From: Escherichia coli
Lineage (GTDB): Bacteria > Pseudomonadota > Gammaproteobacteria > Enterobacterales > Enterobacteriaceae
Assembly (NCBI RefSeq): GCF_003334385.1
Contig: NZ_QOWN01000085.1
Direction: 5' to 3' (one strand)
Length of the DNA stretch: 4,444 nucleotides
Shown here: one piece after another, positions 1 to 4,444 of the stretch
Layout of the letters: each line of letters starts with the position of its first letter
How positions within the stretch are numbered: position 1 is the stretch's first letter
Translations under genes and position numbers: made by a program
The notes under the pieces: generated by a model
Database searches by the model: none
The model's input: the letters and a program-made list of their open reading frames with translations, nothing else
Told to the model about the DNA's origin: nothing

Positions 1-99
1 GTTGAGGTCATGAAAATTGCTGGAGATGCCCAGCTTTCTACCCCATGCACTGACAGCATCATAAACAGCATTGCAACGGGCATTCGCATCAAAGGAGAG
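1..99 (+). CDS. 3' end of an upstream ORF that enters the window in frame 1 and stops at TGA 97-99 (partial, unknown product)
   Basis: Frame 1 is open from position 1 to TGA at 97-99, and the stop sits 4 nt before the next start codon, consistent with an operon. There is no recognisable motif in the 32 visible residues. Confidence 0.3.
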
Positions 100-103
100 T
101 GAT

Positions 104-295
104 ATGAACGGACAAATCTCAATTGTTCGACCGGGAGCATGTGACGATCGCGAGATACGAATGATTATTCGTCTGGCGATGGGGAGAACAATAACAGCTC
201 TCATTACTCCAGAAAATCTCGCATTAGCTTTAACCGGAAAGTCAGAACTGCCAGTGGAGCTAAAACTGCGAAATGTTGAGATTAAGGTGAAATAG
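104..295 (+). CDS. hypothetical small prophage protein (63 aa)
   Basis: ATG at 104 is preceded by AAGGAG (92-97) at 6-nt spacing, and the stop TAG 293-295 lies 2 nt before the next gene start. The ORF track's TTG start at 71 has no RBS and is less likely. I do not recognise the family. Confidence 0.6.
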   Translation: MNGQISIVRPGACDDREIRMIIRLAMGRTITALITPENLALALTGKSELPVELKLRNVEIKVK

Positions 296-297
296 CT

Positions 298-1098
298 ATG
301 ACCACTATTACCAAAGAACGTATTGAATTGTTCATTAAAAATCCGCTTGAAAACGGGCTTACTCGTGGCGAACAAATGGAACTGGCACGAATTGCACTGG
401 CATCACTGGAACGCGAACAGATTCGCCACGAGCATGCCAAATGGTCTGACTCCACATTTGGCTGCGTTGGCCCCATTGGTCCACTGAAACACCTCTCAAA
501 AGAGGCACTGGAAGCCGCAGCCGAACCAGACGATCTTAGCGAGTGGGCTGATATGCAGTTTCTGTTGTGGGATGCACAGCGCCGTGCTGGCATCAGCGAT
601 GCTGAAATTACCGCTGCTATGGAAGATAAATTGAAGATCAACATGGAGCGCCAGTGGCCTGAGCCAAAAGATGGTGAGCCTCGCTTGCACATTAAAGAAC
701 CCGGCAACTCTCCGGTAATTCCGGATGGTTTATCCACGGTATGCGCTGAGGCTTATCAGGTTGTAGGAGTTATGGCAGATGCGCTTGGTGTATTCGGTGA
801 TGCAGCAGTACAGAAAGTTCTGGATAACCTGTCACAGCAAAAACTTGTTCACAGAGATGTGCTGCCGTTCTCGCTTCCGGTAACTCCGGATGGTTGGATA
901 AGCTGTAGTGAGCGAATGCCGGATGATGGTCAGCACGTAATTATTTTATGTGATGGCGCATTCGTTCTTTATGCGCAATATCGAGACGGTGAGTTTTTTG
1001 ATGTAGTCCGTAATGGTGATGAATTTTTCGAAACACAGAGCCGCAATGTAACCGACTGGATGCCGTTACCAGAACCGCCGCAGGAGGTGCGCCAATGA
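298..1098 (+). CDS. prophage protein with a MazG-like NTP pyrophosphohydrolase-type N-terminus (DUF550-like) and a DUF551-like C-terminus
   Basis: This is a 266-aa ORF with ATG at 298 and a GGTG-type SD upstream. The N-terminal half has an all-alpha MazG-like pattern (EHAKWSD...GPIGPLKHLSKEALEAAAE...EWADMQFLLWDAQRRAGIS...KLKINMERQWPEP). The C-terminus (DGWISCSERMPDDGQHVIILCDG...VTDWMPLPEPP) matches the DUF551 signature as I remember it. The stop overlaps the next start as ATGA. Confidence 0.8.
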   Translation: MTTITKERIELFIKNPLENGLTRGEQMELARIALASLEREQIRHEHAKWSDSTFGCVGPIGPLKHLSKEALEAAAEPDDLSEWADMQFLLWDAQRRAGISDAEITAAMEDKLKINMERQWPEPKDGEPRLHIKEPGNSPVIPDGLSTVCAEAYQVVGVMADALGVFGDAAVQKVLDNLSQQKLVHRDVLPFSLPVTPDGWISCSERMPDDGQHVIILCDGAFVLYAQYRDGEFFDVVRNGDEFFETQSRNVTDWMPLPEPPQEVRQ

Positions 1099-1178
1099 TC
1101 TGGCCTGAAGCATTTGCAATTACAGGCGTTGCTATGGCTATCGCTTTTTTAGTATATGTTATTTGTCGGTGTGGGTAA
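1095..1178 (+). CDS. small hydrophobic peptide, 27 aa (MIWPEAFAITGVAMAIAFLVYVICRCG), putative single-pass membrane micro-protein
   Basis: A strong SD AGGAGG (1083-1088) lies 6 nt upstream of ATG 1095, and the start overlaps the upstream stop (ATGA at 1095-1098). The peptide has one hydrophobic helix-length segment and a C-terminal CRCG. The small size makes this uncertain. Confidence 0.45.
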   Translation: MIWPEAFAITGVAMAIAFLVYVICRCG

Positions 1179-1213
1179 AAGCGTTCGCCGGGATTAACAC
1201 CAAAGGAGGGAAT

Positions 1214-1318
1214 GTGTCGGATGATATCTCACTGGCAATGGAAGGTGCGCTGGCTGTTATTGCTGTTGTGGGTGTTTACTGCCTGGTTGTGTTTTTGATG
1301 GATCGACTAGGGAACTGA
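1214..1318 (+). CDS. small hydrophobic peptide, 34 aa from a GTG start (VSDDISLAMEGALAVIAVVGVYCLVVFLMDRLGN); an overlapping alternative is a 29-aa ATG-start frame at 1212..1301
   Basis: SD AAGGAGG at 1203-1209 is followed by GTG at 1214 (4-nt spacing) or ATG at 1212 (2-nt spacing). Both frames encode a hydrophobic transmembrane-like peptide. The frame and start are ambiguous. Confidence 0.35.
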   Translation: MSDDISLAMEGALAVIAVVGVYCLVVFLMDRLGN

Positions 1319-1326
1319 ATTCATTA

Positions 1327-1348
1327 CGATATGGGAATTCCCATATCG
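1327..1348. repeat. perfect 22-bp palindrome CGATATGGGAATTCCCATATCG centred on an EcoRI site
   Basis: The sequence is identical to its reverse complement across 22/22 positions. It lies between the micro-ORFs and the predicted hok promoter, and no T-tract follows it, so it is not a typical intrinsic terminator. Confidence 0.7.
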
Positions 1349-1360
1349 GGTAAAAACGGT

Positions 1361-1388
1361 TTGCGGTAAAGCGAGAGTTAAGTAGAAT
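1361..1388 (+). promoter_or_regulatory. candidate sigma70 promoter for the hok transcript (-35 TTGCGG 1361-1366, 16-bp spacer, -10 TAGAAT 1383-1388)
   Basis: The hexamers were read by eye. They are positioned a few nt upstream of the conserved hok-mRNA 5' element that begins near 1391. Confidence 0.35.
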
Positions 1389-1390
1389 TG

Positions 1391-1442
1391 CTGCGGGTGC
1401 TTGAGGCTGTCTGCCTCGGGCATGCCACCGTAAGGCAGACAG
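1391..1442 (+). promoter_or_regulatory. hok mRNA 5' leader elements: a tac-like 5' segment (1391-1406) and a 9-bp stem (1407-1415 / 1434-1442) with an 18-nt loop
   Basis: CTGTCTGCC at 1407-1415 is perfectly complementary to GGCAGACAG at 1434-1442. Segment 1392-1406 is complementary to 1769-1784 near the 3' end, pairing 15 bp with a single bulge. This matches the architecture of plasmid R1 hok mRNA (GCTTGAGGCTTTCTGCC...GGCAGAAAG) as I recall it. Confidence 0.5.
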
Positions 1443-1449
1443 AGAAAAG

Positions 1450-1516
1450 CCCCAGTTAACATTATGCGTCTTGCAGGACGCTTAACATTAATCTGAGGCC
1501 AATTTCATGCTAGTCA
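1450..1516 (-). ncRNA. sok: putative Sok-like antisense RNA (type I antitoxin) covering the upstream start codon and SD of the hok leader
   Basis: On the minus strand there is a candidate promoter: -35 TTGCCT (plus coordinates 1550-1545), 17-bp spacer, -10 TAACCT (1527-1522), predicting a start near 1514-1516. The transcript would be antisense to the ATG at 1507 and its SD, and a hairpin GCGTC-N6-GACGC lies at 1466-1481. The ends are not determinable from sequence alone. Confidence 0.35.
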
Positions 1517-1563
1517 CATGTAGGTTAGCCTCTTACACGCCGAAAGGCAAGGAGAAGCAGGCT
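1507..1563 (+). other. Mok-like upstream reading frame: ATG 1507 with SD GAGG 1495-1498, running in frame into hok (the full frame 1507..1719 would give a 70-aa N-terminally extended Hok)
   Basis: The ATG at 1507 is 57 nt (19 codons) upstream of the hok ATG and in the same frame. The other two frames across the hok start have no usable start codon (one has a stop at 1521-1523 and no ATG/GTG/TTG downstream of it, the other a TGA at 1565-1567). Confidence 0.4.
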
Positions 1564-1719
1564 ATGAAGCAGCAAAAGGCGATGTTAGTCGCCCTGATCG
1601 TCATCTGTATTACCGTCATTGTGACGGCACTGGTAACGAGGAAAGACCTCTGCGAGGTACGAATCCGAACCGGCCAGACGGAGGTCACTGTCTTCACAGC
1701 TTACGAACCTGAGGAGTAA
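1564..1719 (+). CDS. hokD: Hok/Gef-family type I toxin, 51 aa (MKQQKAMLVALIVICITVIVTALVTRKDLCEVRIRTGQTEVTVFTAYEPEE), closest to HokD/RelF
   Basis: The peptide has the Hok-family hallmark of an N-terminal transmembrane helix followed by the conserved TRKDLCEVRIRTGQTEV...FTAYEPEE periplasmic tail. It is near-identical to E. coli HokD as I recall it, though the specific paralog assignment is from memory. The SD GGAG (1551-1554) is 9 nt upstream of the ATG. Confidence 0.9.
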   Translation: MKQQKAMLVALIVICITVIVTALVTRKDLCEVRIRTGQTEVTVFTAYEPEE

Positions 1720-1787
1720 GAGACCTGGCGAGGGAGAAATCCCTCGCCACCTCTGATGAGTCAGGCATCCTCAACGCACCCGCACTT

Positions 1788-1814
1788 AACCCGCTTCGGC
1801 GGGTTTTGTTTTTT
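1788..1814 (+). terminator. rho-independent terminator of the hok transcript
   Basis: A 7-bp stem AACCCGC/GCGGGTT with loop TTCG (1788-1805) is followed by TTGTTTTTT (1806-1814). Confidence 0.7.
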
Positions 1815-1886
1815 CCTGGCATTCTGGTTTACAATTCGCACGCCAGCCTGAACAACTGGCACCTGCTGCGCCAGCAGAGACAACCG

Positions 1887-2165
1887 ATGGCGCACGATAC
1901 CAAATTATACAATTCTGATAATTCAGCCGTCTTTGCCAGCAGGCACGGGCGGCGTTCTCATGCATTCAAATCTGACAGGTTACAGCACGCCCCATGCACT
2001 GAAGAACAGGCCGAATGGCTGATTCAGAACTACCGCAGACGTGGGTATGAGTTTAGGAAAACCCTCAGCCTCGATTATCGTCACTGGATAATCTCCGTCA
2101 GGCTTCCTTACTCTGAACGCCCACCGCGTCCGTCCCGCACATTCCAGCAACGCATCTGGAGGTAA
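1887..2165 (+). CDS. hypothetical basic protein, 92 aa, in the position occupied by rem in the K-12 Qin prophage
   Basis: ATG 1887 is the only ATG in this frame, and the stop TAA 2163-2165 lies 1 nt before the GTG start of the next gene. The RBS is weak and the product is Arg-rich. The TTG-start extension to 1806 falls inside the hok terminator T-tract and is rejected. The rem assignment rests on position only. Confidence 0.4.
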   Translation: MAHDTKLYNSDNSAVFASRHGRRSHAFKSDRLQHAPCTEEQAEWLIQNYRRRGYEFRKTLSLDYRHWIISVRLPYSERPPRPSRTFQQRIWR

Positions 2166-2166
2166 C

Positions 2167-3213
2167 GTGCGGGTATTACTTCGACCTGTTCTGGTACCGG
2201 AACTCGGGCTGGTGATCGTTAAGCCGGGCCGTGAATCCATGCCGGTATTCCACAATACCCGGGTACTGGTGGAGCCGGAACCGAAAAGCATGCGTAATCT
2301 GCCGTCCGGAGTCGTTCCTGCCGTTCGACAGCCGCTGGCAGAGGATAAAACATTACTGCCATTTTTCAGCAACGAACGGGTGATTCGTGCTGCGGGTGGC
2401 GCTGGTGCACTGTCTGACTGGTTATTACGTCACGTGAAATCCTGCCAGTGGCCACACGGTGATTATCATCACAGTGAAACCGTCATACATCGTTACGGTA
2501 CCGGCGCGATGGTGTTGTGCTGGCACTGCGACAACCAGCTGCGTGACCAGACTTCCGAATCACTCGGGCAACTTGCTCACCAAAACCTGTCAGCATGGAT
2601 GATTGACGTCATACGCCATGCAATGAATGGCACGCAGGAGCGGGAATTATCGCTGGCTGAATTATCCTGGTGGGCTGCCTGCAATCAGGTGGCGGACGCG
2701 CTACCGGAGGCAGTATTGCGTCGTTCGCTGGGATTACGTGCGGAAAAAATCCGCCCGGTGTACCGCGAAAGCGACATCATACCGGGAGAACCGACCGCCA
2801 CCAGCATACTGAAGCAGCGCACAAAAAATCTTGCGCCGCTGCCTCACGCCCACCAGCAAAACCCGCCACAGGAAAAGACGGTGGTCAGCATTGCTGTTGA
2901 TCCGGAGTCTCCGGAATCTTTAATGAAGCGACCTAAACGTCGCCGTTGGGTAAATGAGAAATATACGCGCTGGGTAAAGACACAGCCGTGTGCGTGTTGT
3001 GGTAAGCCTGCTGACGATCCGCATCACCTGATTGGTCATGGTCAGGGGGGAATGGGGACAAAGGCCCACGATATTTTCACGCTACCGTTGTGCCGGGAGC
3101 ACCACAACGAACTTCATGCAGACCCGCTGGAGTTTGAGAAAAAGTACGGCTCTCAGATTGAGTTAATTTTTCGTTTTCTTGATCACGCCTTTGCGACTGG
3201 CGTGCTCGGGTAA
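2167..3213 (+). CDS. DUF968-type prophage protein (YdfU-like), 348 aa, with a C-terminal HNH-like zinc-finger nuclease motif
   Basis: GTG 2167 is preceded by GGAGG (2157-2161). The C-terminus reads PCACCGKPADDPHHLIGHG...LPLCREHHNELH, a CxxCG...HH...CxxHH pattern resembling HNH nucleases and lambda NinG/Rap. Size and position match YdfU of Qin as I recall it. Confidence 0.8.
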   Translation: MRVLLRPVLVPELGLVIVKPGRESMPVFHNTRVLVEPEPKSMRNLPSGVVPAVRQPLAEDKTLLPFFSNERVIRAAGGAGALSDWLLRHVKSCQWPHGDYHHSETVIHRYGTGAMVLCWHCDNQLRDQTSESLGQLAHQNLSAWMIDVIRHAMNGTQERELSLAELSWWAACNQVADALPEAVLRRSLGLRAEKIRPVYRESDIIPGEPTATSILKQRTKNLAPLPHAHQQNPPQEKTVVSIAVDPESPESLMKRPKRRRWVNEKYTRWVKTQPCACCGKPADDPHHLIGHGQGGMGTKAHDIFTLPLCREHHNELHADPLEFEKKYGSQIELIFRFLDHAFATGVLG

Positions 3214-3225
3214 AAGAGGTGACTG

Positions 3226-3588
3226 ATGCTCATAGATTTGGTTTTACCTTACCCGCCGACGGTGAACACTTACTGGCGACGCCGTGGCAGCACATATTTT
3301 GTATCAAAAGCCGGGGAGCGTTATCGCCGGGCAGTGGTGCTTATTGTTCGCCAGCAGCGACTGAAATTAAGCCTGTCCGGACGGCTGGCAATAAAAATTA
3401 TTGCAGAGCCACCGGATAAGCGTCGTCGTGACCTGGACAATATTCTGAAAGCACCACTGGATGCGCTGACGCACGTGGGGTTGTTAATGGACGATGAGCA
3501 GTTTGATGAAATCAATATTGTACGTGGCCAGCCAGTATCTGGTGGACGGCTGGAGATAAGAATTACAGAGGTGGGTGTGCATGAATAA
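3226..3588 (+). CDS. rusA: RusA-family Holliday junction resolvase, 120 aa
   Basis: The RBS AAGAGG (3214-3219) precedes the ATG at 3226. The protein carries the conserved RusA core (YPPTVNTYW near the N-terminus, acidic catalytic cluster DKRRRDLDNILKAPLDAL...LMDDEQF, C-terminal GGRLEIRITE), which aligns to E. coli RusA from memory. Confidence 0.88.
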   Translation: MLIDLVLPYPPTVNTYWRRRGSTYFVSKAGERYRRAVVLIVRQQRLKLSLSGRLAIKIIAEPPDKRRRDLDNILKAPLDALTHVGLLMDDEQFDEINIVRGQPVSGGRLEIRITEVGVHE

Positions 3589-4270
3589 CCAGTATTTACA
3601 GTTTGTTCGTGAGCAACTCATGATTGCCACTGCAGATCTCAGTGGGTCGACAAAATGCCAGCTGGAAGCCTGGCAGGAAAATGCCCTGTTCGATACAGGG
3701 CGTTACAGACGCAAAAAAATTCGTTACCGCGATGAGGTAACCGGAAAAATGATCACGCGGGATAATCCCCCGATCCAGGGTAAACAATCACTGGCGAAAG
3801 GCTCATCAATTGCGCTGGTCAGTCCTGTTGAGTTTGCAACATCATCGTGGCGGCGTGCCGTTCTGGAACTGGAAGAACATCAGAAGGCGTGGTTGTTGTG
3901 GTGTTATGGCGGAAACATTTGCTGGGAGCATCAGATCGCGATAACGCAGTGGGTGTGGAGTGAATTTAAAACTCAGTCCGGCTCCAGAAAAATTGCAGTG
4001 AAAACGCTGGAGCGTGTGAAGAAGTTGATCTGGCTGGCGGCACAGGATGTCAGAGGATGGGTTACCGGGTGTGAGGTCTACCAGAGACAGGAGCTTGCCA
4101 GACTGTGTGGAGTTAAGCCTGATAACTGGAGCCATAATTATGCGAACTACTGGCGTGAGATGTGCGATATTTTTAAGCGCCTCGATAGAGAATCCTTGAT
4201 TTGCTCCGTGAAAATAAGAGCGCAACAAAAAGCGACCTTTTCACGACGAGATATTGCAAAAGTCAATTAA
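3581..4270 (+). CDS. putative late-gene antiterminator (Q-like, QuuQ-type), 229 aa
   Basis: ATG 3581 follows GAGGTGG (3568-3574) and overlaps the rusA stop by 8 nt; the ORF track's GTG at 3575 is 2 codons upstream. Its position immediately after rusA and before an intergenic promoter-plus-terminator region is the canonical Q location in lambdoid phages. I cannot confirm the family by motif from memory. Confidence 0.5.
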   Translation: MNNQYLQFVREQLMIATADLSGSTKCQLEAWQENALFDTGRYRRKKIRYRDEVTGKMITRDNPPIQGKQSLAKGSSIALVSPVEFATSSWRRAVLELEEHQKAWLLWCYGGNICWEHQIAITQWVWSEFKTQSGSRKIAVKTLERVKKLIWLAAQDVRGWVTGCEVYQRQELARLCGVKPDNWSHNYANYWREMCDIFKRLDRESLICSVKIRAQQKATFSRRDIAKVN

Positions 4271-4282
4271 ATCGCGTATGTT
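4254..4282 (+). promoter_or_regulatory. candidate late promoter (pR'-like): -35 TTGCAA 4254-4259, 17-bp spacer, -10 TATGTT 4277-4282
   Basis: The hexamers were read by eye at the 3' end of the Q-like gene. A transcript from here would meet the terminator at 4332-4359 after about 50-70 nt, resembling the short terminated late leader RNAs on which Q proteins act. Confidence 0.25.
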
Positions 4283-4331
4283 TCGTATAAATCTGATATT
4301 TTGCCGATTTTGTACGTGATGGCAAAGTAAG

Positions 4332-4359
4332 AAAAAACCACCGCCAGGTGGTTTTTTTT
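4332..4359 (+). terminator. intrinsic terminator (tR'-like), possibly bidirectional
   Basis: An A6 run precedes the stem CCACC/GGTGG with loop GCCA (4338-4351), followed by T8 (4352-4359). The flanking A and T runs could extend the stem and would allow termination in both orientations. Confidence 0.75.
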
Positions 4360-4444
4360 ATGTCCGAAAATCGCGTCAGTACAGTAAACGCGCTGGTGGC
4401 GGTGAATACCTGTCTTTCAGCTTGCTGGCTTTTTCGACAAGAGT
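4360..4444 (+). CDS. 5' end of an ORF beginning immediately after the terminator (MSENRVSTVNALVAVNTCLSACWLFRQE..., partial, first late-region gene?)
   Basis: The ATG at 4360 is open to the window end (28 codons). There is no obvious SD and the start abuts the terminator T-tract, so the call is weak. The hydrophobic stretch could fit a holin-type late gene, but that is speculative. Confidence 0.2.
   Translation, partial: MSENRVSTVNALVAVNTCLSACWLFRQE

Follow-up and report, generated by a model that had tools for sequence, protein, structure and literature searches.

Two probable single-helix membrane micro-protein genes upstream of hok/sok in a lambdoid prophage of Escherichia coli

In a contig of E. 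coli (NZ_QOWN01000085.1, assembly GCF_003334385.1), two very short hydrophobic reading frames, introduced here as ORF1 and ORF2, lie in tandem between a larger gene and a hok/sok cassette. This raises the question if they are genes at all and, if so, whether their translation depends on the gene upstream and whether they have anything to do with Hok. An earlier note on the same 4,444 nucleotides (referred to as the window) had read them as two membrane micro-proteins, both translationally coupled to the upstream gene and conceivably acting as toxins, holin-like modulators or regulators of membrane proteins. According to our analysis, both are real genes of a lambdoid prophage that probably encode single-helix membrane micro-proteins, ORF1 probably being coupled to its upstream neighbour and ORF2 being translated separately.

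Locus and coding potential of the two frames

The features of the locus are as follows:

298–1098, plus strand: upstream gene with PF04447 and PF04448 domains, 266 aa (list of open reading frames and Pfam)
1082–1087, plus strand: SD of ORF1, AGGAGG, within the last codons of the upstream gene (read from the sequence)
1095–1178, plus strand: ORF1, 27 aa, MIWPEAFAITGVAMAIAFLVYVICRCG, member of the 'WPEAF' single-helix family
1173–1183, plus strand: left copy of an imperfect direct repeat, GGGTAAAAGCG, pairing with 1348–1358
1204–1209, plus strand: SD of ORF2, AGGAGG, 4 nt before the GTG at 1214 (read from the sequence)
1214–1318, plus strand: ORF2, 34 aa, (M)SDDISLAMEGALAVIAVVGVYCLVVFLMDRLGN, with GTG start and TGA stop
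1327–1348, no strand assigned: perfect palindrome of 22 nt, CGATATGGGAATTCCCATATCG, immediately 3' of ORF2
1348–1358, plus strand: right copy of the direct repeat, GGGTAAAAACG, equal to the sequence directly 3' of ORF1 in phage 933W
1395–1719, plus strand: hok/sok cassette (Rfam RF01794, hokD CDS), a neighbour separate from the micro-ORFs

In the upstream gene, Pfam recognised the dATP/dGTP pyrophosphohydrolase family PF04447, formerly DUF550 (E=9.8e-42), and also DUF551 (PF04448, E=2.9e-20). Within the downstream cassette, sok (117.6 bits) covers 1395–1569, mok 1507–1719 and hok 1564–1719. The genes rusA and Q are found at 3226–4270, downstream of both micro-ORFs. ORF1 and ORF2 belong to the nin region of a lambdoid prophage, i.e. 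the stretch between replication gene P and antiterminator gene Q; in other phages, ORF1 adjoins xis/int. Each of the two frames is indeed preceded by an SD, as had been described. A search of complete E. coli genomes gave 1,824 places in 858 of them.

The coding potential of ORF1 was assessed on 62 distinct nucleotide versions, using codons 8–23, the part left free by the search pattern. On a tree, substitution events at codon positions 1, 2 and 3 numbered 40, 27 and 85. Codon changes in the ORF1 frame comprised 71 synonymous and 68 non-synonymous ones vs ratios of 16:116 and 16:112 in the other two frames, and G11 is invariant, yet encoded by all four codons. Pairwise dN/dS was 0.40 in frame vs 0.84 and 2.1 in the other frames, a value that signifies only moderate constraint on the helix. 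For ORF2, dN/dS was 0.185 in the frame beginning at 1214 vs 1.08 and 2.4 in the other frames, and all 31 nucleotide-level homologues in the fetched loci are intact. Judged from these substitution patterns, purifying selection acts in exactly the ORF1 and ORF2 frames. ORF1 spans 27 codons in 133 of the 137 enteric copies, the others having 24, 25 or 29 codons and still being open; these length statistics are partly biased because the collection pattern fixed the first seven and last four codons of most copies, a bias that is reduced, though not removed, by a DUF551-anchored scan and a scan with the N-terminus only. The earlier note had named loss of the frames in homologous prophages as evidence against them; they have been kept there, and the coding-pattern substitutions together with the fixed lengths bear out its claim of genuine micro-protein genes.

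That both frames are chance ORFs, conserved on account of a DNA or RNA element and not of a protein, appears extremely improbable to us. Short hydrophobic ORFs do arise readily, and antisense frame rc1 of ORF1 has a dN/dS of 0.29, below the 0.40 of the sense frame, which shows the limits of such statistics on 48 nt (in the ORF list of the window, none on the antisense strand across 1095–1178 reaches 20 aa). However, substitutions are dominated by the third position in exactly one sense frame, the lengths are fixed at 27 and 34 codons, and the amino-acid motif of ORF1 persists at just 55–65% identity, including in hosts with 58–61% GC. A ribosome-profiling signal has also been listed for ORF2 (see below), and the predicted RNA structure of 1125–1260 did not exceed that of shuffled controls (z=0.30). 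With this z-score, there is likewise no sign that the SD of ORF2 is masked.

It has to be noted that individual copies of the two genes may be decaying, since the alleles in the window are slightly derived (W26C relative to the CRWG consensus in ORF1, and the GTG start of ORF2) and the copy in Sakai prophage Sp6 carries an Asp within the helix. The GTG is considered derived because most relatives have an ATG at position 1214.

Translation and mobility of ORF2

The GTG of ORF2 lies 35 nt past the stop of ORF1. While the sizes of 27 and 34 aa given in the earlier note could be confirmed, the alternative of 29 aa offered there for the second ORF, starting from an ATG at 1212, corresponds to a non-conserved frame. 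This frame (28 aa) was rejected: most relatives have ATA in place of its ATG, which stands only 2 nt from the SD, and the dN/dS of the frame is ~1.1. Divergent ORF2 homologues (47–50% identity) are likewise 34 codons long and occupy the corresponding position, between ORF1 and hok; in this divergent type a stop codon directly precedes the 34-codon ORF. The range of ORF2 is restricted to E. coli. The gene corresponds to WP_001278450.1, a hypothetical protein predicted by PGAP, and to ECs_5710 of strain Sakai.

Ribosome profiling of an uninduced Sakai culture in LB detected ORF2 as XECs145 (Hücker 2017, PMC5597208). The entries of that study for XECs145 give a translatome RPKM of 346 and a ribosome-coverage value of 4.35, which is among the higher values in the table rows examined, with 99% of the ORF covered; PredictProtein places the product in the inner membrane with one transmembrane helix (PMC5597208). 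As listed there, the last 34 residues of XECs145 equal the ATG-start form of ORF2, and the gene resides in prophage Sp6, where the order of genes is identical. In NC_002695.2, the start codons of the Sp6 copies are located at 1550843 (ORF1) and 1550962 (ORF2). XECs145 differs in its 5' boundary: its start was placed at a non-canonical ATA within the 3' end of ORF1, which adds 20 codons. Because its interval thus takes in 24 nt from the end of ORF1 in addition to ORF2, and because Sakai has several near-identical prophage copies, the assignment of reads is uncertain. By comparison of homologues, the conserved unit of XECs145 is the 34-codon ORF2. At the level of the entries considered here, translation of the ORF2 region is shown, including in uninduced lysogen cultures. 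ORF1, at 84 bp, is shorter than the 93 bp that the Sakai study (PMC5597208) set as its lower limit, and the EDL933 translatome supplements contain neither ORF1 nor ORF2.

According to our proposal, ORF2 would be a separate, E. coli-restricted membrane micro-protein of 34 aa that uses its own ribosome-binding site. It is carried by an inserted module of ~175 bp that separates ORF1 from the hok promoter. As an alignment with 933W showed, 933W-type loci lack this module, which in the window is flanked by the two copies of the imperfect direct repeat. The palindrome at 1327–1348 can form a 9-bp hairpin (fold z=-2.5) and is absent from the divergent ORF2 type; as it is not followed by a U-tract, it is not an intrinsic terminator.

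These properties also bear on a different reading, in which ORF2 is a moron-type lysogenic-conversion gene, transcribed independently, outside the early lytic programme, and of benefit to the host, e.g. through phage exclusion. A bracketed module that 933W-type loci lack, an SD of its own, a hairpin past the stop and, in the rows examined, one of the higher ribosome-coverage values in uninduced Sakai would all suit such a gene. On the other hand, no sigma-70-like promoter was found on the plus strand of 800–1900 and no intrinsic terminator in the surroundings of ORF1 and ORF2, the hairpin included. The same profiling signal could moreover stem from spontaneous induction in some cells or from read-through, and mapping in Sakai is complicated by the multiple copies. 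We regard a moron as possible, though rather doubtful, and keep to ORF2 as a separately translated gene of the nin region.

The ORF1 junction and its family

The ATG of ORF1 (1095–1097) overlaps the TGA (1096–1098) of the 266-aa upstream ORF in the sequence ATGA, and the ORF1 stop is a TAA ending at 1178. The SD, 7 nt before the ATG, is located inside the upstream coding sequence, as a stop/start overlap is defined. All 137 enteric copies have the ATGA with an in-frame upstream TGA. ORF1 copies nevertheless sit behind at least six unrelated C-termini of upstream genes: PLPEPPQEV.. (DUF551), RNGLISxEDxLR, NDLKNIEQEVN., RAAMLKKKGMNQ, TVPDLLPLENNK and IGQAVWRLEARQ. In most junction variants, a purine-rich block (GGAGG, AGGTG or GGAGGA) occupies the same position. 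The overlap is also present in 933W, BP-4795, Stx2a_WGPS2, the virulent phage Av-05 and a plasmid. Distant metagenomic members of the family show 4-nt overlaps at both their 5' and 3' ends. There are also distant members that start 3–5 nt past the upstream stop, without overlap.

A ribosome that ends the upstream gene at the TGA would restart at the ATG, and the AGGAGG 7 nt upstream would aid this restart. From the layout of the junction we infer that ORF1 is translated via termination-reinitiation at the overlap; its output would therefore track translation of the upstream early gene in timing and amount. The coupling that had been proposed for both micro-ORFs can thus be maintained for ORF1 but not, in the strict sense, for ORF2 with its 35-nt gap and own SD. 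Nor is it specific to the DUF550/DUF551 gene, given the variety of upstream C-termini. ORF1 behaves like a portable 'junction + micro-gene' cassette, which recombination places behind various early genes.

Alternatively, ORF1 could serve as a C-terminal membrane anchor, joined to the upstream protein by -1 ribosomal frameshifting and not made alone. Relative to the upstream gene, whose stop it overlaps, ORF1 does lie in the -1 frame, and two database proteins fuse an Ea22-like protein in frame with ORF1. One of these fusions, which we looked up, occurs on a single short contig. Furthermore, the junctions differ (GCGCCAATGA, GAATCAATGA, TTTACGATGA) and offer no slippery heptamer, the distant members beginning past the upstream stop have no overlap at all, and in 137 of 137 junctions an ATG follows an SD-like block at the right distance. 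Frameshifting is hence a highly implausible explanation, and reinitiation remains the preferred one.

Members of the ORF1 family share the layout M-x-W-P-E/D-A-F-x-x-x-G, one helix and a basic tail. They are present in lambdoid prophages, plasmids of ~95 kb, virulent Vequintavirinae and alphaproteobacterial prophages, with 93 phage records and 181 plasmids as carriers. The ORF1 profile matches 73 clusters (50% identity), and members were identified in genomes of Nitratireductor, Sphingobium, Rhizobium and Izhakiella. Among species-representative genomes, the full-length ORF1 pattern had no match, and a looser N-terminal pattern had eight, of which the one in Streptomyces looks like chance. ORF1 is unannotated in all RefSeq, GenBank phage and plasmid records examined. 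Protein searches with padded database versions of 45 and 47 aa yielded solely entries named 'hypothetical protein', which belong to E. coli and Salmonella. Neither ORF1 nor ORF2 gave a significant match to Pfam, NCBIfam, PADLOC or PDB sequences, and the only PHROGs match of ORF1 is a weak one to a family of unknown function (phrog_38566, E=0.0035). Literature searches for strings of either peptide or for WP_001278450 returned no match, and a review of phage small proteins makes no mention of such peptides. The ORF1 family is a widespread, almost never annotated phage family. The earlier expectation that annotation misses such genes applies to ORF1 but not to ORF2, which is known as WP_001278450.1, ECs_5710 and XECs145. 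Clustering of ORF1 with 121-aa DUF551 proteins turned out to be an artefact; there is no fusion, and these proteins do not contain ORF1.

Membrane helix, Hok neighbourhood and possible roles

For both micro-proteins, Hessa and Kyte-Doolittle scales predict a single segment of bilayer length with short polar tails; the best hydrophobic segment of 17–19 residues has a Hessa sum of -1.8 in ORF1 and -3.0 in ORF2. AlphaFold2 models the ORF1 family as a single 24-residue helix from W3 to W26 (pLDDT 91.8). This agrees with the original description of each ORF as little more than one predicted transmembrane helix. ORF1 would insert into the inner membrane with its acidic N-terminus (MxWPE) outside and its basic C-terminus (CRWG or CRCG) inside. 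The cysteines of ORF1 are C24 and C26, that of ORF2 is C23. The invariant residues W3, P4, A6, F7 and G11, together with the small residues at positions 13, 15 and 17, may form an N-terminal face packing against another membrane helix, either one of its own kind or one belonging to a membrane protein of the host or the phage. Insertion, topology and partner binding are predictions. Paralogy of ORF1 and ORF2, considered in view of the Y..C near the helix end of both, was unsupported (34% over 29 residues, E=9.8).

Are one or both micro-proteins membrane toxins, i.e. type-I-like or Hok-like pore formers, or else modulators of Hok? Their size and lone hydrophobic helix resemble small membrane toxins. 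Hok/Gef proteins (PF01848) are likewise small, phage- or plasmid-borne, equipped with a single transmembrane helix and, in the window, adjacent. The hok/sok cassette immediately follows ORF2 in 22 of 29 copies, and one assembly has an in-frame ORF1::Hok chimera. For ORF1, hok comes directly next in ~53 of 131 copies (~40%); in the others, ORF1 is followed by DUF4222/xis/int or other genes. With hok absent near most copies, ORF1 is not defined by this adjacency, which the earlier note had highlighted. On the minus strand, a sigma-70-like site (1179–1151) could yield an antisense RNA over ORF1, but one such site was found vs 1.1 expected by chance, and divergent copies, compared by eye, do not conserve it. 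Over the window, Rfam detected sok alone, which is hok's own antisense RNA, and none for the micro-ORFs.

A Pfam scan of ORF2 and of a 45-mer containing ORF1 gave no HOK_GEF match, in line with the lack of matches to other Pfam, NCBIfam and PADLOC families. Unlike Hok/Gef proteins, the micro-proteins have no periplasmic Cys-containing domain, and their charge layout, with an acidic N- and a basic C-terminus, is the reverse of that of Hok. Tight translational repression is typical of type I toxins, and translation of Hok depends on mok and is repressed by Sok; ORF1, in contrast, has a strong SD and is coupled to an early gene. ORF2, as far as the profiling entries go, is well translated in growing uninduced cultures, which would not be expected of a potent toxin. 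A role as toxin or Hok modulator thus seems unlikely to us. The suggestion of a holin-like role found no support either, since there is no family match and neither ORF has the placement of a late lysis cassette, beside an endolysin gene and downstream of Q; the locus lies upstream of Q, apart from the lysis cassette.

AcrZ, MgtS, MgrB, KdpF and CydX are small single-pass inner-membrane proteins that bind larger membrane proteins. Likened to this class from general knowledge only, ORF1 and ORF2 share with it a length below 50 aa, little beyond one hydrophobic helix, very short tails, packing motifs of small residues within the helix and the tendency to be missed by annotation; ORF2, like many members, was found via ribosome profiling. 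They differ from the class in being phage-borne and in having no Pfam, NCBIfam or PDB match, and ORF1 in addition has its invariant N-terminal WPEAF..G motif and the obligate stop/start overlap. With the accessory genes of the exo-xis/ea and nin regions (Ea22, EaA, DUF551, DUF4222) they have in common the same operons, mosaic swapping of modules and the character of non-essential early genes, whose functions are mostly unknown. However, Ea22, EaA, DUF551 and DUF4222 are soluble proteins of 60–300 aa belonging to Pfam families, whereas ORF1 is a 27-aa predicted membrane peptide outside any family.

A more far-reaching proposal, which we put forward only tentatively, is that WPEAF constitutes an undescribed phage family of Alpha- and Gammaproteobacteria that moves as a 'coupling junction + 27-codon gene' cassette and whose invariant, periplasm-proximal W-P-E-A-F..G face binds a specific conserved inner-membrane protein of the host, with ORF2 as a lysogen-expressed companion that evolved beside hok. 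If true, binding of WPEAF could keep competing phages from delivering their DNA, or it could redirect a transporter or the divisome at an early stage of infection.

Neither the ORF1 nor the ORF2 result alters established concepts, and we consider their importance moderate. The ORF1 family exposes an annotation gap in medically important Stx phages (933W, VT2-Sakai) as well as in prophages of distant Proteobacteria, and the invariant seven-residue N-terminal motif provides the small-protein field with a clear mutational target. Being always ATGA-coupled in enteric copies, whatever the upstream gene, ORF1 is a natural example of a portable translational-coupling cassette, usable for termination-reinitiation tests and for better gene finders for very short genes. 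In the case of ORF2, the true start and frame of the ribosome-profiling match are now fixed, and selection on this frame has been shown.

Prophage setting of the two micro-ORFs

Window positions 1000-1400 are 100% identical to prophages of six complete E. coli genomes. Matches occur in 858 of 5,426 genomes, most of those besides the six at 90-99% identity. In JE86-ST05, an identical genome, replication protein P is followed by DUF1627, DUF4406, DUF4752, Ea22-like and DUF551 genes, and these by a 34-aa hypothetical protein, hokD, a further hypothetical protein, DUF968, RusA and antiterminator Q, a gene order that places the micro-ORFs in the nin region of a lambdoid prophage. The features of the locus are:

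298-1098, upstream gene, 266 aa, Pfam PF04447 dATP/dGTP pyrophosphohydrolase (formerly DUF550) plus DUF551
1095-1178 (+), ORF1, 27 aa; ATG overlapping the upstream TGA as ATGA, AGGAGG 7 nt upstream
1214-1318 (+), ORF2, 34 aa; GTG start, AGGAGG 4 nt upstream
1327-1348, perfect 22-nt palindrome CGATATGGGAATTCCCATATCG with an EcoRI site at its centre; lies 3' of the ORF2 stop and 5' of the hok promoter
1395-1569, sok/hok element (Rfam, 117.6 bits)

In JE86-ST05, PGAP splits the intact 266-aa ORF (L001 3191-4099) into two partial pseudogenes, and several genes nearby are flagged as frameshifted or partial; this may reflect prophage decay or a pipeline confused by the fused pyrophosphohydrolase-DUF551 architecture. 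Between hok and the DUF968 gene, an ORF with a TTG start (1806-2165) is open for 119 aa, where PGAP calls a 92-aa hypothetical protein (1887-2165).

Selection on ORF1 and probable coupling to the upstream gene

Each micro-ORF has one hydrophobic window of 17-19 residues (Hessa sum -1.8 for ORF1 and -3.0 for ORF2), in agreement with the earlier note, which had described little more than one transmembrane-like helix apiece. A tblastn search of GenBank phages matched the ORF1 27-mer over its full length, at 55-67% identity, in about 90 records. In Stx2a_WGPS2, 933W, BP-4795 and the virulent Av-05 (Vequintavirinae), the match begins exactly at the ATGA overlap with the preceding gene, comprises exactly 27 codons and is unannotated.

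Further copies were collected with a degenerate pattern in which only codons 1, 3-7 and 24-28 were fixed. The 120 IMG/VR contigs returned, together with loci already in hand, amounted to 127 copies (62 nucleotide sequences, 33 peptide variants), and selection was measured on codons 8-23, the middle left free by the pattern. Site entropy at codon positions 1, 2 and 3 was 0.53, 0.27 and 0.89 in frame, and pairwise dN/dS was 0.40, versus 0.84 and 2.1 in the other two sense frames. Parsimony on a neighbour-joining tree assigned 40, 27 and 85 substitution events to the three in-frame positions, with 71 synonymous to 68 non-synonymous codon changes against 16:116 and 16:112 in the other sense frames. 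G11 is invariant as an amino acid, with all four GGN codons in use. One antisense frame also had a low dN/dS (0.29); in the window, however, no antisense ORF is open at this place. Ascertainment bias was reduced by scans anchored only on the DUF551 C-terminus and only on the N-terminal seven codons. None of 137 copies is frameshifted, and 133 have 27 codons, the exceptions being two that stop two codons early, one 3-codon deletion and one with two extra codons. On this comparative evidence, the ORF1 frame is shown to be under protein-level selection, and a non-coding reading is less well supported.

The window allele is itself derived (W26C, CRCG versus CRWG, 1170-1172), and the copy in Sakai prophage Sp6 (L228 2344-2427) carries A17D, an Asp in mid-helix. 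In some ORF1 variants (P0110, P0112, P0113 and P0116) a 6-nt unit is expanded in frame within the helix (GIAMAMAMAMAV..., GIAVAVAVAV...), so that the transmembrane segment gains 2-8 residues. On the minus strand, a sigma-70-like site (TTTACC-17-TATACT, 1179-1151) is directed antisense through ORF1; its count was not above shuffled controls, and by eye it is unconserved in divergent copies.

The earlier note had coupled the micro-ORFs translationally to the DUF550/DUF551 gene. For ORF1 the arrangement expected of coupling holds: in every enteric copy examined (137/137) the start overlaps an upstream in-frame TGA as ATGA, and because of this overlap codon 2 is limited to A-starting codons (I, N, S, T). 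A purine-rich Shine-Dalgarno-like block lies at constant distance in most junction variants. The partner, however, is not specific, since the upstream proteins have at least six unrelated C-termini (DUF551-type PLPEPPQEV.., RNGLISxEDxLR, NDLKNIEQEVN., RAAMLKKKGMNQ, TVPDLLPLENNK and IGQAVWRLEARQ). Many other genes may follow DUF551 genes in place of ORF1, so the association is not obligatory from the DUF551 side either. Judged from these junctions, the conserved feature of ORF1 is the coupling arrangement, not the DUF551 partner.

Hok/sok lies downstream in about 53 of 131 ORF1 copies, the hok mRNA start often being 45 nt past the ORF1 stop; Hok adjacency, previously singled out, is therefore common and non-specific rather than defining. 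ORF2 follows ORF1 in 29 copies, and in others a DUF4222 gene (4 nt past the stop) or other genes do.

We infer that ORF1 would be synthesized by termination-reinitiation at the upstream stop and inserted with its N-terminus out and its C-terminus in, because the MxWPE end is acidic and the CRWG end basic. Its invariant N-terminal face and small-residue stripe (G11/A13/A15/A17) could pack on another membrane helix, and ORF2 would encode a separate small membrane protein, perhaps one made in the prophage state. Readings of the micro-ORFs as Hok modulators or frameshift anchors have less support than this proposal, as does the suggested membrane toxin or holin-like role, for which no evidence was found.

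Some DUF551 genes in IMG/VR loci are followed, again through a stop/start overlap, by small hydrophobic ORFs of other, unrelated kinds, for example MNKCNALLYAMVIGFGLAAGIRVYITWESLINLAWSAIRG (40 aa), MMPPVKVVIITLVMIVIARIMSGEIGWIW (29 aa) and MDSFAKYTIIDWIAFLQVLLIWFYMAYRSGQW...; this slot seems to gather membrane micro-proteins. One contig of one E. coli assembly (GCA_016679755.1, L237 1501-1635) fuses the first 15 ORF1 codons in frame to the C-terminal part of Hok (MTWPEAFTTVGIAMA joined to LVTRKDLCEVR...), with the coupled ORF1 start and without the mok/sok leader; this chimera may reflect a genuine deletion or an artefact of assembly.

Distribution of the ORF1 family

The common ORF1 variant is carried by 93 phage records and by 181 plasmids; these plasmids are mostly non-mobilizable, about 95 kb in size and from Escherichia, Salmonella and Klebsiella. 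In plasmids, too, the match falls where a DUF551 gene ends. When 1.84 billion representatives were searched with a profile, 73 clusters scored E<=0.001; they retain M-x-W-P-E/D-A-F-x-x-V-G and the hydrophobic helix followed by basic residues, with a variable C-terminus. Metagenomic members (contigs of 55-61% GC) overlap each of their two neighbours by 4 nt. A looser DNA pattern, applied to one genome per species, matched in Nitratireductor, Sphingobium, Rhizobium, Izhakiella and Escherichia, with peptides of 25-29 aa that begin 3-5 nt after the preceding gene ends, in a prophage-like context. From the family alignment, AlphaFold2 predicted one helix, W3-W26 (pLDDT 91.8). ORF1 had no match in Pfam, NCBIfam, PADLOC or PDB and only a weak one in PHROG; a few GenBank submitters named it "hypothetical protein" or "bacteriophage protein". 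The family that ORF1 defines is widespread and essentially undescribed, its micro-proteins being of a known general kind.

Frame, translation and module of ORF2

The earlier claim that such ORFs are missed by annotation is borne out for ORF1 in the phages and the one plasmid record inspected, but not for ORF2, which is WP_001278450.1 (PGAP, 1214-1318) and ECs_5710 in Sakai prophage Sp6. At the 1214 position ATG is the start codon in most relatives, the window GTG being derived; by the same base change the rival ATG at 1212 becomes ATA. Within the main ORF2 type, the 1214 frame has a dN/dS of 0.185, versus 1.08 for the 1212 frame and 2.4 for the third, and the alternative start at 1212 (28 aa, open in the window) is rejected as the wrong frame. 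Among the loci retrieved, each of the 31 nucleotide-level homologues is intact. A second type (MWEVIVLVLKCALAIVAVMAIYCLVIVLMDHLSD, 47-50% identity) likewise has 34 codons and occupies the same place, 3' of ORF1 and ahead of the hok promoter; one of its loci has a stop codon immediately 5' of the ATG. The alignments thus show the ORF2 frame, too, to be under protein-level selection, and both micro-ORFs stand as real genes. Database relatives of ORF2 are from E. coli only, all unnamed proteins.

Among the translated intergenic ORFs of Sakai is XECs145, which ends in the 34 residues of ORF2 and whose interval starts within the ORF1 3' end (Hücker et al. 2017, PMC5597208). In LB, its transcriptome and translatome RPKM were 79 and 346, its ribosome-coverage value 4.35 and its covered fraction 0.99; the corresponding values were 121, 150, 1.14 and 0.84 in BHI, and 73.3, 1.1, 0.01 and 0.37 under BHI stress (PMC5597208). 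The ORF2 region is thus shown to be occupied by ribosomes. XECs145 was predicted to be an inner membrane protein with one transmembrane helix; that paper lists ORFs down to 93 bp, and ORF1, at 84 bp, would therefore go unreported there (PMC5597208).

In 933W, the ORF1 stop runs directly into the hok promoter, where the window has an insert of about 175 bp bearing ORF2. This module is bracketed by an imperfect direct repeat, GGGTAAAAGCG (1173-1183) and GGGTAAAAACG (1348-1358). With its single repeat copy and no ORF2, 933W suggests that the module was gained or lost through recombination at the short repeat. No plus-strand promoter or intrinsic terminator was found around ORF1/ORF2, and no RNA structure masking the ORF2 Shine-Dalgarno sequence. 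The palindrome at 1327-1348 forms a 9-bp hairpin (z=-2.5) without a U-tract; the divergent ORF2 type lacks this palindrome, which could serve as a site of protein binding or RNA processing.

Follow-up and report, generated by a model that had tools for sequence, protein, structure and literature searches.

A perfect palindrome of 22 bp lies immediately upstream of the promoter of a hok toxin gene in a stretch of Escherichia coli DNA of 4,444 nucleotides, which is referred to here as the window. Its location raises the question of whether the palindrome takes part in the control of hok or belongs to something else and, if the latter, what keeps it there. The original prediction, which was made from the sequence, held that such a palindrome is unlikely to occur by chance and is not a terminator, and offered three alternatives for its nature: an operator for a dimeric DNA-binding protein, an RNA processing hairpin at the 3′ end of the upstream operon, or a recombination or cruciform site.

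The palindrome and the hok promoter

The palindrome, CGATATGGGAATTCCCATATCG, was checked against the window sequence and is its own reverse complement throughout, with an arm of 11. It is laid out as two 9-nt arms and a 4-nt centre, with an EcoRI site in the centre, and it ends at 22 bp with an A/G mismatch at the −12/+12 flanking positions. The runner-up perfect palindromes in the window have arms of only 5. An arm of 11 or more was reached in 5 of 3000 dinucleotide-preserving shuffles, and the analytic expectation for an arm of 11 is 0.001 per window, so that the claim of a perfect palindrome that is unlikely by chance was well founded. No U or T tract follows the palindrome on either strand and the terminator scan was silent at this position, which rules out an intrinsic (Rho-independent) terminator, as had been predicted. 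A known structured RNA family was also ruled out, given that Rfam 15 produced no match overlapping only the palindrome in the window at E values up to 1 and that Rfam produced no matches on an intact copy of the KilA-N gene described below.

The window has a 100% match in a lambdoid prophage of E. coli STEC17-183 and carries, in this order, a DUF551 gene, two small ORFs, hok/sok, and the DUF968, RusA and DUF1133 (Q-like) genes. A complete hok/mok/sok locus, recognized by Rfam family RF01794 (hok leader/sok), adjoins the palindrome (Table 1). Because the RF01794 model aligns from its first position at 1395, we take TAGAAT as the −10 and TTGCGG as the −35 sequence of the hok promoter. The assignment rests on this 5′ end together with the conservation of the stretch among hok loci; the hok promoter itself was not flagged by a consensus promoter scan. 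With the 5′ end of the hok mRNA at 1395, the palindrome corresponds to positions −68 to −47. It starts 8 nt past the stop codon of a 34-aa ORF and stops 12 nt before the −35 sequence, which agrees with the predicted location just upstream of that element.

Table 1. Coordinates of the palindrome and of the features around it in the window.
Feature	Position	Strand	Basis or remark
Small ORF MIWPEAFAITGVAMAIAFLVYVICRCG	1095..1178	+	Abuts the hok promoter directly in 933W-type loci
Small membrane-type ORF, 34 aa, WP_001278450.1	1214..1318	+	ORF list, RefSeq annotation
Left flank: end of the small ORF and 8 nt past its stop	1302..1326	.	Homologous to palindrome-less mEp460-type hok loci to ~1321
Palindrome, KilA-N intragenic type, orphan copy	1327..1348	.	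CGATATGGG-AATT-CCCATATCG
Right junction and hok −35	1349..1366	+	GGTAAAAACGGT then TTGCGG (1361-1366); 933W-type homology restarts here
hok promoter −10, TAGAAT	1383..1388	+	6 nt upstream of the Rfam-defined mRNA 5′ end; conserved in all sampled hok loci
hok mRNA leader, Sok target region	1395..1569	+	RF01794, 117.6 bits, E = 2.8e-27, full-length model
Sok antisense RNA	1445..1515	-	Position transferred from the sokW annotation of phage 933W
mok frame, containing hok (1564-1719, type I toxin HokD)	1507..1719	+	ORF list; RefSeq annotation, identical locus
Intrinsic terminator, 3′ end of the hok mRNA	1788..1815	+	Terminator scan

Several other features of the window were recorded. The region from 298 to 1098 is one uninterrupted 266-aa ORF of the DUF551 type with an internal 20-nt direct repeat, the copies of which are 165 nt apart (711-730 and 876-895), and the RefSeq annotation of DNA identical to this region gives two partial DUF551 pseudogenes. 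A sub-threshold Rfam match to isrK (27.8 bits, with a gathering score of 50) at 1728-1809 overlaps the hok 3′ untranslated region and terminator, and a second weak isrK match is located at 4280-4358. Downstream of the Q-like gene, at 4277-4361, there is a strong bidirectional terminator-like hairpin (AAAAAACCACCGCCAGGTGGTTTTTTTT) to which Rfam gave sub-threshold matches only (Phe leader, STnc370); this is probably the short transcript of the late promoter with its terminator. An exact 13-nt direct repeat, CCCCATGCACTGA, is present in two unrelated ORFs at 41-53 and 1990-2002, with a third copy matching at 11/13 positions at 2614-2626, and may be due to chance.

The relationship between the palindrome and hok was examined in 117 hok loci, which were drawn from viral contigs by promoter/leader sequence alone and anchored on the hok mRNA 5′ end. 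The palindrome was absent from 89 of these loci, including hokW of phage 933W, all of which have the same promoter preceded by quite different DNA. Among the 28 loci in which it is present, 21 have a perfect copy (at least 22 bp), three have a 1-nt deletion in the outer left arm and four have one substitution. The spacing from the palindrome to the hok promoter/hok start is 49 versus 67 nt between palindrome-bearing types. Pairwise alignment showed that the window is a mosaic junction in which the palindrome fills the gap between two homology blocks. Homology to mEp460-type loci (aligned to L005) spans the small ORF up to about position 1321, homology to 933W-type loci restarts at 1349-1350 (G[G/A]TAAAAACGGTTTGCGG), and both types are without the palindrome. 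No candidate regulator, no second or degenerate copy and no related palindrome was found in the 50-kb prophage region. These results show that the palindrome is not part of hok regulation and that it is stranded between a small-ORF module and the hok/sok cassette.

The proposed hok operator was, therefore, not borne out, and the conservation check that had been suggested for it, a search of homologous loci for the palindrome, found the same promoter without it in more than three quarters of the sample (89/117). What stands of the idea of an operator for a dimeric protein is the site itself, which is two-fold symmetric and of a suitable kind, but neither its link to hok nor a partner within the prophage could be sustained. 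The idea of a recombination site agrees with the data as far as position is concerned, given that the palindrome sits at a recombination junction. One could still envision that a dimeric regulator centred at −57.5 represses or activates the hok promoter. A place upstream of the −35 sequence suits a class I activator, and the site is conserved in those loci where it is present. We nevertheless regard this as highly improbable in view of the many loci that have the promoter and lack the palindrome, the spacing that differs by type, the identical 22-mer in dozens of contexts unrelated to hok (see below), and the single copy that the prophage holds with no candidate regulator. The described control elements of the hok/sok type I toxin-antitoxin system, which are Sok and the mRNA fold-back elements, do not include any upstream of the promoter and, although a complete locus stands beside the palindrome here, most hok loci are palindrome-less. 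For the purpose of annotation, the hok-adjacent palindrome should not be taken for a hok operator.

The home of the element in KilA-N genes

Viral contigs were scanned for exact matches to the 16-mer core of the palindrome, TATGGGAATTCCCATA, and at least 120 loci were identified. Among the viral matches listed, 48 are linked to hok, 32 lie inside KilA-N genes and 39 are neither; in one further viral locus (L102) the palindrome is upstream of a KilA-N gene. The genes around the 32 loci encode a protein with the signature …ELSxDMGIPISELIQxxKGG…QGTWVHP…, the N-terminus of which is a KilA-N domain (Pfam PF04383, E = 1.4e-26). The palindrome of the window is identical at 22/22 positions to the 22-mer inside the KilA-N genes of E. 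coli phages and of many bacteria. A 268-aa palindrome-bearing ORF was considered as a candidate for KilA of phage P1, an identification that was dropped when the search placed the ORF in lambdoid E. coli phages, e.g., vB_EcoS-666R9. KilA-N is a very widespread viral DNA-binding domain, which is found in phages and in large eukaryotic DNA viruses and is related to the fungal APSES domain. We know of no DNA target for its bacterial and phage members.

The 39 listed loci that are linked neither to hok nor to KilA-N comprise roughly 16 with the bare 16-mer, as for chance matches, and roughly 23 with an extended palindrome. In 14 of the latter the extension is exactly CGA…TCG and the flanks are otherwise unlike. 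Because the CGA…TCG extension recurs without any other common flank, the 22-mer itself is the conserved unit. When one genome per species (298 Gb) was scanned for CGATATGGGNNNNCCCATATCG, 62 sites were found versus about 4 expected; the enrichment was judged by arm extension and by this genome collection of stated size, not by the expectation for the 16-mer in viral contigs. The hosts include Enterobacteria, many Cyanobacteria, Bacteroidota, Firmicutes, Planctomycetes, Deinococcus, Brachyspira, Opitutaceae, Alpha-, Beta- and Deltaproteobacteria, and one archaeon, and the GC content of carriers of the 22-mer ranges from 0.27 to 0.61. The centre is AATT at 37 of the sites and GATT or AATC at 12. 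Thirty of the 62 sites are inside KilA-N genes, and these genes come from 30 bacterial genomes of at least six phyla.

Codon usage was analyzed in KilA-N genes that were retrieved by degenerate protein patterns (30 distinct sequences), and the sample is, therefore, unbiased for codon choice. The codons of the motif are GAT in 28/28, ATT in 29/30, CCC in 30/30, ATA in 28/28 and TCG in 22/22 cases, and its Gly codons are GGA or GGG only. The flanking codons vary freely, and other invariant residues use two to five codons; the invariant Pro of column 83 is encoded by CCC in just 2 of 30 sequences. The 30 intragenic sites are translated as xDMGIPIS in 26 genes and as RYGNSHIA in four genes of Bacteroidota, which have the identical 22-mer at the homologous position of the domain in the other frame. 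L367 and L372, which belong to the RYGNSHIA genes, are intact ORFs of about 240 aa, and the viral gene L017 also uses the alternative frame, with a palindrome of 32 bp.

A second sample, for which N-terminal protein patterns only were used, seeded from the alternative-frame clade, contained different palindromes at the same position of the domain. These include CGTTCGGGGAATCCCCCGAACG, CGTTCGGGG-AATC-CCCCGAACG (encoding VRGIPRT), CGTTAGG…CCTAACG with three different centres, CGTTAGGCA-TATC-TGCCCAACG, CCGAAGTG…CACTTCGG, and CTATGGGA-AAA-TCCCATAG, the shorter centre of which shifts the frame between the arms. Pairs were counted on 40 distinct protein-anchored sequences. In this set, where the sequences are related, the tested structure comes from one of them and three rows were re-registered by MAFFT, paired cells amounted to 82.7% as compared with 31-44% with slid partners, and the covariation score was 0.339 versus 0.05-0.09 for the slid controls. 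Nine of the ten pairs had changes on both sides, i.e., compensatory ones. Doubly changed cells numbered 48 versus 17.4 ± 3.1 in shuffles, with 48 being reached in none of 500 shuffles.

In an AlphaFold model of the domain (pLDDT 92.9), the residues encoded by the palindrome span a turn of three residues together with the end of the helix before it (47-60) and the beginning of the helix after it. Because the model places them at a helix-turn-helix junction, it is plausible that a different peptide is accommodated at this position. The home of the element is thus the coding sequence of KilA-N, at the helix-turn-helix junction of the domain. From the sequence comparisons we are highly confident that selection acts on the palindrome as nucleic acid and not on the encoded peptide, and the intragenic element probably acts at the DNA level. 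Searches of the literature by sequence string or by KilA-N together with palindrome retrieved no description of it, and the follow-up literature on BstA (see below) contains no mention of such an element. We are highly confident in the identity of the window palindrome as a copy of this element, which is intragenic in KilA-N genes and co-varies between clades.

Two loci show unusual arrangements of these sites. The phage locus L102 (5873-6850) holds two palindrome classes in one phage: GGTCTATGGGAATTCCCATAGACC is located 194 nt upstream of the KilA-N gene, 89 nt before a TTGACA sequence and just after a terminator-like hairpin, and GGATACGGGAATTCCCGTATCC is inside the gene at the usual position in the domain. 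The presence of one class inside the gene and another upstream is suggestive of a recognition site. In Tolypothrix campylonemoides (L343, 548-600), the canonical 22-mer is the core of a perfect palindrome of 38 bp, an overlapping second site of a variant class follows directly (…GATACGGGAATTCCCGCATCGG), and another arm-matching site is 4.2 kb away.

Origin and possible upkeep of the orphan copies

Neither a bstA nor a KilA-N gene was found around the palindrome in the window or in the 50-kb prophage region, and the search for KilA-N genes remained negative at E values up to 10 both in this region and in phage PPompW. A single copy of the palindrome is present in each of the two. We refer to the hok-side palindrome as an orphan because its prophage is without a KilA-N protein and holds this one copy with no related palindromes.

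One possible source of the orphan is seen in E. coli phage vB_EcoS-666R9 (ON470614.1), in which an intact KilA-N/BstA-C gene lies antisense directly upstream of the hok locus and contains the palindrome 546 nt from the hok mRNA start. The gene and the hok locus are divergent in this phage, with approximately 350 nt between them (L392, 2109-3240), and hence a defence-type gene and a toxin-antitoxin cassette stand back to back in the nin region. In one type of hok locus (L019, L093 and L096), the flank of the palindrome is identical to the flank in the KilA-N gene at 18 of 25 nt (P about 1e-6), and by this resemblance it is clearly derived from a KilA-N gene. The left flank of the window type shows a weak match (12/25, P about 0.01) and the matching bases can be aligned as well with the end of the small ORF in hok loci that lack the palindrome, and we have, therefore, downgraded its derivation from KilA-N from clear to weak. 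The breakpoint is placed at the edge of the palindrome because the sequence to the right is unlike the KilA-N gene. A simple deletion from the 666R9 arrangement was rejected; to the right of the palindrome the two have no related sequence, so that more than one event is needed. We are moderately confident, on the strength of these alignments, that the hok-side palindrome has its origin in deletion: a KilA-N/BstA-type gene antisense upstream of hok would have been deleted down to the palindrome, leaving the orphan behind. ATCGGG direct repeats could have mediated a deletion by which the L019 type gave rise to the window type. Other remnants (L107-L109, L334 and L368) consist of the palindrome with a short flank on one side.

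The nucleotide diversity in 28 related hok loci is 0.0215 in the palindrome versus 0.113, 0.125 and 0.107 in the flanks, which is a difference of about five-fold. The hok loci show two kinds of substitution within the central 4 nt and a single change in the stem, of the G.T type, and no decayed copies of the palindrome were seen in the promoter-anchored hok sample. The window-type arrangement was present in at least 660 of 5426 complete E. coli genomes, and an intact gene of this type in 137. This pattern, in a sample that is small and consists of related loci, suggests that the orphan is retained by selection.

Most orphan sites (70/74) have no KilA-N gene within approximately 10 kb, and an all-against-all BLASTP comparison of the neighbours revealed no gene family common to orphan neighbourhoods. 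A partner gene beside the orphans was rejected as an explanation, the neighbours being primase, virion and baseplate proteins, and integrase. A dispersed repeat of the REP/BIME or MITE kind was likewise set aside, since there is one copy per prophage and the flanks of the orphans are not common. Three kinds of orphan context were noted. In L052 (6880) and L053 (14660), the orphan 22-mer is located between direct repeats of about 17 bp (GGCAACCAATGCGCGCA) beside a primase-like gene, and the repeats are reminiscent of a duplication at an insertion site. A recurring context in several enterobacterial genera (L335, L350, L352, L356, L079 and L087) consists of the hairpin GGCCTCCGGAGAGGCC, about 8 nt, the palindrome and then CTTGTATGG; the arms are intact, the centres are AATT, GATT and AATC, and the flanks have diverged. 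Finally, in low-GC phages (GC 0.24-0.30; L063/L075, 3787, and L123, 3624) the 16-mer core is the tip of perfect palindromes of 38-40 bp, which have A and T runs at their sides, are located between convergent genes and look like bidirectional terminators.

Possible roles of the element

Four of five palindrome-bearing proteins match the PADLOC model for BstA via their C-terminal domain (E = 1e-14 to 1e-21), and a BLASTP comparison with BstA of BTP1 showed 32% identity across this domain (E = 3e-16). BstA, the N-terminus of which is KilA-N(-like), is an abortive-infection protein of prophages. The prophage that is being induced escapes BstA by virtue of aba, a DNA element of 63 bp that overlaps the bstA start; the effect of aba is exerted as DNA, and each homologue has its own cognate aba (Owen et al. 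2021, PMC8585504). The palindrome is like aba in being a short DNA element within the gene of a KilA-N(-like) phage protein and in having variant classes, which in aba are matched to protein variants. Unlike aba, which is longer, overlaps the start codon, depends on terminal CCCGCC direct repeats, is no palindrome, and is not conserved between homologues, the palindrome is 22 bp in length, falls midway in the KilA-N domain and hardly differs between phyla. The possibility that the palindrome is aba itself was rejected because the published sequence, the direct-repeat form and the position all differ; bstA of BTP1 contains no comparable palindrome. We regard aba as a close precedent, in which a KilA-N-type protein goes together with a DNA element locked in its own gene.

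One interpretation of these observations is that KilA-N-domain proteins recognize the element as a DNA site with two-fold symmetry (9+4+9 bp). We commit to KilA-N because this domain is the sole regular companion of the element, is reported to bind DNA, and has in BstA a relative that is under the control of gene-internal DNA. By analogy with aba, the site could mark DNA as "self" and neutralize the KilA-N protein. An orphan would then be a DNA-only decoy against the KilA-N/BstA-type proteins of other prophages, and such a role would account for an intact palindrome amid drifting flanks. Taken as a whole, this explanation, i.e., an orphan element of KilA-N genes that came about by deletion and is a KilA-N recognition site with an aba-like role, is one that we hold with slightly more confidence than doubt. 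In its boldest form, the palindrome would be the long-sought target on DNA of KilA-N domains from bacteria and phages and would serve as a portable "self" tag, with the orphans acting as protein-free anti-defence decoys; we put this forward tentatively, as an idea of rather low probability. The accompanying proposal, that abortive-infection proteins of the KilA-N/BstA type are switched off by their cognate palindrome and that the tag is inseparable from the gene, is to our mind just as speculative. In addition, a KilA-N protein that comes in from outside might act on the hok promoter by way of the copy next to hok, which would link phage sensing to toxin expression.

Some observations fit less easily with a KilA-N recognition site. 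A near-universal 22-mer sits awkwardly with exclusive self-immunity, given that aba is homologue-specific. The orphans, most of which are without a nearby KilA-N gene or a common gene family, count against it, and a hairpin or cruciform would account for the compensatory changes, and for arms that extend past 22 bp, as well as a dimer site does. The copy beside hok might instead be a neutral relic of a deleted KilA-N gene that has no function here, its seeming conservation coming from hok lineages that are young or that exchange segments. This would be in keeping with a prophage that is without a KilA-N gene, with a palindrome at a recombination junction, with hok loci that mostly manage without it, and with a low diversity that was obtained from 28 related loci only. 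On the other side, the variability of the palindrome is one fifth of that in the flanks to its left and right, the promoter among them, its substitutions are confined to the central 4 nt or are of the G.T type, and decayed copies were not found. Its persistence in at least three left-hand contexts (window type, PPompW and L019) and the orphan being commoner in E. coli than the intact gene (at least 660 genomes versus 137) also speak against a relic, which we consider possible but doubtful.

The palindrome could also be a structure-driven DNA element, forming a hairpin or cruciform that serves recombination or replication; both the junction position and the spread to unrelated sites would follow from this. 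Breakpoints exactly at the edge of the palindrome in the window and L019 types, compensatory changes that keep the pairing and orphans without common flanks are all consistent with such an element, as is the number of contexts with arms of at least 12, 13 and 14 (31, 12 and 5, versus 16.8, 4.2 and 1.0 expected). It does not, however, explain the retention of 18 identical arm bases in organisms as far apart as Brachyspira, Nostoc and E. coli, and the 9-bp stem is weak as DNA (−8.6 kcal/mol), and we judge a purely structural role to be rather unlikely. The hairpin might, alternatively, form in RNA and stabilize or process the upstream early transcript, as was originally suggested, and modulate the mRNA within KilA-N genes. 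The sequence folds as a 9-bp stem with an AAUU loop, it follows the stop codon of the small ORF by only 8 nt, and some orphans (L063 and L123) tip long terminator-like hairpins between convergent genes. The short stem is not followed by a U tract and drew no terminator call, and there is no Rfam match at the site, be it in the window or in the intact gene. The mismatches at related sites, counted on the sense strand, are 9 G.T and 18 A.C, which is no excess of the G.U type, and a perfect palindrome reads alike on both strands, as RNA signals seldom do. An RNA processing hairpin is not favoured by these data, and we consider it improbable.

A KilA-N recognition site inside the KilA-N gene would have partial counterparts in other systems. 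The 16-bp parS site, which is bound by the helix-turn-helix of ParB in chromosome segregation, sits in parB/spo0J and in other coding sequences. It resembles the element in being a coding-sequence palindrome, found also in the gene of its own binder, whose DNA is conserved between phyla and over a broad range of GC content; in contrast to parS, the palindrome does not involve partition proteins and is present once per element. I-CreI and other homodimeric LAGLIDADG homing endonucleases have 22-bp pseudo-palindromic targets, and Iyer and colleagues reportedly compared the KilA-N/APSES fold with the LAGLIDADG DNA-binding module in 2002. The 9+4+9 architecture is shared with the I-CreI targets, but no nuclease motif was identified here and the site, which is not known to be cut, is intact in the gene itself rather than in an empty allele. 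The lambda origin, with four iterons and an AT-rich region, lies in gene O and is likewise a cis-acting site in the linker-coding part of the gene of the recognizing protein, from which the single palindrome described here differs.

The work thus provides a specific candidate DNA site for KilA-N, in the form of a 22-bp palindrome in coding sequence that is conserved across phyla, is read in two frames and covaries, and its variant classes are at hand for binding and immunity experiments. Because most of the carriers tested share the C-terminal domain of BstA, the element may be a DNA "antidote" of the gene-internal kind that aba represents, in a second form with a far more general distribution. 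If this is true, then many orphans would be DNA-only anti-defence decoys, including the one in at least 660 of 5426 complete E. coli genomes, and this class of decoy would be invisible to protein-based searches for anti-defence functions.

Follow-up and report, generated by a model that had tools for sequence, protein, structure and literature searches.

A probable autonomous hok/sok-type toxin-antitoxin cassette in the nin-to-Q region of an Escherichia coli lambdoid prophage

The hok locus and its prophage setting

The segment 1361-1814 of the window (the whole stretch of DNA that was analysed, 4,444 nucleotides) contains a hok toxin gene surrounded by candidate regulatory elements. The features are the following:

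1361-1388, plus strand: candidate hok mRNA promoter, as read from the sequence (-35 TTGCGG at 1361-1366, 16-nt spacer, -10 TAGAAT at 1383-1388)
1393-1406, plus strand: tac element at the mRNA 5' end, with three mutually exclusive partners in the folds (nascent hairpin, fbi and ucb)
1395-1812, plus strand: predicted full-length hok (mok-hok) mRNA of about 418 nt, its 5' end placed from the -10 spacing and the start of the RF01794 match, its 3' end from the terminator
1407-1442, plus strand: 5' leader hairpin, with a perfectly complementary 9-bp stem (1407-1415/1434-1442) that is extended further
1441-1515, minus strand: predicted Sok antisense RNA of about 71-75 nt, with a 9-nt single-stranded 5' tail, a long hairpin and a U-rich tail
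1446-1455, plus strand: ucb / anti-SD (AAGCCCCAG), pairing with the mok Shine-Dalgarno region 1492-1498 in the full-length fold or with tac in the truncated fold
1494-1497, plus strand: mok Shine-Dalgarno site GAGG, 9 nt 5' of the ATG at 1507
about 1495-1532, plus strand: Sok-target hairpin of the processed mRNA (truncated-mRNA fold), with the outer stem GAGGC 1494-1498 / dcb GCCUC 1528-1532 and the apical loop 1510-1516
1507-1719, plus strand: mok ORF of 70 codons, in frame with hok and encoding a Hok with an N-terminal extension, like mokW and mokC
1522-1550, minus strand: candidate sok promoter, as read from the sequence (-35 TTGCCT at 1550-1545, 17-nt spacer, -10 TAACCT at 1527-1522, start near G1515)
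1551-1554, plus strand: hok Shine-Dalgarno site GGAG, 9 nt 5' of the ATG at 1564, where homology to K-12 relBE-hokD starts
1564-1719, plus strand: hok toxin gene, 51 aa (ORF list, Pfam PF01848)
1727-1748, plus strand: 3' UTR hairpin GGCGAGGGA/TCCCTCGCC, found as an inverted repeat and in the folds, likely the 3' end-protecting stem of the processed mRNA
1769-1784, plus strand: fbi element, the 3' partner of tac (15 bp and one bulge with 1392-1406)
1788-1814, plus strand: intrinsic terminator (terminator scan and fold), with a stem-loop at 1788-1805, a 7-bp stem, a UUCG loop and a U tract

The first-pass annotation had proposed a self-contained hok/sok-type cassette in which hok is preceded by a leader ORF with its own Shine-Dalgarno site and followed by an intrinsic terminator. 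This description is confirmed: tac, fbi, mok, a candidate sok and the terminator are all present at the coordinates listed above, the leader ORF runs in frame with hok for its 70 codons, the terminator scan recovers the stem-loop 1788-1805 with its T run, and relBE is absent upstream. The absence of a RelE- or RelB-like ORF upstream of hok had also been pointed out, and neither the ORF list nor the NCBIfam and PHROG searches detected a RelB- or RelE-like ORF or family match anywhere in the 4,444-nt window.

The -10 hexamer of the candidate hok promoter (TAGAAT or TAAAAT) is kept in nearly all of 63 distinct related copies, including those with fully divergent DNA upstream, and is positionally equivalent to the TATGAT located 5' of the R1-type mRNA start. 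The promoter was missed by the consensus scan because its -35 hexamer matches the consensus at only three of six positions. Sub-threshold Rfam matches to isrK, rsmX, CsrC (1722-1809) and ceN48 (1408-1506) were dismissed as generic hairpin-plus-terminator matches.

The cassette is localized in the nin-to-Q region, between the replication/nin genes and Q. The local gene order is hok-ORF-DUF968-rusA-Q, and hok is co-oriented with the flanking early genes and with Q. An equivalent placement, upstream of rem, DUF968, rusA and Q, is found in mEp460 and in a Rac variant. No complete genome matched all 4,444 bases at high identity (the best coverage was 80-83%), and the prophage is a mosaic.

Family membership and related loci

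With a probability of about 0.85, we regard the segment 1361-1814 as a hok/sok-family type I toxin-antitoxin cassette that is autonomous, belongs to the hokD/hokW/hokC subgroup and is carried by a lambdoid prophage. Its membership in the family is demonstrated by sequence. The Rfam model RF01794 (hok/sok) matches 1395-1569 over its full length (model positions 1-157 of 157) with 117.6 bits for a gathering score of 59 (E = 2.8e-27). Comparable scores are obtained for K-12 hokC (118.3 bits), K-12 hokB (109.7 bits) and 933W hokW (113.5 bits), and the match lies on the hok-sense strand here as in K-12 hokC and hokB. The Hok toxin covers all 42 positions of the Pfam model HOK_GEF (PF01848, i-Evalue 3.5e-22) and aligns with HokD, HokW, HokC, HokB and R1 Hok, with the conserved C, TR, L, E, R, G and EV residues among the aligned positions, while the mok product matches PHROG 251 "MokW-like host killing" (1.5e-31). 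The NCBIfam Hok-family model NF007279 (PRK09738) gave 46.8 bits, below its curated cut-off of 73, which is the naming threshold of one HMM and does not define the biological family; the other NCBIfam Hok matches were also sub-threshold. RefSeq names the identical DNA and protein hokD and HokD. Hok is 94% identical to K-12 HokD and 37% identical to R1 Hok, whereas the Mok-Hok protein is 87% identical to MokW and 75% identical to MokC. The mok ATG and its Shine-Dalgarno site are invariant among relatives, and by analogy mok would be required for hok translation.

The locus mokW/hokW/sokW of phage 933W and VT2-Sakai, annotated in 933W since 1999, displays 89.6% DNA identity over 431 of the 454 nucleotides, with the same elements in the same order. 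Its mok is in frame with hok, and the two share a stop codon, as do mokC and hokC of K-12. The two loci differ in their surroundings and at two internal points. The 933W locus is found towards the right end of the phage genome, next to a large ORF of the tail region, whereas the present cassette lies between the replication/nin genes and Q. Divergence of the 933W copy begins immediately past fbi, and the GC-rich terminator of the cassette is absent from it. Finally, the Sok 5' tail / target loop is CUAGUCA in the cassette and CUGAACA in 933W. The hokW-sokW locus of Sp5, the closest studied homologue, was established experimentally as a toxin-antitoxin system of type I that depends on the Sok promoter (PMC8621323).

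In the K-12 locus hokC/mokC/sokC (gef), mok is also in frame with hok, but IS186 is inserted about 20 nt downstream of hokC, so that the 3' end of the K-12 copy is disrupted. The Sok hairpin of the cassette is about 16-18 nt longer than that of hokC, as indicated by an insert in the Rfam alignment. The family archetype, hok/sok (parB) of plasmid R1, shares its set of elements and its three-state folding logic with the cassette and has a sok promoter placed, as here, inside mok and 5' of the hok Shine-Dalgarno site; it is plasmid-borne with a demonstrated role in post-segregational killing, whereas the cassette is prophage-borne. The mok and hok genes of R1 occupy different reading frames, an out-of-frame arrangement also observed in mokB and in a Rac-variant mok. 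The R1-type locus used for comparison was L089; L086, truncated by IS150 and lacking an Rfam match, was left out, as was a Klebsiella plasmid copy (L090), apparently without the canonical leader.

A further comparison is with hokD (relF) of K-12, located in the cryptic prophage Qin. The first-pass annotation had cited hokD as the third gene of relBEF, presumably devoid of regulatory elements of its own, and the alignment agrees: homology to relBE-hokD begins only about 17 nt 5' of the hok ATG and extends across fbi and the terminator, and the leader is therefore missing in K-12. There, relB-relE occupies the place taken here by the promoter, tac, the leader hairpin, ucb and sok, together with the Shine-Dalgarno site and start of mok. 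In contrast, the hok Shine-Dalgarno site, the CDS, the 3' UTR hairpin, fbi and the terminator are about 96% identical to those of the cassette, so that K-12 hokD keeps an orphan fbi. The window does not have the relBEF arrangement, with relB and relE directly upstream of hok, and K-12 homology is lost upstream of the hok Shine-Dalgarno site. The K-12 neighbourhood, hokD-rem-ydfU-Q, is of the same type as that of the present prophage. K-12 hokD is co-transcribed with relBE (PMC3598666), and integration of relBE is reported to have cut an ancestral hokD of about 70 codons to 51 codons (PMC6379469, citing Ramisetty & Santhosh 2016). The proposal that the present locus represents the ancestral form of hokD, an idea already published, is reasonable, because all the other hok loci carry the leader.

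RNA pairings and the Sok antisense RNA

The alternative pairings expected of a hok mRNA are recovered in silico. A 5' leader stem and a 15-bp pairing between the two ends of the transcript had been predicted by the first-pass annotation, and both are present in the sequence: 1407-1415 (CTGTCTGCC) and 1434-1442 (GGCAGACAG) are perfectly complementary in inverted orientation, and 1392-1406 (TGCGGGTGCTTGAGG) can form 15 bp with 1769-1784 (CCTCAACGCACCCGCA), a single C (1775) being bulged out. The repeat search also detected the perfect 9-bp core of this tac/fbi helix (1392-1400/1776-1784). When the suggested folding of 1391-1814 was carried out, the long-range helix was present in both the MFE and the centroid structures.

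We considered whether the long-range complementarity and the leader stems could be chance matches around an ordinary small ORF, since short inverted repeats are common and other inverted pairs of 10-13 nt occur within the same 800 bases. This reading is highly improbable. The MFE of 1391-1814 is -182.3 kcal/mol against -134.0 +/- 6.0 for shuffled sequences (z = -8.0, none of 100 shuffles being as stable), the full-length Rfam match is at twice its threshold, and the pairing is kept in 64 copies and, with compensatory changes, across paralogues. The tac/fbi helix is 98.9% paired in the 64 distinct copies, and its partners change together in hokB (GGGUGCCUGAGA / UCUCAUGGCACCC) and in R1 (GGCGCUU / AAGCGCC). 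The tac/ucb helix is 99.8% paired in the 64 copies, yet invariant. Since tac, fbi and ucb are near-invariant in the close family, the covariation that supports these helices comes from few paralogues; the covariation test of tac/fbi and tac/ucb in the 64 close-family copies carries little information, and the comparison of paralogues was used instead. Because the sequences are related, the shuffle controls for covariation are inflated. Within the close family, some covariation is observed elsewhere: the pair 1409/1440 of the leader hairpin is A-U in 48 copies and G-C in 14, one pair of the 3' UTR hairpin shows compensatory changes (A-U 32, G-U 26, G-C 5), and three stem pairs of the Sok hairpin do so as well.

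The folds describe three states. In the nascent 34-nt transcript (1395-1428), tac pairs with 1413-1425 (-21.2 kcal/mol, z = -4.7). In the full-length fold, tac is engaged with fbi, and the ucb motif GCCCCAG pairs with CUGAGGC, by which the mok Shine-Dalgarno site is sequestered. In the 3'-truncated fold (1393-1768), GGGUGCUU pairs with AAGCCCC (tac/ucb) and GAGGC with GCCUC (mok-SD/dcb). This predicted succession (metastable tac hairpin, tac/fbi, tac/ucb) is the scheme described for R1 hok, and it is from the same R1 model that the hairpin 1727-1748 likely acts in 3' end protection (PMC9841398).

The Sok-target segment folds to an equivalent hairpin in 20 of 20 haplotypes, with energies from -9 to -16 kcal/mol. 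A count of pairs on one fixed structure arrives at only 80%, as the register of the stem is not the same in all haplotypes, and folding each haplotype is more informative. On the opposite strand, the predicted Sok RNA folds with -29.2 kcal/mol (z = -4.9). Its position is that of the sokW misc_RNA annotated in 933W (L003 2585-2655), with the same 9-nt overlap with the start of mok, a geometry shared by sokC and mokC of K-12. The candidate antisense promoter noticed earlier on the minus strand lies where the annotated sokW and sokC RNAs have theirs, and the R1-type locus carries TTGCGC/TATCCT at this place. Its match to the consensus is weak (4/6 for the -35 and 3/6 for the -10 hexamer), and it was unreported by the consensus scan. 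The segment 1522-1563 has a pairwise diversity of 0.032, although the neighbouring mok codons are hypervariable.

These hypervariable codons belong to the sole fast-evolving part of the cassette, the Sok 5' tail and apical target hairpin (1499-1506 and 1510-1521), which flanks the invariant mok AUG. Its diversity is 0.365 versus 0.03 at the third codon positions of hok, while the hairpin fold is preserved in every haplotype. Diversifying selection for orthogonal Sok/hok specificity classes is a tentative and rather doubtful explanation; if true, several hok/sok prophages could reside in one cell without cross-neutralisation, resembling immunity groups. None of the 14 pairs of copies in the 12 IMG isolate genomes with at least two copies is of the same class, in an underpowered comparison where about 0.9-1.5 would be expected (P ~0.4). 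Relaxed constraint would be the alternative: no mutation breaks the complementarity of a cis-antisense pair, and the sequence of the Mok peptide is dispensable; even the frame of mok varies among close copies.

Probable activity and significance of the cassette

Judged from its sequence, the cassette is real and probably functional. By analogy with homologues and with the literature, its transcripts, their 3' processing, their cleavage by RNase III, the toxicity of Hok and a biological role may be expected as follows. The conserved promoter (-10 TAGAAT) would produce a stable mRNA of about 418 nt, whose 5' tac element would be kept in a local hairpin during synthesis. In the finished transcript, the tac/fbi pairing and the masking of the mok Shine-Dalgarno site by ucb would prevent both translation and Sok binding. 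Slow trimming to the hairpin 1727-1748 would then remove fbi and permit the tac/ucb pairing, leaving the mok Shine-Dalgarno site in a hairpin with dcb and the mok start region in its apical loop. Sok (about 70-75 nt, with its promoter inside mok) would bind this target hairpin through its 5' tail, with a block of mok translation and cleavage as the result. Upon depletion of Sok, ribosomes would start at mok, Hok would be made and the inner membrane depolarised. As mok is in frame with hok, a 70-aa Mok-Hok protein could also be produced.

An intact architecture is no guarantee of activity, since the chromosomal hokA, hokB and hokC are reported without post-segregational killing (cited in bioRxiv 2025.08.07.668861). 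The cassette could, like them, be a passenger relic, structurally intact and physiologically silent, causing neither killing nor protection. Chromosomal hok loci reportedly were not activated by rifampicin (bioRxiv 2025.08.07.668861), both promoters are poor matches to the consensus, and a high abundance (2350 genomes) would also be within reach of tolerable, inert DNA. We consider a silent relic unlikely, however, for the non-coding elements are better conserved than the third codon positions of hok, with a pairwise diversity of 0.009-0.04 in tac, ucb, fbi and the sok promoter (0.009 for tac across the 64 copies), and 135 of 154 related copies have an undisrupted hok ORF. Moreover, toxicity, neutralisation by SokW and an effect on phage yield are described for the homologue with 89.6% identity (PMC8621323).

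If the cassette is active, a role in faster lysis and phage release after induction, and not in prophage maintenance or abortive infection as the first-pass annotation had suggested, is conceivable, though we hold it with more doubt than confidence. In Sp5, hokW-sokW is reported to aid phage release after induction: SokW is lost once mitomycin C is added, production of HokW depends on RecA, and phage release drops by half upon deletion (PMC8621323). The orientation of hok, shared with the early genes and Q, and the placement shared with mEp460 and the Rac variant agree with such a role. By pure inference, read-through from PR in the hok-sense direction might raise hok RNA and interfere with the convergent sok promoter. 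The 933W/Sp5 locus, however, is elsewhere in the genome, near the right end, so that the read-through idea is unsupported by that system, and the hok/sok of plasmid R1 lowers T4 plating (cited in PMC8621323), so that a defence role is equally possible.

Cassettes of this type are common in E. coli and were previously described; publications already cover the family and its mechanism, its location in prophages and the truncation by relBE. The practical value of the present analysis lies mainly in annotation, and no new question is opened. The intact leader is found in 2350 of 5426 complete E. coli genomes, in roughly 3381 copies altogether, and the K-12 junction in 1174, which makes the intact form about twice as common and K-12 the atypical case. 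In these approximately 2350 complete genomes, RefSeq annotates only the 51-aa hokD CDS, the leader and the Sok RNA being unannotated. As this CDS alone is labelled, intact and probably active cassettes are indistinguishable from the truncated, relBEF-linked gene of K-12. The biology of hokD (RNA editing, persistence, prophage induction, phage exclusion) would be better studied on the intact prophage copies.

Prophage setting and family of the cassette

The window (4444 bases) corresponds to the nin-to-Q part of an E. coli lambdoid prophage, and every gene in it lies on the + strand. The ORF list, combined with the matches indicated, gives the following features:

298-1098, + strand: DUF551-type ORF (family/PHROG matches)
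1095-1178 and 1214-1318, + strand: two small hydrophobic ORFs of 27 aa and 34 aa, directly upstream of the cassette, the second with a strong AGGAGG SD
1564-1719, + strand: hok ORF (family matches)
1887-2165, + strand: PHROG 1212 ORF (PHROG match)
2167-3213, + strand: YdfU homologue, DUF968 / HNH-like (family matches)
3226-3588, + strand: RusA (family matches)
3581-4270, + strand: Q-like antiterminator (family matches)

Family and PHROG searches returned no family match for either small ORF; the 34-aa one is the hypothetical protein WP_001278450.1 in RefSeq. The whole window was found at high identity in no complete genome of the collection searched, and the prophage is therefore a mosaic. Five genomes carry the 601 bases around hok at 100% identity and have the CDS annotated as hokD. 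At 1327-1348, 13 bases 5' to the putative hok -35, there is a perfect 22-bp palindrome, CGATATGGGAATTCCCATATCG; it falls outside the homology block common to most cassette copies and might bind a protein or mark where the upstream transcription unit ends. On the 3' side of the Q gene (4277-4394), there are an AT-rich stretch and, at about 4332-4358, a strong terminator hairpin (AAAAAACCACCGCCAGGTGGTTTTTTTT). This region displays weak, sub-threshold Rfam matches (Phe_leader, isrK, STnc370) and is probably a late promoter / tR'-type leader, as after Q in lambdoid phages.

The toxin matches Pfam HOK_GEF (3.5e-22) and PHROG 251 "MokW-like host killing" (1.5e-31), and displays 94% identity with K-12 HokD and 37% with Hok of plasmid R1. 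For the 70-aa Mok-Hok protein, identity is 87% with MokW of phage 933W and 75% with K-12 MokC. Over the whole 454-base cassette, the locus annotated mokW / hokW / sokW in 933W and VT2-Sakai shows 89.6% identity. The 933W copy (L003, about 2925-2955) diverges right after fbi, the 3' partner of the mRNA 5' element tac, and is devoid of the GC-rich terminator that most other copies have; the 3' end of its mRNA must arise in another way.

The whole Rfam model RF01794 ("sok") is recovered at 1395-1569 with 117.6 bits (gathering score 59), about the score of K-12 hokC, K-12 hokB and 933W hokW. In all of these loci (the matches at L087, 902-1054, and L088, 1067-1218, included), the match is on the hok-sense strand. 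What RF01794 in effect models is the leader of the hok mRNA, which runs from +1 to the hok AUG, and Sok is encoded by the opposite strand. As the model is named "sok antitoxin", strand calls made from it are the reverse of what the name implies.

Regulatory elements and predicted folds

All the elements listed by the first-pass annotation are present in the sequence at the positions it proposed. The 5' leader stem is formed by 1407-1415 (CTGTCTGCC), the perfect complement of 1434-1442. The long-range lock pairs 1392-1406 (tac) with 1769-1784 (fbi) in a 15-bp helix with a single bulged C, and its perfect 9-bp core was also recovered by a separate repeat search. This helix appears in both the MFE and centroid folds of the predicted transcript 1391-1814, whose energy is -182.3 kcal/mol vs -134.0 +/- 6.0 for dinucleotide shuffles (z = -8.0). 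The leader ORF, mok, begins with the ATG at 1507, which GAGG precedes by nine bases, and its 70 codons are in frame with hok. A terminator scan placed the intrinsic terminator at 1788-1805, followed by a T run. The candidate antisense promoter on the minus strand comprises -35 TTGCCT (1550-1545), a 17-nt spacer and -10 TAACCT (1527-1522); its match to the consensus is weak and the consensus scan gave no call at 1550-1522, but its position and conservation make it credible. By transfer of the annotated sokW coordinates, Sok is predicted on the minus strand from about 1515 to 1445, with a 9-nt overlap with the mok start, the same geometry as K-12 sokC/mokC. The predicted 75-nt RNA folds (-29.2 kcal/mol, z = -4.9) as a long hairpin flanked by a free 5' tail of 9 nt and a U-rich tail.

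The modelled folds of the cassette mRNA follow step by step the established R1 hok scheme (summarised in PMC9841398). The nascent RNA would hold tac in a local hairpin, since the first 34 nt fold strongly with tac paired to 1413-1425 (-21.2 kcal/mol). In the full-length fold, tac pairs with fbi and the mok SD region CUGAGGC with ucb (GCCCCAG), so that the complete RNA would be closed, with the mok SD masked. The fold without the 3' end (1393-1768) pairs tac with ucb (GGGUGCUU with AAGCCCC) and the mok SD GAGGC with dcb (GCCUC, 1528-1532). Removal of the 3' end would thus yield the tac/ucb helix and an SD/dcb hairpin, whose apical loop, containing mok codons 2-4, is the predicted Sok target; a GC-rich hairpin at 1727-1748 would shield the trimmed 3' end. 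By analogy with homologues, the cassette would undergo 3' processing, Sok binding and RNase III cleavage, and its toxin would be active.

Conservation and diversification among copies

The comparative set contained 64 distinct cassette copies from IMG/VR prophages and named phages, with 86-100% identity to the window. The most conserved parts are tac, ucb, fbi, the sok promoter segment and the hok SD (pairwise diversity 0.009-0.04), no higher than the hok third codon positions (0.03). The tac/fbi and tac/ucb helices are paired at 98.9% and 99.8% and near-invariant, so within-family covariation is of little help for either. Clear compensatory changes are found in the leader hairpin (pair 1409/1440: A-U in 48 copies, G-C in 14), in the Sok hairpin and in the 3' UTR hairpin. 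Across paralogues, compensatory changes maintain the 5'-3' pairing: GCGGGUGCUUGAGG with CCUCAACGCACCCGC in the window, GGCGCUU with AAGCGCC in R1, and GGGUGCCUGAGA with UCUCAUGGCACCC in hokB. The hok -10 (TAGAAT/TAAAAT) is retained even next to unrelated upstream DNA, which puts the left boundary of the mobile module near 1361-1380.

The hok ORF is intact in 135/154 copies. The mok frame relative to hok varies among close copies (window 1507-1563; L005, L009, L064): it is in frame in 107 copies (70-aa Mok-Hok), reduced to a 19-aa leader with a stop codon overlapping the AUG of hok (AUGA) in 19, and out of frame in five (68 aa, R1-like). This fits the published view in which it is the act of translating mok that counts, and not its product. 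The hok Tyr47 codon lies in a UACG context (GCUUACGAA; window 1702-1705) kept in 64/64 copies; UACG is the TadA A-to-I editing motif. HokC, HokD and HokE are reported to acquire their position-46 cysteine via RNA editing, at a low level (6%) for hokD (PMC12214031).

The sole fast-evolving block (1499-1506 and 1510-1521; diversity 0.365 vs 0.03 at hok third codon positions) coincides with the 5' tail of Sok and the inner part of its target hairpin, and flanks the invariant mok ATG. It may reflect merely relaxed constraint, or may mark diversified Sok specificity classes among co-resident prophages. The target hairpin still folds in 20/20 haplotypes. Co-resident copies share a class in 0/14 pairs vs 0.9-1.5 expected, a difference that is not significant. 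One prophage locus (L173, IMGVR_UViG_651053022_000007) carries two tac-leader motifs, at contig positions 68794 and 68957, only 163 bases apart; this spacing and their different variable-block haplotypes suggest that the hok leader was partly duplicated in tandem or is a recombinant.

Relation to K-12 hokD and possible function

The first-pass annotation had contrasted the cassette with K-12, where hokD follows relBE, and had seen in it an intact ancestral form of hokD. Both points are correct: the ORF list and family searches detected no RelB- or RelE-like ORF in the window, and homology to K-12 relB-relE-hokD (prophage Qin) starts only about 17 nt before the hok ATG. K-12 hokD is thus left without promoter, tac, ucb, sok and mok start, but retains fbi; identity is about 96% through the CDS, 3' UTR hairpin, fbi and terminator. 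In the K-12 3' UTR (L002, 4025-4120), fbi is thus an orphan regulatory element whose partner tac is deleted, best read as the remnant of an intact locus. The surrounding genes are conserved as well, with the order hokD-rem-ydfU-Q in K-12 and hok-rem-(DUF968)-rusA-Q in mEp460 and a Rac variant. Among 5426 complete E. coli genomes, 2350 carry the intact leader and 1174 the K-12 relE-hokD junction. In the genomes listed (hits H126-H137), RefSeq leaves the regulatory leader (179 bases) without any feature, so that neither Sok nor mok is annotated there and the hokD CDS is the sole named feature. The truncation is already published: PMC6379469, citing Ramisetty & Santhosh 2016, describes an ancestral hokD of ~70 codons cut to 51 by relBE integration, and PMC12214031 reports the loss of its canonical components through genomic rearrangement. 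The observation is confirmed, and the interpretation of the cassette is supported.

Its closest studied homologue is hokW-sokW of phage Sp5, where HokW is toxic and neutralised by SokW expressed from its own promoter; after mitomycin C, SokW is gone and HokW appears in a RecA-dependent manner, and deletion of the locus halved phage release (PMC8621323). Plasmid-borne R1 hok/sok reduced T4 plating, according to work that PMC8621323 cites. A recent survey found hok approximately four-fold enriched in prophages and left the function open (bioRxiv 2025.08.07.668861). The cassette has the orientation of the early rightward operon, which makes PR read-through a possible route to hok-sense RNA and sok interference. 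Although hokW-sokW of Sp5 sits elsewhere in the phage genome, we infer that read-through after induction could both supply hok-sense RNA and disturb the convergent sok promoter.

Follow-up and report, generated by a model that had tools for sequence, protein, structure and literature searches.

In the hok/mok/sok (parB) system of plasmid R1, translation of the toxin gene hok depends on translation of the leader reading frame mok, the antisense RNA Sok represses the toxin by way of mok, and the toxin kills through damage to the membrane (PMC4147584, PMC1635323; PMC2891591 is a further source on the mechanism). Genetic work on R1 established that translation of mok is required (PMC4147584). The overlap of mokC with hokC is complete, and mokC is what allows hokC to be expressed (PMC8825762, citing Pedersen and Gerdes 1999). 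The mok and hok frames coincide in several curated records. In phage 933W (GenBank AF125520), mokW (58460..58672, 70 aa) and hokW (58460..58615, 51 aa) have a common stop and starts 57 nt apart, and the record describes MokW as 'similar to Gef+leader protein of Escherichia coli'. Likewise, mokC (16751..16960) and hokC, also called gef (16751..16903), of E. coli K-12 have a common stop and a 57-nt offset, and the 69 residues of MokC are 19 plus the 50 of HokC. The gef leader reading frame is said to have been described as 'orf69' in 1991. In-frame mok/hok is already known, having been annotated since 1999 as mokW/hokW of 933W and as mokC/hokC of K-12; it has stood in these curated records for decades and is present in most E. 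coli genomes. Our literature search found no paper discussing in-frame versus out-of-frame mok, and none on the toxicity or detectability of an extended product of the MokC or MokW type or of the type described here; a recent preprint on Hok diversity leaves Mok aside as hard to predict.

Here we analyse a hok locus in a 4,444-nt stretch of E. coli DNA from contig NZ_QOWN01000085.1 (the window, whose positions are used throughout). With high probability, it represents an intact type I toxin–antitoxin locus of the hok/mok/sok family, carried by a prophage, assignable to the HokD/HokW type and standard in layout, in which the leader frame is a drifting by-product. An earlier note on this DNA had treated the in-frame leader as unusual, but mokW/hokW, mokC/hokC, mokA/hokA and the mok/hok pair of Rac-SA53 were all already annotated in frame. 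Comparison with K-12 and 933W shows that in-frame leaders are ordinary in hok loci, the very outcome that the note had said would refute its reading.

The hok/mok/sok locus of a lambdoid prophage

The locus belongs to the early-right region of a lambdoid prophage. In the RefSeq annotation of the identical region of STEC17-183, it follows genes for ead/Ea22-like and DUF551 proteins and precedes those for DUF968, RusA and DUF1133 proteins. The 501-bp hok locus recurs at 100% identity in an independent complete E. coli genome, and similar DNA is present in 4732 of 5426 complete E. coli genomes, at a median of 2 and a maximum of 11 places per genome.

The toxin gene hok occupies positions 1564..1719 of the plus strand and is preceded by a Shine-Dalgarno sequence, GGAG (1551-1554), that ends 9 nt before its ATG. 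Its 51-aa product is a small hydrophobic toxin of the Hok/Gef family, whose members have about 50 aa, and shares 94% identity with K-12 HokD and 84% with HokC; RefSeq names the identical gene hokD. Upstream, the program-made list of reading frames contains a mok-type leader frame of 70 codons (1507..1719, plus strand) at a position homologous to mokW, mokC and the mok of Rac-SA53, with its start where R1-type mok also begins. It has its own Shine-Dalgarno sequence, GAGG (1495..1498, plus strand), 8 nt before the ATG at 1507, and thus combines the features of mok: a separate ribosome-binding site, a start upstream of hok and an overlap with hok. As the earlier note had reported, the two starts are in frame; they lie 57 nt apart (1564 minus 1507), and TAA 1717-1719 is the stop for both. 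The R1-type layout, a 58-nt offset with a +1-frame mok that ends inside hok, is absent here, replaced by the 57-nt offset and the common stop; this is a difference of sub-type and not a feature that defines the family. An upstream start has a one in three chance of being in frame, and the frame relation therefore carries no statistical weight of its own.

A search of ATG, GTG and TTG codons across 1470-1563 found no second usable start, in agreement with the note's statement that the other two frames offer none across the junction: only TTG 1471, whose frame stops at 1483, and ATG 1518, directly followed by TAG, are present, and both stop early. The latter forms a minimal start–stop reading frame (ATG TAG, 1518-1523) in another frame, 11 nt into mok; it seems to arise incidentally from the CATG...CATG complementarity by which the mok ATG is paired in a hairpin.

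Ribosomes that start at 1507, a start whose use we predict from sequence, must yield a 70-aa, N-terminally extended Hok. This product consists of MLVTCRLASYTPKGKEKQA followed by the 51-aa Hok (leader peptide sequence, MLVTCRLASYTPK); the extension of 19 residues is hydrophilic and mostly basic, and the Hok domain is whole. Pfam HOK_GEF (PF01848) matches residues 25-66 of the 70-aa product (E 3.5e-22), PHROG 251, 'MokW-like host killing', matches the same product (E 1.5e-31), and the NCBIfam Hok subfamily model gives a match of 46.8 bits, below its curated cut-off of 73. In public protein databases the exact 70-aa product is called on 270 contigs. Because mok is in frame with hok, annotation pipelines assign the name 'Hok' now to the 51-aa and now to the 70-aa product: PGAP gives a 51-aa 'HokD' for the locus, where other pipelines give 70 aa under the names 'Hok family toxin' or 'protein hokD', and the 69-aa MokC carries the NCBI name 'toxin'.

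At the RNA level, the Rfam sok family (RF01794) matches 1395-1569 of the plus strand over its full length (model positions 1-157; 117.6 bits against a gathering threshold of 59, E 2.8e-27), which identifies the structured mRNA leader and Sok target typical of the hok/sok family. A full-length hok-family mRNA of about 419 nt (1395..1813, plus strand), with ends placed by homology, would contain the leader, mok, hok, a 3′ fold-back and a terminator. We read a putative promoter for it from the sequence (1361..1388, plus strand), with a -35 element TTGCGG (1361-1366), a 16-nt spacer and a -10 element TAGAAT (1383-1388); the conserved 5′ end GGGTGCTTGAGG, at which the Rfam match begins, follows 7 nt downstream. 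The predicted minimum free energy (MFE) fold of 1395-1813 has -176.7 kcal/mol (z -7.3 against shuffled sequences) and contains the long-range pairing of 5′ and 3′ ends seen as tac–fbi in R1, where it holds the complete transcript inactive: the 5′ element GGGTGCTTGAGG (1395..1406, plus strand), at the tac position, pairs with the 3′ fold-back element CCTCAACGCACCC (1769..1781, plus strand), at the fbi position. GGGTGCTTGAGG is kept in K-12 hokC, hokB and hokE and in R1-type hok, and CCTCAACGCACCC in 933W and both Rac loci. When the 3′ end is removed, folding predicts that the 5′ element re-pairs locally with AAGCCCC and that the mok start lies in a hairpin of its own. The hok Shine-Dalgarno sequence is not clearly sequestered in the MFE fold of either the full-length or the 3′-truncated RNA, so that a step in which it is 'unmasked' rests on the R1 literature. 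The mRNA would end at an intrinsic terminator (1788..1813, plus strand), a terminator-like hairpin at 1788-1805, AACCCGCTTCGGCGGGTT, followed by the T run TTGTTTTTTC.

On the opposite strand we predict a Sok antisense RNA of 71 nt (1445..1515, minus strand), transferred from sokW of 933W through an alignment that is gap-free across the Sok stretch. It would have a 5′ tail, a long hairpin and a U-rich tail; the predicted fold (-29.2 kcal/mol, z -4.9) leaves 9 nt of the 5′ tail free and resembles SokC. The tail is complementary to mok codons 1-3, the ATG included. A putative sok promoter (1522..1550, minus strand), placed from the sequence and the 5′ ends of sokW and sokC, comprises a -35 element TTGCCT (complement of 1545-1550), a 17-nt spacer and a -10 element TAACCT (complement of 1522-1527); it lies inside the codons that belong to mok alone and would set the start at 1515, 6 nt after the -10 element. 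A consensus promoter scan of 1300-1900 called no promoter; the putative hok and sok promoters both match the consensus weakly and are placed by homology. Within the Sok stretch, an 18-nt segment at 1464-1481, ATGCGTCTTGCAGGACGC, is itself a small hairpin and lengthens the predicted Sok hairpin; it is also found in 933W and the Rac loci and is absent from K-12 hokC, hokB and hokE.

Several further features accompany the locus. Just upstream of the putative hok promoter lies a perfect 22-bp palindrome, CGATATGGGAATTCCCATATCG (1327-1348), a possible operator or a site at which transcription of the genes upstream would stop. Two tiny hydrophobic reading frames precede the locus directly, MIWPEAFAITGVAMAIAFLVYVICRCG at 1095-1178 and VSDDISLAMEGALAVIAVVGVYCLVVFLMDRLGN at 1214-1318, the second of which is a hypothetical protein in RefSeq. 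Rfam isrK matches below the gathering threshold of 50 occur at 1728-1809 (27.8 bits), overlapping the 3′ end and terminator of the hok mRNA, and at 4280-4358 (19.4 bits), overlapping a terminator near 4326-4361; both probably reflect only the similarity of a hairpin followed by a U tract.

Leader spacing and frame across hok loci

For comparison with R1 we fetched the R1-type locus from IncF plasmids with a 52-aa Hok sequence that we take to be that of R1 and that matched at 100%. One intact R1-type leader (L008) served as reference; another plasmid locus (L007) was set aside, as IS150 cuts the upstream part of its leader. R1-type loci separate the mok ATG from the downstream hok ATG by 58 nt; their mok, again 70 aa long, is read in a different frame from hok and terminates 4 nt short of the hok stop. 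Two comparisons drawn in the earlier note were therefore correct: mok and hok of R1 occupy different frames, and the locus in the window is 1 nt shorter between the leader ATG and the CTCTTAC motif (23 nt, against 24 nt in the R1 type). From CTCTTAC to the hok ATG the distance is 27 nt in both.

We then compared leader frames in a survey of 80 loci on phage contigs, found by Hok-protein search, 35 loci of species-representative genomes, located with a four-protein Hok alignment, and the reference loci. All three leader frames are present, among loci with near-identical Hok. With few exceptions, HokD-like loci have an offset of 57 nt, as do the hokC loci of Escherichia; R1-like loci have 58 nt, a value shared by three of the HokD-like loci (L092-L094), and 56 nt is found in hokC-like loci of Pseudocitrobacter and in L095. 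K-12 mokB/hokB is also out of frame, with a 58-nt offset, and R1-like Hok proteins occur with in-frame leaders in L106, L109 and L112, the last with a TTG start and a 60-nt offset. In the 56-nt loci L095, L100-L102 and L124, mok has 19 codons and overlaps the hok start as ATGA. One in-frame leader, from the second sample described below, stops early: in L133 (IMG/VR contig 2574180227_000002), otherwise a typical HokD-type locus, a stop two codons before the hok ATG leaves a mok of 17 aa. In every locus with an assignable leader start, GAGG stands 6-10 nt before that start, the starts in this count having been assigned by the same search rule.

Some of the loci carry unexpected host labels. Loci of the E. 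coli or IncF-plasmid type (L090, L096, L103 and L104) lie on contigs assigned to Collinsella, Acinetobacter idrijaensis, Oscillibacter and Streptomyces morookaense, and a 93% identical hok locus (H56) is recorded in 'Actinobacillus phage vB_Apl-pPE4'; these are probably due to contamination or wrong host assignment.

A second sample was drawn independently of both frame and protein, by searching viral contigs for the pattern GCCTCTTAC N10-16 CAAGGAGAAG. The 120 loci fall into 93 with an offset of 57 nt, 14 with 58 nt, 12 with 56 nt and one whose leader start could not be assigned. Counted as unique leader haplotypes, 21 of 28 are in frame, 6 are in +1 and 1 is in +2. The in-frame leader is thus ordinary and the commonest layout among prophage hok loci, and the out-of-frame mok of R1 is not a general rule for the hok family. 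We tentatively attribute the in-frame majority to shared descent.

The same counts bear on an artefact that the earlier note had itself raised, in which a 1-nt sequencing or assembly error would have collapsed an R1-like, out-of-frame mok into the in-frame state. Its sole point is that the difference from R1 amounts to a single base. Against it stand the 100% identical 501-bp copy in an independent complete genome, the 270 contigs with the exact 70-aa product, the 57-nt offset of 93 of the 120 loci and the curated records of 933W, K-12 hokC and Rac-SA53, and we regard the chance of such an error as close to nil.

Indels reach the same spacing by different routes. Written as the distances on the two sides of CTCTTAC, 57 nt is made up as 23+27, 22+28 or 24+26, and 56 or 58 nt as 21+28, 23+28 or 24+27. 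We considered the three 57-nt partitions as a sign of selection on the frame and rejected them as such: the indels fall in the putative -35 and -10 elements of the sok promoter, and the out-of-frame partitions are equally diverse.

Constraint on the leader and its coupling to hok

The 57-nt interval carries several elements besides its codons: the mok start hairpin (1495-1532), the hok Shine-Dalgarno sequence and, on the opposite strand, the putative sok promoter, and natural indels are located within or beside the hexamers of this promoter. A tolerance of the sok promoter for spacers of 17-18 nt would explain why offsets of 56, 57 and 58 nt all occur and why the frame drifts. Protein-level constraint was assessed from the variability of codon positions in 69 unique, gap-free in-frame haplotypes, comparing leader codons 2-19 with hok codons. 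Variable sites at codon positions 1/2/3 number 11/9/19 in hok, which is the usual coding pattern, and 8/7/1 in the leader; as third positions are the least variable in the leader, we conclude that it is unconstrained as a protein. Differences from the consensus codon are synonymous in 27 cases and non-synonymous in 177 in the leader, compared with 53 and 108 in hok.

These data weigh on the possibility, also raised in the earlier note, that two toxin isoforms arise from one mRNA. Selection might maintain the in-frame layout because the 70-aa and 51-aa products are both functional and differ in toxicity, membrane targeting or stability, or because in this clade the actual toxin is the 70-aa form. 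Such selection could account for the predominance of in-frame leaders (93 of 120 loci and 21 of 28 unique leader haplotypes) and for three indel partitions that all restore 57 nt, and it suits a hydrophilic, basic extension of 19 residues in front of an intact Hok domain and the practice of several pipelines of calling the 70-aa form the Hok toxin. However, near-identical Hok proteins have leaders in all three frames, one in-frame leader (L133) is stopped before the hok ATG, and the 8/7/1 distribution is the reverse of a coding signature; moreover, indels in the putative -35 and -10 elements that keep a 17-18-nt spacer would conserve length without selection on a protein. Given Hok proteins combined with every frame, a leader devoid of coding signature and a variant stopped before the hok start, we judge selected isoforms improbable. 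We give equally little credence to the more specific proposal that the 70-aa Mok–Hok is a distinct isoform, whether as a toxin with slower action or altered targeting or as a decoy, itself non-toxic, that would titrate Hok. If a functional isoform did exist, the predominance of in-frame leaders in prophage hokD, hokW and hokC loci would reflect selection and not descent.

A different reading dispenses with the leader start altogether: ATG 1507 would be unused, Hok would be translated directly from its own strong GGAG, and the upstream reading frame would be fortuitous in a structured leader. The hok Shine-Dalgarno sequence is indeed unpaired in the predicted folds, and the leader has no coding signature. 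Yet GAGG followed 6-10 nt later by a start is found in almost every intact locus of the hokB, hokC, hokD and R1 clades, whatever the frame, a regularity expected if initiation at the leader start matters. Annotated Sok RNAs cover exactly the leader start and leave the hok start uncovered, and the R1 genetics demand translation of mok (PMC4147584). We therefore consider an unused ATG 1507 very unlikely, less probable still than selected isoforms.

On the favoured reading, a standard hok/mok/sok locus with a drifting leader frame, control would proceed through steps that we draw from work on R1 and gef and from the predictions made here. The full-length mRNA would be held closed by pairing of its 5′ and 3′ ends, and trimming of the 3′ end would let it refold. 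Sok would cover the mok Shine-Dalgarno sequence and start codon and thereby block initiation of mok; once Sok is gone, ribosomes translating mok would cross the hok ribosome-binding region and bring about initiation at hok. In this scheme mok would act by being translated, with the encoded peptide immaterial, and one-base indels in the 57-nt interval would be tolerated; frame 0, found here, would simply be the commonest state in the clade, and Mok would be Hok with 19 extra N-terminal residues, as are MokW and MokC.

The position of the R1 mok stop speaks directly to the different coupling logic that the earlier note had seen in the in-frame layout. With the R1 mok stop just 4 nt ahead of that of hok, coupling in R1 cannot be termination–reinitiation at the hok start; because mok there reads nearly to the end of hok, coupling by ribosome transit fits in-frame and +1 layouts equally well. 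One and the same coupling could thus serve both, and the in-frame state needs no new logic. Only the 56-nt variants offer a classic site, and their ATGA layout would suit coupling by termination–reinitiation. The mok frame appears to drift freely among 0, +1 and +2 relative to hok, and such drift fits the view that mok acts through its translation and not through its peptide.

One part of the leader is strikingly variable. Positions 1510-1521 (mok codons 2-5) are hypervariable even though the loci compared, which include L009-L088 and L124-L243, are about 90-100% identical elsewhere; their mok starts read MLVTC, MNGKS, MSHKC, MLYTR, MTCTC, MHDNI and others. In the mok hairpin the segment occupies the loop and 3′ arm, and in the predicted Sok the 5′ tail and the beginning of the RNA. 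A role in determining Sok/hok pairing specificity among the 2-11 copies per genome is conceivable.

Comparison with described hok loci

The hok/mok/sok locus of 933W is about 90% identical to the window at the nucleotide level over 94% of the locus, with no gaps across sok, mok and hok, and shares the layout of in-frame mok and hok with a 57-nt offset. Its sokW (58664..58734, 71 nt) overlaps the first 9 nt of mokW. Both loci are prophage-borne and have the same 5′ and 3′ pairing elements. They differ in position, the 933W locus lying near the right end of the phage genome and that of the window in the nin region, in a small number of substitutions, most of them in mok codons 2-5 and at the C terminus of Hok, and in the 3′ terminator.

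K-12 hokC resembles the window in its common stop and 57-nt offset, and sokC overlaps the first 9 nt of mokC just as the predicted Sok overlaps mok here. By contrast, its interval is partitioned as 22+28 where that of the window is 23+27, its sokC lacks the 18-nt hairpin extension found at 1464-1481, and the locus is chromosomal and flanked by IS186, unlike the prophage-borne locus described here. K-12 mokA and hokA also have a common stop, with mokA cut by IS150. The closest Hok protein is that of hokD (relF) in the K-12 Qin prophage, at 94% identity, and the 3′ region is the same as in the window. Upstream of the hok ribosome-binding site, however, the K-12 hokD sequence is unrelated and abuts relE, and neither mok nor sok is annotated; the locus in the window, unlike that of K-12 hokD, is complete.

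R1 hok/mok/sok (parB) has in common with the window a structured mRNA, a leader start of the GAGG–ATG type, the GCCTCTTAC...CAAGGAGAAG block, a mok of 70 codons and, as predicted for the window, an antisense RNA over the mok start and pairing between the 5′ and 3′ ends. It differs in its 58-nt offset and +1 mok, in a Hok that is about 37% identical, and in being plasmid-borne.

The two Rac variants, KU052037 and MN652886, are about 92% identical to the window. Rac-SA53 has an in-frame mok and hok of 70 and 51 aa in a layout identical to that of the window. In Rac 442/2, one T that is extra relative to Rac-SA53, 933W and the window, AAAGG(T)CAAGG, gives a 58-nt offset and an annotated out-of-frame mok of 68 aa. 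A single T between Rac 442/2 and Rac-SA53 thus suffices to flip the mok frame between close relatives.

Follow-up and report, generated by a model that had tools for sequence, protein, structure and literature searches.

Genetic organization of the locus

The window, a stretch of 4,444 nucleotides of Escherichia coli DNA, carries hokD, ORF92, a DUF968 gene, rusA and Q in this order. ORF92 is located in the early region of a lambda-like prophage, between the replication genes and the gene for the Q antiterminator, an interval that corresponds to the nin region of lambda. The features that define ORF92 and its immediate surroundings are:

1788-1815, + strand: intrinsic terminator at the 3' end of the hokD mRNA, identified in a terminator scan as a 7-bp GC-rich stem (1788-1805) and a T run that extends to ~1815
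1862-1886, + strand: ORF92 translation initiation region as read from the sequence, with the weak Shine-Dalgarno (SD) sequence AGAGA at 1876-1880, 7 nt before the ATG
1887-2165, + strand: ORF92 coding sequence for a basic protein of 92 amino acids, from the ATG at 1887 to the TAA at 2163-2165, with the same coding sequence called by PGAP
2167-3213, + strand: DUF968 gene with a GTG start, encoding a YdfU-type His-Me (HNH) nuclease-like protein of 348 amino acids (Pfam DUF968, E-value 3e-75)

The terminator is positioned downstream of the hokD coding sequence (1564-1719) and bounds the ORF92 unit on its upstream side. In the initial annotation, ORF92 was described as an arginine-rich ORF of 92 codons that starts about 70 nt past the hok terminator, has a weak ribosome-binding site (RBS) and is separated from the DUF968 gene by a single nucleotide. 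This description is borne out in all respects. The coordinates and composition agree with the sequence and the list of ORFs, the ATG is located about 72 nt downstream of the end of the T run (~1815), and in the allele carried by the window only the GAG of AGAGA fits the SD consensus. The deduced protein contains 15 arginine residues out of 92 (16.3%), 3 lysine residues and 9 acidic residues, and has a pI of 10.6. The RBS alleles of ORF92 fall into two classes, namely AGAGA in most sequences and GGAG in about 20% of them, including K-12, and the stretch from 1862 to 1886 is less variable than the sequences flanking it.

ORF92 is not a new gene. The RefSeq annotation by NCBI's PGAP places a hypothetical protein, WP_024194157.1, which is identical to the ORF92 product, at the same coordinates in a genome that matches the window at 100% identity over positions 1700-2300. 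Of 5426 complete E. coli genomes, 4305 (~79%) contain homologous DNA that spans at least 80% of this same interval (1700-2300). Tight packing of genes is usual in lambda-like phages and generic in their nin regions. An annotated small prophage gene that is packed in this way is therefore an ordinary finding for a phage early operon. In the Qin prophage of E. coli K-12, the order of genes is hokD, rem, the ORF92 homologue (WP_012304870.1) and ydfU. The curated K-12 gene lists name rem and ydfU, and the ORF92 homologue was not found there. An assignment of this homologue to ynfS was rejected, since ynfS is a gene of 29 codons located between cspF and ydfT.

Comparative evidence for a protein-coding gene

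The length of ORF92 is by itself not significant, because spurious ORFs of 128-151 amino acids are present on the opposite strand of the window. Conservation of the frame was assessed at 76 loci that had been selected via DUF968 and not via ORF92. A full-length ORF92 frame was present at 74 of these loci, 72 of which have an intact frame of 90 or 92 codons, while one has a longer gene call with the same ATG and one has a GTG start. Of the two remaining loci, one has lost 8 codons without a change of frame, and the other is truncated at its 5' end as a result of recombination. All indels were in frame, and neither a frameshift nor a premature stop was encountered next to the intact DUF968 gene, so that the gene stands in the comparison for which the initial annotation had called. 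Moreover, the ORF92 frame was the only one of the six possible frames to stay open in all 50 unique homologous sequences, the five others being interrupted by stops in homologues, and ORF92 is therefore more than a chance frame. This includes an antisense ORF at 1980-2372, which was rejected as a candidate gene since 31 of the 50 homologues have stops in it.

The pattern of substitutions points in the same direction. The dN/dS ratio was 0.19-0.22 in the ORF92 frame, whereas the remaining two frames of the + strand gave 1.1 and 2.1, and the numbers of variable sites at codon positions 1, 2 and 3 were 28, 30 and 65, respectively. These observations have to be weighed against the view that ORF92 is a chance open frame in the spacer or 5' untranslated region between the hok terminator and DUF968, which annotation pipelines have taken for a gene. 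The arginine-rich composition, the weak RBS, the absence of a match in Pfam or NCBIfam and the presence of spurious ORFs of similar length elsewhere in the window would all be compatible with such a view, as would the fact that we found no proteomic or ribosome-profiling report for ORF92 in the literature. However, a chance frame would not be expected to be kept at 74 of 76 independently ascertained loci with every indel in frame, nor to combine a strong three-base periodicity and a low dN/dS in this one frame only, and a profile search even recovered remote homologues. We therefore regard a chance origin of the frame as highly improbable. Judged from the conserved frame and the purifying selection on its product, ORF92 genuinely encodes a protein of a lambda-like prophage, and the earlier suggestion of a genuine small basic protein is upheld. 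This means that a very common prophage ORF, which is also present in the Qin prophage of K-12, can be treated as a real gene.

A variable extension and a conserved core of the PHROG 1212 family

Two parts can be distinguished in the ORF92 protein:

1887-1964, + strand: N-terminal extension (codons 1-26), variable, lineage-specific and predicted to be disordered (pLDDT below 50 for residues 1-23)
1965-2162, + strand: conserved core of 66 amino acids (codons 27-92), supported by the PHROG 1212 alignment, the 66-residue relatives, the AlphaFold2 model and a dN/dS of 0.10-0.13

ORF92 is thus composed of a poorly constrained and probably disordered extension of 26 residues, and a conserved alpha/beta core of 66 residues. 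The dN/dS ratio was 0.10-0.13 for codons 36-92 of the core and 0.38-0.41 for codons 1-35. The only indels in the extension are in-frame ones of two codons, and no in-frame ATG, GTG or TTG is present between codon 1 and the conserved core. The elements predicted for the core are, in this order, a strand, a helix (residues 39-52), two strands (56-60 and 67-71) and a C-terminal helix (84-90), with a pLDDT of about 85 over residues 31-70 in the AlphaFold2 model.

The core belongs to PHROG 1212, a family without a Pfam entry that is found in temperate phages across the Enterobacterales. Residues 27-92 of ORF92 aligned with positions 1-66 of the 66 positions in the PHROG 1212 HMM (E-value 8.4e-34, 116.5 bits), and the relatives of 66 amino acids matched ORF92 positions 28-92 in the profile search. 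Such relatives were detected by tblastn in annotated phages of Klebsiella, Salmonella, Cronobacter, Erwinia, Hafnia, Yersinia and Edwardsiella. Judged by the coordinates of the coding sequence, its length and the junction with DUF968, WP_024194157.1, WP_012304870.1 and phrog_1212 are the same entity as ORF92, and none of these three entries carries a function, a Pfam family or a gene name. Searches of Pfam, NCBIfam and PADLOC gave no match for ORF92 or its relatives; in Pfam this was the case up to an E-value of 10 for ORF92 and 20 family members. A profile search of the PDB sequences returned noise only (E-values of at least 0.28).

Among the relatives that consist of the core only are mEp237 gp51, Salmonella SPN3UB_0061, Cronobacter phiES15_017 and ORF47 of Yersinia phage PY54. 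They have the same core as ORF92, with the common consensus MKKSWFxH...YRxRG...LPE..PR..R.YQQRIWR, and they are likewise encoded among recombination and nuclease genes before Q. Unlike ORF92, they lack the extension of 26 residues, and their identity to ORF92 is about 25-45%. In addition, their genes are usually located after a DUF1367 or NinB-type gene and before a gene for a YbcO-like HNH protein or NinG, and not before DUF968.

Comparison with Rem and the Nin proteins

Like ORF92, Rem is a small prophage protein that is encoded downstream of hokD, and ORF92 had initially been described as rem-like by position. This position in K-12 is the one argument for regarding ORF92 as homologous to Rem of the Qin prophage, or as its equivalent by position. 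However, K-12 has both genes, with rem and the ORF92 homologue as adjacent but separate genes between hokD and ydfU, and their sequences are unrelated: BLASTP gave no alignment at E-values up to 100, and the family profile scored about -1.7 bits against Rem. The comparison with Rem is therefore not tenable, and the probability that ORF92 is its counterpart is close to nil.

A likeness of a more general kind exists with the small Nin proteins of lambda and P22 (NinD, NinE, NinF, NinH, NinX, NinY and NinZ) and with YlcG, which resemble ORF92 in size, in the region where they are encoded and in the tight, overlapping packing of their genes. In the DLP12 prophage, it is ninE that occupies the position equivalent to that of ORF92. 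A relationship at the sequence level was not detected, since the lambda and P22 Nin proteins each scored about 0 bits against the family profile in hmmsearch.

Gene neighbourhood and possible role of the protein

Members of the family are encoded directly upstream of genes for YbcO-like HNH proteins, NinG, RusA, DUF968 or exonucleases, with gaps of 1-3 nt. Because of this constant adjacency and the basic charge of the protein, our best guess, which is a weak one, is that ORF92 could be a nucleic-acid-binding protein or an accessory factor of the phage recombination and nuclease module.

A more specific proposal is that the His-Me finger nuclease encoded next to ORF92, this being DUF968 in the present case and YbcO/DUF1364 in relatives, has in ORF92 a dedicated partner in the form of a subunit, an inhibitor or a specificity factor. 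Indeed, the gene that comes right after a family member is most often one for a nuclease of the DUF968, YbcO-like or NinG type, and a basic protein would be suited for contacts with nucleic acids. Furthermore, two entries of the AlphaFold database annotated as ybcO and DUF1364, A0A2X2YPE4 and A0A939NUB8 (of 166 and 177 amino acids), align to the small domain and are candidate fusions of this domain to a nuclease, although both of them may be frameshift artefacts. A word-indexed search with the family profile for such fusions returned few proteins. What argues against a dedicated partnership is that the next gene is sometimes one for RusA, a cytosine methyltransferase, an Rv2179c-like exonuclease or a protein without an annotated role, and that in Citrobacter phage Chris1 rusA lies between the small gene and DUF968. 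We consider this proposal unlikely. Its constant adjacency to recombination and nuclease genes and the RBS that is built into its last codons make ORF92 worth considering in studies of small proteins of lambda-like phages.

The ORF92-DUF968 junction

ORF92 and DUF968 meet in the sequence TGG AGG TAA C GTG, where TGGAGG occupies positions 2157-2162, the TAA stop codon 2163-2165, the intervening C 2166 and the GTG start codon 2167-2169. Two features are located here:

2158-2162, + strand: SD sequence GGAGG of the DUF968 gene, contained in the two sense codons, TGG AGG, that precede the ORF92 stop, 4 nt before the GTG
2134-2173, + strand: predicted RNA hairpin with the pairings CCCGCAC:GUGCGGG and UUCCAG:CUGGAG, which would sequester the SD sequence and the GTG of DUF968

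As originally noted, the stop codon of ORF92 is situated in the SD region of DUF968 and 1 nt before its start; more exactly, it lies between the GGAGG and the GTG. The junction, TGGAGGTAACGTG, was invariant in 70 unique homologous sequences, and throughout the family the terminal TGG-(A/G)GG-stop forms the RBS of the next gene. The GTG start of DUF968 was found at all 76 loci, is also the start called by PGAP, and is consistent with the alignment of PHROG 96 from residue 1 of the protein; the in-frame dN/dS of the first 32 codons was 0.30.

With a stop close to the next start and an SD sequence inside the upstream ORF, ORF92 and DUF968 display the anatomy of a termination-reinitiation pair, which makes translational coupling between them plausible on the grounds of their sequence. 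Early rightward transcription that continues past the hok terminator would probably supply the mRNA on which ribosomes start ORF92 at the ATG at 1887 and stop at the TAA, 1 nt ahead of the DUF968 GTG. In free mRNA, the RBS and GTG of DUF968 are predicted to be paired in the hairpin, and translation of ORF92 would therefore unmask the DUF968 start, opening the RBS and handing ribosomes over by termination-reinitiation. Nevertheless, tight spacing is generic in nin regions, and it therefore says little about a specific functional tie between ORF92 and DUF968. The downstream partner gene is not constant across the family.

The stems of the predicted hairpin are formed by positions 2134-2140 with 2167-2173 and 2142-2147 with 2156-2161. 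The segment from 2130 to 2178 (49 nt) has a predicted folding energy of -17.8 kcal/mol with a z-score of -2.28, and 4 of 200 shuffled sequences folded as well. Hardly any variation is seen at synonymous sites of the stems, whereas the third codon position in the loop (2153) varies freely. No compensatory changes were seen in the hairpin among the 70 unique sequences, and two variants break pairs, namely T2143A (10 of 70) and G2173A (6 of 70). Junction hairpins of distant relatives were no better than those of shuffled sequences, so that significance is confined to the E. coli DUF968 lineage. A long-range inverted repeat (2003-2015 with 2180-2192) showed only wobble-compatible changes and breaks, and is probably due to chance. 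Likewise, a programmed +1 frameshift from ORF92 into DUF968 was rejected, since AGG-TAA offers no slippery re-pairing; the DUF968 frame moreover has a stop at 2089-2091 and no earlier start.

Altogether, we judge it probable that ORF92 is best explained as a real gene for a protein with a conserved core, whose translation may be coupled to that of its downstream neighbour, and for which a nucleic-acid-related or accessory role may tentatively be proposed.

Possible Rho-dependent termination within ORF92 and its translation

Part of the ORF92 coding sequence has the composition of a site for Rho loading:

2060-2150, + strand: candidate Rho loading (rut) site, C-rich and G-poor, with 37-40% C and 17-19% G in windows of 70 nt

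The C-richness of this stretch may simply reflect the proline, arginine and serine codons of the conserved peptide. In the Qin prophage of K-12, a zone of very strong Rho-dependent termination has been described upstream of ydfU, where the sequence was treated as untranslated (PMC9160355), which, like the weak RBS, counts against translation of ORF92; the literature on this homologous K-12 locus reports that the ydfU signal is increased in rho and nusG mutants. We infer a link between the stretch at 2060-2150 and the K-12 termination zone.

These data also bear on the possibility, raised initially, that ORF92 is a leader whose translation controls DUF968. In its strict form, this would mean that only the act of translation matters, through coupling or through blocking of Rho, and that the peptide has no function. 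A precedent is the isrK locus of the Salmonella prophage Gifsy-1, where translation of orf45 is required for anrP, and where conservation concerns the nucleotide sequence and the peptide is variable (PMC4825925). As with ORF92, orf45 is a small prophage ORF located past a terminator-like RNA, with a stop that abuts or overlaps the next start. This documented precedent, together with the weak RBS, the gap of 1 nt, the DUF968 SD sequence inside ORF92, the C-rich and G-poor composition at 2060-2150 and the strong Rho-dependent termination upstream of ydfU in K-12 (PMC9160355), favours a leader. However, conservation at the two loci is of opposite kinds: in orf45-anrP it is the RNA that is conserved, whereas in ORF92 it is the protein, with a dN/dS of about 0.1 in the core, and the variation falls on third codon positions. 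Furthermore, the core of 66 residues can be recognized in different genera with 25-45% identity, homologues with as little as about 25-30% identity precede quite different genes, and AlphaFold2 predicts a compact fold with confidence. Control of DUF968 as the main role of ORF92 is therefore not upheld, and a leader without a functional peptide seems very unlikely to us. The ORF92 locus also differs from isrK in that no trans-acting RNA is implicated. The Rfam model of IsrK (RF01394) scored 27.8 bits at 1728-1809, on the 3' end of the hok mRNA, as compared to a gathering score of 50.

It is conceivable, albeit not likely, that ORF92 acts as a gate for Rho as well as being a gene, with a protein that perhaps modulates neighbouring nucleases. 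In a lysogen, the weak RBS would then leave the C-rich 3' half of ORF92 untranslated, and Rho would halt stray transcription from hokD or further upstream before it reaches DUF968, rusA and Q, a stop that would guard the host against activation of the late genes. Once the prophage is induced and ORF92 is translated efficiently, Rho would be blocked and the DUF968 start unmasked, and the small protein might additionally modulate neighbouring His-Me finger or recombination nucleases. The gene neighbourhood of ORF92 and the RBS within its last codons bear on the strong silencing of ydfU by Rho in K-12.

Genomic context of ORF92

The window is part of the early region of a lambda-like E. coli prophage, and ORF92 is an ordinary feature of this early operon. 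All coordinates of the initial annotation proved correct upon checking of the sequence and the ORF list.

Features of the window
Upstream part: genes for two phage proteins of unknown function (63 aa and 266 aa)
1095-1178 and 1214-1318: two tiny hydrophobic ORFs (27 and 34 aa), 3' of the 266-aa gene
1395-1719: hok/sok type I toxin-antitoxin locus (Rfam sok model at 1395-1569, 117.6 bits)
1564-1719: hokD CDS
1788-1815: hok terminator
1887 (ATG) to 2163-2165 (TAA): ORF92 CDS
2167 (GTG) to 3213: gene for a DUF968/YdfU-type His-Me finger protein
3226-3588: RusA gene
About 3581-4270: Q antiterminator gene

The start of the 27-aa ORF overlaps the stop of the 266-aa gene as ATGA, and neither of the tiny hydrophobic ORFs has a PHROG match. 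The hok/sok locus includes a mok-like overlapping frame starting at 1507. For the Q gene there are two candidate starts, GTG 3575 and ATG 3581, both of which overlap the end of rusA. A strong terminator-like hairpin, AAAAAACCACCGCCAGGTGGTTTTTTTT, is located at about 4325-4360, about 60 nt 3' of Q, and, given its position, may be the late-promoter-proximal terminator that is the target of Q.

As noted initially, ORF92 starts after the hok terminator (the ATG lies about 72 nt 3' of the T run) and has a weak ribosome-binding site, the Shine-Dalgarno sequence in this allele being AGAGA, 7 nt 5' of the ATG. In about a fifth of the alleles, K-12 among them, this sequence is GGAG. The last two sense codons of ORF92, TGG AGG, make up a GGAGG motif (2158-2162) that is followed by the stop codon, one C and the GTG of the DUF968 gene. 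The product of 92 aa contains 15 Arg residues (16.3%) and has a pI of 10.6. Exactly the same CDS was called by NCBI's pipeline in a genome that is identical over 1700-2300 (hypothetical protein WP_024194157.1), and 4305 of 5426 complete E. coli genomes contain homologous DNA for at least 80% of 1700-2300.

The view that ORF92 is rem-like by position had to be abandoned, because K-12 has both rem and a separate ORF92 homologue, the gene order in its Qin prophage being hokD, rem, WP_012304870.1 (the 92-aa homologue) and ydfU. Unlike K-12, the window has no rem cassette between the hok terminator and the leader of ORF92. ORF92 was also rejected as a relative of Rem, since there is no relationship between Rem and the ORF92 family. 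The extra cassette with rem in K-12-type alleles measures about 0.4 kb (about 2020-2500 in the Qin locus L002 versus about 1815-1822 in the window).

Coding capacity of ORF92

Fifty unique homologous sequences, in all of which the ORF92 frame is unbroken, were first collected by tblastn with ORF92 itself, and this set is thus biased towards ORF92. To remove this bias, 80 loci were gathered via the DUF968 protein, 76 of which included enough upstream DNA. An intact 90- or 92-aa frame with a TAA 1 nt before the GTG was found in 72 of these 76 loci. Of the other four loci, one had a longer gene call with the same ATG inside, one had a GTG start preceded by a good Shine-Dalgarno sequence, and one had lost 8 codons in frame; in the fourth, recombination had left just the final 20 or so codons. 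Not one of the 76 loci showed a frameshift or premature stop in ORF92, and the search for a disrupted frame beside an intact DUF968 gene therefore did not refute the gene.

The variable sites at codon positions 1, 2 and 3 numbered 28, 30 and 65, respectively. The dN/dS ratio (Nei-Gojobori) of the ORF92 frame was 0.19 for the biased and 0.22 for the unbiased sequences, and that of the remaining two + strand frames was 1.1 and 2.1. All five other frames, including a 130-aa antisense ORF, are interrupted by stops in homologues. Judged from these sequence comparisons, ORF92 codes for a protein and is subject to purifying selection. The proposal of a genuine small basic protein is supported by the maintained frame and the low dN/dS in this frame only.

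Alternatively, ORF92 could be a leader only, with a peptide that has no role of its own. A model for this is the orf45-anrP pair of the Salmonella Gifsy-1 isrK locus, where the nucleotides of the upstream ORF are conserved but the peptide is not (PMC4825925). ORF92 shows the reverse, namely a conserved peptide, and the leader-only idea is not supported. The isrK-like match at 1728-1809 provides no evidence for an IsrK system: it scored 27.8 bits in Rfam, below the gathering score of 50, and sits on the two hairpins at the 3' end of the hok mRNA.

The zone upstream of K-12 ydfU has been listed among the strongest Rho-dependent terminators and was treated as untranslated (PMC9160355). In the 3' third of ORF92, C is abundant and G scarce (37-40% C and 17-19% G at 2060-2150), and this stretch coincides with the published termination zone in L002 (PMC9160355). 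Poor translation of ORF92 owing to the weak ribosome-binding site could expose a putative Rho loading site in the lysogen. The C-richness of 2060-2150 may, however, be a mere by-product of the conserved Pro/Arg/Ser peptide.

The ORF92 protein and its family

Codons 1-35 display dN/dS values of 0.38-0.41 and two-codon in-frame indels, and codons 36-92 values of about 0.10-0.13. In an AlphaFold2 model built from a 24-sequence alignment, residues 1-23 are predicted to be disordered, and a compact core is predicted that comprises a short strand, a helix (39-52), a hairpin (56-60/67-71), an extended Pro/Arg-rich segment and a helix (84-90), with a pLDDT of about 85 for residues 31-70. The full 66-position profile of PHROG 1212 (function unknown) aligns to residues 27-92, and a profile search of 1.8 billion representative proteins revealed a family of about 66-aa proteins matching positions 28-92 (consensus MKKSWFxH..T.EQAxELVxRYxxRGVxVEKSL..D...W.VSA.LPE....PR..R.YQQRIWR). 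These alignments indicate that ORF92 is the 66-aa family core with a 26-aa N-terminal extension. Since there is no in-frame ATG, GTG or TTG between codon 1 and the core, the extension is obligatory in the ORF92 lineage.

ORF92 is a real gene, already annotated, and belongs to a known but uncharacterised phage family. Searches of annotated phages by tblastn and of AFDB50 by Foldseek showed that this family occurs in temperate phages and prophages of many genera, among them Escherichia, Shigella, Klebsiella, Salmonella, Citrobacter, Cronobacter, Erwinia, Pantoea, Hafnia, Yersinia (PY54, N15-like), Edwardsiella, Morganella, Plesiomonas and Hamiltonella. Every entry found is labelled 'hypothetical'; Pfam, NCBIfam and PADLOC have no model for the family, and no solved structure was found. 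The family is unrelated to all named Nin proteins of lambda and P22, and kinship with these was rejected.

The genes are always located 5' of Q, within the early recombination/nuclease cluster. A DUF1367 or NinB-like gene, the small gene, a YbcO-like HNH gene, RusA and Q follow one another in this order in mEp237, a Klebsiella phage and phiES15. The small gene directly precedes NinG in SPN3UB and GF-2, RusA in Chris1 and PHB10, a cytosine methyltransferase gene in an Erwinia phage, an Rv2179c-like exonuclease gene in a metagenomic phage, and a DUF968 gene in another metagenomic contig. Its basic charge and the constancy of its gene neighbourhood suggest that the small protein has an accessory, nucleic-acid-associated role in phage recombination/nuclease functions. 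In the Foldseek search of AFDB, A0A2X2YPE4 (166 aa, Citrobacter koseri) and A0A939NUB8 (177 aa, Klebsiella pneumoniae), annotated ybcO and DUF1364, align to the small domain. These candidate fusions of the small domain to a YbcO/DUF1364 HNH nuclease could be real or frameshift artefacts, and they hint at a link of the small protein to His-Me finger nucleases.

The junction with the DUF968 gene

The 13-nt junction TGGAGGTAACGTG is unchanged in 70 unique sequences. Throughout the family, the gene ends with TGG followed by AGG, GGG, AGA or AAA, with 1-3 nt separating the stop from the start codon of the gene that follows. This TGG-based ending is common to the family whether the next gene encodes DUF968, a YbcO-like HNH protein, NinG, RusA or an exonuclease (window 2157-2169; L164, L166, L168-L171 and L174-L177 among the loci of relatives). 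The small gene thus provides its neighbour with a portable ribosome-binding site. The DUF968 junction of the distant relative L164 (2304-2312) reads TAG-CGG-ATG, whereas that of the E. coli lineage (window 2163-2169) reads TAA-C-GTG and thus has a GTG start and a spacer that is shorter by 2 nt.

A hairpin predicted at the junction in this lineage (-17.8 kcal/mol, z -2.28) would pair CCCGCAC (2134-2140) with GUGCGGG (2167-2173) and UUCCAG (2142-2147) with CUGGAG (2156-2161), thereby burying the DUF968 Shine-Dalgarno sequence and GTG. Third-codon positions are almost invariant in the stems, and the third position in the loop, 2153, is highly polymorphic. We consider it likely that ORF92 and DUF968 are coupled by termination-reinitiation. 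That opening of the predicted hairpin unmasks the DUF968 start is only possible, because no compensatory pairs were seen among the homologues, pair-breaking variants occur (T2143A in 10 of 70 and G2173A in 6 of 70), the synonymous conservation runs past the hairpin into DUF968, and the junction hairpins of distant relatives do not fold better than shuffled sequences.

Lastly, 2003-2015 (ORF92 codons 39-43) and 2180-2192 (DUF968 codons 5-9) form an inverted repeat of 13 nt that is complementary at 12 of 13 positions. The number of such repeats expected by chance is about 0.1, and the homologues show both wobble-compatible changes and breaks.

Follow-up and report, generated by a model that had tools for sequence, protein, structure and literature searches.

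We propose that the ydfU-like gene of this lambdoid prophage encodes a two-module DNA nuclease of the YdfU family that may act as a nickase on recombination or replication intermediates, a reading by analogy that we favour with modest confidence. The family itself, its assignment to the HNH nucleases and its RusA/Q neighbourhood were already known, and the protein is a further member. [quoted passage not shown] (2017), with YdfU and YbcO named; RusA and Q were already noted there as neighbours of Group 7, and a role in recombination has been suggested for the group (PMC5714182). Our analysis adds a likely identity for the N-terminal half of the protein, its homology to PdcB of phage P1, and a link to two characterised RecA-stimulated nickases.

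Locus and family assignment

The window, which comprises the whole 4,444-nt stretch of DNA analysed, covers the distal end of the early-right operon in a lambdoid prophage of E. coli type, with all genes on the + strand. It begins with a small ORF matching the PHROG profile phrog_1222 (71-295) and a dATP/dGTP pyrophosphohydrolase-DUF551 fusion (298-1098), followed by the sok RNA (1395-1569, 117.6 bits), the hok/mok toxin ORF (1507-1719), a terminator-like hairpin (1788-1805) and a small rem-like ORF (1887-2165; phrog_1212, E 1.6e-33) directly upstream of the ydfU-like gene. A Shine-Dalgarno sequence, GGAGG (2157-2161, +), can be read 5 nt before the GTG with which the ydfU-like gene starts, and the stop codon of the rem-like ORF lies inside this spacer. 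The ydfU-like gene (2167-3213) is an intact ORF of 348 aa, as the sequence-only reading had claimed, with the CxxCG...HH...CxxHH motifs present at its end. Its call is based on Pfam, PHROG, the alignment with K-12 YdfU and close relatives in RefSeq, which have the same frame and start and are annotated as a 349-aa "DUF968 domain-containing protein".

After a gap of 12 nt follows rusA (3226-3588), which is predicted to encode a RusA-family Holliday junction resolvase of 120 aa (phrog_34, E 2.6e-54). The earlier identification of RusA directly after the ydfU-like gene holds: the product matches the RusA profile (PF05866) and shows 42% identity to K-12 RusA, in an alignment that pairs the R-D-L-D-N, K and DD motifs. 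Equivalents of D70, D72, K76 and D91, which we take to be the catalytic residues of RusA, are all kept. A Q-type late-gene antiterminator of 229 aa (3581-4270; phrog_304, E 4.8e-103) has its probable ATG at 3581, so that its start overlaps the rusA stop codon; the RefSeq homologue is likewise 229 aa long and overlaps rusA. The locus is widespread: of 5,426 complete E. coli genomes, 5,066 contain matches to the 4.4-kb window. The region is also matched by many temperate phages, including Stx-converting ones, and the gene found there, which is ydfU-like in many of the Stx-converting phages, is annotated as ydfU, DUF968 or "HNH endonuclease". In E. coli K-12, ydfU belongs to the uncharacterised "y" genes.

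At the sequence level, the DUF968 family signal is far beyond chance. Pfam DUF968 (PF06147) matched residues 160-345 with E 3.4e-75, covering model positions 1-171 of 171, and phrog_96 matched the full length of the protein (E 2e-174). K-12 YdfU of the Qin prophage is 86% identical to the protein over 348/349 residues. Profile match, full-length collinearity, predicted beta-beta-alpha-metal fold and zinc and catalytic residues all fit the DUF968/YdfU family. Weaker Pfam matches fell at residues 267-319, to HNHc_6 (E 1.4e-4) and, insignificantly, to RecA_dep_nuc (E 0.48); the profile search thus bore out the earlier description of the protein as DUF968 and HNH-like. Sequence searches of the PDB with the whole protein or the N-terminal module returned only a marginal YbcO match (E 0.89) and noise.

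The C-terminal motif had also been likened to that of lambda NinG/Rap, a branched-DNA endonuclease, and this resemblance did not survive family-level tests by Pfam, BLASTP and hhalign. A Pfam scan of the 348-aa protein gave no NinG (PF05766) match even at E<=10, and BLASTP against lambda NinG was not significant. Specific NinG/Rap homology was rejected, since hhalign against a 23-sequence NinG alignment paired 13 columns around PCxxCG only, with a probability of 17.6%. The two proteins belong to the same His-Me superfamily, but NinG is placed in group 24 and DUF968 in group 7 (PMC5714182). Both genes also lie at a similar site, late in the early-right operon, and superfamily and map position are their common ground, nothing more. 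The NinG position applies only in a loose sense: the ydfU-like gene is among the last early-right genes before Q, two genes upstream of it, and lambda ninG is three genes upstream, but the upstream neighbours of the ydfU-like gene are hok/sok and rem, with no further nin genes on either side. In the 80 IMG/VR loci examined, the roughly 4 kb around ydfU contained no NinG gene. A relationship to HNH nucleases was found and one to NinG at family level was not.

Two modules joined by a variable linker

We aligned 35 full-length homologues, 28-83% identical, which were drawn from 1.84 billion representative proteins, and ran AlphaFold2 on this alignment. The full-length model was confident (pLDDT 88.6) and showed two modules, an N-terminal one (residues 1-190) and a C-terminal one (residues 249-343), with a linker of low confidence between them. 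The front part of the protein had been described as a region of roughly 250 aa containing a second Cys/His cluster. The cluster does lie within it, but the region consists of the N-terminal module (2167-2736) and a linker of residues about 191-248 (2737-2910).

The C-terminal 100 residues (249-348; 2911-3210) are well supported, on modelling grounds, as a zinc-stabilised beta-beta-alpha-metal (His-Me/HNH) finger. This reading is well supported because the structure model, the profile comparisons, the similarity to Gp16 of Staphylococcus aureus phage phiNM1 and the conserved residues all point to it, and it agrees with the published Group 7 class. The motifs of the domain are C275-A-C-C278-G, H286-H287 and C309-R-E-H312-H313, in which C275, C278, C309 and H312 are the predicted zinc ligands, and H286, H287, D302, H313 and H317 are residues of catalytic type. 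The P256-K257 motif is invariant. Each of the catalytic-type His/Asp and zinc Cys/His residues is kept in 28-35 of the 35 homologues; the zinc quartet reads CCC(C/H) in 28/35, and the complete H286-H287-D302-H313-H317 set is found in 31/35. Some lineages without the structural zinc site still carry the complete H-H-D-H-H set, which together with its retention in 31 homologues points to selection on catalysis. The hhalign comparisons related the domain to YbcO (probability 81%, E 1e-5) and to P1 Ref (37% identity over 54 columns, E 8e-5). By analogy with its relatives, the C-terminal domain would be a divalent-metal-dependent DNA nickase.

The linker differs in length and sequence across the 35-homologue alignment, and at residues 221-240 its modelled pLDDT is as low as 46-58. 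It nevertheless holds a conserved (K/R)-E-S-D motif, in which E201 is kept in 26/35 and D203 in 27/35 homologues, and D245 is also conserved.

Residues 1-160 are covered by no Pfam family. Modelled alone, residues 1-195 gave a confident fold with a pLDDT of 94.5 and a pTM of 0.81. Besides helices and a small beta-sheet, the module has a beta-beta-alpha unit formed by strands 105-110 and 113-118 and helix 119-125. The Cys/His cluster (residues 93-123; 2443-2535) reads C93-QWPHGDY-H101-H102 ... C118-W-H-C121-D-N, and C93, H101, C118 and C121 form a putative four-ligand zinc site. Its four ligand positions are conserved in the homologues (C93 35/35, C/H101 34/35, C118 35/35, H/C121 35/35), and so are several residues beside them (W119 34/35, D122 33/35, Q94 nearly invariant, N123 conserved), but other histidines of the cluster, H97, H102 and H120, are variable. 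Positions 101 and 121 co-vary, with CCCH in 19, CHCC in nine and CHCH in six sequences, and two Cys never occur together in the 35-sequence set. This is the pattern expected of a shared metal site, although it is inflated by the relatedness of the sequences.

Nearly all top fold matches of the N-terminal module were HNH nucleases, at modest Z scores of up to 5.1, and a Foldseek search of the module against AFDB50 retrieved its own family only. No catalytic His is conserved in the module among the 35 homologues, where H97, H102, H108 and H120 vary, and the end of strand 1, the position of the general base in HNH nucleases, is occupied by variable residues. Since it is without a conserved catalytic His, the module is read as degenerate: it is probably a second, non-catalytic His-Me-like zinc finger, as judged from the model. 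The front part had earlier been considered to have no assignable function. This fold gives it a likely nature and offers concrete residues to mutate, and Pfam DUF968 already reaches into it from residue 160. No description of a second N-terminal finger was found in the His-Me classification paper (PMC5714182).

A duplication of one finger within the protein could not be proven at the sequence level. Comparison of the N- and C-terminal modules by hhalign gave a probability of 3%, with C93 placed onto the CxxC knuckle and LCWHCDN onto LCREHHN. HMM cross-searches between the two profiles were marginal but kept this register, with a best E of 5e-4 among 35 sequences, and a second BLASTP segment paired the N-terminal module with the HNH core of Gp16 at E 0.097. 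We left the duplication as fold-level evidence. Apparent occurrences of the N-terminal module in other architectures (P0145, P0156, P0162, P0186, P0189, P0239) were discarded as probable chimeras of assembly or gene calling; all six join one Klebsiella-type N-terminus to tail-fibre-like sequence at differing break points.

Gene neighbourhood and proposed role

The order hok-rem-ydfU-rusA-Q dominates in the 80 IMG/VR loci, which are all >=90% identical, and in three of them rusA is missing and ydfU is followed directly by Q. The diversity of contexts was taken from phage records and from contigs of distant relatives. Serratia phage BZS1 has the order YdfU-RusA-Q and Klebsiella phage KpF5 the order RusA-YdfU-Q, and RusA follows YdfU in one distant metagenomic relative. 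In two other distant lineages, the rusA slot before Q is taken by a "Holliday junction resolvase" of the unrelated phrog_190/DUF1064 type. No resolvase adjoins the ydfU homologue in Vibrio phage Len and in P1, and RusA is not an obligatory partner. Among the contextual arguments that tie YdfU functionally to a resolvase, this swapping of resolvase families beside a conserved YdfU-like gene is the strongest; lambdoid genomes are mosaic, however, and their synteny may be a matter of position and not of function.

In the mechanism that we propose, the C-terminal HNH finger would be a metal-dependent nickase, and the N-terminal module, as a degenerate duplicate of an HNH finger, may serve for non-catalytic targeting, DNA binding or partner binding. 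During lytic growth, the YdfU-like enzyme would nick D-loops or other recombination or replication intermediates, perhaps on RecA-bound DNA, and the neighbouring resolvase, RusA or an unrelated one in distant relatives, would then process the nicked intermediates. The proposed action on such intermediates is drawn from P1 Ref and phiNM1 Gp16, two RecA-stimulated nickases that are the nearest relatives with a characterised activity. A recombination module made up of YdfU and RusA is plausible. A more speculative and rather doubtful extension is that tandem His-Me enzymes form an interchangeable "nick then resolve" cassette, in which the pseudo-nuclease N-terminal finger directs an active C-terminal nickase onto D-loops or RecA filaments and, with RusA or a DUF1064-type resolvase, drives recombination-dependent replication in lambdoid prophages; PdcB would then represent a targeting-only lineage. 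Should the YdfU-like protein be a nickase that is directed to RecA or D-loops and works together with RusA, effects may be expected on prophage induction, on recombination between prophages (mosaicism, stx mobility) and on phage-antibiotic synergy of the kind described for P1 Ref.

The characterised relatives also lend themselves to another reading, in which the nuclease is aimed at the host or at a competitor and stalls replication by nicking the host chromosome or incoming DNA, much as Gp16 does in S. aureus, in the course of host takeover, superinfection exclusion or anti-phage defence. Gp16, the closest characterised relative of the nuclease core, inhibits the growth and replication of its S. 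aureus host (PMC12817073), Ref worsens ciprofloxacin killing of P1 lysogens (PMC4713147), and the ydfU-like gene adjoins the hok/sok toxin module. However, the YdfU-like protein matched no defence family in PADLOC, and what consistently adjoins it is a junction resolvase gene, with Q next in line, and no conserved immunity-like partner. Its early-right position 3' of the terminator-like hairpin also makes expression in the prophage state seem unlikely, a map inference that speaks against a defence role, and we regard a host- or competitor-directed function as unlikely overall. A packaging or homing role is far more improbable, to the point that we give it very little credence: free-standing selfish homing endonucleases and HK97 gp74-like terminase cofactors are both common among phage HNH genes (PMC12817073), but the fixed syntenic site and the conserved neighbours across genera fit neither. 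The large, conserved and family-specific N-terminal module, without NUMOD- or AP2-type DNA-binding repeats, further argues against homing. A packaging role is unlikely since, in related loci, the terminases lie beyond Q and the lysis cassette and are of the lambda type (Nu1/GpA), with their own nuclease domain.

It is also conceivable, if rather improbable, that the protein serves chiefly in DNA binding or regulation as a zinc-finger protein without catalytic activity, acting for instance in Q-dependent late transcription or on recombination proteins, and that its HNH residues are vestigial. The N-terminal module is itself a probable non-catalytic finger, the gene lies directly upstream of a late regulator both in lambdoid phages (Q) and in P1 (lpa), and one Group 7 member has been annotated as a "phage transcriptional regulator" (PMC5714182). 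The PdcB lineage, moreover, keeps the two-module architecture and both Cys clusters without the catalytic His. What tells against vestigial HNH residues is the selection on catalysis suggested by the retained H-H-D-H-H set, including in homologues that have lost the zinc site, and a catalytic nickase acting on recombination or replication intermediates remains our preferred reading.

Comparison with known relatives

The protein shares with K-12 YdfU both the Pfam family and the hok-rem-ydfU-...-Q context. However, in the Qin prophage ydfU is followed by Q with no rusA between them, whereas rusA is present in the locus studied here. YbcO of DLP12 and phage 82 (DUF1364, PDB 3g27) is a stand-alone finger of 96 aa, without the N-terminal module or the linker; in DLP12 it is located directly upstream of rusA and quuD.

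PdcB of phage P1 (347 aa) is a full-length homologue with 28% identity (E 8e-40, residues 1-347) and has both modules and the Cys clusters. However, its catalytic histidines are replaced, HH by Y-I, H313 by Q and H317 by E, and H287, H313 and H317 are lost in PdcB and two relatives, so that at least one lineage does without this catalytic site. The pdcB gene, which is non-essential (PMC10695390, PMC10067587), is located beside phd-doc and lpa, whereas the ydfU-like gene lies beside a resolvase gene and Q.

Gp16 of phiNM1 (HNHc_6, PF16784, Orf-HNH) is 41% identical to the YdfU-like protein in the nuclease core (BLASTP E 6e-10), and the two proteins have an identical spacing of C-x2-C...H...C-R-E-H-H-x3-H. 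The HNHc_6 and DUF968 profiles cross-match, Gp16 being an HNHc_6 protein with a secondary DUF968 match, and in phiNM1 rusA is found about 3 kb downstream of gp16. The N-terminal part of Gp16 is NinB-like, unlike the N-terminal module of the YdfU-like protein, which does not qualify for HNHc_6/Orf-HNH membership as defined by a NinB/Orf-like N-domain and a full-length profile match. Experiments have identified Gp16 as a nickase, which RecA binds and stimulates (PMC12817073). Ref of P1 (RecA_dep_nuc, PF16786, PDB 3plw) nicks D-loops made by RecA (PMC3973344, PMC4330346). The YdfU-like protein falls outside the Ref family by its insignificant match to the RecA_dep_nuc profile, and where Ref has a disordered basic N-terminus, the YdfU-like protein has a folded, predicted zinc module.

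Linker motif and apparent fusions of the YdfU-like protein

The linker of the YdfU-like protein (348 aa, DUF968 family) carries a short (K/R)-E-S-D motif at residues 201-203 (window 2767-2775), which is kept although the rest of the linker varies. E201 was found in 26 and D203 in 27 of the 35 full-length homologues aligned, and the motif may serve in a short-range interaction with a partner as a short interaction motif. Six database proteins (P0145, P0156, P0162, P0186, P0189, and P0239) share the same Klebsiella-type YdfU N-terminus joined to tail-fibre or tail-like sequence. The junction falls at different points among them, and they appear to be chimeras of assembly or gene calling rather than real domain architectures.

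The early operon and its upstream region

A gene at 298-1098 encodes a dATP/dGTP pyrophosphohydrolase-DUF551 fusion of 266 aa, as indicated by matches to a MazG-like PF04447 domain (E 1e-41) and a DUF551 domain (E 3e-20). The product is a nucleotide-pool enzyme encoded in the same early operon as the ydfU-like gene.

The window also contains a complete type I toxin-antitoxin locus of the hok/sok type (1395-1719), in which the mok/hok ORF belongs to the Hok family (phrog_251) and is overlapped by a sok antisense RNA matching Rfam RF01794 with 117.6 bits. This locus is followed by a strong terminator-like hairpin (1788-1805), which upstream transcription would have to read through to reach rem-ydfU-rusA-Q. 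A match to isrK, a Salmonella prophage sRNA, at 1728-1809 scored 27.8 bits (E 0.004), below the Rfam gathering threshold of 50 bits, and lies over the 3'-terminal part of the hok transcript, including its terminator.

The rusA-Q overlap and the region downstream of Q

ATG 3581, rather than GTG 3575, is the most likely start of Q and gives a product of 229 aa, the length seen in RefSeq relatives. With either start, Q overlaps the rusA stop codon (within 3575-3588), which suggests that the two genes are translationally coupled. The interval just 3' of Q (4277-4361) is the expected place for a late promoter, a qut site, and a terminator, and a bidirectional terminator-like hairpin was found there at 4332-4357. 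The Rfam 'Phe_leader' match in the same interval reached 28 bits, below the 55-bit gathering threshold, and probably arose by chance from the hairpin and T-run.

Comparison with distant loci and phage P1

Three distant YdfU-like loci carry, after the YdfU homologue and before Q, a gene for a phrog_190/DUF1064-type 'Holliday junction resolvase' instead of RusA (L008:1112-1450, L011:4733-5095, and L012:4903-5265), an apparent non-orthologous replacement in one fixed slot. Phage P1 encodes a full-length YdfU homologue, PdcB (L003:3405-4448), which retains both Cys clusters, whereas its C-terminal catalytic histidines are replaced. The pdcB gene immediately precedes lpa, which encodes the late promoter activator, a placement like that of ydfU upstream of Q.

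Follow-up and report, generated by a model that had tools for sequence, protein, structure and literature searches.

A predicted phage 82-type late-gene control region next to the Q antiterminator gene of an Escherichia coli prophage

The region following the antiterminator gene Q in a 4,444-nt stretch of Escherichia coli DNA (contig NZ_QOWN01000085.1 of assembly GCF_003334385.1, referred to here as the window) is, judged from its sequence, very probably a phage 82-type module that controls the late genes of a lambdoid E. coli prophage. The family of the Q protein, the presence and conservation of the sequence elements, and the order of the downstream genes are directly observed. A previous sequence-only reading of this DNA had proposed the geometry of Q-dependent antitermination (pR' and tR'), and the layout does match the description of phage 82.

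The start site, the pause, the binding of Q and the read-through are inferred from the studied phage 82 system, and the region would work as follows. A sigma70 promoter, pR', which overlaps the last Q codons, would start transcription at approximately A4289. RNA polymerase that has retained sigma70 would be held by the sequence TGaTATTTT-GCC (+6..+17) and would pause at +25/+26. Without Q, the transcript would end at the terminator and give an RNA of about 71 nt. Accumulated Q would bind a DNA site in the promoter and load onto the paused complex, which would become terminator-resistant. Transcription would then run through a 66-aa gene and tRNA genes, to the holin and lysozyme genes.

The system is already known: it is the well-studied late control of phage 82, widespread among E. 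coli prophages. In the E. coli genomes that carry this prophage type only Q is annotated, and to this are now added predicted positions for a late promoter, a pause site and tR'. Its significance beyond annotation is small, and the window adds nothing new on the structure or mechanism of Q82.

The Q gene and the comparative set

Three neighboring genes lead into the region:

2167-3213, + strand: DUF968/YdfU gene, 348 aa (PHROG 96 'HNH endonuclease', E = 2e-174)
3226-3588, + strand: rusA
3581..4270, + strand: Q antiterminator gene, 229 aa plus stop codon, phage 82 (Q82) family

Its sequence family identifies the 229-aa protein as a phage 82-type Q antiterminator. The phage 82 Q protein has been studied biochemically. 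An alignment with it (X92588) is gap-free over all 229 residues and shows 66% identity. Profile searches gave a match to Pfam PF06323 (Phage_antiter_Q; residues 4–220, E = 5.3e-82), rather than to an unrelated family, and to PHROG 304, 'anti-termination protein Q-like' (E = 5e-103). The proposal that this protein is the late antiterminator, made earlier with no family assignment, is thus borne out. A database search using the 229-aa sequence yielded 2557 homologues, and PF06323 is present in all 120 of the matches listed. PF06323 corresponds to the Q82 family. Of the three Q families, which are unrelated to one another, it is the only one that has no solved structure, with its mechanism unsettled (PMC9388147); for this reason the family is of some interest.

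The Q protein of the window differs from 82 Q at one third of its residues, and its DNA specificity could therefore differ. A sequence search of the PDB found no relatives of Q. An AlphaFold model (mean pLDDT 62.8) gave no match below E = 0.5 when compared with the PDB by Foldseek; the top match was to a chain of the AlpA-loaded antitermination complex (TM 0.26–0.32). Because the model is of low confidence and there is no significant structural match, no conclusion is drawn on the fold of Q.

The Q start codon (ATG at 3581) overlaps the end of rusA (stop codon at 3586-3588) by 8 nt, which suggests translational coupling of the two genes. The 348-aa DUF968/YdfU-like protein has a Cys/His-rich C-terminus.

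For comparison, a scan of viral contigs provided 80 loci with Q proteins 66%–100% identical to that of the window. Together with other fetched loci these form a set of 85 loci, which display 46 distinct intergenic variants. The following are conserved across this set: TTGCAA, a spacing of 17 nt, TA(T/C)(G/A)TT, AAATCTGATAT, and a T at +14.

Predicted late promoter and pause element

The elements assigned to the promoter and the pause are:

4254..4259, + strand: predicted pR' -35 hexamer TTGCAA, within Q codons 225-227 (I/V-A-K)
4260..4276, + strand: 17-nt spacer, the expected place of a Q-binding element (QBE)
4277..4282, + strand: predicted pR' -10 hexamer TATGTT, ending 7 nt before the predicted start
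4289, + strand: predicted transcription start (+1), an A, placed from the 82 pR' layout
4294..4305, + strand: predicted sigma70-dependent pause element, extended -10-like, with TG at +6/+7, TATTTT at +9..+14 and GCC at +15-17
4313..4314, + strand: predicted promoter-proximal pause positions +25/+26 (T, A), the predicted loading point of Q

Promoter-like hexamers had been pointed out at this place from the sequence, and they are present. TTGCAA-17-TATGTT matches the consensus at 8/12 positions, which is below the cutoff of the consensus promoter scan, so that it is unlisted there. On the + strand, 11 matches of 8/12 were observed and 8.4 +/- 3.1 are expected by chance. Since matches of this quality occur at chance frequency, the hexamers alone are no evidence of a promoter. 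Support for a promoter comes from the conservation of the hexamers and from their agreement with the phage 82 pR'.

Conservation of TTGCAA-17-TATGTT extends across the 46 variants, and a sigma70 promoter is predicted here in spite of the 8/12 match. At the -35 place, TTGCAAAA is found in every distinct variant listed, and TA(T/C)(G/A)TT is found 17 nt past it in every full-length variant listed; a view by alignment column is concordant. An ATTAAA/ATTGAA motif of the spacer is also conserved among variants. The -35 hexamer lies within the coding sequence of Q, and the third (synonymous) bases of Q codons 225, 226 and 227 are invariant in the 46 distinct genes, whose nucleotide identity goes down to 60%. 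By comparison, the third base is invariant in 8 of 66 conserved degenerate codons (12%), and in 28 of all 229 codons. The invariant third bases within the -35 hexamer thus indicate a constraint beyond coding.

The pR' of phage 82 has a -10-like pause element with an extended -10 motif and a GCC 'discriminator' at +15-17; there is an AT-rich stretch ahead of the pause, and pauses occur at U+25 and +26 (PMC5001585). In the window, +1 was set to bring GCC to +15-17 and T to +25, in accordance with this description. The sequence from A4289 on reads A A A T C TG A TATTTT GCC GATTTTG T A, and counted from A4289 there is an AT-rich run at +18..+24, followed by the T at +25. The same choice of +1 also puts TATGTT at -12..-7. 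Thus a single start position, A4289, accommodates all four 82 pR' features together with the -10 placement, i.e. five positional constraints. The positions of the pause element, of GCC at +15-17 and of T at +25 agree with the published description (PMC5001585), and the pause itself is predicted.

Among the variants, TGATAT and the T at +14 are invariant, so that the hexamer of the pause element has the form TATnnT. This form keeps the positions that matter most for recognition by sigma70.

The likeness to 82 pR' is drawn from features described in text and from a proxy phage, rather than from a printed 82 sequence. The proxy is PhiR47_2, which encodes a Q with 97% identity to 82 Q and has the gene order of phage 82, ninE-ybcO-rusA-ylcG-Q. 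PhiR47_2 and the window are identical from +1 to +17 and have the same layout.

A different kind of comparison is offered by the Stx2 phages Stx2_EH2201 and PhiR5_1. These encode a Q21-family Q of 126 aa (PF06530, E = 7e-53). Their terminator and the DNA beyond it display 86%–89% identity to the window, whereas the 68 nt between the Q stop codon and the terminator are unrelated to those of the window. Because the terminator is common to both Q types and the preceding 68 nt are not, Q and its target travel as a cassette. The pairing of each Q type with its own promoter/pause segment is expected if the segment is the Q-specific target.

It might be argued that the hairpin after Q is a mere terminator of the early-right transcript that carries Q, with no promoter in the 60-nt gap and with the late genes served from elsewhere. 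The weak hexamer match (8/12, at chance frequency) agrees with such an explanation. However, the gap is conserved far better than the synonymous sites of Q, it reproduces four positional features of 82 pR', and it changes with the Q type, whereas the terminator remains in place. A simple early terminator is therefore considered highly improbable, and a phage 82-type late promoter is the preferred reading of the gap.

Terminator, first late gene and leader RNA

The features located downstream of the predicted start are:

4297..4329, + strand: leader hairpin 1 (+9..+41), in which the pause-element RNA (5' arm) pairs with the downstream GGCAAAGTA
4332..4359, + strand: intrinsic terminator tR', with scan matches on both strands and a supporting fold
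4360..4444, + strand: non-coding 5' leader of the first late-operon gene, with 86%–89% identity to Q21-family phages
6909-7106 of the related locus L002, beyond the window, + strand: 66-aa CDS, the first late gene, with its own AAGGGA Shine-Dalgarno sequence, 123 nt past ATG 4360

The terminator tR' consists of an A6 run (4332-4337), a stem CCACC (4338-4342), a loop GCCA, a stem GGTGG (4347-4351) and a T8 run (4352-4359). The fold of the 72-nt leader gives -27 kcal/mol (z = -5.7), a value equaled by 0 of 200 shuffles. Leader RNA ended at tR' would be approximately 71 nt long. The Q stop codon is at 4268-4270, i.e. 61 nt from the A-tract and 67 nt from the G+C stem. The strong terminator that had been proposed after Q, at a distance of about 60 nt, is thus found as described.

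A G+C-rich hairpin with a T-run ending at +50..+85 is found in 45 of the 46 variants, and the remaining variant (L021) has a mutated copy of the same hairpin. An intrinsic terminator is therefore present between the promoter and the late genes in all 46. The terminator stems of the variants fall into at least seven sequence classes, unrelated or compensated, and the compensatory changes are from A-U to G-C pairs, e.g. CCACC/GGTGG vs CCGCC/GGCGG. The retention of the structure while the sequence has been replaced is good evidence that the terminator is functional.

The terminator had also been described as possibly bidirectional. The copy in the window is indeed symmetric (A6/T8), but many relatives have only a short A-run upstream, or none, and there is no convergent gene, so that bidirectionality is not a conserved property. 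The A6/T8 symmetry is treated as incidental. On the minus strand in the window, ...KDRYSPPPARLLY* runs into the hairpin. In the full-length relative no minus-strand open reading frame of at least 20 aa was found at the terminator, and all neighboring genes are on the + strand; a convergent gene that uses the terminator on the minus strand was therefore rejected.

The ATG at 4360-4362 directly abuts the last T of the T-run, and its open reading frame is open to the end of the window. The sequence-only reading had noted this open reading frame at the first base past the T-tract, correctly, and had taken it for a downstream gene whose start is buried at the terminator. The latter claim fails, as the open reading frame is not conserved. 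There is no ATG at this place in 20 of the 46 variants. In the other 26, the open reading frame in the window runs off its end, and lengths of 8, 10, 16, 20, 25, 27, 42, 54, 56, 75, 88, 106 and 298 aa are found elsewhere; the 298-aa case is unrelated. Both an ATG of the 4360 type and the 66-aa gene are carried by 19 distinct leaders, with a spacing of 122, 123 or 124 nt between them. The two are out of frame in 8 of these 19 leaders, and 5 have an in-frame stop; relatives with Q proteins 97%–99% identical are among those with a frame shift or a stop. Only in this lineage is the ATG 4360 open reading frame in frame with the 66-aa gene, and in a full-length relative the two together give 106 aa.

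The real start of the first late gene is the ATG 123 nt downstream of ATG 4360. The stretch from 4360 on is well conserved in nucleotides though the open reading frame is not, which identifies it as a non-coding leader. That ATG 4360 is instead the true start of a 106-aa protein, with a ribosome-binding region masked by the terminator hairpin, is scarcely credible. It is true that, in this lineage, no stop or shift of frame separates ATG 4360 from the 66-aa gene, and that the PHROG 331 profile spans the N-terminal extension; this coverage shows that phage annotations often call the long form. However, ATG 4360 is preceded by a run of T with no Shine-Dalgarno sequence, the RefSeq annotation begins the 66-aa gene at the internal ATG with its AAGGGA Shine-Dalgarno, and the losses, frame shifts and stops listed above do not suit a coding sequence. 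The long open reading frame that some phage annotations show after the terminator is thus a spurious extension of the 66-aa gene. As to the earlier suggestion that translation downstream requires read-through, the general dependence on read-through stands, and the start at the terminator does not.

The 66-aa protein is annotated as a 'TrmB family transcriptional regulator' and belongs to PHROG 331, of unknown function. By this annotation, the first product of the late operon would be a DNA-binding protein. Between tR' and the 66-aa gene, about 123 nt of well conserved, non-coding DNA (4360-4444 of the window, continuing to L002:6908) are common to Q82-type and Q21-type phages with 86%–89% identity, and the mosaic joint is at the 5' edge of the terminator.

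Upstream of tR', hairpin 1 is the one feature of the region that may be new. Most Q82-type modules have a segment at +33..+41 that can pair with the RNA of the pause element (+9..+17), and the resulting hairpin abuts the terminator. In the window its fold gives -10.3 kcal/mol (z = -2.9). A hairpin at the +9..+41 place is found in most variants. Divergent clades keep it in place with other sequences (TTTGCC/GGCAAA, GTCG/CGAC, TGCCA/TGGCA). It is missing in three variant types (L044/L054/L067), where the terminator is placed directly after the pause site. With the register fixed, 83% of cells are paired; changes on both sides occur in only 2 pairs, and slid controls gave similar covariation scores, a pattern that shows no clear covariation.

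Hairpin 1 could tune the efficiency of termination at tR', or make the 71-nt RNA a stable, StxS-like regulator in lysogens; such roles are considered unlikely. The late promoters of lambda, 21, phi80, 82 and P22 have all been reported to give short terminated RNAs, and a regulatory role is known for one RNA of this kind, StxS, which is made from the pR'-tR' of Stx phages (PMC7547250). With this precedent, which includes phage 82, the pR'-tR' RNA of about 71 nt might also be a trans-acting small RNA that is constitutive in lysogens. In shape the leader is typical of small RNAs, with an A-rich linker that joins a 5' hairpin to a terminator hairpin and its U-tail, and +1..+41 is strongly conserved. 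However, the conservation of +1..+26 is already accounted for by the pause and Q-loading function, the L044-type variants have no hairpin 1 and a different, shorter leader, and StxS belongs to a different Q family and comes from a 258-nt precursor. An Rfam search of the region gave no family at its gathering score, and hence no similarity to a described small RNA. A trans-acting, StxS-like function of the leader is thus given a low probability.

An attenuator coupled to translation, of the amino-acid-operon type, has a probability close to nil. It was brought up by a sub-threshold Rfam match to Phe_leader (28.3 bits vs a gathering score of 55), but this match rests on the generic 'hairpin plus terminator' shape. 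The sole leader open reading frame, ATG-GCA-AAG-TAA (4319-4330), has no Shine-Dalgarno sequence and no run of regulatory codons. The lack of a leader peptide effectively refutes this explanation. The sub-threshold Rfam matches as a group (Phe_leader, STnc370, isrK, OrzO-P, RNAI) were rejected as 'hairpin plus terminator' matches. The preferred reading of the leader is that of a pause and Q-loading segment ended by tR'.

Genomic context and comparison with known systems

A query of 870 nt, made up of the Q open reading frame and the region after it, shows 99.4% identity to a prophage in E. coli NCTC9112. Of 5426 complete E. coli genomes, 2440 have a match to this query and 424 contain it almost in full. 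In the NCTC9112 prophage, the genes that follow on the same strand are the 66-aa gene, an HTH gene, three tRNA genes, a large DUF6645 gene, and the holin and lysozyme genes, such that the lysis genes lie about 5 kb downstream. Lysis/late genes downstream on the same strand are also found in phage records. The context is the standard right arm of a lambdoid prophage.

Several other loci were seen in the upstream part of the window. A hok/sok-type type I toxin-antitoxin locus is at 1395-1719 on the + strand (Rfam sok, 117.6 bits at 1395-1569), with a 51-aa Hok-like open reading frame (1564-1719, PHROG 251) and a mok-like overlapping open reading frame from 1507. It is followed by a rem-like open reading frame, also on the + strand. 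An isrK-like match at 1728-1809, which falls between hok and the rem-like open reading frame, is sub-threshold (27.8 bits vs a gathering score of 50) and ends in a hairpin at 1788-1805 that resembles a terminator. The 1728-1809 segment precedes the ydfU-rusA-Q block and may serve it as a read-through-controlled terminator. Two small hydrophobic open reading frames, at 1095-1178 (27 aa) and 1213-1318 (~35 aa), may encode small membrane peptides; the first overlaps the stop codon of a 266-aa open reading frame (298-1098) in ATGA.

The hokD-rem-ydfU order recurs in the K-12 prophage Qin, which has no rusA and whose Q gene, ydfT, encodes 250 aa. The annotation of Qin shows no RNA gene after its Q.

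StxS of Stx1/Stx2a phages resembles the predicted leader RNA: it too is short, and it arises directly after Q from a late promoter that is constitutively active and constitutively terminated. It differs in that it is found in phages with a 144-aa Q, and in that a 258-nt precursor is processed to 74 nt. StxS and the leader of the window have no sequence relation.

In phage lambda (Q-lambda, PF03589), the late promoter is constitutive and contains a QBE, the polymerase makes a sigma70-dependent pause close to the promoter, and a short RNA (6S RNA) is terminated, with Q-dependent read-through to the lysis genes. The control predicted for the region in the window follows the same logic. The two Q families are unrelated, however, and the lambda pauses are at +16/+17 as compared with +25/+26. 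The lambda leader ends at +193, in contrast to about 71 nt in the window.

The Q21 modules (PF06530; Stx2_EH2201 and PhiR5_1) occupy the same genome position and share a homologous terminator, leader and 66-aa gene with the window. They differ in their 126-aa Q protein of PF06530 and in the 68 nt before the terminator, which are unrelated.

The closest likeness is to phage 82. There are several differences. One third of the Q residues differ, as do several bases in the -35/-10 spacer, the expected QBE region. Phage 82 has orf45/ylcG between rus and Q, and the window does not. The terminator in the window is a different hairpin, which ends at about +71, as compared with about +85 in the phage 82 proxy. 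In both, however, Q is a 229-aa protein of the same Pfam family (PF06323, 66% identity) encoded after rusA, the promoter (a predicted one in the window) overlaps the end of Q, and a terminator is located within 100 nt. An extended -10-like pause element at +6..+14, GCC at +15-17 and U at +25 are likewise common to the phage 82 pR' and, as predicted from A4289, to the region in the window.
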